A DNA stretch of 64,000 nucleotides, from assembly GCA_964016885.1 (NCBI GenBank), contig OZ024745.1, forward strand, positions 113,150,001 through 113,214,000. Reading direction: 5' to 3'. The stretch comes from Eledone cirrhosa (lineage: Eukaryota). Numbering within the stretch: position 1 is the stretch's first letter; each line of letters starts with the position of its first letter. Position numbers and translations under genes: made by a program. The notes beneath the pieces were generated by a model that was given only the letters and a program-made list of their open reading frames with translations, had not been told where the DNA came from and made no database searches. Below are positions 1 to 64,000 of the stretch, piece after piece.

Positions 1-639
1 AATAAATGTTACTTTGTAACATAGTAGTCAATAATAGCATCATATTTTACAGAAATTCAGTTTCTAAAGCAATAATAAATCAGTAAAACCCTACATAACT
101 ATTAAGGTATGTTGGTGTTTTTGTGTTTGTGTGTCTATGTGTGTATAGATACGCATTCTTAGTGTGTGTATAGAAATGCCTATGTGTTTGTATAGATATA
201 CCCTTTCAGTAGAATATAGTTTCCCCAGTTACACTCCAAGGTATATAAATAAATGAGTTTATTCACCAATTCTGCAGTTAATTATATAATATATCTGTAT
301 AATGCATATGGGTATTAGATTTCTATACAACGTCACTCGAGAACCGAGTCTACAAAATCCTTAAAGACCAAGACTGCTTCAGTGAGAATTTCAATAAGAA
401 ATTCGTTAACGTCTGGACTCACCAGACATTACAACTCATCCCAAGTCAGGATACTTCATTATCGAAACTCTTTTTCCATAGTAAAAAGACAGGCAAGATT
501 CAGTCCTGAGAAGACAGAAATGACTCGATGTACTTTTCAAATGCACTGACAGATGAAGGCAACCAATCCACGTGTTTCCAGCTCATATCCATTACTAAGT
601 ACTGGAGAATCGCCACTGTTGATCCTTGAAATGAGGCTG

Positions 640-2030
640 TAATAGCTCACTTGCTACACACAGGGAACACCTTACCTTTCTACCGAAGATGAGGTCAAGA
701 AGGCCATTTTTGAGCTCCACGAGGAATGTCTATTTGCAGCAAGGAAACACCTCTAATGGAGTACGAAAACAACTCAATGCGTAATCTCTACAACACGAAA
801 AGAAATCATTAATGCTTCTGCAATTACCGGGGTGTATCTTATCTATCAATCGCTGTTCTTGAACCATTTTATTATCCAGCTTGTACATGACATTCTTCCT
901 GAGGGTCAGTGTGATATTAGAGTATCATGTTACAGACGACATGGTGTTTGTAACATGGCAATTTTGAGTTAGTTGTCTGAGGTACTATTGTAATGTCTAC
1001 ATATCATCAGTAGATCTTATACAAGCATTTGTCCCTTTCAATCGTGCAGAGTTCTTGAGAATGGAAACGATGGTATAGATTTCCTGACAGAGGATGTTTT
1101 TGTGGTAAGATGAGAATGGCATTCTACGTCAAAAACGGCGTTAAAACGGCTTTTATGCTGACTCAAATCTTTGCTGATTGATGTATTCCATGACGCAATG
1201 TGTATCTTTGCCATACATATTGCATTGAGAAGACTCCGGGGAAAATTTTAGAAGAAGTAGGACAGACACTAAGCTAGTTTTTAACAGTTTATTACTACAC
1301 TCTCAGTGCAAACTCAGAATCTAAGATATCGTAAAGCATATGTACGATCATCTCTGCTTGCCTATAACTTCAGTATCACCATCAGTTCAAAGAAAATTGT
1401 ACCGTAGTAGAATTACCAAAGGAAGCTAAGACTTCAGTAGTTTTTGCAATATCGTCTAAAGCAAAGAAGTGTCTTAAACTCCAAACCAATTTGAATGTAT
1501 GTATACATTTTGTTTCTCCAACCAACTTAAGATATGAATGGTTTACAGCTGGAGCACCTAAATGTTTAATATAGTTCTTTTTTTCTGTCTGCACAAAATG
1601 TTACACATTCGTTTGACCGGACAAGGTCATAGAAAATGAACTTCTCAACCACATAGTGTCGCAGAGAATTCACACTATCCTTGGCAGAACGCAACACCGT
1701 TGATCATGTCGCATTTCAAGAATGGATGAAGAACGATTTCAGAAACCTTTTTTTACAGTGACTGTGTAGGGTGAGATGTCTAGACAGTGGACATAGCTCT
1801 AGAGACACTAACTATAATATATCTTCACCATCAATACAAAGTAAAGACCTTTGCTACAGAAACATTTTGCTGGTGCTCAGCCCATCTAGTCCAGAGTAAT
1901 CCTGGACTAGATGGGCTGAGCAGAAGAAAGAGCCGAGAGCATGTGTTGGCAAAAACAGGACACGTCACCCATTCCCAGATATATTCATGAATAATATATT
2001 GGTCATCATTCATACGAATTAACAAACGAG
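640..2030 (+). pseudogene. Heavily decayed RTE-like LINE reverse transcriptase remnant
   Basis: Hand-translated patches LPEGQCDIR (~895), TDDMVFVTWQ and VDLIQAF resemble the RTE RT motifs LPESQCGFR, TTDMIF and DLxKAFD. Many stops and frameshifts; boundaries approximate. Confidence 0.5.
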
Positions 2031-2450
2031 TATTGTACTTTTCTTACTCACATATTTAGTAGAGTACAAATTTCTTTTTTGAGAAACAAGACAACATTCA
2101 GAATGAATATTGAAACCTGTTAAGATTCACTTCGTTCGCGTGATGTTTCATTACGTAGATGGAAAACAATTATCATTTAATACTATTTCTTACTGATTTG
2201 AAATTCTTAAAATACATCTGGGGTAAGATTAGACAGTGTTGACATGACAGTAATGATTCCTTCTTTTGTTCAAAGCAAGTCAAGTTAATCGTGTTGATGG
2301 AAAACAGAGCGAAATACCTCAATTGAGATACAAAAGGGACGTAACTATGCTGGAAATTTTCTTATAGTCAGTGACATATTAATTCAGTCTGAAGATTACA
2401 TTAATTGAAATATTTAACCCCTTACACCCGCCCCATATATATATATATAT

Positions 2451-2636
2451 AGTAACCAGTAAGACCCCGACGGCTGAGCTCAAGCCGTTTCGACGGCTAA
2501 TTCTGGACTAACGTCGAAACGGCTTGAGCTCAGCCGTCGGGGTCTTACTGGTTCCTATTACCCACTCTACTACCCTAAGTATTGAGTACTTTGGTGCGCT
2601 ATGGTCCACCTGGTTCCTTACCACATTTCCTTCGTT
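2451..2636. mobile_element. PLE-like fold-back 3' end, family P1 (other copies 7971-8108, 13921-14113, 25322-25508, 40844-41130)
   Basis: Inverted arms (2451-2510 and 2512-2636) flanked by (TA)n. Carries the HHR 3' half GAA-ACGGCT-loop-AGCCGT-C-GGGGT. Constant 3' end ...CCTTCGT-(TA)n. Confidence 0.75.
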
Positions 2637-2649
2637 ATATATATATATA

Positions 2650-3185
<536 letters not shown>

Positions 3186-3188
<3 letters not shown>

Positions 3189-3650
3189 TATGTGTGGGAA
3201 ATGAAATTTCATTTCATTTTTTCCGTTTATCGTTTCCGGTGCCCCCGGCCGATTAACCCACTCGATATGCAAATTGGGCTACTCAGCCGTTATTATGCAT
3301 AAGGTAAGTATATACGTTCAACAATCTGGCAGGAAGGTATACGTTGCTGACGATAGCTAATAAGCTTGAAACTAGTACAGCGTTCCTTTGTCAGTGTTGT
3401 AAAAACGAGCAACGATGGTTGCTAGACACTACGGCTTAATACGGGTTGTTTGTTTACAAACACACCGAGCATTATAATAAATGTTCGGTGAATCCATACG
3501 TACATATATATATGTGTGCATGTATGTATATATATATACATACTACTGTACGTCTGTATACATATATGTATGTACGTATACATACTTATATTTAAGTAAC
3601 AGCCGTACTAAGAGTGGGAAATGAAATTTCGTTTCATTTTTTCCGTTTTT
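3186..3650 (+). mobile_element. Retrozyme-like element family B, 420-bp monomer plus terminal redundancy
   Basis: GTGGGAAATGAAATTTC...TTTTTCCGTTT occurs at 3194 and 3614 (period 420). Flanked by (TA)n, contains an HHR, no ORF. Confidence 0.8.
3341..3383 (+). ncRNA. Minimal type I hammerhead ribozyme
   Basis: ACGTTG-CTGACGA-TAGCT aata AGCTT-GAA-ACTAGT-A-CAGCGT: stems I and II, palindromic stem III, GUA site. Confidence 0.9.
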
Positions 3651-3934
3651 ATATATATATATATATATATATCAGGTTGTTTTTTCATATATGAGTGAAG
3701 TTTGGTTGGTTGATGCAGTCACGTGAATAAGCACATAAGCTTTCGCGCCAGTTTGTGTTTGAATTTCTTTTTACTTAAAAAAAAGTGGCTCACGAAGGCT
3801 TTTTTTAATAAATGTAATTTGATTGGTTATAAATGAAATAATGACTGTCATGTGAACAAGTACATTAAATTTCGCGCCCGTATTTTGGAATTTTTTATAC
3901 CCATTAGAGAATTTTGTGCCAAACAAAAGATAAT

Positions 3935-4118
3935 TGTTTCTACTTTTGGCACAAGGCCAGCAAATTACCCAGTGCATTACTGGTACTTTATTTTATCGAC
4001 CCCGTAAGGATGAAAAGCAAAGTTAGCCTCGGTGGGATTTGAACTCAGAATCACAAGGATCGTAACTCTATGCGTCAAAGCATGGCGTCCGATCCTCTAC
4101 CGATACTGCCAATCCACC
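3935..4118 (-). mobile_element. Octopus-type tRNA-derived SINE with target site duplication (TSD)
   Basis: Matches the SINE at 49548. TSD CCAAACAAAAGATAAT at 3919-3934 and 4117-4132. Confidence 0.9.
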
Positions 4119-5071
4119 AAACAAAAGATAATGGTCAAGAAAAAGGGATGGGGAAAGTTGTTCTGAGTATGACTGATGTGCTGAAATGTAATTTGATTGG
4201 TTATAAATGAAATTATGACTGTCACCTGAACAAGTTCATTAAATTACGTGCCCGTATTTGAGAATTCATTTGGTGCCTTTTAGAGAATTTTGTGCCAAAC
4301 AAAAGATAATGGTCAAGAGAAATGGGATGGGGAGAATTGTTCTGGTTCAGTGAATATGGCTGGTGTGCTGGGGTGTCAGAATTCAGACTTTTTATTGAAA
4401 TAAAGAAAGTAGAGATATGTATGTTTATTTGTGTGATGGTGTATATATACGTTGTATATTTTATATTGTTGTAAACTGTTTGGCGCCAAAATCTAATAGT
4501 AATAGATGATGGGGACGGTGTTGATGTTCGTTATAGAATATTGGAATATTGAGATGCCCGGAGATTGAATGTCTTCTAGAACTGTATTTGTGCAGCTGTG
4601 ATATTATGTAATCTGACCTTTAATGTTATATATCAATATAATGAGGTTTGTTGGTGCTGCTGTATCTAATAAATCCGCCTCAGTTACTCATTAAAGTATA
4701 TAATGTCAAAGATACAGATGAAAGTTTGGTTGAAGAATGTCACCAGACACATTTCAATTGTAATCTGTCTATTGTATAGTTACTTTTCCAAATAGCTGTT
4801 GGTAACGGGGAATTTGTTTACACAACATTGTGAACAGGGAGATGTTCTCTTTGGACTCGGTTCAGAGCCGGATCTGTGCTGTTCAATAAATCGTTCTTGC
4901 ATTAGCACAAAGCGGGCTATTTGTCGGAATGGGAAAATCGATTATATCGAACCCAGTATTTTATTTCATCGACCCGGGAAGGATGAATGGCAAAGGTGAT
5001 CTCAGAACACAGAACGTAAAGAGCCAGGACCAAATACTAATTACGACTCGTTGCCTTCGGCTCCTGATAAC

Positions 5072-5280
5072 AATTGTTTCTATCATAGGCACAATGCCAG
5101 CAATTTTTGCGAGGTGGGACGTCGATTACTTTAATCATACCAGCACTTTACTGGTACTTTATCGAACCAGGAAGGAAGAAAGGCAAAGTTAGCCACTGCA
5201 CGATTTTAACTCAAGACATCGTAACTAGACGCCATAAATTATTTTCTCCCACGCCATTCCAATGCTTCCAATCCACCCTA
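5072..5280 (-). mobile_element. Older, diverged copy of the main SINE
   Basis: TGTTTCTATCATAGGCACAA...CTGGTACTTTATCGA...CAATCCACC. Confidence 0.7.
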
Positions 5281-6773
5281 CTCTGCTGTTTAGTAGTGAA
5301 ACTGAAATATAAACTGTCAATTATCGAACCTCATTTAATTATTTCCTCCGTAAAATAGGATAGACTGCCACCCGCTTAAGGGGAAAGATCCGCAAGATGG
5401 GGTGGCTGTTGCAGCAGATGTATCTAGCTTTCCTTGGGGCGCGGCTGAAGCACTGTTCAGACTGGAGTTTAGTGTCTGTCCCTCACTCTCCCCCTCTTTT
5501 TCATTCATTGCTTGATTCTTTATTCTTTTTCTTCTTTTCATTACCTTATTTTTGTCCCCTTTTAATAGTGTGTTTTGTTTTTGTATAAACAGCTTTTTAT
5601 TAAAAAAAAAAAAAGATTCAAAAGAAAATATTCTATAGATAATAAATCCCCAGAAAAATATGACAAAAAAATTATTTGGCTTTTATGGTACTATTTCATT
5701 TATTCATTTTATATAATTCTGTTTATGTTTTTCAGCCCCAATTCTTGCCTAATTTTCTCTCATAGTGTTAAAAAACGTCTTATCGAATATGTTAATTTAA
5801 GTAAATGTATATTTAAGTAAAACACGAAGGCGATTAGGCTGCTATACGTTGTAGTCATTTGATTTGTTTTAAGAATGTTTTGTGTATTTACTTATATATT
5901 CTTTCATTTTTCTCCGTATGAGATCCAAACATGCCATATTTGAATAAATTATATTTCGTAGTTCAATGAGGAGGAATAATTACAGACTCTTCTGTGATTC
6001 TCGTTAAAGAAAATGCGTCATATTGCTTTCTCGGTGTTAAATAACAACTATTTCGTAAGCTAGATATTGTAAAAAGAGAGTAAATCAGTTACATAAAGAA
6101 AACAACGTATGTCATAGTATTTACATGTTTATGTGCTACCAACCAACTCCGATGAAAAGGTCTAAAATATGACCATATGTATTTTGAATAATATCATCTC
6201 TGTGCTTTCTTAGTATTAAATCCAGTAATATAGTAGAAGAGAGATCACAACACCCCAAACGAATATTTGAGAACTAAATCCTGCCTAATCTTTTCTGTTT
6301 GTAAAAATCTTGGCTTAGTGAGATAATTAACACTGATTTCTTATCATTTCCTTTTCTCTCTATCTTATTCCAGCATCAATTCTGTCTTATTCATAGACAT
6401 TCCGGTTGTCAAGGAGAATGTATAGATTTCTGACTATATTGTACATTTATATTTAGAATGATCAGTGATTTTATAAATAATTCCTGTACGCGCTTCCTGG
6501 GGGCAAAGATATTAAAAGGGCAAGTTATAGTTGAGGTTGAAATTCATCAAAATGGTTTTATATTATTTCCCTGAAACCATAAAACATAACAGAGGAGAAT
6601 AGGTTGTTAAAGTGGCAGATATAGTGGATATAGATGTGTCGTATATACAGCAAAAAGATATGATTTGCAGTATTACAGAGCGTTCAACATACTATTTTAT
6701 GAACAATGTCAGAACACATGTACATACAAACATAGTCTTAGAATCGAATAAGGCACACACACATACACACTCA

Positions 6774-6857
<84 letters not shown>

Positions 6858-6952
6858 TAAATATATAAATATATATATATATATGTATATATGTATATAT
6901 ATATATAATATATATATATGTATATATGTATATATATATATGAATATATACT

Positions 6953-6986
<34 letters not shown>

Positions 6987-7076
6987 GAATATATATATAT
7001 ATATATGAATAAATATATATATATATATATATATGAATATATATATATATATATATGAATATATATTATATATATA

Positions 7077-7136
<60 letters not shown>

Positions 7137-7700
7137 CAGATATATATATATATATATACACACACATACATATATACACACACATATATATTTATATGTG
7201 TGTGAGTGTATTAGTGAAGGACTATTACTGTTCCATGCCGTTGAATGTATATATTGTTTAGGCGAAAGAAAAAGGTGGAGGCCAGTAGAGAAGAGGGTGG
7301 GGAAGTATAGAAAGCAGAAAAAATGGTGAGCTAATAGGAAAGAAGAAACAAAAGGAGAGGAGCGAATAGTGGAAGAAAGGATGAAAGACACTGAAAGGGG
7401 AATGATAGGGAGAGAAAGATACTAGTAGTGTAGAAGGCTGAACAAGAGAAGCTACAAGGGAGTGGATGTAAAAGGGAGTGTTGGAAAGGGCAAGTGAAAG
7501 GATTGGTGGAGGGTAGGTGAAGAAGAGAAAAAAGAGAAAGAAGAAAGAGAGAGAGAGAAAGAGTGGTGGAACAAGATTGGTTATATATCATGTATTGATA
7601 TTATGATATAATCGTAGCCTTTAATTGAGATTACACAAGTGCGCGCGCACACACACACGCATGTACATACTCATACACACTTACACTCATGTACCATTAT

Positions 7701-7753
7701 ATTTTGTCTGATGAGGACGTACTGTTGTACATCCGACATATGTATAATAAAAT
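7701..7753 (+). ncRNA. Hammerhead motif with a core mutation (GACA for GAAA) in a P3-related PLE 3' end (7690-7895)
   Basis: ATTTTGT-CTGATGA-GGACGTAC tgtt GTACATCC-GAC-ATATGTAT-A-ATAAAAT. Confidence 0.75.
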
Positions 7754-8117
7754 GTAATTGATCAAAAGAACATCCATTTTATTAATACTTATATTTTAAT
7801 ATTAATAACTCCAGAAATTTTTTTTTTTTGCCGTTGAGTGCTTCCAATCTACTGTAAAACTAATTCTTTGACATAATCATTGAATATTGTTTAACACTTT
7901 AACATATATATATATATATATATATTTGTGTGTATATGTGTGACTGAGTGTATGAGTGTATGTGCCTGAGACTCCAGAAATAGCCGTCGAAACGGCTTGA
8001 GCTCTGCCGTCGGGGTTAAACATTTTCCTATTACCCACTCTACTACCCTAAGTATTGAGTACGCTGGTGCGTTATGGTCCATCTGGTTCCTTACCACACC
8101 TCCTTCGTTATATATAT

Positions 8118-8187
<70 letters not shown>

Positions 8188-8436
8188 ATTATCTCATTTT
8201 ATTTTTTCATTGCTTGAGGATTAGTAAAATGTGTAACGTATAGTCGTAAAAATGTGTAGTAGAAATGTAATTATAGCTTAGAATAAATTGGTAACACTCA
8301 TAACGCCCCAGGTAAATTTATTTTTGCCGCGTTCATCACACTTTCGTACTGTTTACTCTGTTGTACATACACACATATTGACGCACAGGCAGTCAGACAG
8401 ACAGACAGATAGACAGATAGACAGACAGATTCATAT

Positions 8437-8475
<39 letters not shown>

Positions 8476-8864
8476 CGTTTCTGAATTTGTTTAGCAAGAT
8501 TCTAAATAAATAAACAAATAAATAAACAAATATAAACACACACAGATACCCGGATATAACACGTGCGCAAACTAAGCACACAACACACACAAAAACAAGA
8601 TGGCGTGGGACAGAACAAAGGAGAGGCACAAAAACAAAGAAAAGAATCCCCAGTCACTGAAGAGGTTACAGAATGTGTGACGAAAGAACTTTGACAATAT
8701 ATAAACAATCATCTGGTTGTGGAACCAACCAACCAACCGGAAATTTATAAATTCCTAAATTTATAAATTTATTATAATAAATTGAAGTGAAAGTAACTGG
8801 TGCGTGTGTTTCTTATTGGCAACATGACCCTCCCAAAGTATAACAATATATATATATATATAAA

Positions 8865-9064
8865 AGGTAAGTTATTCCGAGTTGAATCGGAGGTAACCAC
8901 AGTAAGGTACTCAATATATAGAAGGGTATAAACATTTTAATATACATGAGATTCTACAGGACTAGAACTGTTTCATTCTTTAGAAATCATGATGATGATT
9001 ATATATATAATCATCGTGATGATTTCTAAAGAATGAAACAGTGGTAGTCCTGTAGAATCTCATC
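8865..9064. mobile_element. PLE-like fold-back 3' end, family P2
   Basis: Inverted repeat centred on a short (TA) filler at ~9005. Same sequence as 15060-15262 and 38187-38874. Confidence 0.75.
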
Positions 9065-9084
9065 TCTGTCTCTCTCTATATATA

Positions 9085-9768
<684 letters not shown>

Positions 9769-10080
9769 TGTATATACATATATTCAACTATATATATATA
9801 TGTATATATATATAGTTGAATAAATGAACAGAGAACAAAAGACAGAGAGGCAGTACAAATGGTATGGTTTTTAGTTTCACGCTTGAGAGTAGGGTCTGTG
9901 TATATTATATATATATATATATATATGACAATCGCCACCGACGAATGCGAGAATATTCTCCAGGAAAGTTAACCAGGAATCTTTAAAAATCTCCACACCT
10001 AAGTTAACAAAGACTTTACTAGATCTATAAAATTAAATTAAATTGTTTAGAACTAAGTCATTCTTTTCATTTATATATAT

Positions 10081-10925
10081 ACTAGCAGAATGGCCCGGCG
10101 TTGCTCGGGATTTGCTCTAGGGTTATTATATATTTGATATATATTTATCCTTATCGAGCCTCGTGAAATAAATACGTTTGTTTATATTTTGTTGTTGTGT
10201 ACGCAAACATATCTGTACACGAATATATAATTATATATATATTAAAATAACAGATTAAACGTTAAGCACAGAATCGCTGCTGTCACCCATAATGGGATCT
10301 TCTGAAACTAAAAAAATCTGTAGTGACCTACATTCCGCGGGCTCATATATATTCTCCGTGCGTTATTTGGCTCAGCCCAGTCAAAATTCCCGCGTCTATT
10401 CGAGAAATCTGCCATTTGCAGCCTGACCGTGGAAAGGTAAACAACTATTTTTATTTCGCCGTGAAATCACTAACCAAATGTAACACAACAATTTAACCAC
10501 GGCCTGGCAGATCTCTCTCTATAATTCTTAGTCTTTCTTTTTAGATAGATACATAGATATAACGTTGCACCCTTATATTATCTGTGTGTATGTCTTGCTG
10601 TCTGCATTACGATACATATATACACACAAACACACACACTGATCGCGTCATAATGACGTAATGCAGACAGCGAGACATACAGACAGATATTATAAGGGCG
10701 CAACGTTATATCTATGTATCTCTCTAAAAAGAAAGACTAAGAATTATAGAGAGAGATCGCTAAATCGCCTAATGCGGTCCCTAGAGCATTGAAAAATTGA
10801 ATTTATTTTTCTCAAAACACTCACAGGACCATAAGTATTACATGTGTAAAGTTTGAAAACAATCGGTTGGGTGGTTCTTGAGCTTTAGGGAGTCAGACAG
10901 CAGACAGACATTCTCTGTTTTATAT
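10081..10925 (-). mobile_element. Helitron/Helentron-like non-autonomous element, interrupted by a P4 fragment
   Basis: Minus strand ends in hairpin CCCGAGCAACGCCGGG plus CTAG. The other end ...GAAAACAATCGG...CAGACAGACA...TTTTATATA is shared with 52547-53080 and 58390-58625. Internal inverted repeat 10510-10758. Confidence 0.55.
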
Positions 10926-11659
10926 ATATATATATGAGCTGACGTACCCAGCTTCGCCCGGGTAAACAGATGATAAGAGAAGACAGGTAAAAGAGAAAAT
11001 GACTGTATTGGATGTTTGTCTGGTTACAGTATAAGGCGAGTCCGTGGTGTCTGTGTGATACAAAAAACAGTAAAAAAATCTTCCAGATATTCCAGATTCT
11101 TCGTTGTACCGTTTGTGCATAGAATATGAACAATTCTAGGTGCTCCCACCTAGAATAGTGACCTCTAGAAGATGGTTCATCCGTGCACTTACACACACGC
11201 ACACACTCACACATGTTGATAGTTTTTACTTTCTGTGGAACACTGCACACACGCACACAGACATAAACATACGTGCACGTACATACACACGCACACATGT
11301 TAATAGTTATTGCTTTACTTCCCCTCTTATTTCCACACACATCACACACACATGTCTCTACACTGACACATATACATAGTGTATCCAACACAGCGTTCAC
11401 TTGCCTCTCTGTTTCTTACTCTCCCCTCTCACTCCCACTTTGGCATTATGCATATTAATTTAAGTTTGGCGTCGTTGAGGTGGGCGGAGTCGTTTGACAC
11501 CTATGAACCAATGATAATCGAGAATTATGACACACGGAATACTGACATTGTTGAAATTAATATATAGATATAGCTGACTGAATACACACGTGCGTTTTCT
11601 CTAAAAACATTTTTTCCGTTCCTTCCTCTTGTCACTCTCTATCTTGCTATTCCATCTTT

Positions 11660-11766
<107 letters not shown>

Positions 11767-11869
11767 CTCTCCCTCTCTCTCACACACAGAAATATATATA
11801 TATATATATGAATATGTTAACAGAGGAAATTTATATGCATTTTAATGTAATTCTTTTTTTCGAATTTCA

Positions 11870-12995
11870 GGGAACTAGCAGTTTCATAGTGTGTACACAT
11901 AGAAGGATAAAACATTACAAGCAACTACATTAAACCTGGGCCAAACACCTACCATGGAATGAATAGGGTGTCGAAGCAAATAGTCACCAATACCATAGTG
12001 AGTATTTGTCGAAGCAAATACTCACTATGATAGACGATAGATTAGAAATGCTATCCAAACGAAATACTTTTATTACCATTAGATATAATGATTGTAACTT
12101 CGTTTCGAAACTTAACTGTAGTTAGGTCTGAAATCGGCTCAGATACCAAAAATATATTAATATATTAAGAAAACGCGGTATCACCATTAAAAGGGCTACT
12201 AACCGGACAGGGACTAACGTTATAAAGGTAATTAGAAGGTTTAGCAATATCAGTAAGAAAAATACTAAGATTTTAATAGGAAATTCTGTATTATTTTGCA
12301 TTGATCTCCAGTGCCCTATTAGGTCAGTGGACTTCGCAGATAGAATCGATGTTATAGCGGTCGATACCATTAAAAAAGTAATGTCCACAAGGAGAATCTT
12401 CTCCTTTAGTGAATGCACTTAATGGGTAAAAAGAACCAATCTGTGTAGACATTTTGATGTCATCAAGGGATCGTTTAACGGTGCGGACGTGTGCGATTTG
12501 GTTGGGTTGTACTTATTAGACACACTGAGGTATCCATCTTTACGTTTCAGCTTATACAGAGATGATGCTCTAGTTATCTCATATGGACATATGCAAGATA
12601 GACTAAGGAAATATATAACACAAGTGTTAAATAATTCAGCTTCAAAATTACTATAGCAACTAACCTAGTTTCTGTGTCCTTACTAGATATCATCCTACAC
12701 CTAAATGAAAACGTATCTAAATCCTGTATGAAGCCTAATGATAGACATATAGATGAAAAATCTTATCGCTGAAAACCCACAGTGTTTACAAAATTAGTAA
12801 AATAATTTCTAACCTCTCTTCAAAGTGCAAATTATTCAATAAATTATTCAATAAATTCCACCGAATAATACCGAAGAGAAACAGATGCTCAAACACAAGC
12901 TGGTTGGTGCTGCCTTTCTCATTGAACAACAAATCCAGCATCGGTAAGACATTTCTAGTGTTAATAGATAAGCATTTCCCCGCTAGCTAACTTCT
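11870..12995 (+). pseudogene. Decayed Penelope-like (Naiad-type) reverse transcriptase
   Basis: FDVIKGSFNGADVCDLVGLYLL from 12453 and LYRDDAL at ~12552 match the Naiad motifs FDVTMGSxDGAExCELVGLYxL and YRDD. Also NLVSVSLLDIIL...KPND. Multiple stops. Confidence 0.8.
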
Positions 12996-13075
<80 letters not shown>

Positions 13076-13116
13076 ATGTATATATATATATACGTCTCTC
13101 TCCTTCTCTCTCTCTC

Positions 13117-13183
<67 letters not shown>

Positions 13184-13186
13184 GTG

Positions 13187-13226
<40 letters not shown>

Positions 13227-13299
13227 ATAATAATAAAATTGAAGACTAAAATCCAAAGAGGCGATTCTTTACTTAAACTTTAATCTGTTATTTTAATAA

Positions 13300-13423
<124 letters not shown>

Positions 13424-14132
13424 CGTGTGTGTGTGTGTGTGTTAATATATTAAATACGAAGCAAAAATACGAAGCATTGTGAGATATGTAATAAATAGCA
13501 GATAAGTTACAGAAAGCCGTGCAATGCGGTAGAAATATATAAAGGACAAGGGATGACAAATAAAACAAGACAAAGTAATGTCTTAGTCAGTAGATGTCAA
13601 CATGATATTTCGTTCGGATTTGTTTTGAACCTCTCTCGTTTCACACTTGAAAAGAGGGTTTGAGCCCTGAAATATCATATTTAAATAGTTACATAACTTT
13701 AAGGATGAATGGATATGACCATCCTCAAATCTCACCTGCAAGAACAAAACTATGCCATACAAGTTGAGAAATACCAACATACATACATGCATATATACAT
13801 ACATTCATACTTACATTCATACACACACACACACATATACATAAAAAAAAAATATATATATACACATATAGATGAATAAATAAATACATATTTATATATC
13901 TATCTCTATATATATATATGACGAAGGAAATGTGGTAAGGAACCAGGTGGACCATAACGCACCAAAGTACTCAATACTTAGGGTAGTAGAGTGGGTAATA
14001 GGAACAAGTAAGACCCCGACGGCTGAGATCAAGCCGTTTTGACGGCTAATTCTGGACTAGAATTAGCCGTCGAAACGGCTTGAGCTCAGCCGTCGGGGTT
14101 TTACTTGTTCCTATATATATATATATATATAT

Positions 14133-14251
<119 letters not shown>

Positions 14252-14700
14252 CATATATATATACACAGTTCAAGAGTAACCAATCTTAAAGAGAAAGATG
14301 GAGATAGGAGAGGAGATAGGAGAGGAGAAGAGAGATTGGTCTAGTCCCATTTTTACTTATAGCTAATAAGTTAAATAGTTATAGCTAACTTAGATAATTA
14401 TAAGTTACCTCCCTTACATTGTCTCTCAATTACATTGTCTCTTAATTAAACAAAATTAGCACTTCTTAACTATAAACTACCCACAATTTCTAATTTCTTA
14501 CCCTGAAACCACCCTCTAATTAGTAAGGTAAATATGTCCATTGGCGGCCATCTTGTTACCCATAGGCAGATCTTACACAATGCAGCCTCGACAGAAGAAT
14601 ATTGCTCGACCATGGCAGACTATAGATATACCCAGGACACCATAGTGAAATACCAATATATGGAACATTACATTTATTTTAATTTATATTCCTTTTGAAG

Positions 14701-14817
14701 TTCCGATGAGCTGCTCTAATTTTACCTAAGTTAATTATCTTCAACTGAACCAGATCAATAATGATCTATAATCATTTGATCCAGAAACATTATATGGAGT
14801 AGCGAAACAATTGTAAA
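14701..14817 (+). ncRNA. Hammerhead-like motif with CCGAUGA core and long loop II, in a PLE-like 3' end (14270-14945)
   Basis: CCGATGA-GCTGCTC...80 nt...GAGTAGC-GAA-ACAATTGT-A. Stem I is weak. Confidence 0.6.
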
Positions 14818-14941
14818 TGGACATTATTAATATTATTATTATTATTCTCTACATTCCTTACATTAAACTAAAACTATGTTGACAATCTTTTAATAATGTC
14901 TTCCTTGTGAAATTTGAGATCTTGGTTTGCTTAACTATTGA

Positions 14942-15262
<321 letters not shown>

Positions 15263-15387
15263 TATATATATATATATATATATTAGTAAAAGGAAAAGAA
15301 CATGCTGACAAATTTTTCCCAGTGAAAAATAGTTTAATTAGGAATAAGTAAAAATTAGTAATAAGTATTGGTTAGTTTTAGTTTTAA

Positions 15388-15427
15388 GTTTTTACCGGTT
15401 GCGCATTTCTAATGCTTTTCAAAAATA
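15388..15427 (-). ncRNA. Degenerate hammerhead, U3-A8 core
   Basis: TTT-TTGAAAA-GCAT tagaa ATGC-GCA-ACCGGT-A-AAA. GAA is mutated to GCA. Confidence 0.5.
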
Positions 15428-15589
15428 ATTTTGAGATAGAGCGCCCGTGATGTTTGCTCTAATCTGATCAGTTTTGGAAACTCTACCTGTTTTATGTGAA
15501 AAAAGTGGCTCCAGAGGTATTAAGATTTGGTTGGTTGTTGAATGTCACGTGAATGAGTACTATAAGTTTCGCGTCAACATATATATATT

Positions 15590-15665
15590 TATTAAAATAA
15601 CAGATTAAAGTTTAAGAAAAGAATCGCTGCTTTCACCCTTAACGGGATCTTCTGAAACTAACAAA
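15590..15665 (-). mobile_element. PLE-like family P4 fragment with CAGAAGA-core HHR (15609-15659); other P4 pieces at 10113-10310, 13225-13300, 16388-16515
   Basis: Same sequence as 51300-51650. Confidence 0.7.
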
Positions 15666-15919
15666 ATCAATCTGTATATACGTATATACAACAATGGTGG
15701 GTGCCTAACTACATGAAGAAATGTGTAATGTGACAGCGGTTGTCATTGGCAAGTTGACAATTATATAACCTTAGAATAACAGATAACACCGATACCTATG
15801 GAATATGGCCAAAACTGTCAAGACTGAAGTCTATTCTTACAGCGTCGTTTTTCTGAATATTTTTAGTGATCAATCCATCTATCTTTATGTGTATCCTTCA
15901 CACTCATTTATATATATGC

Positions 15920-15968
<49 letters not shown>

Positions 15969-16120
15969 TATATGTTAGTGTGTGCGTGAGCGTGTGCATG
16001 CGTGTGCACATAGGTACACACACACACATATATGCATATACATATACATATGTATATATAGCCTATTCTACATGTTTATTATTTGTATGTGCGTACATAC
16101 ATGCACACAGAAATGTACGT

Positions 16121-16223
<103 letters not shown>

Positions 16224-16526
16224 TATATATATTATTAAAAAAACATGTAGGATAGGGTATATATACATATGTATATGTATATGCATATATGTGTGTGTGT
16301 GTACCTATGTGTATAATTCTCTCTCTCTCTCTCTCCAATCCCCTCTCCCCCCCCTCTCTCTCTCTAAATATATATATATATATATTTATTAAAATAACAG
16401 ATTAAAGTTTTAGCAAAAAATCACTGCTTTCACCCTTAACGGGATCTCCTGAAACTCTATTTATCCTTATCGAGCCCTCTTTGGATTTTAGTCTTCAAAT
16501 TTATTATTAGTACTATATATATATAT

Positions 16527-17031
<505 letters not shown>

Positions 17032-17455
17032 AGACACGCATTATGCATGTCCATGTAAATAGAAATGTACGAATGGTTAAATCTATAGGTTAGAAGATAA
17101 CCAAATATCGATTTGATTCATATCACTGCCATGGCGCCGAGTCTCTGGCTGACTGTAAGATGCTCCAATCATGCGAGTAGTAAATAAATAGTAGACACAA
17201 TGCTTGAACAATCAACAATGTAAGTGGTATGGTACACATTTTCGCATTTCACTACTCAATAATATGTCCAGCTTTTTCTCTCTATTTCCAAGGATATTTG
17301 CCCGGAAAACCCCCATAAATGTTTCTACTTTTGGCACAAGGCCAGCAATAACCCAGTGCATTACTGGTACTTTATTTTATCGACCTCATGAGACATAAGT
17401 TTCAACGTGGTCCTCATAATATAGAAGATTATGGCACACACACACACACACGCAC

Positions 17456-17551
<96 letters not shown>

Positions 17552-17695
17552 CACACACATCTATATATAATTTACCTCAAATAGAAATACCTGCTTTGGG
17601 ACCAGTGTTGAATTCACTTGAATTCATGATGAAAACCAGATAATGGTCAATTCAGTAATACATACACGGGGTCAAGGACAAAATGACGAAGACGA

Positions 17696-17920
17696 AGCAG
17701 CAACAGCAGCAGCAGCAGCAGCAGTAGCAGTATTAGTAGTAGTAGCAGCAGCAGTAGTAGTAGTAGTAGTAGTAGTAGCACTAGTAGTAGTAATAGTAGT
17801 AGTAGTAGTAGCAGTAGTAGTAGTAGTAGTAGTAGTAGTAGCAGCAGTAGTAGTAGTAGTAGTAGTAGTAGTAGCAGCAGCAGCAGTAGTAGTAGCAGTA
17901 GTAGTAGTAATCGCAGTAGC

Positions 17921-17952
<32 letters not shown>

Positions 17953-18007
17953 CAGTAGTAGCAGTAGTAGTAGTAGTAGTAGTAGCAGCAGCAGCAGCAG
18001 CAGCAAC

Positions 18008-18044
<37 letters not shown>

Positions 18045-18064
18045 ATAGTAGTAGTAGTAGTAGT
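17696..18064. repeat. (GTA/GCA)n trinucleotide microsatellite
   Basis: Direct reading. Confidence 0.97.
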
Positions 18065-18200
18065 GGGATGAGAATGAGGTGGAGGAGTTAGAGAAAGAGG
18101 AAAGGGATTTATAGGGAGGACGGCAGGAGGGGAAGAATGGTTAGCAGGTCATTTGAATAACGTGCGTATGCTTATCAATATTTGTGGTGATAGATATAGC

Positions 18201-18382
18201 TGTTTCTACTTTTGGCACCAGGCCAGTAATTCACCAGTACATTACTGGTACTTTATTTTATCGACCCCGTAAGGATGAAAGGCAAAGTTAACCTCGACGG
18301 GATTTGAACTCAGACCGTAAAGGGACGTAACTATGCTGGAAAGCATGGCGTCCGACCCTCTACCGATACTGCCAATCCACCG
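18201..18382 (-). mobile_element. Main tRNA-derived SINE
   Basis: Reverse complement of 49548-49733. Confidence 0.9.
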
Positions 18383-18731
18383 GTGATAGAAATAGTATTG
18401 GTAGACGGGATGAGGGAGAGAACGCAGGCAGAGGTTCATTTGAATTGAATGGTTATTGTGATTAGTACGATGGAAGTGATAATAGATGGAAGTTTGTGGG
18501 TCGGGGCCTAGAAAGTAATAAATATAGGAAGTCAATGTTGATAATGAATTAAATTAGACTGGGTAGGAGAAAATAGGTGAGTTTAGTTCAATACCATGTC
18601 TTGGGGGAGATTAAGGGAAATTATAAAGATTGAGGGAAGTGTAGTGGGAAGATGGGCGGGAACGAACTTAGAAAAACAGGTGAATGATCATTTCAAAATT
18701 AGTACGATGGATAGGTAGGTATATAGAGAGG

Positions 18732-18781
<50 letters not shown>

Positions 18782-19495
18782 CCAGTTCGAGACAAGCTCT
18801 ACAGACATGGGCGCCCGGGCAGGGACCCTGCAAAAAAGATCTGTCCGAGGTGCGTGCGAGACGAAGAAACCGTCGCGCACGCATTCATACACTGCCCGGG
18901 CGTCACTGACCTGTGGGGCTATGTGGAACGACTATTGTCGCGGGTGGGACCAATCCAGTTGACCACCGAGTCCATTGTCATGATCAAACCGCCACCCTCC
19001 TTCAAAAACGAAGGAGAGGCGGTTTTCCTTTGTGTGATAGCTATGGCGAAAGAGGTTGTATGGTGGACAAGGTTAAAAGGGCTGAGGTCAGACACCTTTC
19101 TCTCCGGCCAACAACTGATTCTTTTTTTCAAATACCACTTTGGAAGAAGAATCAGGATGGAGAGAGAGGTGCTGTACCCCAGCAAGTTTTATGAAAGGTG
19201 GGTGAAAGTGGCGAGAATGGCCCGAGTGAATGGGCCTTCTCTCTATATCAGCCTGTAGGTTGAGGAAAAGGAGGAGGAGAGGAAAGGAGTACAAGCTCTT
19301 CGTACTCCTGGAGATGAGGGTTGCACATTTTTTTCGGGGGTCTGTGTTACCCATATAAACTGTCTCCCTCTATTGGGGAAAATCGACTAACTTTTAAATT
19401 CCATCTGTGATAACATTTTACACGTTTTTATTGTATGTAAACTTCCCCCTTTGTATTTGTCCCCTTCTTTTGTGCCCCTGTGGCTAATAAAGAAA
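18782..19495 (+). mobile_element. 5'-truncated Tx1/L1-like non-LTR retrotransposon, copy 1
   Basis: C-terminal CxxC..EETxxHxxxxC zinc knuckle, stop at 19258, 3' UTR ending AATAAAGAAA-(TATC)n. Confidence 0.85.
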
Positions 19496-19497
19496 TA

Positions 19498-19532
<35 letters not shown>

Positions 19533-19539
19533 GTATCTA

Positions 19540-20580
19540 GCGTCCGTCACTTACTACCGCCTGACTGTCGTGCCTTGCCCTAAGGAAACACTCACCACCA
19601 TGGAACGCATGCTCTTCCAATTTCTTTGGAAGAAGCGCCCTCCTATGGTGAGAAGATCCATCTGCTGCCAACAACCTTCGAACGGAGGGCTGGGAATGCC
19701 GTGGTTGATGATGCGTAGGCACGCATTAAGGCTACGGCACCTACAGGTATTCCTCACTGGTCAACCGGTGTGGGCTCCGTTCGTGAAACAAGCTTTTCCG
19801 AGACTCGTCTCGCTCACCGAGCTACAGTCCTGGGTCAAGCAAAGATCCGGAAAACTGGGAGACTGGCACACTGTGTGTGCTCAGGCGCTCAGGGCTCTCT
19901 GGCAAGCGGGCCAGGCCATCGGTGGAGAATCCACCTCATCATTCTATAGAGGGCTGGTGGCTAGCAGGGGCGATGACACCCTTGGAGAGTCGCTGGACAT
20001 GGAGGAAGACGAACTGGCCAGCCTGTTCGGTAGGACTTTCAGCCCAGGACCAATGGACAACTTCCAGAAGTCACTGGCCTGGCAGTGCTACCGAGGGGCT
20101 CTACCCGTTCGAGAGAGGCTCTACAGACACGGGCGCCCAGGCAGGGATCCCTCAAAAAAGATTTGCCCTAGATGCGTGCGTCACGAAGAAACCGTTGCGC
20201 ACGCATTGGTGCAATGTCCGGGCGTGGCTGATCTGTGGGGCTACGCCGAACGACTGCTGTCGCGGGTGGCGCCGATTAAATTGACCGCCGAGTCCGTGAT
20301 GACAATCAAACCGCCTCCCCTCTTCACAAAGGAAGCAAAGGCGGTTTTTCTGTGCGTAATAGCCATGTTGAAAGAGGTTGTTTGGTGGACACGATTGAAA
20401 GGTCTGAGGTCAGGCAACTTCCTCTCTGGCCATAGTCTGGTCTACTTCTTCCGATATCACTTCGGAAGAAGGATAAGAATGGAGAGAGAGGTGCTTGGCC
20501 ACAGGCAGTTTTATGAAAGGTGGGTGATAGTAGCGAGAATGGCTCGTGTAAATGGGCCTTCTCTGTATACCATCCTGTAG
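19540..20580 (+). CDS. 5'-truncated Tx1/L1-like ORF2 C-terminus, copy 2 (element extends to 20797)
   Basis: Open frame with FQFLW...GGLGMP and CPRCVRHEETVAHALVQC, typical of the L1/Tx1 post-RT region. The ORF-track start at 19480 is read-through of microsatellite. Confidence 0.85.
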   Translation, partial: ASVTYYRLTVVPCPKETLTTMERMLFQFLWKKRPPMVRRSICCQQPSNGGLGMPWLMMRRHALRLRHLQVFLTGQPVWAPFVKQAFPRLVSLTELQSWVKQRSGKLGDWHTVCAQALRALWQAGQAIGGESTSSFYRGLVASRGDDTLGESLDMEEDELASLFGRTFSPGPMDNFQKSLAWQCYRGALPVRERLYRHGRPGRDPSKKICPRCVRHEETVAHALVQCPGVADLWGYAERLLSRVAPIKLTAESVMTIKPPPLFTKEAKAVFLCVIAMLKEVVWWTRLKGLRSGNFLSGHSLVYFFRYHFGRRIRMEREVLGHRQFYERWVIVARMARVNGPSLYTIL

Positions 20581-20796
20581 GTAAAGAAGTAAAGGAGAGG
20601 GGAGCACCTTCCCCATGTGCTCCCCGGGCAAAGGATTGCACACTTTTTCGGGGATGTGTGCAACCCCCATCACGTCCCCTCCCTTTTGAGGTTATTTTCG
20701 ATTATTTTCATGTTACACCCTTTTTACTCGATTATATGTAAACTCCCCCCCTTTGTATTTGTCCCTTCTTTTTATGCCTTTATGGTAAATAAAGAA

Positions 20797-20865
<69 letters not shown>

Positions 20866-21198
20866 GGTGCTACACCCAAGTAAATTCGCTGAAAGGTTGG
20901 TGAATGTGGCAAAAATGGCCCGGGTAAATGGGCCTTCTCTGTATATAAACCTGTAGGTTGAAGAAGATAAACAGAGGGAAGGCGGTAATACCTACAAAAC
21001 GTGTTCCTGGTGTTGAGGGTTGTTCTATCCAGGGGGTGTAAAACAACCCCGCAGTAGCGTTAACCCCTCCTCCACTAATGGGGATTTCAATTGTTTATTT
21101 TTATATAGTTTATTGTTATTTATCCTTGTTAAAGATTTTATGTAAAAACCCCGCCGTCACGTCTTGTAATGTCCCACTTTTGTGGCAAATAAAGAAAC
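20866..21198 (+). mobile_element. 5'-truncated Tx1/L1-like copy 3
   Basis: GAAAGGTTGGTGAATGTGGCAAAAATGGCCCGGGTAAATGGGCCTTCTCTG is shared with copies 1-2. Ends AATAAAGAAAC plus (TATC). Confidence 0.8.
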
Positions 21199-21328
21199 AT
21201 ATCTATCTATCTATTTATCTATATATAAATCTGTCTGTCTATCTATCCGTGAATGTGTATGGCTATCATTCTCTTGGTCTCTCTATCTATTTGTCTTTTT
21301 GTCTGTCAGTCTATCTGTCTGTTTTTTA

Positions 21329-21417
<89 letters not shown>

Positions 21418-22389
21418 GTTTACTTATCCATCCATCCGCCCGCCCGTCCCTCTGTCTGTCTGTTTGTCTATCTGTCTGTCTGTCTATCTATCAAACAAGT
21501 AAATATACTGGCGTTTACAGAAGTTCCCAGCTGAGTTTTACACTGATAAATGCCCGTAAGCATAAACGTGTATGTTTATATGTTAGTAGGCATGTTGATA
21601 TATATATATATATATTGATATGTTGGTGATTCGTGAGTATGTAGTAGACTGATTAGTTTTCAATACATTTTCTTCTTTCCTAGTTGCTTTCCAAATGAAA
21701 ACCTCTTTTATATCAGTTATCACTTCTATATAACTTCTCTTTTTTTTAATGTTGCTTCTCAATTTCCCTCATATATTCCCACCAATCTGTTTACATATTC
21801 AGCCAATAACTATAGGCTGCTTTTATACAGGCTGTGTTACTTCATGAAACCTTTAGTTGTAAACGCAATATAGTTTGTAGGAACCATAGTAAATAATCAT
21901 TAACTCTGTTTCTATATATATGTTAAATCTTACTAGTTTTAGTTTCAGTGTCACAATAATTGTTTCTACTTTTGGCACAAGGCCAGCAATTACCCAGTGT
22001 ATTACTGGTACTTTATCAGTGTCACAATAATAAAGACGCAATGAATCATCATGACTACTAAAACTCTAGACTCACGATGACATCCTTTTTCATCCCATGG
22101 CATCTTTAATTTCGGAGGAAAGAGAGGTTTTATTACTCCTGATTATATATCAGAAAAATTCTGGAAAAAATTACTTTAAAAAATAACTTTTTCTCTGTAA
22201 CTATAGTTTGTTGAATGAAATTTAATAATACGTGACTAGCTCCTTGTATTTAATGAGGTCACCTATGACCTAGAAGTCTTACTTGTCATACCGCTATATA
22301 TTAAAGTCAAATTAAGATTGACGGTTAAAAAAACAAAAGCAAACAAATACAGTAGAATAGTTCCTTAATTACATTGACTGGAATATATT

Positions 22390-22865
22390 TTTCAGTGTGG
22401 TCTACTTCTGGTGGTAGGGTCCGTATCGTAGATAGAACTCAATGTAATCCGATGGCGAGTAATCCAGTGAAATCCATAGAGAAGTTCTGTGTTCCGTTGA
22501 GTTAATTCCTTAGATACAGAGTCAGATATTAGGTATTAAATTAACAATGAAAATAAAAACAACAAAGTCAAGTTACTTTACCTAATCATATCATTATTTT
22601 ACGATCGTTTCGGAGGGTCGATCATATTGACATGTTGTCTGATCTCTATATATATATCTGTATACTATCAGACCTCATACATAGGTTCGATCAGACCGTC
22701 TTCTTCGGAAACAATGAAGGCCTGATAGTATACAGTCTATAACTGCTATAGATCAGACAACATGTCAATATAATCGACCCTCCGATACGATCGTAAAACA
22801 ATAATATGAATAGGTAAAGTAACTTGACTTTGTTGTTTTTTATTTTCATTATTAATTTAATACCT
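22390..22865. mobile_element. PLE-like fold-back 3' end with apparent TSD
   Basis: Inverted arms ~22531-22676 and 22716-22865. HHR 3' half GAA-ACGATCGT-A. Direct repeat ATTGACTGGAATATAT at 22373 and 23103. Confidence 0.65.
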
Positions 22866-23083
22866 GAGGGCAGTGGATTGGCAGTATCGGTAGAGGGCCG
22901 GACACGATGCTTTGCAGTATAGAGTTACGGACCTTTACGTTCTGAGTTCAAATCCCGCCCAGGTTAACTTTGCCTTTCATCCTTACGGGGTCGATAAAAT
23001 AAAGTACCAGTCACGCACTGGGGTCGATTTAATAGACTTGCCCCTCCCCCAAAATTGCTGGCCTTGTGCCTATATAAGAAACC
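22866..23083 (+). mobile_element. Main SINE with 19-bp TSD
   Basis: CATTATTAATTTAATACCT at 22847-22865 and 23083-23101. Confidence 0.9.
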
Positions 23084-25521
23084 ATTATTAATTTAATACC
23101 TAATTGACTGGAATATATGTGTAAAAAATAATAATTATACTTTAAGCAATTAATATCTCAGTACTGTAATAGTTCTGTTGCATGAACATTAAAGTAAATT
23201 TTAAAATATTTAATTGATTTCATAAAAAAAAGTTATTAATTAAGGAATATGTAAAAAAGTGAATTTGAAAATGTAGTAACAGTAGAAAAATAGTTATAGA
23301 AAATAAGTAACATTTTATTTAAGAAAATACGAGTGCAGTAAGAAGGTTGCCGAATATTCTGCATTCGTACCCTCCAGATCAGACCTATATAAATCCACAG
23401 CCTTCTCAGAATCTCTGTGCACAGTTACGAAATGAAAATGTATTGGCGTGTTTATATTTACGGAGAGCCTTAGTTTTGAAATATGAATATATCCAATGAA
23501 TTCTTCAGAATCTCTTATTGTTGTGCAGAGGATACACACAGAAACACATACACACACATATACACATACACACACACACATACACACACATATACACATA
23601 CATACACACACACATACACACACACATTCGGACAGACAGACAGACAGACAAACACCCCCCCCCACACACACACATACACACATGCATATTTTGTATTGAA
23701 ATAAATAAAGTCTTGTATGAACAATTCTTGGTTTTCTTGCTTGTAACTCAACAGGTTTCTCCTTTTGAAGACGGAAGCGCTTCTTACCTTGCGCTGTTTC
23801 AGTGTTTTGGTAGGTTACTCTCAACACTCATGCATCTGTTGTGTATCACATATTTGCCTGATACTACATTAAGGACCTTTTCACTGTCTTCTACATAACA
23901 TGATGCTATGCACTCCCTTTGACTTTCCTTAATATTAAGCCCATTTTTGTTACCCGGTAACAGGTTAGACTTTAAAAATTCTAAATGACATCCACAAATA
24001 ATGAGATTTCTAGAAATATTCTCAGCTCAGAAGAGTTGTTGATTCTCTGTAATACATGATTACCCCTTACATTACAAAACATCTCCTATATCTAAGAAGG
24101 TCCCTGAAACACATAAATTGTTTTAAATTTAATTTGAAAATAGGCTCCCCATTTACTAGAACTAAATCCCGACGCAGTCAACTTTACCCTCGAGGTCGAT
24201 AAAGAAAGTACTAGTCTAGTACTGGAGTCGATTCCTCCTCTATATCGCTTTCTCGCTTCCATTCTATCATTCTTTCGATCCTTCACTGGAAGAAATCTGC
24301 TGTATACAGATTTGGAAAGGATTGGGCGCCAGCAAGTCTAAAAATGCCCTAGAAACGGCGCCACCATTATCCCCTCAGGAGTTACGAAACTATGCATGCA
24401 TTCATGCATTTACTGGAACAACATCCCCGTATATGTCCACTATGTTTCTTTTATATATACTGAAACAGTTCCATCTTGTTTGATCTAGCAGTTTATGTGT
24501 CATCTATGTTGAAGCTCATCGCTATTTTCCCATTCTTTTAATTCTTACTTTATCTTAATTTCTAAAGCGGGTTCTGAACATTCATACCATCCACCCTTCC
24601 CCTCCTGTAATCCTTTTCATTTTTACATGTTTCTACTTATATAAACGCGCAGATATTCCAAATCTCATAGACTTCACATCAACAGGCTGCCAAGGTTTGG
24701 CACAGCGCCTTCTTATCGGCTTAAATGATGGCAAAGGAATGATTTATTTTTATTGAAACGATGTAACGCTTATAGACCATTGGATCAATGGCAAAAGCTT
24801 GGTCAAGGCGTACTCAATAAAAATAAAAATATATACACTGGTGGTTGGTTAAAACGTAATTTTGTACGTGCTTCAAGCACACACACACACGCTATATATA
24901 TATGAGAGTATTGAAGTTTGCTTGAAGCATTGTGGAATAATAGGTAAATATCTTTAAGTCGTTTGGAAGCCTCGACAATGCAAATGGGTAAATCTCCGGG
25001 TAACAAGATCCGGTGGTGGAGAGAGAGATGTAAGTGGGTGTACGTTGAGATGCGTGGTGTGTATAAGATGTGTAGAGGAATGAAGTAAAGAGTTTAAAGG
25101 ATAAAATTAAAATAACAACACGAGAGAGAGTTACCTTGGGAGAGATTTAATTGTCCCTATATATTTCGGATTCACATCCATCAACAGGGGCTTTTTTCCG
25201 GGGTGGGGGAAAGGTTGTCTGTATATATATAATTGTTTCTACTTTAGGCACAAGGCCAGCAAATACCCAGTGTATTACTGGTACTTTATTTTATATATAT
25301 ATACATGTATATATAATATATAACGAAGGAAGTGTGGTAAGGAACCAGGTGGACCATAACGTACCAGAGTACTCGATACGTAGGCTAGTAGAGTGGGTAA
25401 CAGGAAAAGAATCAGGACCCCGACGGCTGAGCTCCGGCCGTTTCGACATCTAGATCTAGCTGTCGAAACGGCCGGAGGTCAGCCGTCGGGGTCCTGACTA
25501 TTTTCCTATATATATATATAT

Positions 25522-28500
25522 ATAAAAACAAATAACGAAACGAAATTAAATTTCGTTTGTAACTCACTTTTGTATGACTGACGCTTAAACAATTAAGTTA
25601 AAAATGTACATCCACATATGTATACTGAAATACTAGTATGCATATGAATACACACACGTGTACATATGTAGATGTACCGAGTTTTCACTGGTCACTTTAC
25701 TGTGAGTGTCCAGCTATTCTGTATGTAAACACACAGACAAACCGGTTCTTAGAGTCATACTGGTTTTTGAGGAAACACCTTTCCTCTATTCTCCAGAAAG
25801 CCAGACAAGGAATATTGGACTAGTTTCGATGTTGTTACATCTCATCAGCAATATTTACCTATCTTCCGGCATCTCTAGAGAATCGTGAAAGCACATATCG
25901 TTATATGCTTTTTATATGAAAATTAGTAGTGGGCAGACCAATTTGCATAGAGCGTGAGTACGTACCGGTTCAACGGAGACGATAAAAACAAATAACGAAA
26001 CGAAATTAAATTTCGTTTGTAACTCACTTTTGTATGACTGACGCTTAAACAATTAAGTTAAAAATGTACATCCACATATGTATACTGAAATACTAGTATG
26101 CATATGAATACACACACGTGTACATATGTAGATGTACCGAGTTTTCACTGGTCACTTTACTGTGAGTGTCCAGCTATTCTGTATGTAAACACACAGACAA
26201 ACCGGTTCTTAGAGTCATACTGGTTTTTGAGGAAACACCTTTCCTCTATTCTCCAGAAAGCCAGACAAGGAATATTGGACTAGTTTCGATGTTGTTACAT
26301 CTCATCAGCAATATTTACCTATCTTCCGGCATCTCTAGAGAATCGTGAAAGCACATATCGTTATATGCTTTTTATATGAAAATTAGTAGTGGGCAGACCA
26401 ATTTGCATAGAGCGTGAGTACGTACCGGTTCAACGGAGACGATAAAAACAAATAACGAAACGAAATTAAATTTCGTTTGTAACTCACTTTTGTATGACTG
26501 ACGCTTAAACAATTAAGTTAAAAATGTACATCCACATATGTATACTGAAATACTAGTATGCATATGAATACACACACGTGTACATATGTAGATGTACCGA
26601 GTTTTCACTGGTCACTTTACTGTGAGTGTCCAGCTATTCTGTATGTAAACACACAGACAAACCGGTTCTTAGAGTCATACTGGTTTTTGAGGAAACACCT
26701 TTCCTCTATTCTCCAGAAAGCCAGACAAGGAATATTGGACTAGTTTCGATGTTGTTACATCTCATCAGCAATATTTACCTATCTTCCGGCATCTCTAGAG
26801 AATCGTGAAAGCACATATCGTTATATGCTTTTTATATGAAAATTAGTAGTGGGCAGACCAATTTGCATAGAGCGTGAGTACGTACCGGTTCAACGGAGAC
26901 GATAAAAACAAATAACGAAACGAAATTAAATTTCGTTTGTAACTCACTTTTGTATGACTGACGCTTAAACAATTAAGTTAAAAATGTACATCCACATATG
27001 TATACTGAAATACTAGTATGCATATGAATACACACACGTGTACATATGTAGATGTACCGAGTTTTCACTGGTCACTTTACTGTGAGTGTCCAGCTATTCT
27101 GTATGTAAACACACAGACAAACCGGTTCTTAGAGTCATACTGGTTTTTGAGGAAACACCTTTCCTCTATTCTCCAGAAAGCCAGACAAGGAATATTGGAC
27201 TAGTTTCGATGTTGTTACATCTCATCAGCAATATTTACCTATCTTCCGGCATCTCTAGAGAATCGTGAAAGCACATATCGTTATATGCTTTTTATATGAA
27301 AATTAGTAGTGGGCAGACCAATTTGCATAGAGCGTGAGTACGTACCGGTTCAACGGAGACGATAAAAACAAATAACGAAACGAAATTAAATTTCGTTTGT
27401 AACTCACTTTTGTATGACTGACGCTTAAACAATTAAGTTAAAAATGTACATCCACATATGTATACTGAAATACTAGTATGCATATGAATACACACACGTG
27501 TACATATGTAGATGTACCGAGTTTTCACTGGTCACTTTACTGTGAGTGTCCAGCTATTCTGTATGTAAACACACAGACAAACCGGTTCTTAGAGTCATAC
27601 TGGTTTTTGAGGAAACACCTTTCCTCTATTCTCCAGAAAGCCAGACAAGGAATATTGGACTAGTTTCGATGTTGTTACATCTCATCAGCAATATTTACCT
27701 ATCTTCCGGCATCTCTAGAGAATCGTGAAAGCACATATCGTTATATGCTTTTTATATGAAAATTAGTAGTGGGCAGACCAATTTGCATAGAGCGTGAGTA
27801 CGTACCGGTTCAACGGAGACGATAAAAACAAATAACGAAACGAAATTAAATTTCGTTTGTAACTCACTTTTGTATGACTGACGCTTAAACAATTAAGTTA
27901 AAAATGTACATCCACATATGTATACTGAAATACTAGTATGCATATGAATACACACACGTGTACATATGTAGATGTACCGAGTTTTCACTGGTCACTTTAC
28001 TGTGAGTGTCCAGCTATTCTGTATGTAAACACACAGACAAACCGGTTCTTAGAGTCATACTGGTTTTTGAGGAAACACCTTTCCTCTATTCTCCAGAAAG
28101 CCAGACAAGGAATATTGGACTAGTTTCGATGTTGTTACATCTCATCAGCAATATTTACCTATCTTCCGGCATCTCTAGAGAATCGTGAAAGCACATATCG
28201 TTATATGCTTTTTATATGAAAATTAGTAGTGGGCAGACCAATTTGCATAGAGCGTGAGTACGTACCGGTTCAACGGAGACGATAAAAACAAATAACGAAA
28301 CGAAATTAAATTTCGTTTGTAACTCACTTTTGTATGACTGACGCTTAAACAATTAAGTTAAAAATGTACATCCACATATGTATACTGAAATACTAGTATG
28401 CATATGAATACACACACGTGTACATATGTAGATGTACCGAGTTTTCACTGGTCACTTTACTGTGAGTGTCCAGCTATTCTGTATGTAAACACACAGACAA

Positions 28501-29676
28501 ACCGGTTCTTAGAGTCATACTGGTTTTTGAGGAAACACCTTTCCTCTATTCTCCAGAAAGCCAGACAAGGAATATTGGACTAGTTTCGATGTTGTTACAT
28601 CTCATCAGCAATATTTACCTATCTTCCGGCATCTCTAGAGAATCGTGAAAGCACATATCGTTATATGCTTTTTATATGAAAATTAGTAGTGGGCAGACCA
28701 ATTTGCATAGAGCGTGAGTACGTACCGGTTCAACGGAGACGATAAAAACAAATAACGAAACGAAATTAAATTTCGTTTGTAACTCACTTTTGTATGACTG
28801 ACGCTTAAACAATTAAGTTAAAAATGTACATCCACATATGTATACTGAAATACTAGTATGCATATGAATACACACACGTGTACATATGTAGATGTACCGA
28901 GTTTTCACTGGTCACTTTACTGTGAGTGTCCAGCTATTCTGTATGTAAACACACAGACAAACCGGTTCTTAGAGTCATACTGGTTTTTGAGGAAACACCT
29001 TTCCTCTATTCTCCAGAAAGCCAGACAAGGAATATTGGACTAGTTTCGATGTTGTTACATCTCATCAGCAATATTTACCTATCTTCCGGCATCTCTAGAG
29101 AATCGTGAAAGCACATATCGTTATATGCTTTTTATATGAAAATTAGTAGTGGGCAGACCAATTTGCATAGAGCGTGAGTACGTACCGGTTCAACGGAGAC
29201 GATAAAAACAAATAACGAAACGAAATTAAATTTCGTTTGTAACTCACTTTTGTATGACTGACGCTTAAACAATTAAGTTAAAAATGTACATCCACATATG
29301 TATACTGAAATACTAGTATGCATATGAATACACACACGTGTACATATGTAGATGTACCGAGTTTTCACTGGTCACTTTACTGTGAGTGTCCAGCTATTCT
29401 GTATGTAAACACACAGACAAACCGGTTCTTAGAGTCATACTGGTTTTTGAGGAAACACCTTTCCTCTATTCTCCAGAAAGCCAGACAAGGAATATTGGAC
29501 TAGTTTCGATGTTGTTACATCTCATCAGCAATATTTACCTATCTTCCGGCATCTCTAGAGAATCGTGAAAGCACATATCGTTATATGCTTTTTATATGAA
29601 AATTAGTAGTGGGCAGACCAATTTGCATAGAGCGTGAGTACGTACCGGTTCAACGGAGACGATAAAAACAAATAAC
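25522..29676 (-). repeat. 460-bp HHR-containing tandem array (retrozyme-like family A), 9 full copies
   Basis: Exact 460-bp period, also visible in the ORF track. Copies look identical by eye. One HHR per unit on the minus strand. Confidence 0.97.
25811..25855 (-). ncRNA. Minimal type I hammerhead ribozyme, repeated every 460 bp up to 29491-29535
   Basis: AATATTG-CTGATGA-GATGT aaca ACATC-GAA-ACTAGT-C-CAATATT: perfect core, 7-bp stem I, 5-bp stem II, palindromic stem III, GUC site. Confidence 0.95.
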
Positions 29677-29677
29677 A

Positions 29678-30754
29678 AACCGGTTTGTCTGTGTGTTTAC
29701 ATACAGAATAGCTGGACACTCACAGTAAAGTGACCAGTGAAAACTCGGTACATCTACATATGTACACGTGTGTGTATTCATATGCATACTAGTATTTCAG
29801 TATACATATGTGGATGTACATTTTTAACTTAATTGTTTAAGCGTCAGTCATACAAAAGTGAGTTACAAACGAAATTTAATTTCGTTTCGTTATTTGTTTT
29901 TATCGTCTCCGTTGAACCGGTACGTACTCACGCTCTATGCAAATTGGTCTGCCCACTACTAATTTTCATATAAAAAGCATATAACGATATGTGCTTTCAC
30001 GATTCTCTAGAGATGCCGGAAGATAGGTAAATATTGCTGATGAGATGTAACAACATCGAAACTAGTCCAATATTCCTTGTCTGGCTTTCTGGAGAATAGA
30101 GGAAAGGTGTTTCCTCAAAAACCAGTATGACTCTAAGAACCGGTTTGTCTGTGTGTTTACATACAGAATAGCTGGACACTCACAGTAAAGTGACCAGTGA
30201 AAACTCGGTACATCTACATATGTACACGTGTGTGTATTCATATGCATACTAGTATTTCAGTATACATATGTGGATGTACATTTTTAACTTAATTGTTTAA
30301 GCGTCAGTCATACAAAAGTGAGTTACAAACGAAATTTAATTTCGTTTCGTTATTTGTTTTTATCGTCTCCGTTGAACCGGTACGTACTCACGCTCTATGC
30401 AAATTGGTCTGCCCACTACTAATTTTCATATAAAAAGCATATAACGATATGTGCTTTCACGATTCTCTAGAGATGCCGGAAGATAGGTAAATATTGCTGA
30501 TGAGATGTAACAACATCGAAACTAGTCCAATATTCCTTGTCTGGCTTTCTGGAGAATAGAGGAAAGGTGTTTCCTCAAAAACCAGTATGACTCTAAGAAC
30601 CGGTTTGTCTGTGTGTTTACATACAGAATAGCTGGACACTCACAGTAAAGTGACCAGTGAAAACTCGGTACATCTACATATGTACACGTGTGTGTATTCA
30701 TATGCATACTAGTATTTCAGTATACATATGTGGATGTACATTTTTAACTTAATT
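29678..30754 (+). repeat. Inverted arm of the 460-bp array, about 2.3 units
   Basis: Reverse complement of the left arm. Ends in (TA)n. Confidence 0.97.
30030..30074 (+). ncRNA. Minimal type I hammerhead ribozyme (second copy 30490-30534)
   Basis: Same motif as 25811-25855. Predicted cleavage after 30067. Confidence 0.95.
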
Positions 30755-30776
30755 ATATATATATATATATATATAT

Positions 30777-31220
30777 CCAGGGAGTGTAAGGTCAAGTTAC
30801 TGTAGGTTCTCCCAGGTGAGCACTCGATGTTTAGGTCCACGTCTGTGGCGTGGTGTAGAGCTAGACAGAGTGTAATATAATTATACAAGGACGGTTTGTT
30901 AAGCCTTCGTTACGTTTATTAATTGCTGACGCGCTTTTCGCTATTGATTAACTCATGGTTCGATCTATATTGATTAACTCATGGTTCGATCTATATTGAT
31001 CTATATTAATCTATATCGAATTGATCTATATCGAATCTAGAATCAAAAGCACGTTGGACCTCTGTTGTAGTAATGACACATAAATAAAACAGAGGTCTGA
31101 CGAGCTCTTGAATCCAGAGTCAAGCCAGATCGATGTAGATCGAAACTTGAGCGGATCAATAGCGAAAGGCGCGTCACCAATCACTAAATGTAATGAAGGC
31201 TTAACAAATCCTCCTTGTAT
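30777..31220. mobile_element. Diverged PLE-like fold-back 3' end
   Basis: Imperfect inverted arms 30883-30970 and 31130-31220 with a GAAA(A/G)GCGCGTC HHR-like 3' half. Tail abuts (TA)n. Confidence 0.55.
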
Positions 31221-31269
31221 TATTATTATTATTATAAATCATTATTATTATTATTATTATCATTTTTGA

Positions 31270-31450
31270 ATTGGCAGTATCGGTAGAGGGTCGGACGCCA
31301 TGCTTTGACGCATAAAGTTACAGCCCTTGCCATTCTGAGTTCAAATCCCGCCGAGGTTAACTTTGCCTTTCATCCTTATGGGGTCGATAAAATAAAGTAC
31401 CAGTAATGTACAGGCTAATTGCTGGCCTTGTGCCAATAGTAGAAACAATT
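31270..31450 (+). mobile_element. Main SINE
   Basis: Matches 49548-49733; ends in (ATT)n. Confidence 0.9.
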
Positions 31451-31655
31451 ATTATTATCATTTTTATTTTCTTTCATTATTGTTTCTGAGATATATGCCG
31501 AGTGTCTTCCTGACACCTAGGGCAAATAAATTCACAGTGTGCATTGGTAAGCCAGTTAATACAGCACATTGATTATAATTAGAAGACAAAAAAAAACAGT
31601 ATACATATATACACATGTGCATATGCATATGTAAATACAAGGAGGGATATCAATC

Positions 31656-32160
31656 TTACAGAGATAGTGCTCTTATCAATACGTGTGCAGTACCAGTCAA
31701 AACAATTTTTTGCACCTCGTGCAGAGAGGGTAAACCAGGAATCATTCGCAAATATTGTTCTGTTCCTTTCTTGTTCATTCCCAGTTCTCCCACAATCACT
31801 GGTATTTTAATGGCCTTGAGGTGCCACATTTTCTCAATTTCAATAAGCAGATCTTTATATTTTCGTAGCTTGTCAAATTCTTTTGCCGCGATATTGTGAC
31901 CACATGGGATGCTCATATCTATCAATAAATAGACCTTGTTATGTTGATCTTTTACAATGATGTCAGGTCTATTTGCTTTTATGGTCCTGTCAGTATGTAC
32001 AGGAAAGTCCCAGAGAATTGTTACTTTTTCTCCTTCAGTTACAGCCCCAGGGTGATGATTGTACCACTTGTCTTCAGCTTTGATTTTGTAATGCCGACAT
32101 ATTACCCAATGTAGATATTGGCCAACTCTCATATCTATATTTGTATTCTGGTGCTTTATT
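31656..32160 (-). pseudogene. 3' fragment of an R4-group RLE retrotransposon, second family
   Basis: ILWDFPVHTDRTIKANRPDIIV...LIDMSIP...KLRKYKDL (PD-D/ExK endonuclease). 5' side abuts (TAA)n. Confidence 0.85.
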
Positions 32161-32176
32161 ATTATTATTATTATTG

Positions 32177-32730
32177 TTCTTTGAATCTCAGTCATTGATG
32201 TTATTTAACTGGAAAGTGTGTTGAAATGAATATCAAGCCGCTACCTGCAGTCTCAGACATTCAGGACGTATCGGAGGGTTCTTGCTGTTCCCAGCAAGCA
32301 TGCCTTCTGAAGTGTTCCAAAAAGCGTGGCTGGACAAATCTTCTTTAACCCTCATTGGAAACTCTTTGAGATAGTACCTAATGCGCCTACGACAATCGGG
32401 ACGACCTTGATATCATGGCAGTTCCAAATCCTTTTTAACTCCCACTTTAAATCCTGGTATCAGTTAATTTTCTCCCTCTCCTTTTCTTGCACTCTCGTGT
32501 AAAATGGGCAGGCTACATCTCCAATCAGACACGATCTATTTTCGTTGTCCAAAAACCACCAGGTCAGGCCTATTGTGTTCTAATTTCTTGTCTGTCTGTA
32601 TCTTAAAATCCCATACCACCTTCACCTGATCGTTTTCTATCACCGACTCTGGCTTATGCTCATACCACTTCTCAGAATGTGGTAAACTGTTTATTTTGCA
32701 TAGATGCCACTGGATCACCGTGCCTATAAC
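32177..32730 (-). pseudogene. Older 5'-truncated R4/Dong-like copy
   Basis: Homologous to 45897-46450 including the 3' UTR. Frameshifted. 3' end in (TAA)n. Confidence 0.88.
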
Positions 32731-32843
32731 AGATGAAGGACTTAAGTCTGAAACGTTGAAACCTCCTTCACATTCACCAAGCGCGAACATAATACAACTG
32801 TGTACAATTGCCTCCTGCGTTTTGTTCGTTCTTTTCAACTATG

Positions 32844-32920
<77 letters not shown>

Positions 32921-32923
<3 letters not shown>

Positions 32924-33544
32924 GATTGGTGCTCTGAAATAGAGATGTATACATGAATGTATGCATTGTATATTTGGCAATATACAGTATGTTTAATTAA
33001 AATCATTTTGAAGACCTTACGCTATCATTTTAAAGTAGTGACTATGTCACTTACTTCTTTTCGGCGAAAGAAGCTAACAGTCTGTTCCATGCTGTTTGGC
33101 AATCATCAGAGCTACGTACTGCCCTCTTCCGCCGAAAACTATAGAAGCTGGATTCTTATAGAATTCCAGTAATACATCGCTATTTCAGAGCACCAATCCT
33201 AACATTTAATTTTTGCTGAACTGGCAATCGCTCTGTATAATCAGCTACTGATTATTACTGGAATTCTATAAGAATCCAGCTTCTATAATTTTCGGCGGAA
33301 GAGGGCAGTACGTAGCTCTGACGATTGCCAAACAGCATGAAACAGACTGTTAGCTTCTCTGTCTTCTTTCGCCGAAAAGAAGTGACATAGTCACTACTTT
33401 AAAATGATAGCGTAAGGTCTTCAAAATGATTTAAATTAAACATAGTGTATATTGCCAAATATACTATGCATACATTCATATATATATGAATGTATGTATA
33501 GTATATTTGGCAATATACACTAGGTTCAATTGGCAAATATACTA

Positions 33545-33578
<34 letters not shown>

Positions 33579-33640
33579 TGTCTGCATAGTATATTTAGCA
33601 CTATACACTATGTTTAATTAAAAACATTTTGAAGACCTAA
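32921..33640. mobile_element. Retrozyme-like family C fold-back insertion; HHRs 33072-33113 (minus, GGAA mutant) and 33314-33355 (plus)
   Basis: AGCT-CTGACGA-TTGC caaaca GCAT-GAA-ACAG a CTGT-T-AGCT. Arms are circular permutations of the unit seen at 39425. Confidence 0.8.
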
Positions 33641-33903
33641 GGAAAACTTCAATCGTTAAGGTATGTTCCTTGGCTATGTCAAAATTTATAAAACACATTC
33701 TGTATTTTATCTGATAAAAGCGTACCAAAGTTTTTGGTACCCTTGAAATATATATAATAGAATAAATATGGTTTTATAAAATATAGTTTCCATTTATTTA
33801 ATATAATTGAATATTATACTCCAGAAAACTTGTCGAGTGCTCTGAATCAGTTATACACATTTATATTTGTTGAATTACCAACCAATTGAATATCTCTTCT
33901 GCT
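33640..33903 (+). mobile_element. PLE-like P3-related 3' end with mutated HHR (33704-33763)
   Basis: CTGATAA core (G8A without C3U). Homologous to 16743-16935. Confidence 0.7.
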
Positions 33904-33915
33904 TATATATATATA

Positions 33916-34822
33916 TAAACGGAAAAAATGAAACGAAATTTCATTTCTCATTCTTAGTACGGATGTTACTTAAAGTATGTATACGTACATACATATATTT
34001 ATACATACGTACAGTAGTATGATGTATATATATATATACATGCACACATATATATATGTACGTATGGATTCACGGAACATTTATTATAATGCTCGGTGTG
34101 TTTGTAAACAAACATCCCGAATTAAGCCGTACAGTGTCTAGCAACCATCGTTGCTCATTTGTTCAACACTGACAAGGGAACGCTGTACTAGTTTCAAGCT
34201 TATTAGCTATCGTCAGCAACGTATACCTTCCTTCCAGATGGTTAAACGTCTGAAAGTATATACTTTCCTTATGCATATTAACGGCTGAGCAGCCTAATTT
34301 GCATATCGAGTGAGTTAATCGGCCGGGGTACCGAAAACGATAAACGGAAAAAATGAAACGAAATTTCATTTCTCACTCTTAGTAGGGCTGTTACTTAAAT
34401 ATAAGTATGTATACATACATACATATATGTATACAGACGTACAGTAGTATGTATATATATATATATATACATACATGCACACATATATATATGTACGTAT
34501 GGATTCACCGAATATTTATTATAATGCTCGGCGTGTTTGTAAACAAACATCCCGAATTAAACTTCTCACTCTTAGTACGGCTGTTACTTAAATATAAGTA
34601 TGTATACGTACATACATATATGTGTTGAACAAATGAGCAACGATGGTTGCTAGACACTGTACGGCTTAATTCGGGATGTTTGTTTACAAACACGCCGAGC
34701 ATTATAATAAATGTTCGGTGAATCCATACGTACATATATATATATATGTGTGCATGTATATATATATATATACATACTACTGTACGTCTGTATACATATA
34801 TGTATGTACGTATACATACTTA

Positions 34823-34828
<6 letters not shown>
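33916..34828. mobile_element. Retrozyme-like family B: about 1.5 tandem units of 425 bp plus an inverted arm; HHR 34180-34222 on minus
   Basis: TAAACGGAAAAAATG at 33916 and 34341. Inverted arm 34623-34828. Flanked by (TA)n. HHR identical to 3341-3383. Confidence 0.85.
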
Positions 34829-34900
<72 letters not shown>

Positions 34901-36639
34901 TAAATTATTCCGGGTTGAGTCGTAGGTAACCACAGTAAGTAAGGCACTCAATACATATCAGAGTATAAAAGTTTATATATATATTAATGTTATTAAGGCT
35001 AAATAGTGAATCTTGTAAGTGTTGAGTTTCGCCTGTTTATCAGAGGGTCATCAGATAAGAACTTGTGTGTGACCATGTGTGCATAGACATACATGATCGA
35101 AGATCAAATTCGAAGGACAAATTTGGGGTAGAAAAATAATATCATATCCCCCTGTGGGATGCCAAATACGTATCTGGTGGTAGTTGGGCGATAACGATAT
35201 CATTTACACATGCAAACATAGGCACATATATACTCACACATCGTAAATATTCACGCATACGTACAATTTCCATCTCCCCCCTTCTCTGTCTCTCTCTCAA
35301 TCATACACATATCAAAGAATGTATGTGTGTATTATCTTTGATTTTCAATTATTTGAATGTTTTCTATACAGAAAGAAATGGTTTGTACCAAGAAAACGGA
35401 GCTCCGTTACAGCGATTTAGATAGTAACAACGGAGAATATTTCGATTCGTCTTCAATGTTGATGATTACTTGTTAGAATATTCAGGCACGCAATTGCTGT
35501 TTTGCTTACAGATTGTGCTTGTGAAATGCAAGTTATATATAAAAGAATCCACCATTTTCACTAGAAATTCAACAATGTAGTCGAATGCACAGATAATTTT
35601 ATGTATTATTAGAAGCTAGAACCTAAATGGCATTTTTGGGCAGCTGCTGATCACATGTGTTATCTCACGTACAGAAATTGGATATAATCGAAATATTAGG
35701 TCAAATTTAATTGTTTTTTTATTTTCACATCTCTTTCGTTCAAAAGAGATTTTGTAGCTATTTTCGACGCTTAAATATCAAAAGCATATTTTTGAAAATG
35801 TGACGAAAATGCAAAAGAAGCTGCACATTCTATCATACTCATGTCTTTATTGAGTAATGTTCGTCTAGCAGTTTTGCAGCAGCATTTACAATGAAGGGAA
35901 AGCAATGCACTAGCTTTAGCATCCGATAATCAGAAAGGAAGTAGGGTAAAAACCAAACACGCCATCTTCTCTTCGGTATTCGTGCCAACCCTTACCTATG
36001 GTGATGAGTCTTGGGAGTTATCTTTATTGTTTATTATTAACCAATATGTTAGGTAGAAATGCTACATTTTTCTTCTGTGGAGGATCTCAAAGATACAGTG
36101 ATAGAGAGTGTGAGATAGAGAGAAATAGAATATTTAAAGAAGACCATTTATATCGTGCTAGATAAGTAAATTCGGATATGAGAATGAGATGAGCACAAAC
36201 ATAAAAAGTAGTTCTGAATCAATGAACTAGACAGAGTACAACACACAATAGAAGAAATGTTTAGGCAGAAATATTATAGTCGTTTTAGATTAATACTTCA
36301 AAACGACGAACATTCAAAAAGAAGTTTATAGGTGTTTCTACTCTAGCTGTACTAGATACATTATAGTTATGATATTAGGTACAGTATTCTCTCTCCGAAC
36401 GCTTAGACAGAAAAAAAATAAGAACTAATCAATTACAATACACTACATACAATCTGACATTGGCACATTATATTTACCTGAAAAAAAAGGAGGTCGAAGC
36501 AATGTGAAACTAGGAAACTATATATAACATATCCATTGTAGCAATACAAAATATCTAGTAAAGAATAATGGAACATAAATACAAATCGCTACAAATCATG
36601 ACCAAAACAAGAGGCCGCTTCTAGAGGTCGATTTTGTTC

Positions 36640-37480
36640 CTCCGCAACCAGATCCAGCTGGAACTTCTTACCGCTGCCTCTGATATTACCTTTAGAGCTG
36701 TGGTCCTTTTCTTTCCAGACACTAAAAGTTATTTCACAAGATTGTAGGCAGATTTACCCACTAAGCCTCTTGGTCTGATCTGTATGGCGAGACAAGTCGG
36801 AAGTCGGCTTCCCTCAGGTTACTAGCCAAACTTGCGTATTGTTTGGTCTTGAATATGTATGCTTCTAATGTACTTTCAAATAGCACGGTAATTTCAATCA
36901 AAATATGCTGTTTTGATGAACCAGTCCATTGCCACTTTTAGGATGACCTCCATTTCCTCCCCCCAAAACAGTATATGTCTGATTGCACAGCTCATTGCTA
37001 TGTCAACCTCCAAATTGATCCAGACTGCTGTGTACACTTTGGTGGAGAATCGAATGGAGAAGCCGTGAAAATACATCTTCAACATTTCTCGGATGTTTCT
37101 TGGAACATGGTACATCTCAAGATCTAGTTTATCATCTTGTGTGGGACTGGGCCGTAGGCATTTGCCAGATCAATCCATACCTTATCAAGATCTCTCTTTT
37201 GAGGTTTAGCTCTTTGGATTGCTTCCAAAATCATTGAAGCATGTTCTACACAACCAGAAACTCCAGGGATGCCTCACCTCTGGACAGACATATTCAGGTA
37301 TATATTCTCTGTGAGGTATCTAGTTAGCCTTGCGGATATAACAGAGAAAAAAATCTTACCTTCAACGTTCAGAAGTGTTGGTGGTCTGAATTGGTTGATG
37401 TCGCTTCTGCTTTTCCGGGATGTATACTTCCTAGGCTCTCATCCATTGGTCACTGATCTTCAAGTTCTTTCATAGTCTCA
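36640..37480 (-). pseudogene. Decayed Hero-clade RLE retrotransposon RT fragment
   Basis: DINQFRPPTLLNVEGKIFFSVISARLTRYL, GIPGVSGCVEHASMILEAIQRAK, WIDLANAYGPVPH. Confidence 0.8.
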
Positions 37481-37953
37481 GCAGAAAAAGCATACGAAAA
37501 GCAGTTGTATACGACGAATAGACAACTACGTTTCAACCTCGTCAACCACATATCTTGTGTGCAATTTCAGGGTAATATTGCACTAGTAATGATAGCTTGC
37601 GCATCAGATAGCCGAACATCTCTTTTGGTAAGGGGCATGTAAGGCGATAACAAAACAAATGGTAAGAAATTTACGGTTGTCTTTTGTCAAAAGCAGAGAT
37701 AAATACACAAATATAATACGGCTAGAAATAAATGCACAGATTTCGTATGTAAAATGTGCAGTATATAACTGGTGGAAAAAAGGAAACATTTAGACATTCG
37801 TCAACGCCACGTGGAAGAGCTTTACGAAGGTATTTGACTCATAAAAGGCAGAGAATTGGGATAATCAAGAGAAAAAGGAAGAGATGTGAGATCGATAGTG
37901 ATAGAAACAAGGAGAGAGGGGGTCACACAGCTATAAACAATGCAAGTATTGAG

Positions 37954-37989
<36 letters not shown>

Positions 37990-38063
37990 TGTGTGTCCCC
38001 AAAATGATTCTACATATTTATTAGAATGTTGTTGAAGTGTGTACACGTTTGTATGGGACAACT

Positions 38064-38123
<60 letters not shown>

Positions 38124-38126
38124 CTC

Positions 38127-38186
<60 letters not shown>

Positions 38187-38190
<4 letters not shown>

Positions 38191-38873
38191 TTAATATAGA
38201 TGAGATTCTACAGGACTAGAACTGTTTCATTCATTTGAAATCATCAGGAATCTGGGTATCAAAAAATAAATATGGTATTTATAGGTCTCTACAAGTGGTA
38301 GGAGAGGGTGGGGAGTGGGATGGGTGCAGGTCATTGGTTGATAGAAAAGGGAATTCATTAAAAGCTAATTCTACAAAGCTATAGTTTATTTTTATTTTTA
38401 TTTTTATTTATTTATGTTTTTAGAGTAACAAGGGCAGACATAATTCTATAAACAGGTTCCGGATGGCCTACCATTCCTTGTCAATAAGTTTCTTATTAAG
38501 AGAAACTTATTGACAAGGAATGGTAGGCCATCCGGAACCTGTTTATAGAGTTCTGTCTGACCTTGTTACTCTAAAAACATAAATAAATAAAAATAAAAAT
38601 AAAAATAAACTATAGCTTTGTAGAATTAGCTTTTAATGAATTCCCTTTTCTATCAACCAATGACCTGCACCCATCCCACTCCCCACCCTCTCCTACCACT
38701 TGTAGATACCTATAAATACCATATTTATTTTTTGATACCCAGATTCCTGATGATTTCAAATGAATGAAACTGTTCTAGTCCTGTAGAATCTCATCTATAT
38801 TAAAACTGTTATACTCTGCTATGTATTGAGTACCTTACTTACTGTGGTTACCTCCGATTCAACCCGGAATAAC

Positions 38874-38874
<1 letters not shown>
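38187..38874. mobile_element. Long P2 fold-back (arms ~310 bp, centre ~38497) with HHRs 38203-38253 (minus) and 38741-38791 (plus)
   Basis: Near-perfect palindrome flanked by (TA)n. CCAAT (~38657) and TATAAATA (38711) lie upstream of the HHR. Confidence 0.85.
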
Positions 38875-38921
<47 letters not shown>

Positions 38922-39423
38922 GTTACTTAAGACAAACAGCTACATCTCTCAAATATATATGCATATACATACACACACACCACACTTACACACACATATA
39001 TATAGATATATTTAATATATATATTATATACATGTGTGTATGCGTGTGTGTGTTTGTATATATATATATATATATACACACGTATATATATATAAATATA
39101 TATATGTATGTGTGTGTGTGTGTATCTACATGTGTAAGTCTATGAATGTGTACTGATTATATCTATTTTATGTATTTGCGAAATACATGTCTCTGTCTGC
39201 ATTCGAACATAAATGTTTTATGTATCTCTCTCTATATATGCTTTGAAGAGAATACTTGAACAGACAAAGTTTCTCCAACAGCTTACACGAATTCACTTTG
39301 AGAAATAATAATTTGATAGAATTCAACAACACTAAGAGTTATCTGGCTATTGATCCAATTTATGGCATTCCATTCCACCCACCTTCTTTTTAAATGAGTG
39401 GAACTGTTATATATTATATATAT

Positions 39424-39922
39424 ATATGAATATATATAGTGTATTTGGTAATACACTGTATGCTTAACTAAAAGCATTTTGAAGACCTTACGCTATTGTT
39501 TTAAAGTAGTGACTATGTCACTTCTTTTTTCAACAAACAAAGGGAGATAAGCTGACAGATCTCTGTTTCACACTGTTGGTATTCCTCAGAGCTTAGCACT
39601 CCCCTTGTTTGCTGAAAAATTATGAATGTTGGATTCTTATAGAATTCCAGTAATAATCAGCAACTGTGATTATACAGAGCGGTTGCGGATCCAGCAAAAA
39701 TTGAAAATTAGATTGGTGCTCTGAAATAGTGATGTATATATGAATGTATATATAGTGTATGTATATTGTTTGTTGAAAAAAGAAGTAAGTGACATAGTCA
39801 CTACTTTAAAACAATAGCGTAAGGTCTTCAAAATGCTTTTAATTAAGCATACAGTGTATTACCAAATAGACTATATATACATTCATATATACATCGCTAT
39901 TTCAGAGTACCAATTCTAATTT
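39424..39922. mobile_element. Retrozyme-like family C, 314-bp monomer plus overlap plus inverted arm
   Basis: ATGAAT.TATATAGTGTAT at 39426 and 39740. Inverted arm 39767-39922. Flanked by (TA)n. Confidence 0.8.
39549..39594 (-). ncRNA. Minimal type I hammerhead ribozyme
   Basis: AAGCT-CTGAGGA-ATAC caaca GTGT-GAA-ACAGA ga TCTGT-C-AGCTT. Confidence 0.9.
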
Positions 39923-39969
39923 ATATATATATATATATATATAATCGCCAGGTATCTTAGCTGAGAATG

Positions 39970-40052
39970 ACTCCCTGATGACGAAAAAGTTTCTCCATGA
40001 TCTAAAATTGGAGACTATGTATATTCCCTTTCAGAAACTAATTAGTTCGAGT
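39970..40052 (+). ncRNA. Degenerate hammerhead motif
   Basis: ACTCC-CTGATGA-CGAAA...TTTCA-GAA-ACTAATTAGT-T-CGAGT. Mismatches at the stem bases. Confidence 0.6.
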
Positions 40053-40100
40053 GAAATTTAAGTAAGTAAGCTAATTACTATAATTTTCTTATTTTACGTT

Positions 40101-40161
<61 letters not shown>

Positions 40162-40175
40162 TATGTATATATAAG

Positions 40176-40223
<48 letters not shown>

Positions 40224-40582
40224 GATTAAATATATGGAGAATAGAAATGTTGTATAGTTGCTATTTACGGTAACTTAAAATGCAGTGGGAATACGAAGAA
40301 ACCAAGAACATGGGGGGGGGTCCTCATCAGTTGTCTACTGGGGGTCTCGGACATTTACACGCTTTAAAGACAAGATACCACTTCACCACAGGGCGTCAAT
40401 AACTGGATAAGTTATTGGGAAAACGAAGGAAGGAGGGATAGGAAGCAAAGGGGAAGAAAAGGGAAAACAGTAACAAAACAGCGAAACAAAACAACAAGCC
40501 GAGCAATGTGCGAGCAACTATAGGTAAGAAATCCAAGACCACTCGATAATAGAACTTAAGTTCAAGACTGAGAAGTCGGGAG

Positions 40583-40627
<45 letters not shown>

Positions 40628-40746
40628 AACGAGTAGTAGAATTCCATTTGTTAATATCGTATGTTTACTCCAAATATTTGTTGAGTGCTTTATATCAGTT
40701 ATAAAAATATTTTCTTGTTGTATCCCAACAATTTAAATAGAACTTT

Positions 40747-40846
<100 letters not shown>

Positions 40847-41018
40847 GAAGGAAGTGTGGTAGGGAACCAGGTGGACCATAACGCACCAGAGTACTCAATA
40901 CTTAGGGTAGTAGAGTGGGTAATAAGAAAATGTTTAACCCCGACGGCAGAGCTTAAGCCGATTACAAGAAATTTTGACCAATCCTTTTGACAACTATAAT
41001 CGTCCCATATAAGGAATT

Positions 41019-41121
41019 ACTCCTTGAAAAGTTCGGCTATTTATTACCACGCTAAAAATTCTAATTTAGTCCAGAAATAACCGTCGAAACGGCGAAACGG
41101 CTTGAACTCTGCCGTCGGGGT
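41019..41121 (+). ncRNA. Hammerhead with U3-A8 core in family P1
   Basis: ACTCC-TTGAAAA-GTTCGGCTATTT...AAATAACCGTC-GAA-ACGGC...GCCGT-C-GGGGT. This copy has an 8-bp internal duplication. Confidence 0.7.
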
Positions 41122-41126
41122 TAAAC

Positions 41127-41256
<130 letters not shown>

Positions 41257-41330
41257 AAGCAAATTATAAACGTAAACATGTAAGTATGTTTTTGAAACGG
41301 TGCGCGAGTTTGAAATTAGAAATTAGAAAT

Positions 41331-41490
41331 TATAAGCTTTCACCGTATTTTAGACTAAAGAAATTTCTAGCCTGATAGTGGGGTTTATAACCCTCGGAGA
41401 AATGGAAAAAGATGAGTGTTGCCGTACATGTTATAAACCCCACTATCAGGCTAGAAATTTCTTTAGTCTAAAATACGGTGAAAGCTTATA
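41331..41490. repeat. Perfect ~60-bp inverted repeat with 39-bp spacer next to (TA)n, probable PLE fold-back
   Basis: TATAAGCTTTCACCG...GGTTTATAAC and GTTATAAACC...CGGTGAAAGCTTATA. Confidence 0.75.
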
Positions 41491-41817
41491 TATATATATA
41501 TATATGTATATATTTATATATATATAAATCCTGGTATGTGTATATGCATTTTTTCCTCTAACTTTAATCTTATACCTAATTGTGTATGGTTGACGGTATA
41601 TTTAATCGATTTCCACGTGCTATTGAAATGTTGGGTAAATATTCTATCGCGGTTGATTGCGAATAAATTGCTGTCGTTTATTTATCTACTATTTTTTCAT
41701 AGGTGCCCTTTAATCTGATAGCCTGGTTTAATTGTTTTTTTTGTGGTTGATTATGCTAATTGGGAGAGGAAATGGTGTATATATATTATCAAATGATTCT
41801 ATGGACATACTTTATAG

Positions 41818-42004
<187 letters not shown>

Positions 42005-42009
42005 ATATA

Positions 42010-43072
42010 TAACAACTAGAAATTGATTAACATATAAATAAACATATGAAACAATCGCAGGGGATACTTTTTACAAGTGTGTAAGCAGACATAGCTAGGT
42101 AGGTAACTAAATAAAGTTAACTAGAACTTTTGAAAATCCAAGTATCGGCCTCCGTGGTTTACCATTCGATTAATTGGTGAAATATATTTCGCTAATGGAA
42201 TATATACAGGGAAGATTAATCATATTATAAGGTATCTATTTTTGAAGTTCTAGTTAACTTTATTTAGTTACCTACCTAGCTATGTGTGCTTAAACGCTTG
42301 TAAAAATTATCCCCTGTGATTGTTTCATATGTTTATTTATATGTTAATCAATTTCTAGTTGTTATAAAATGCTCGGACCTATTCATCAGAATCTTGGAGC
42401 TTATTTTACGGGTGATATGGCGCATGCCTTTCTGGCATGACACCCATAATTTTGATTTAGATTAAATTCACTTTGATTTATCTTAAACATTTGGATATAG
42501 ATATATAAATACGGCTCCTTAATTGTAGAGCTAACTCTGTTGAAAGGACTTGACTGTTATTTCTAGTTGTCGATAACCCTATTCACGCCACTGGGACGAA
42601 GCTGGTATGATGTGTGTATTTTTAGTAGATACAGCACGTGTTACTGGCTAGTCGCTGATTTGAACTTAATGCGTAAAAACAGATGGCTGGACTTCTTCCT
42701 TGTTGAAAATCCAAGTATCGGCCTCCGTGGTTCACCATTCGATTAATTGGTGAAATATATTTCTTTAATGGAATTTATACAGGGAAGATTATAAGGTATC
42801 TATTTTTATAAGGTATCTATTTTTGAAGTTCTAGTTAACTTTATTTAGTTACCTACCTAGCTATGTGTGCTTACACACTTGTAAAAATTAACCCCTGTGA
42901 TTGTTTCATATGTTTATTTATATGTTAATCAATTTCTAGTTGTTATAAAATACTCGGACCTATTCATTAGAATCTTGGAGCTTATTTTACGGGTGATATG
43001 GCGCATGCCTTTCTGGCATAATTTCTGGCATGATTTAGATTAAATTCATTTTGATTTATCTTAATTTTGGAT
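42010..43072 (+). mobile_element. PLE-like family P6: inverted arm plus two direct pLTR-like repeats (period ~573)
   Basis: Inverted arm 42010-42130; repeats start ~42130 and ~42703; flanked by (TA)n. Confidence 0.75.
42694..42788 (+). ncRNA. Hammerhead with U3-A8 core
   Basis: TCTTCCTTG-TTGAAAA-TCCAA...TTGGT-GAA-ATATATTTC...GGAATTTAT-A-CAGGGAAGA, 9-bp stem I. Confidence 0.8.
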
Positions 43073-43231
43073 ATATATATATATATATATATGAAGTTTC
43101 ATAAAACTGTAGTATAGTCAGCGCGATGCTGTATGCATAGATGCTGTATGCATCGCAAAAAGTCGGTTTAAGATATAACCTCATATAGAACGAAGAGTGG
43201 AAGAGATGAGAGGGATGCGAAAAGAGAGGGG

Positions 43232-43268
<37 letters not shown>

Positions 43269-43745
43269 GAGAAAAGTAGGAACGAGATCGATACCTCCAG
43301 GTGTTTCTTGCCTCGTTACTTCTTCTTCCTCCAACAAAGGCACCATTTGAATGACAGCCGGATCCCTGCTGCTGGGCCCGGGAAAACGTGCTGGATGAAA
43401 GTCCTTCATATGAAGTTCCCACCTCATTTTCACCATTATTTGAATTATTTAGGTTCGACATTTAAGTAAAGAGAAATACTGAATTTAAGGTTATACCAAC
43501 ATCAATTTTTTAATGACACCATTCCTAGATAAAGGGCAATTTATATGACACTTACTATCATTTACATATTTAGAAATGTACATATATATATATATATTTT
43601 TTTTTACGATCGACTTTCGTCAAATCGGACCGAAGAAACAATGTTCCCATTGGTCTTTCCAATTGCTAATACTATCTATCGGTCGCAAATCCAGGTAGAA
43701 GAGGCAACGTGAAATAAAGTGTCTTGCTCAAATATGTATATATAT

Positions 43746-43952
43746 GGTGGATTGGCAGTATCGGTAGAGGGTAGGACGCCATGCTTTGCAGCATAGAGTT
43801 ACGCCCCTTTATCATCTGAATTCAAATCCCGCCGAGGTTAACTTTGCCTTTCATCCTTGCGGGGTCGATAACATAAAGTACCAGTCATGGACTGGGGTGA
43901 TTTAATCGACTTTCCCCTCCCCCAAAATTGCTGGCCTTGTGCCTATATAAGA

Positions 43953-43957
<5 letters not shown>
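43746..43957 (+). mobile_element. Main SINE; its (ATT)n tail adjoins the Dong-like tandem
   Basis: Matches 22866-23083. Confidence 0.9.
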
Positions 43958-43992
<35 letters not shown>

Positions 43993-43998
43993 GTTATT

Positions 43999-44389
43999 CC
44001 TTGAATCTCAGTCATTGATGTTGGTTAACTGGAAAGTCCGTTGGAATGAATATCAAGCCACTACCTGCAGCCTCAGATATTCAGGACGTATCGGAGGGTT
44101 CTTGCTGTTCCAAGCAAGCATGCCTTTTGAAGCGTTCCAAAAAGCGTGAAGGGGCCGATTTTTTTTAACCATCCCTGGAAACTTTTGGAGATAGTCCCTA
44201 GTGCGCCTATGACAATCGGGATCACTTTGACTTCATGGCAGTTCCAAATCCTTTTCACCTCCCACTTTAGGTCCTGGTATCGGTTAATTTTCTCCCTCTC
44301 CTTCTCTTGCACTCTCGTGTCGAAAGGGCAGGCCACATCCACAATCAGACACGATCTTTTTTCTTTGTCCACAACCACCAGGTCAGGTC

Positions 44390-44390
<1 letters not shown>
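43999..44390 (-). mobile_element. R4/Dong-like 5'-truncated copy (short)
   Basis: RLE C-terminus plus 3' UTR, near identical to the full copy. (TAA)n on both sides. Confidence 0.93.
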
Positions 44391-44423
<33 letters not shown>

Positions 44424-44435
44424 GTTATTGTTATT

Positions 44436-45845
44436 CCTTGAATCTCAGTCATTGATGTTGGTTAACTGGAAAGTCCGTTGGATTGAATATCAAGCCACTA
44501 CCTGCAGCCTCAGATATTCAGGACGTATCGGAGGGTTCTTGCTGTTCCAAGCAAGCATGCCTTTTGAAGCGTTCCAAAAAGCGTGAAGGGGCCGATTTTC
44601 TTTAACCATCCCTGGAAACCTTTGGAGATAGTCCCCAGTGCGCCTATGACAATCGGGATCACTTTGACTTCATGGCAGTTCCAAATCCTTTTCACCTCCC
44701 ACTTTAGGTCCTGGTGTCGGTTAATTTTCTCCCTCTCCTTCTCTTGCACTCTCGTGTCGAACGGGCAGGCCACATCCACAATCAGGCACGATCTTTTTTC
44801 TTTGTCCACAACCACCAGGTCAGGTCTATTGTGTTCCAGTTTTTTGTCCGTCTGTATCCTAAAATCCCACAGCACCTTCACCTGACTGTTCTCCATCACC
44901 GCCTCTGGCCTATGCTCATACCATTTCTCAGAATGTGGTAGATTGTTTACTTTGCACAGGTGCCAGTGGATCACCCTGCCCATCACATCGTGTTTCCAGC
45001 CCTTATAGTGGGTCTGGGCTAGGTGTTTACACTCGGACACAATGTGAGCCACAGTCTCCTCTCTCTCTCCACAGATCCTGCACAGTGGGCTAGCCTCCTC
45101 CTTGTAGATATGGTGCTTCAACCACTTCGTTTTGAGGGCCTGCTCCTGCGCAGCCATTAGCATTCCTTCTGTAGCCTGTTTGAGGTCTCCTCTTCTCAAC
45201 CAGTTCCATGTCTGTGGATCTCTAAATTCAGTTTTCTCAAAGAAGGTACTATGAAGGGATTTTCCCTTAAGGCTGCTCTTCCTCCTTGATGTTATTTCCT
45301 CCTTGGATATCCCCTGGCCTACTGTCCCCTCCTTCAGTACAGTTCTGAGCATTGGCTCCTTACTATAGGTCACGTGTTTGTATAGGTTGTTTTTCTCCAT
45401 CTGAACACAGTCCTCTATGCTGATAAGACCTCTTCCACCCTCAGATCTCCTTAGGTAGAGTCTATCGACATCACTCCTCTTGTGGAACATGTTGTAGATA
45501 GTCAATAGCTTCCTAGTCTTCCTATCCATTTCTTTTTGTTCAGCAACATTCCATCTCAGAATTCCAGCACTGTACCTAATAATAGACACAGCTCGGGAAT
45601 TTACTGCGCTTATGGCATTTCTGCTGTTCAGATGTGACTTCAATACGCTCCTTACTCTCCGAATGTGTTCAGTTCTTAACAATTCCTTCATTTTTTTGTT
45701 CTTTATGCCATCAGCCTCAGGAACGCCCAAATACTTGTATCCTTCCTCAGAGTCAATTTCCTTTATCATCTCACCTGTTGGTATCTGGATCCCGTTACTT
45801 CTGCTCAACCTACCCCTCCTCATCACAATGACTCCACATTTACCA
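44436..45845 (-). mobile_element. R4/Dong-like 5'-truncated copy (1.4 kb)
   Basis: Open frame from the end of RT through CCHC and RLE. (TAA)n on both sides. Confidence 0.93.
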
Positions 45846-45896
<51 letters not shown>

Positions 45897-45897
<1 letters not shown>

Positions 45898-48800
45898 CTT
45901 GAATCTCAGTCATTGATGTTGGTTAACTGGAAAGTCCGTTGGATTGAATATCAAGCCACTACCTGCAGCCTCAGATATTCAGGACGTATCGGAGGGTTCT
46001 TGCCGTTCCAAGCAAGCATGCCTTTTGAAGCGTTCCAAAAAGCGTGAAGGGGCCGATTTTCTTTAACCATCCCTGGAAACCTTTGGAGATAGTCCCCAGT
46101 GCGCCTATGACAATCGGGATCACTTTGACTTCATGGCAGTTCCAAATCCTTTTCACCTCCCACTTTAGGTCCTGGTATCGGTTAATTTTCTCCTTCTCCT
46201 TCTCTTGCACTCTCGTGTCGAACGGGCAGGCCACATCCACAATCAGGCACGATCTTTTTTCTTTGTCCACAACCACCAGGTCAGGTCTATTGTGTTCCAG
46301 TTTTTTGTCCGTCTGTATCCTAAAATCCCACAGCACCTTCACCTGACTGTTCTCCATCACCGCCTCTGGCCTATGCTCATACCATTTCTCAGAATGTGGT
46401 AGATTGTTTGCTTTGCACAGGTGCCAGTGGATCACCCTGCCCATCACATCGTGTCTCCAGCCCTTATAGTGGGTCTGGGCTAGGTGTTTACACTCGGACA
46501 CAATGTGAGCCACAGTCTCCTCTCTCTCTCCACAGATCCTGCACAGTGGGCTAGCCTCCTCCTTGTAGATATGGTGCTTCAACCACTTCGTTTTGAGGGC
46601 CTGCTCCTGCGCAGCCATTAGCATTCCTTCTGTAGCCTTTTTGAGGTCTCCTCTTCTCAACCAGTTCCATGTCTGTGGATCTCTAAATTCAGTTTTCTCA
46701 AAGAAGGTACTATGAAGGGATTTTCCCTTAAGGCTGCTCTTCCTCCTTGATGTTATTTCCTCCTTGGGTATCCCCTGGCCTACTGTCCCCTCCTTCAGTA
46801 CAGCTCTGAGCATTGGCTCCTTACTATAGGTCACGTATTTGTATAGGTTGTTTTTCTCCATCTGAACACAGTCCTCTATGCTGATAAGCCCTCTTCCACC
46901 CTCAGATCTCCTTAGGTAGAGTCTATCGACATCACTCCTCTTGTGGAACATGTTGTAGATAGTCAATAGCTTCCTAGTCTTCCTATCCATTTCTTTTTGT
47001 TCAGCAACATTCCATCTCAGAATTCCCGCACTGTACCTAATAATAGACACAGCTCGGGAATTTACTGCGCTTATGGCATTTCTGCTGTTCAGATGTGACT
47101 TCAATACGCTCCTTACTCTCCGAATGTATTCAGTTCTTAACAATTCCTTCATTTTTTTTGTTCTTTATGCCATCAGCCTCCAGAACGCCCAAATACTTGT
47201 ATCCTTCCTCAGAGTCAATTTCCTTTATCATCTCACCTGTTGGTATCTGGATCCCGTTACTTCTGCTCAACCTACCCCTCCTCATCACAATGACTCCACA
47301 TTTACCAATACCAAACTGCATACATATATCACTGCTGAAAATACGGACAGTGTCAACAAGCACATCCAACTCCTTCTCACTTTTCCCGAAGAGCTTAAGA
47401 TCGTCCATGAAGAGGAGGTGATTGATGGTAAGCTCTCCCCTTCCCAACTTGTATCCTGCTCTCACTTTTCGCAGCATAATGGTCAAGGGCATCAGGGCAA
47501 GGACAAACAACAGAGGGGACAGGCTATCTCCCTGGAAGATACCTCTCTTGATCTTCACGCTTCCCAAGGATACTCCAGTTGATGTCAACTCTGTCTCCCA
47601 GGACCCCATACTCCTGCCCAGCAACTGTCTGATGTTATCTGCCACCCTGAAGATCTCCAGGCTTTTGGTGATCCAGGAATGAGGCACCATGTCAAATGCC
47701 TTTCTGTAGTCTATCCATCCCATGGCAAGATCAGTGTGTCTCCTCCTGCAATTCCCCATTACCATCTTATCAATAAGCAACTGGTCCTTTGTACCACGTG
47801 ACTTCTTTCGGCATCCTTTCTGTTCGTCCGGCAACAAGTTGTTTGTGTGGAGGTGATGGTAGATTTCCTCAGACACAATGCTCGTCAACAGTTTCCACAT
47901 TACGGGCAGACATGTGATAGGTCTATAGTTGGTAACATCATTACCCTTGATTCGGTCTTTCATTATCAGAACTGTGGTACCTTTTGTCAACCACTCTGGC
48001 ACCTCACCCGACACCAAGCAGTCATTGAACATGGCCGTCAGCTTCGGGTGGAGGGATGTTAAATGTTTAATCCAATACCCCTGCACACCATCTGGGCCTG
48101 GTGATTTCCAGTTGGTTAGTTTTTTGGCTTGCCCCTTAAGAGTTTCAACTGTGATACTCAAATCAGTCTGTTGCTGTGCCTGCTCACCGATCTCCCTCTG
48201 TACTGTCTCAATCCACCCTGCCTGGGCATTGTGTCTAACATCCTGCTCCCATATTCCTCTCCAGAATGTTTTAGCTTGTTCCGCCCCAGGGATCAAGTCG
48301 TTGCCTCTTTCTTTCCCCTCAAGCTGTCCAAACAGCATCTTCTGGTTGTTGTCGAACATGCGGTTCTGTTTATACTGACTGACTCTGTTCTCGTATCGCC
48401 TGATTTTGGCACTCTTTGCTACAATGCGTTGCTTCAATTCCTCTATGATAATATTTAGCTTTTTACTCCTAGTTTTGTATTTTATTTCCAGTCTATTTTT
48501 AGTGCCTATGTTTTTTAGTGTCCCATTCAGTAGTGACTCAAGCTTTCCTATGTCATTTCTCATTTCCCCGATTTGCCCACTCAGTCGCTTCTTCCACCAC
48601 GGCTCTGCTCTTTCTTGTCTGTTGTTTCCTCTCGCTTTTATACCAAGTAGTTTCCTCACCGTATTTGCTGTTGCTTTGAGGATATTGTTGCACTGGTGAA
48701 GACTCCTCGCCTCAAGGTATGGGATGACTTTGTTTACCTTAGCTGTTGTTTCTTTTAACTTTTTCCTGTCTACAAATCTTAGGTTCATAGGTCTCCCACT

Positions 48801-49479
48801 ATCATTGTTCAACTCATCTACCACTAAATTTAGGATGTCAACCGAATCTTGTCCTAGCCCGTCAGCATTCATCTCCTCAGTGGCCGTATCTCTGTTCCAG
48901 GTATTATTTATCTCAGTATTCAGATCATTGTCTGCTTCGGGTGGTTCCTCCGTTCTCAGGACCTCCTCACCTTCATTTCCCGCCGGCTCGCTTGTCTGGC
49001 ATACTACACCCGCCATCTCCAAGCCATTCTCTCTGCTCAGTTCCTCCAGTTCCAGCTCGCTTATCCACCCATTAGTTCTTATTACCCGAGCCTGCCCGGC
49101 CAATTTTTGTTCATCTAATTTAAATAAACCAATCTCGTTCCAGATGTTATGCATCCGTCTCCTGTAGCCCCTCTCCTTGGGGTTACTTTTCAGGTAGCAT
49201 TGCATAACAGTTCTATTCAATTCTTTCGTCCAGTTGGTTCTGGCCCCTTTCCTTCTTCTTCTTCCTCCAACATCAGCAGTATTTGGTTGACAGTCAGGTT
49301 CCTGCTGCTGAGCCAGGGGGCACCTGTTGGGTGAGAGTCTGTCACATGACGTTCTAGTCTCCATTTCACCGTTATTCGAACTGTTTATGTTCGATATTTA
49401 AACACTCTTATCGAGGATTGGCGAATGTATGTTTACATAGCCATCTGTGGATCCGCCATCCCACTTGGCCCTTGTGTGG

Positions 49480-49480
<1 letters not shown>
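45897..49480 (-). mobile_element. Near full-length R4/Dong-like RLE non-LTR retrotransposon in (TAA)n
   Basis: 3.6 kb with short UTRs. (TAA)n flanks at 45846-45896 and 49481-49547. Confidence 0.93.
45971..49364 (-). CDS. RT plus CCHC plus restriction-like endonuclease polyprotein (~1130 aa), split by one frameshift at ~47155
   Basis: SPGPDG, QKGCRK, IDYRKAFDMVPH, RGIFQGDSLSPLLF, FMDDLKL, CRICGEREETVAHIVSEC, RHD, RPDLVV...IVDVACP...KINRY. Confidence 0.93.
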
Positions 49481-49547
<67 letters not shown>

Positions 49548-49548
<1 letters not shown>

Positions 49549-49733
49549 GGGCGGTGGATTGGCAGTATCGGTAGAGGGTCGGACGCCATGCTTTGACGCA
49601 TAGAGTTACGGTCCTTGCCATTCTGAGTTCAAATCCCGCCGAGGTTAACTTTGCCTTTCATCCTTACGGGGTCGATAAAATAAAGTACCAGTAATGCACT
49701 GGTTTTGCTGGCCTTGTGCCAAAAGTAGAAACA
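49548..49733 (+). mobile_element. Main octopus-type tRNA-derived SINE
   Basis: A-box-like TGGCAGTATCGG, B box GAGTTCAAATCC, CORE-like GCCTTTCATCCTTACGGGGTCGATAAAATAAAGTACCAG, (ATT)n tail. About 12 copies or fragments in the window. Confidence 0.9.
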
Positions 49734-50277
49734 ATTATTATTATTATTATCGATTTCCTTCATAAGATTCACATTAAATATTTGATACAAATATTTCCTC
49801 TTGAACCAAAACAACAGACTCCAAATCTAACTATCAAAAGGTCCATTTTTGTTAAGATCTAAAAGAAAAAAGAAAAACAAAACAAAACAAAGATTAACAT
49901 AACAAAAAAAAAAAACAGAAAAAAGCGACAAATACGTATTTACTGCAATCACTTGAATTATTGATCCCAGTTGCTTGGAAACATTATTGAATAGTAATTT
50001 ATTATGACAGAAGTGATATTTTTACCTTACAGTAAGATATCATTCATATGGTTATTCTCCATATCGATCAAAATATTCTTCTATCAAATGACAAAGAGTA
50101 GATTCCGCACTTAACTTTGCTGACAATATCAAAAGAAAATTTCCTTCCTTTGGCTAGAAAGAAAATTGAATTAAAAATTCTGGAATTGTATTTCTAAATA
50201 TATATGTATTTCTACCTCGCAGTGTCTTCGATTTTTTCATTTTTCTGCTCTGCTCCTCTCTTTCTCTCTCTCCCTCT

Positions 50278-50310
<33 letters not shown>

Positions 50311-50394
50311 CACACGCACGCACACACACACACTCACACACACACACACACACACACATACATATACACACACACATATATATATATATATGTA

Positions 50395-50947
50395 GAGGTT
50401 ATATTTAATTTGTTGGGACACAACAAGCTAAAATATTTTTATAACTGATATAAAGCACTCAAAAAATTATTGGAGTAAATATGCAATATATTAACAAATG
50501 GAAACTATATTTATAAAACCATATTTATTTCATTATACATATTTCAAGGGCCACCAAGGCAGATTATGGTGCGCTTTCATCAGATAAAATATAATTGTTT
50601 CTACTTTTTGGCACAAGGCCACCAAATACCCAGTATATTACTGGTACTTTATTTTATCGACCCCGTAAGGATGAAAGGCAAAGTTAACCTCGACGGGATT
50701 TGAACTCAGAATGGCAAGGACCGTAACTCAATGCGTAAAAGCCCACTACCGATACTGCCAATATCCAGGAAGCTCCAACCGTTAAGGTTGCATTTTTTCA
50801 CGGTATGTCAATATTTATTTATAAAACTAATCTGTATTATATTTTATCTGATGAAAGCGCACCATAATCTGCCTTGGTGGCACTTGAAATATGTATAATG
50901 AAATAAATATGGTTTTATAAATATAGTTTCCATTTGTTAATATATTG
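50395..50947. mobile_element. P3 fold-back with HHRs 50527-50590 (minus) and 50841-50904 (plus), interrupted by a SINE (50594-50760)
   Basis: Homologous to 16527-16935. Confidence 0.85.
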
Positions 50948-50952
50948 TCTAC

Positions 50953-50995
<43 letters not shown>

Positions 50996-51029
50996 CACAC
51001 GCACACTCATATGTATGTATTTATTTATG

Positions 51030-51095
<66 letters not shown>

Positions 51096-51206
51096 AATAA
51101 ATACATACATATGAGTGTGCGTGTGTTAATACTCCCTATTATTTCAAGGGTTAAACGTTATATTTCTTCATTGTACTGTGTCATTTGCTTTGATATTTCT
51201 GTTTAC

Positions 51207-51264
<58 letters not shown>

Positions 51265-51299
51265 AACACACCTATATATATATATATATATACACATAT

Positions 51300-51650
51300 T
51301 TATTAAAATAACAGATTAAAGTTTAAGCAAAGAATCGCTGCGTTCACCCTTAACGGGATCTTCTGAAACTAACAAAGTCAATCTGTGAACGCAGAAGTGA
51401 ATATTTCAAAAAACGTTGCAACCGGAGGAAGACAGGAAGACGATACTTTGGTTCGTGGAAACGTTCCCTATGCAAATAAGTAATGGTATTTCAGAAGATC
51501 CCGTTAAGGGTGAAAGCAGCGATTCTTTGCTTAAACTTTAATCTGTTATTTTAATAAATTTTTGCTCTACGGTTCTTATATATTTGATATATATTTATCC
51601 TTATCGAGCCCTCTTTGGATTTTAGTCTTCAAATTTATTATTATTACTAT
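51300..51650. mobile_element. P4 fold-back with CAGAAGA-core HHRs (51320-51370 minus, 51488-51536 plus)
   Basis: (G/A)TTT-CAGAAGA-TCCC gttaa GGGT-GAA-AGCA gcgattctt TGCT-T-AAAC. Confidence 0.75.
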
Positions 51651-51663
51651 ATATATATATAGG

Positions 51664-52087
51664 AAATCGGACCGAGGGAACAATGTTTCCGTTGGTCTTT
51701 CCAATTGCTAATACTAACTATCGGTCGCAACTCCAGGTAGAAGGAGCAACGTGAAATAAAGTGTCTTGCTCAAGGACATAACGCATCGCCTGGTCCAGGA
51801 ATCGAACTCACAACCATACGATTGCGAATCCAATTCTCTAACCACTCAGCCCCACGCCTTCACTCAGCCACAAGGCGTGTAGCTGAGTGGTTAGAGAATT
51901 GGATTCGCAATCATAATGTTGTGAGTTCGATTCCTGGACCAGGCGATGCATTATGTCCTTGAACAAGACACTTTATTTCACGTTGCTCCTTCTACCTGGA
52001 GTTGCGACCGATAGATAGTATTAGCAATTGGAAAGACCAACGGAAACATTGTTCCCTCGGTCCGATTTGACGAAAGTCGATCGTTCC

Positions 52088-52092
<5 letters not shown>
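51664..52092. mobile_element. Head-to-head pair of a second tRNA-derived SINE in (TA)n (fragment also at 43605-43733)
   Basis: A box TAGCTGAGTGG, B box GTTCGATTCC. Arms 51664-51860 (minus) and 51872-52092 (plus). Confidence 0.85.
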
Positions 52093-52148
<56 letters not shown>

Positions 52149-52504
52149 AGCTGTTATTTAGTGCCTCTTAGGTTCGTATGGAGATGGATGAGAGATGTCA
52201 TCAGACCAGAAACCTGGCCCAAATGTTTGTAATAGAATGAACCTCAGTAAACAGTCCCAATGCAACGTTAAATGTGTTAACTGACTACGTGTGTCACCCA
52301 AGTAGGCTACACCTTACTTGAACTAAGAACGAACATAGCCAGAAGAGATACCGCAAAGCACCTCCTTCCACTCCGCCGATTCAAGCAATCCAAGTCTCTG
52401 GAAAGTACTTTATTCTATCATTCATGAAAAGTTGAAAGGCAAACCAATCATGGTGGTATATTAATTCAAATGCCACCACACATACACATACATAACACAC
52501 ATAC

Positions 52505-52546
<42 letters not shown>

Positions 52547-52548
<2 letters not shown>

Positions 52549-53073
52549 TAGCAGTGGTACACGGTGTTGCACTGGATAAGGTATTTTGAACGCGGGCCGC
52601 CAACAGACCTAATCGTGGAAAAACTGCAGGCCTGTACAATATGTAAAGAAAATAAACCGAATATTCTGATGGTTGGATAATCTTTAAGATTTTCATCGAT
52701 GAAGCAGGAAAAATGCAGGTTTTCACCTAATGCAGGCCCTAGGGGATCAAGAAAATGATTTTTTTTAATGTGCATAATATGCCTTGAAATTTCGGGAAAA
52801 TCGGCTAGACGTAACGCCTCAAAAAACCCCTAAGAAGCTGAAAAAATGAAGTTTTTCACCTAATGCGGGCCGTAGGCCATAAAAAAGTTGGATTTTCTTT
52901 GAAGAGACTGACTAATACATAGTTACAATTTCAAGGAATTCGATCTGACGTAACGCCTGAAAAAATAGTAATAAGTAATACATATGTAAAGTTTAAAAAA
53001 AATCGGTTGGGTACTTCTCGAGCTTTAGGGATTCAAACTCACAGACACACACACACACAGACAGACAACTTCA

Positions 53074-53080
<7 letters not shown>
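52547..53080 (-). mobile_element. Helitron/Helentron-like non-autonomous element
   Basis: Minus strand ends in hairpin CCAGTGCAACACCGTG plus CTAG. Internal sub-repeats. Other end shared with 10850-10925. Confidence 0.6.
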
Positions 53081-53149
<69 letters not shown>

Positions 53150-53153
<4 letters not shown>

Positions 53154-53470
53154 CAAAAATAAATGGAGGAGAAGGCAATACATTTAAATACAATATACAA
53201 TTGCAATATAACAGGTCTATACCTGTTATATTGTAATTGTACCTTAGATGAAACACCATGTAAGGATTAAATCTCGTTTTTAAATACATTGCATTCTCCT
53301 CCATTTATTTTTGCTTATACCTGCTCTGCTTACCTTCTGAGCTTAACTCTCATTAAATATTAACCTCAATATAATATTTAACATTGCATCTCTAAGTATT
53401 GAGCTTAGGCATCTAATATATTATATCATAGTTCTTTCTCTTCTACGTCTATGATATATGTCTCTTTCTT
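53150..53470. mobile_element. PLE-like fold-back 3' end
   Basis: Inverted arms AAGCAAAAATAAATGGAGGAGAA and TTCTCCTCCATTTATTTTTGCTT. HHR 3' half GAA-ACACCATGT-A. Flanked by (TA)n. Confidence 0.55.
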
Positions 53471-55119
53471 ATATATATATATAGATAGATAGATATATAT
53501 GTAGATATTTATATATATATGCATATTAATTCGCAAACATTGATATCAAATTCAAATGGCCACGAACAAGAAGTTTCATTTCCTGAACAACACCGGGTAT
53601 AGTTCTGGTATATATATATATAGAAAACATGGGGCATGTGAGTAAATATAAATGATATATAGAAAGAAATCTGAGGATATCTGAAGTTAAAAATAACCAT
53701 TTACCTATTTTGCTGTCAATACCGTTGACAAAGAAAGACCGAAACGGAAGAACGTTAATGTTTCCAAATACAAAATTCAGAAGATTATTGATTAAATTAT
53801 TGTCAAAGTTGTGTTTGTTGTCATTTTTTCCAAATTCGGAATCAGTCGCCAGTTGTATATAATTTAAAGAAGAACTATGTGTGTATGTATCAATGCATTT
53901 AGGTACGTATATGTAAGTATGTTTAAGCATAAATAGCATGAATGTATATTAAATTTTGTGAGACATAAATATTCAAATATTTAGATATAAATAACTGTTT
54001 AGGATGTATATTATAGGTGAAAGTATGATACAATAGAATCATAAATATTTAGATTGAAAGTAATTGTTGAATGAGTTATAGTATTGTTAGTTTTGAGTTA
54101 CTAGTGTTCTGCAAGTGTTTTGTTTTAATTTTCGGAGTTCTTTTCCTTGTCTCTATGAACATATTGTCATTACGCTAATGACATTTATTTCATTAGAAAC
54201 TTAATTGATTAAGCATTCGTTTCACAATAGTATGGGTGGTGCTACGAAATTTTCAGGAGAGTTGGACAGCACATGATCTTCAGAGAAGACCCCCTCCACA
54301 AGCAAGTGTTTCAGCCCTTAACTTAGAGAATGTTAGCTAATGAACACATATATCAGTATGATAGCCAACAATAAACTATTTATTCATCATACAGAAGGTA
54401 CGATTGAGGTACATTCCAATGTCCATATTGTAAATTGCCTAATCACGAATATCTATATACTATCAAACTAATTCTAAGGTTTGGTGAGTGCTGCTTAGAT
54501 AATATTTTGCAGAGATCTAAGAACGAAAGTTACTTAGAGTTATCAATGGTAATAGAAAACATTAGGCTAACTCCACCCTGTCTTTACTATCATGACAAAT
54601 TTAACTTTATTTGGTTGGAAATAACTTTTGACTCACAAAATAAATTATGTTAGCAAAAGTACAACTATAACTGGTTGAATAACCCACTTAACTACAGGCT
54701 AGACACAGATATTTGATGACTCCAATGAACAATTGGCAGAATATCAGTTTAAACGTGAACTTCTAAACATTACGCTGTATTCTATCGTAGATATTTATGT
54801 CTTGTTTAATTACGTTACCAAAATGTATGCGTGCCATGTAGATTAGAATGTCTGTTTCTATCTATATCTATATTCTCGACGACATGTATAGCGTTGTAAT
54901 AGCAATATTATTTCGTATACGAAACCATTGGTGTAGTTCTTCTCCGAGGAGGCGACAGGAATAATTGAAATGAGGGCAAAAAAATAATCTCTTAAATTTT
55001 CATGCGGACAGAGAAATAAATAAAAGTGTTTGTAATTTACAGTTCATTTTTTTCCCAGTTATGGCTTCAAATTCAAACAAAAACACTGTGCCTATGTCTA
55101 CCGTAGATTTACTATATAT

Positions 55120-55163
<44 letters not shown>

Positions 55164-55318
55164 TGTGTGTGTGTGTGTGTGGGTAGTACGATGAAATACT
55201 GGTGTTGGTACTACCAAATCAAGCGCTCCATTCACAGACAGGGTGTATATAATAGAAAAAAAACGAGGAAGGTTCGTTTACATACGAAACATATTAAAAA
55301 TATTTATTGCGTATCGAC

Positions 55319-55404
55319 CTGACGAGCAGATCGATACTAGCGTCGGGTGCATAACTCTTATGGGTCACATTGATCCAATCATCTGCGAAACGCGCGTAAC
55401 AGGT
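55319..55404 (+). ncRNA. Hammerhead motif at the fold-back junction of a PLE-like element (55181-55470) inserted next to (GT)n
   Basis: CTGACGA-GCAGAT...ATCTGC-GAA-ACGCGCGT-A-ACAGG. The 5' strand of stem I is lost at the inversion junction. Confidence 0.7.
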
Positions 55405-55641
55405 CGATATGCAATAAATATTTTTCATATTTTTCATATGTAAACGAAACTCGTTTTTTCCATTATACATATGTATAGAAATACAAACAATAAAAGAGAT
55501 CCTCGGCATAAGTGACATTTCTGATGATTCTTATTCTTTAATACTCAAATCTATTCTATTTAGGAAACCGTGGTGTATACGTTCGTATCTGTGCGGGTAC
55601 ATGTGTCGCGCGGGTTTATATATCCATTACGAACAAACCGT

Positions 55642-56960
55642 CCCCCTCACTATATCTATCAATATCTATCTCTATCAATCTTCCTACTCTTTGTATCTAC
55701 TACACGGAACTCTCTTTCAATCCTCCTCTCTATATCAAATAGCCCCAAACACTCCCCCTCACTATATCTACTACACGGAACTCTCTTTCAATCCTCCTCT
55801 CTATATCAAATAGCCCCAAACACTCCCCCTCACTATATCTACTACACGGAACTCTCTTTCAATCCTCCTCTCTATATCAAATAGCCCCAAACACTCCCCC
55901 TCACTATATCTACTACACCGAACTCTCTTTCAATCCTCCTCTCTATATCAAATAGCCCCAAACACTCCTCCTCACTATATCTACTACACGGAACTCTCTT
56001 TCAATCCTCCTCTCTATATCAAATAGCCCCAAACACTCCTCCTCACTATATCTACTACACCGAACTCTCTTTCAATCCTCCTCTCTATATCAAATAGCCC
56101 CAAACACTCCTCCTCACTATATCTACTACACGGAACTCTCTTTCAATCCTCCTCTCTATATCAAATAGCCCCAAACACTCCTCCTCACTATATCTACTAC
56201 ACCGAACTCTCTTTCAATCCTCCTCTCTATATCAAATAGCCCCAAACACTCCTCCTCACTATATCTACTACACGGAACACTCTTCTAATAAAACTCTCTA
56301 TATCAATTAAGCCCAAACTCTCCCCGTCTCTATATCTTCTACATGGAACACTCTGTCGATTACCCCTCTCCATATCAATTAAACCAAAACCCTCCCCCTC
56401 TCTATATCTAATATTCAACACACTCTCCAACCTCTCCAACCTCTCCACTCTATATAAATTACGACCAAACTATCTCGCTCTCTATATCTATCATGCAACA
56501 CTCTCTCTTATTCTGCTTCACTCTATCCATCACTCTATATCAACCATACAACATTCTCTCCCAATACTCCTCCCTATATCTATTAGCACCAAAGTCTCCC
56601 TCTCTCTATATCAACCATACAACATTCTCTCCCAATACCCCTCCCTATATCTATTAGCACCAAAGTCTCCCTCTCTCTATATCAACCATACAACATTCTC
56701 TCCCAATACCCCTCCCTATATCTATTAGCACCAAAGTCTCCCTCTCTCTATATCAACCATACAACATTCTCTCCCAATACCCTTCCCTATATCTATTAGG
56801 ACCAAACTCTCCCCCTCTCTATATAAACCATATAACATTATTACCCAATACCCTTGCCTATATCTATTAGCATCAAAATATCACCCTCTCTATATCTACC
56901 ATACAACACTCTTTCTCGTACAATCTCACTATATCCACCACTACAAATCTCTATCACTCG
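55642..56960. repeat. 71-bp minisatellite with two variant blocks
   Basis: AGCCCCAAAC at 55741, 55812 and onward (~8 units). CAACCATAC at 56541, 56612 and onward (~5 units). Confidence 0.92.
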
Positions 56961-57758
56961 CTATATCGATAAATAAGAAGTTGAAAGTACAGTTTAGCTG
57001 TCTACGTGCATTGTTCATAGAAATATTGTTGAGCCCCTTCTTTTCATACTCCTCTGTTTTGGCCTATTGGAATAAATGGGAAAGAGAAAGTCACAGGTTA
57101 AGTTGGCAGAAGGTTCCAGTGTCATAGCAATAAGGCGTAGGCTACTTACCTGAAAAGTTCATTCGCACTCTCTCCACTAAGTTACTCTTTCTCTCTATCC
57201 CTCTCCGTGCAGTCCCTTGCGAATTTATCGCGTAGGCCTGGTGTAAATTTGCACCCGATCCATCTACCCGATGCACATGTCCGCTTTGTACGGTTTTTAG
57301 AGGAAGGAGTGACCAGCAGTACGTTGTTCGGTATTATTACGAAAAGGTGTAGCAGAGAATGCCGCGTGAACTAACAGCTCGCGAGGAAACTGCTTACCTC
57401 GAAGATTCATTCGCCATCGTTCTTGTCAACGCTCCGTTTACTTGGTATTTGTTGGTTTGCAGTTAAATGAATGGCGCACAAATGTTGAATGTTTATTGGC
57501 AAGAAGTTTTTGAAAGTAATAAAAGACGGGTTAAAGCGACCTACAATGTATCTGTGTATATATATATATATATATACACAGATACATATATATATGTGTG
57601 TATGTGTGTATGTATGCATATATATATGTGTGTGTGTATGTATGCATATATATATGTGTGTGTATGTATGCATATATATATGTGTGTATGTGTGTATGTA
57701 TGTATATATATATATGTGTGTGTGTATACATATATTTTTATGTGTATATTTATATATA

Positions 57759-57789
<31 letters not shown>

Positions 57790-57854
57790 GTATATGTGTT
57801 TATATATACATATATATATGTTATATATAATAAAAGTCTAAAGTCTGTCTTAAA

Positions 57855-58220
<366 letters not shown>

Positions 58221-58257
58221 ATATATGTGTATATATGTGTATATATGTATTTATGTA

Positions 58258-58304
<47 letters not shown>

Positions 58305-60809
58305 ATATAAGTATATATGTATATATATGTGTGTGTGTGTGTGAATGTAGCAAGCAAAGATAATATGTCAGCAATGACGTGTTCGTCAGAATGTCTTTAT
58401 GCAGACAGACAGACATACAGACAGATATTATAAGGGCTCGACGGAGATTTATAACCAGCGCCTAACACTCCTTTAACAACAGAAAATTGAAACATAAAAG
58501 CTGCAGTTAGTATCTTTAGACCGCAAGGAATATATAAATGCAAGTTTGAAGTCAATCGGAGTAGAAATGTGGATTTGTATAGACTTTGCAAATATGATGA
58601 CACACAGACAACAACAGTTTTATATGTATGTATAGATAGATGCAGGTTTTAAATTTTGACACGTTTTATACTTTGATAACAGACTGCTTCAATTACGGAT
58701 TACGTAGTTCCATGTAGAAAACGGTTGTACTGAATACTTTTATTTGTTTTATTAATTATATTTTCCAATATATTTTAACTCAATGCATGTTTTTATCATG
58801 TAGTTTATGCATTTTGTTATGGATTTCCTTCCAGTTTAAGCCAGCAAATATTTAAACCAATTAAATGATAACATCTTATTTGGTTCACAATATTGAATTT
58901 ACCAATCTAATATTCGATAGTAATTTAATTAATAGACACATATATCATTCCTTGGGGCTCAGTGAAAGTGTTTATAAACTGTTGCAGTGCTTCAAATATC
59001 CATTCATGTGACCTGCAATCAAATATATTGTGACGGATTAGTCGTAATAAAGTCTGGTTAGTCTCTATTCTAATTAACTAATGAGCCTGAAATTCGCCTT
59101 GCTCTACTGTGAATTCTAGTTTCCATTGCAGCTATAAAATCATTAGATGTACAAGACTCGTCGTAATGTAGGCTGAATTGTATATCAGGTAGAACATCTA
59201 TTGTTGAGTTGTATATAATGTTTGTTTATTTTGACTATAGTAAAGTTAGGGAAAGAACCATTCTGAATCACATTAACATATTTACACTACTTTGATTATT
59301 TTATCCATAAGTTCTTTTTAAATAAAATTGAATTCAATTTGTAAAGGTTTCAGTGATGTTCCTGTTTTTCCTACAGTCATTAACTTGCAACTATTGAAAA
59401 TGAGCAGTAACTGCATCTATCCAACTAGTTTCAGAAGGCCTGCAGTGTCCGACAAAAAGCTACGAAATAACCACAATAGAACACCCTCAACCCAAATTTA
59501 GAAAGCTTTTTTACTTCTTCAGCCAATCCACAATTTCGACAAAAAAGAAAGAAAAAAGCATGTAATTAACTTATTGACCATTTCAGCCTACCATCTACTG
59601 ACTGTCCGCTAGATGTTTTCCAATTTATCATTGATAATACATTGCAGATATATATATTAACTATAATTGGTAAGAGAAGCCATCATTATCGAAACCCTAC
59701 AATGCCCTGAGACCGCGTATGGTTAATCTATTGTACACTGCAGTTTTAGAATTGGAATATCTACTATAAACCCAGCATAGTTCTGTCTGAGGGATTTCAC
59801 CTCATTCAACGCGTTTCGAAGGTCTAGCTTCGGGTTGCTGCGCGGCCTTTATAACGTTGTCAAAAACTACAAATGGATTCATTGCACACACAGAAGTACA
59901 CAAATAGAAATATATACTTACATACATGCACACACTCATACATGCGTACATACATGCATGATGGCTACCCCGTCGTTATCGAGCATGGCCATTACACGAT
60001 CTACCATTATTAATAATTATTAATTAATGCCATCGTGCAATGCCTGTGCGTGAAGATATTTTTTACAGTGAGGAAAGACTGTGCATTGAGCCAATCCCAC
60101 TCTCTGAGCGACAGTAGCTATAACCCGAAAAGAAGAAAAGATCAACATCATCGGTAACTACTGAGCCGCAGATTTTATATCGGTGTTATCCCAGTTTCCT
60201 GAGTTGCCTTCTCCTAGAAGAATGCCCTGACAAAGGCTAGGGGTCCTTCACTCCTAGTGGTTTAACCGCATACATACATACATACATGCATACATACATA
60301 CATGCGTTCATACATATAAACGCATCCCACCAAAATATCAGGTGTACTTTACTATTCAACTGAATTTCCTCTAATGTGTAATTTAATTGGTGTGCGAAAA
60401 TTCGGACTCCATCAAAATTCTACACATATTTACTTACATATATTCTATATTTATAAATTCTATATCCTACAGTTAAGAAATATGCATTAATGAATATTCT
60501 AGTCATCATAACCACCTCTCCCTGTTTAATTGACGTTAAAGCCTGTTCCAAAATGACACCTGAATAAACAATGTCGTTAAGATGTATTAATTATTGTAAA
60601 ACAACTCATTTTATACTAACCAATTATGAAATAAACCTAAAATATATAAATATAAAAACAATAACTCCCTACCCATATATAAGTAAGCTATAACAATAAA
60701 TGGAGGGGAAGAGATAAACACGTACACCACAGTAAGTAAACTTAAGAAAATTAACAAAGAAAGGACAAGACAACGAACGAAAAAAATACAAAACAAAAAA
60801 ACCTTTTTT

Positions 60810-62460
60810 AAGGGGAAACCTTTAAAAATTATTTTTGGAATGTTTTACATATTTTTACTGTTCCATTAATGGATTGTACTTGTAATTTCCTAACTAGTTG
60901 TGTTCTTTCTGTTCCTGTGAAGCCTAGCTTCTCAAGATTTGTATTGAGGCAGTTACTAACATATCCCAGTGCCCCAATAATTACAGGCATAAATCTGAAG
61001 GTGTAATCAGGGTGGAGTATCTGCAGATTTCTCATCAGTTCTGCATAAATATTCTCCTTTTCGCTAATCTTTGATATTATATTGGCATCTGCTGGTAGCT
61101 AATTTCCACTACTGTGCATGCTTTCTTCTCCCTGTCCCATATCATAATATCTGATCTGTTATGCCTGCAATTTATTGGGGTTTTTACTGGAACATTCCAC
61201 CAGTACTCTTTCATATTATGTACATGGATGTCTTCCACATTGCTGTAGCTTTTAATGTGTTTATTATCGGAGCTATCTTTTTTACGAACTGCATTGTACA
61301 GTGTTTTGGCCACTACATCATGCCTCATAGGTAGATAGTACCGCGATGACATCTTTGAACAGCTGCTGATGACATGGGTGATATCCTCGATGTTAGTTCT
61401 GCAGAGTCTGCACTTGTTATCACATCTAAGTGTTTTGCCTGCATCCCTATCTCTTTTGTGAATCAGGTATTTCGTGCTAATCTCCTATTCTTGGATTGCA
61501 AAAGCGTATACTTCAAAGGGGGACACAATATAGCGGTTGTTAGTCCAAGATCGACTACTTTCCTTATCTATATTACTCTTACTCTGGAGCTTGGCAACAT
61601 ATACATGCATGATGTTTTGCTGATAAATATGAAGTTTTTCATCCATGGATTCACTGAGACACAGCTGAACAACTTCCCTGGGTGTGAGTTTTTGATTATC
61701 ACACAGGGAATATCTCTCGAGGAGGTCCTTCCCAACTCTCATGATCTCATCTGTTTCATGCAGATAGACTTGCTCGAGAGACGGGCTCCTACGCTTCGAG
61801 GTTCGTAGATGTTGTCGGAGAGATATGATGCGACATTCAAATGCTGTCTGGACTGATGTTAGGCCTCTGCCTCCCTGCTTACGTTTCAAGTAAAGGCGGT
61901 CTATGTCACAGTTGCTGTGGAAGTTTCCGGTGTTGTTTAGTATTTTTCGAGTTCCAACATCAACTGCTCGGATTTCGTCTATCGTCCAAATGAGTATTCC
62001 AAACGTTGGTGTTAGGACAGGCACAGCAAACACATTGTGAGCCAGTGTTTTGTTTTACGCAGAGAGTTCCGATGACCAAATCTTTCTTAATCGGGTGTAG
62101 TATTCCCTGGTTACGCGTTCCTTATTACAGATACCATTATAGGATATGTTCTCATCTATCCCCAGGTATCTGTAGCAGTCCTCATCAGATATCGGTGAAA
62201 CAGTTAGGCCATTGATGACAATGTTGCTAGATCGGGTTGTTGTTTTTCCCCGCCTTACAGTCATGAATGAGCATTTATCTTGGCCAAACTCCATTCCTAT
62301 ATCCTTTGAGAACGTTGTAACCAGGTCAAGATGTTTCTTCATACCATCCATGTTCTTGGCATATAGTTTCAGATCGTCCACAAAGAAATTATGGGTTAGG
62401 TTCATATTTCTGTCCTCCTGTGAGCCAATGATGTATCCCTCACATTTCTTGAGCAGAAAT
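60810..62460 (-). pseudogene. Decayed 5'-truncated R4-group RLE retrotransposon, third family
   Basis: FFVDDLKLY, YRYLGI, RLYLKRKQGGRGL, RHDVV, RSDIMIWD...VEIS, PVIIGALG across broken frames. Confidence 0.88.
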
Positions 62461-64000
62461 GCATGTATGTACTTTTGTATGTATGTATGCATATATGTAT
62501 ATATGTATTTGTGTATGTATGTAATATCACCTTGTATATAACTTGAAATTTTAAGTGTACTTTTTATATCTCATTATTTTTTCTTGTTTGATTCTATTTC
62601 AAAGTACAATGAAAATGTATCACTAGAAGAATTTGTGCCATTGCCAAGGAAGTAAGAACTCAGTTGGTGGCCAATTCTTTTATGGAGAATTATGGCAATT
62701 CTGTATAAATATAACAATTCAAATACAATGTTAATAGTGTTTGCAATGGAGATGTGAATACTTTATACTGCTTATTTTACACGAGTTTCAATAACTCAGT
62801 ATAAAAAGAAATAATACAAAGGTATTCCATACGTGACAATTCAGTGAATATGTTTTTTGGGATATGTAAAATATTAATGGATGCACAATATCTATGAAAT
62901 ATTTGGTGGAGTGGCACAATAAACATACCTTTTAAATTTCTATTTTTTTTCAAGATTTTTGTTTTTTCAAATCTGGGGAATACGAAAAAGAGAAACATCT
63001 AAACTATACTTTTGTCTAATTTATTTCTGTTTATCCCCTTCTCTCATTCACACGTTCTCACATGCTTACTTTTGGGAACTGTCTCTATTCAATGACATTT
63101 TTACATTGGCAAAGTAAGGTAAAATTATGCTTTATTTGGAAGGTTATAGCTCTCAAAATTCTCTGGACATTTAAAAATGTATAATAGCTTGTGGGTATGA
63201 GTCCAAAGCCAAAACATTGTTTTGGTATAATCGACTGTATTCCCTAAATCTGAGTAACTCAATCAGAAATATACATGTTAATTATTAGTTTTATATAAAT
63301 CCATGTGAATGTTTCTATCATATTTTTCTGTATGAGACGTTAGTTATTCAGTTAAGATATTCATCAGATGGTGGAAAATACCTATGCCTGGCAGTTCCAT
63401 ACTGGAAACATTTATCATCCTACTTGGTTGTTTCAGTCATATGACACTCATAAGCGCAGGGAATGAGGAGATGTAGGAGAGGGGCGACATGACTGGGCCG
63501 TATTCTGTGGTCTAAACAATGTATAATGGGCTTCAAATTAATTTTCATTTAGGGATCCCATGCAAGCTTAATTCGCCCACCGATATATAATTGTGAGTAA
63601 TAGTCATAGAAAAACTCTACATTCCTCAATTGCATATAGTTTGGCAGTCTGACTGCGTTCGCCCTTTGGCAAGCAAACAGCAAGACGCGGGGCCCAACAC
63701 CAAGTTACAGAGAGATATTCGATCTCAGGTTTATTTGAGTCCGCCTAGCGGACTAGATTATTCAAAGGTGACTTTACTCACAAATACATTAATGGATTTC
63801 TGAAGCGTTATATTTAGGTCTAACTTGTCCGCATTGGTAGTTTTGGTGCTCAGGACAGCTGCACCAGTCTGTATCGCAGTTGTCCTGTATATCTGCTCAA
63901 CATTCACCAATCCGTCACACAAGGAACAAGGCATGTACGATTAGGTCACTATACATATATGTATATATATGTGTGTGTATGTGAGTATGTCTATGTCTAT

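Follow-up and report, generated by a model that had tools for sequence, protein, structure and literature searches.

Three families of short tandem repeats in Eledone cirrhosa, here named A, B and C, have quite probably been inserted by a Penelope-like element (PLE) that cut a TA repeat and used the two resulting ends to prime copying of a single RNA, itself probably circular. The window, i.e. the whole 64,000-nt stretch of DNA that was analysed, contains insertions of all three families, and further loci were taken from the whole assembly. Each family ends at two fixed internal sites, and the two ends of one insertion are usually of different kinds.

Repeat families and their insertions in the window

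The repeat unit is 460/465 nt in family A, 420 nt in family B and 314 nt in family C. Family B is ~70% identical to A in the 3' part, and C has a hammerhead motif of its own. One type I hammerhead per unit was recognised in A, B and C from the pattern of core and stems and from folds; that of family A matches Rfam Hammerhead_HH9 with 38.9 bits (E 2.5e-6), under the gathering score of 52. The GC content is 0.36-0.38, and the predicted fold of family A is highly self-paired (z -8.3). The only ATG frame of the family A unit has 61 aa and runs antisense to the ribozyme. Open reading frames (ORFs) for a reverse transcriptase (RT) or a GIY-YIG endonuclease are absent from A, B and C and occur elsewhere in the genome, and no LTR-like terminal direct repeats were seen in the arm maps of the three families. 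On these sequence features, A, B and C fit metazoan non-LTR retrozymes, as non-coding hammerhead-motif repeats with predicted cleavage. Hammerhead motifs with such a short stem III work in dimers according to PMC4209133. Rfam microRNA matches in the window were rejected as TA/CA-repeat artefacts under their gathering scores.

The insertions and features are listed below, where +n gives the distance in nucleotides past the predicted hammerhead cut, read along the strand of the ribozyme, S2 is the downstream end site and S1 the upstream end site.

25522..29682, minus strand: family A left arm, ~9 head-to-tail 460-nt units; the tailed 3' end at 25522 is S2 (+296)
29678..30754, plus strand: family A right arm, 2.3 units, inverted and 5'-to-5' with the left arm; the tail-less 3' end at 30754 is S1 (+227); its private haplotype is that of the left arm
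25522..25590, minus strand: family A 'tail', 69 nt from S1 to S2, with the predicted hairpin AAACGAAAT..ATTTCGTTT; at one insertion end only
25795..25866, minus strand: family A predicted type I hammerhead, CUGAUGA..GAAAC UA GUC, its stem III being a 2-bp palindrome; 11 copies, with one in each unit
25508..25521: (TA)n target separating families D and A, read in the sequence
3188..3650, plus strand: family B single-arm copy, a 420-nt unit plus ~40 nt; S2 end at 3650; (TA)n at both ends
~3340-3385, plus strand: hammerhead motif of the family B single-arm copy, predicted cut after 3377
33915..34828: family B two-armed insertion; minus arm end 33915 is S2 (+273), plus arm end 34828 is S1 (+217)
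32920..33479: family C two-armed insertion; minus arm end 32920 is S2 (+168), plus arm end 33479 is S1 (+133); hammerhead motif ~33311-33358
39426..39921: family C two-armed insertion; minus arm end ~39426 is S1 (+133), plus arm end 39919-39921 is S2
25321..25509: family D short two-armed insertion; tailed end ~25321, tail-less end ~25508, tail ~80 nt; footprint as in A, B and C

The family C end at 33479 was read by eye, as the automated end map had merged it with the next fragment. In the present part of the family D insertion (25321..25509), a hammerhead was not found.

Positions of the insertion ends

The GUC cut of family A is predicted between 25818 and 25817, so that the S2 end at 25522 lies 296 nt past it. 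The S2 ends of family B at 33915-33917 and 3650 are 273 nt past the predicted GUA cut, and the copy ending at 3650 reads CCGTTTTT, with an extra T. Sequence comparison showed that A and B are mutually homologous at the S2 end. Arms of family C end at CCAATYCTAA (32920 and 39919), ~168 nt past the predicted GUU cut. All of the named A, B and C ends in the window continue into (TA)n. The initial annotation had placed the stops of A at 25522 and of B at 3650 and 33916 at one homologous site running into (TA)n, and those of C at 32921 and ~39920; these positions hold within a base or two. Its view of a fixed site internal to the unit and away from the ribozyme cut likewise stands, except that the site is not single: the ends of the second arms (30754, 34828, 33479 and 39426), which that account missed, lie at another site upstream.

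The end map covers 32 loci of A, 31 of B and 31 of C and records the outer 3' ends of the main insertion, excluding ends cut by the locus edge (1 A, 3 B). Family A gave 53 ends, 29 at S2 (+296; two called +299), 22 at S1 (+224 to +234) and 2 elsewhere. The 43 ends of family B comprise 23 at +273 to +275, 18 at +209 to +217 and 2 elsewhere, and the 46 of family C comprise 19 at +160 to +172, 19 at +130 to +141 and 8 elsewhere. Two narrow intervals per family, drawn post hoc, thus hold 51/53 A, 41/43 B and 38/46 C ends (binomial p 3e-61, 1e-46 and 6e-32, respectively, versus uniform). In family A, S1 is more ragged than S2. A continuation into (TA)n was seen at 48/53 A, 38/43 B and 30/46 C ends. 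Ends within 15 nt of the predicted cut numbered 0/53 in A, 0/43 in B and 1/46 in C among the mapped loci.

The loci used for the end map are best matches to queries that bias them: for B and C the query included the cut itself, and for A the first one started at S2. Because of this possible query bias, family A junctions were also counted by pattern across the whole 3.0-Gb assembly, family A alone being covered by this unbiased count. It gave 2002 exact S2 (+296) junctions and 610 S1 junctions (+224 to +232) on the forward strand, i.e. ~1200 estimated in all as twice the forward count; the reverse-strand count of 1710 was left unused, being inflated by several matches per locus. The pattern of the cut site followed by 8 A/T had a single match, an internal diverged unit, and no end at the cut. 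Ends at the ribozyme cut were rejected on the mapped loci and, for family A, on this count, and a single origin was rejected because of the second, upstream end site in each family. The genome-wide junction check that had been proposed for the initial annotation hence comes out in its favour for family A, with two peaks away from the cut rather than one.

Pairing of the two end types

In the window, each two-armed insertion has one tailed and one tail-less end: 25522/30754 in A, 33915/34828 in B, 32920/33479 and 39919/39426 in C, and family D follows the same rule. On chromosome 1, pairing in family A was assessed among the junctions listed first (100 S2 and 59 S1). Outward-facing pairs no more than 5 kb apart were S1/S2 in 25/25 cases, and those no more than 10 kb apart in 27/28, the exception being one S2/S2 pair at 6.4 kb. 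Under independent choice ~47% of pairs would be mixed (hand estimate, p ~1e-8 for family A). In the mapped loci, S1/S2 pairs made up 19/21 in A, 12/14 in B and 8/15 in C; the exceptions in family C, in which 8/46 ends are off-site, are 2 S2/S2 pairs and 5 pairs with an off-site end. The tailed end occurs on either the left or the right side of the insertion. The 5' ends of the arms differ, and either arm may be longer (9 vs 6 of 15, hand count).

An earlier reading of such structures in PLEs (PMC3846280, PMC8557442) has one RT start only; the first cDNA would fold back or prime itself, and the endonuclease would resolve the intermediate to leave the tail-less end. Some arm junctions do lie at palindromes, as in locus L038, which folds back at +141; five 5' ends fall at +69 to +73, at or adjoining AACCGGTT, and the greater raggedness of S1 would also agree with fold-back. 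However, the 5' ends of the arms are unmirrored in most two-armed loci and either arm can be several units longer, which argues that fold-back is not the source of the second arm. In addition, the PLE enzyme PAc starts at both sites in vitro (PMC11167929). Fold-back from one start is therefore considered very improbable, and PLE-type twin priming at two fixed sites is held with high confidence. The defined internal RT origin suggested by the initial annotation is thus borne out in its position away from the cut, as in vitro for a PLE, but there are two origins, one per arm.

Microhomology and structure at the end sites

Element and TA target overlap by 0-3 nt in A, 1-5 nt in B and 0-4 nt in C, the usual overlap at S2 being 3 nt in both A and B, that at S1 being 1-2 nt in A and 5 nt in B, and that in C 0-4 nt. 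At S1 of A, ~21 of the 61 listed loci read TTG|TATA and 0 read TTG|ATAT (hand count), in agreement with one or more A-U pairs or with a nick of fixed phase. The longest internal TA runs of B (12 nt at +150 and 10 nt at +127) serve as the 3' end in 0/43 B ends. Thus, the TA microhomology that had been inferred from the window is real but minimal, at 0-5 nt, and pairing fine-tunes the site and does not select it.

It is scarcely credible that the ends are set by TA microhomology alone, by microsatellite-mediated deletion or by assembly collapse, with no dedicated start signal. Such processes would be in keeping with the coincidence of ends with T, TA or TAT in the unit, and with the 5' ends of single-arm B copies, which often join at internal TA runs. 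Against them stand the unused TA runs of B, the strict S1/S2 pairing and the presence of identical ends in public short-read contigs (one sample, possibly the source of the assembly), where TA-tailed loose ends were found at 25982, 26046 and 26051. The end position is set by something besides TA pairing, probably RNA structure. A long hairpin is predicted to precede S1 in A and B. Another hairpin is predicted in the tail, ahead of S2; 8 sequences of A and B retain it, with one compensatory change (a single event). This hairpin, lying between the two starts, is a weak candidate for the RT recruitment signal that the initial annotation had expected.

The RNA template

Haplotypes were surveyed in 27 A loci with at least 2 complete units, of 39 examined, with the commonest unit as reference. 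Variants in these loci are mostly present in all units or in one. In the A insertion of the window, C90T, a 5-nt deletion, G369T and A412T occur in 9/9 complete units, in both arms. Both arms contain complete units at 14 of the A loci; 10 of these share fixed variants across all units of both arms, and 0 have an arm-specific fixed variant. At one locus, L237, a 21-nt stretch of the ribozyme strand has five A>G changes, which recur in 8/8 passes (S1 arm 7, S2 arm 1); this pattern was found nowhere else in the assembly with up to 1 mismatch. In the array at L247, one of the five sites is fixed alone.

ADAR prefers double-stranded RNA. The L237 cluster would be read most simply as A-to-I editing of one monomer, a circle, which both polymerases then copied over and over. 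Private changes show no A>G excess overall (A>G vs T>C is 7 vs 11 in A, 19 vs 25 in B and 26 vs 22 in C), and the editing argument hence depends on one locus, L237. Array-fixed changes have an A>G to T>C ratio of 7:1 (p 0.037), which is driven by L237 and includes a probably ancestral G. Searches of titles and the openings of abstracts, with subscription journals thinly covered, returned no description of editing marks in genomic retrozyme or retroelement copies.

In PMC11167929, the internal start of a PLE is demonstrated on linear RNA, so that an internal start alone is no pointer to a circle, as the initial annotation had taken it to be; the circular template finds its support instead in the single haplotype per array in both arms and in the L237 cluster. 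The alternative is PLE twin priming on linear RNA, transcribed through an existing array and left uncleaved; long homogeneous arms would then reflect a parent that was already homogeneous, or tandem expansion of the DNA at a later time. PAc starts internally on linear RNA, and ribozyme mutants have no effect on its insertion (PMC11167929). Furthermore, the older B arrays L227 and L231 contain repeating unit subtypes, and the A arrays L041, L044 and L237 have variants in 2 spaced units, so that duplication of units at the DNA level may occur. In the B array L250, three units carry A>G changes that the 3'-most (first) unit lacks, which is also what a linear template could give. Yet the L237 haplotype has no parent elsewhere in the assembly and is nevertheless present in 7 passes and 1 pass in two arms. 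A second locus with the A haplotype of the window was not found among the best-scored matches, and arrays of 12-17 nearly identical units exist. A linear template is thus thought unlikely, and a single circular template is regarded as likely.

Autonomous Penelope-like elements of the same genome

GIY-YIG matches in this genome sit C-terminal in RT ORFs with a CxxxxCxxC linker. Judged by this arrangement, the ORFs would correspond to Neptune/Nematis as described in PMC8557442. In one autonomous family (L174), 30 pseudo-LTR loci gave 14 tailed ends, 13 tail-less ends and 3 internal copies, and 8/8 resolvable pairs were mixed (both hand counts); the end sites are at ~+126 and ~+174. A second autonomous PLE family (L171) also has both end types. 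The target and the footprint of A, B and C match those of these autonomous PLEs.

The 50 GIY-YIG loci compared, from 10596 candidates of which 150 were scored, contain no pseudo-LTR with homology to A, B or C. C and the L174 family share only hammerhead stem II (TTGC..GCAT). A T-rich likeness of S2 of B to S1 of one PLE was too weak to use.

Proposed mechanism

A borrowed PLE protein would paste RNA of A, B and C into (TA)n. Following the PLE biochemistry of PMC11167929, its GIY-YIG nuclease would cut both strands of the TA repeat, and both 3'-OH ends would be extended. S1 and S2 would be the RT start sites, one per arm, as the starts described in that paper suggest, on one RNA molecule, probably a circular monomer, and 1-3 A-U pairs may fix the exact starting base. 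Each RT would then roll round the circle, with turns varying in number, before short microhomologies serve to join one cDNA end to the other.

In its fullest form, every two-armed insertion would be one event, in which a dimeric PLE enzyme primes from either side of a break in the TA repeat, using two fixed sites of one and the same circular retrozyme RNA, both polymerases roll round it, and A-to-I edits of that molecule are frozen in all units of both arms; the chances of this are put at about even. If true, such a single-circle event would explain together the one-end tail of PLEs, the inversion of one arm and how tandem arrays of retrozymes arise. The ~2000 young family A junctions predict the starts to the base and a strand rule by which each target end receives one start, and both are testable in the PLE in vitro assay.

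Comparison with known systems

Li, Clavereau and Pollet 2026 (10.64898/2026.07.22.740005) and Cervera and de la Pena 2020 (PMC7229834) describe metazoan non-LTR retrozymes as short tandem monomers with one type I hammerhead each, low GC, a self-paired fold and no coding capacity, as in A, B and C; family A (460-465 nt) is slightly above their 150-450 bp range. For metazoan retrozymes, those papers demonstrate both cleavage and circular RNA, which are predicted for A, B and C here. Mobilisation of retrozymes by a PLE through circular RNA was proposed in PMC7229834. The PLE link in both papers consists of co-occurrence and pLTR phylogeny, with no insertion footprints in the text available ('inverted' occurs 0 times in that of PMC7229834). 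The 2026 preprint gives phylogenetic support for the link, leaves the mechanism open and favours local amplification by unequal crossover. By its account, the enzyme spreading animal retrozymes and the circular template, proposed in 2014-2020, are still unresolved. PMC12602865 contains nothing on insertion structure. No earlier description of the footprint on retrozyme arrays, the strict pairing or the editing record was found in the literature search, and titles and abstract openings on octopus, Penelope and hammerhead gave no account of such insertions.

The endonuclease-positive PLEs compared were PAc/Poseidon of Anolis (PMC11167929), Adineta Penelope (PMC3846280) and Neptune/Naiad/Hydra (PMC8557442). 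PLEs are known for a 'tail at one end only', which PMC11167929 explains by two internal RT start sites in vitro: given AT-rich DNA, purified PAc cuts each strand and extends it, and the tail is the spacing of the two starts. In that report, the internal starts occur on uncleaved linear RNA at a site 'not homologous' to the target, and ribozyme mutants leave insertion unaltered. An internal start away from the ribozyme cut is therefore already known for PLEs. Strict counts of one tail per insertion, or starts tied to opposite strands of one event, were not found in the available text of the PLE papers. Unlike those PLEs, A, B and C have no RT/endonuclease ORF and form pure monomer arrays of up to ~18 units. 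Their tails are ~65-70 nt (A), 55-60 nt (B) and ~35 nt (C), compared with 30-40 nt in PLEs, so that C fits. The junctions of A, B and C overlap the TA target by a few nucleotides at most (0-5 nt).

In twin priming of L1, two primers from one target break give an inverted 5' segment from one RNA. Here, by contrast, there is no poly(A), the second start is fixed, 35-85 nt upstream of the first, and both arms run several units towards 5'.

Family A arrays

The family A arrays, tandem repeats of a 460/465-nt unit carrying a hammerhead motif, have arms whose 5' ends lie five times at +69 to +73 (nt downstream of the predicted hammerhead cut on the ribozyme strand), at or adjoining the palindrome AACCGGTT, and three times at +337/338. 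Short templated inserts are frequent at the centre joints.

One array, L237 (G000:C21:27571471-27574470), carries a cluster of five A>G changes in all eight unit copies of its two arms, and this pattern was found at no other locus across the assembly. The clustered changes resemble frozen A-to-I editing. G344 (465-nt unit numbering) is variable in scattered single units of the young arrays L033, L226 and L042, and G344A is fixed in the older subfamilies L254–L256. The scattered variation may reflect mixing of templates, a position at which the RT errs often, or mistakes in sequencing. In L044 and L069/L229, a deleted or rearranged unit reappears at intervals inside a single arm; this spaced recurrence suggests a dimer-size template or local duplication.

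Comparison of run X2 with positions 25560–26018 gave one 495-base contig that joins the family A monomer to itself, which carries no inference on expression, the run type not being on record; the run gave no coverage of family D.

Family D and other repeats

Family D insertions in the window
25321–25509, two-armed, in (TA)n
2463–2649
7986–8128
13907–14115
40821–40953

Family D insertions are abundant and very short, with two arms, a (TA)n target and a footprint of the Penelope-like element (PLE) type, i.e. one tailed and one tail-less end. The tail, of ~80 nt, is unusually long. No hammerhead was found in the family D portion present at 25321–25509.

Fragments with an (ATT)n terminus (about 31800–32170, 43957–44830 and 49481 onward) resemble, by eye, the 3' end of a restriction-like-endonuclease non-LTR retrotransposon. 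Minisatellite arrays of 71 nt at 55694–56967 have no relation to the ribozyme-repeat finding.

Family C and PLE families

Further short family C fragments (33486–33640) lie tail-to-tail over TA runs, adjoining a family C insertion. A short segment flanked by TA runs (40606–40750) terminates on the minus strand in GGAATTC..CCTAT, like the tail-less end of the ORF-bearing PLE family L174. A Neptune-type family with an ORF (L171, L172, L176, L177 and L182) has the variant hammerhead core UUGAAAA instead of CUGANGA.
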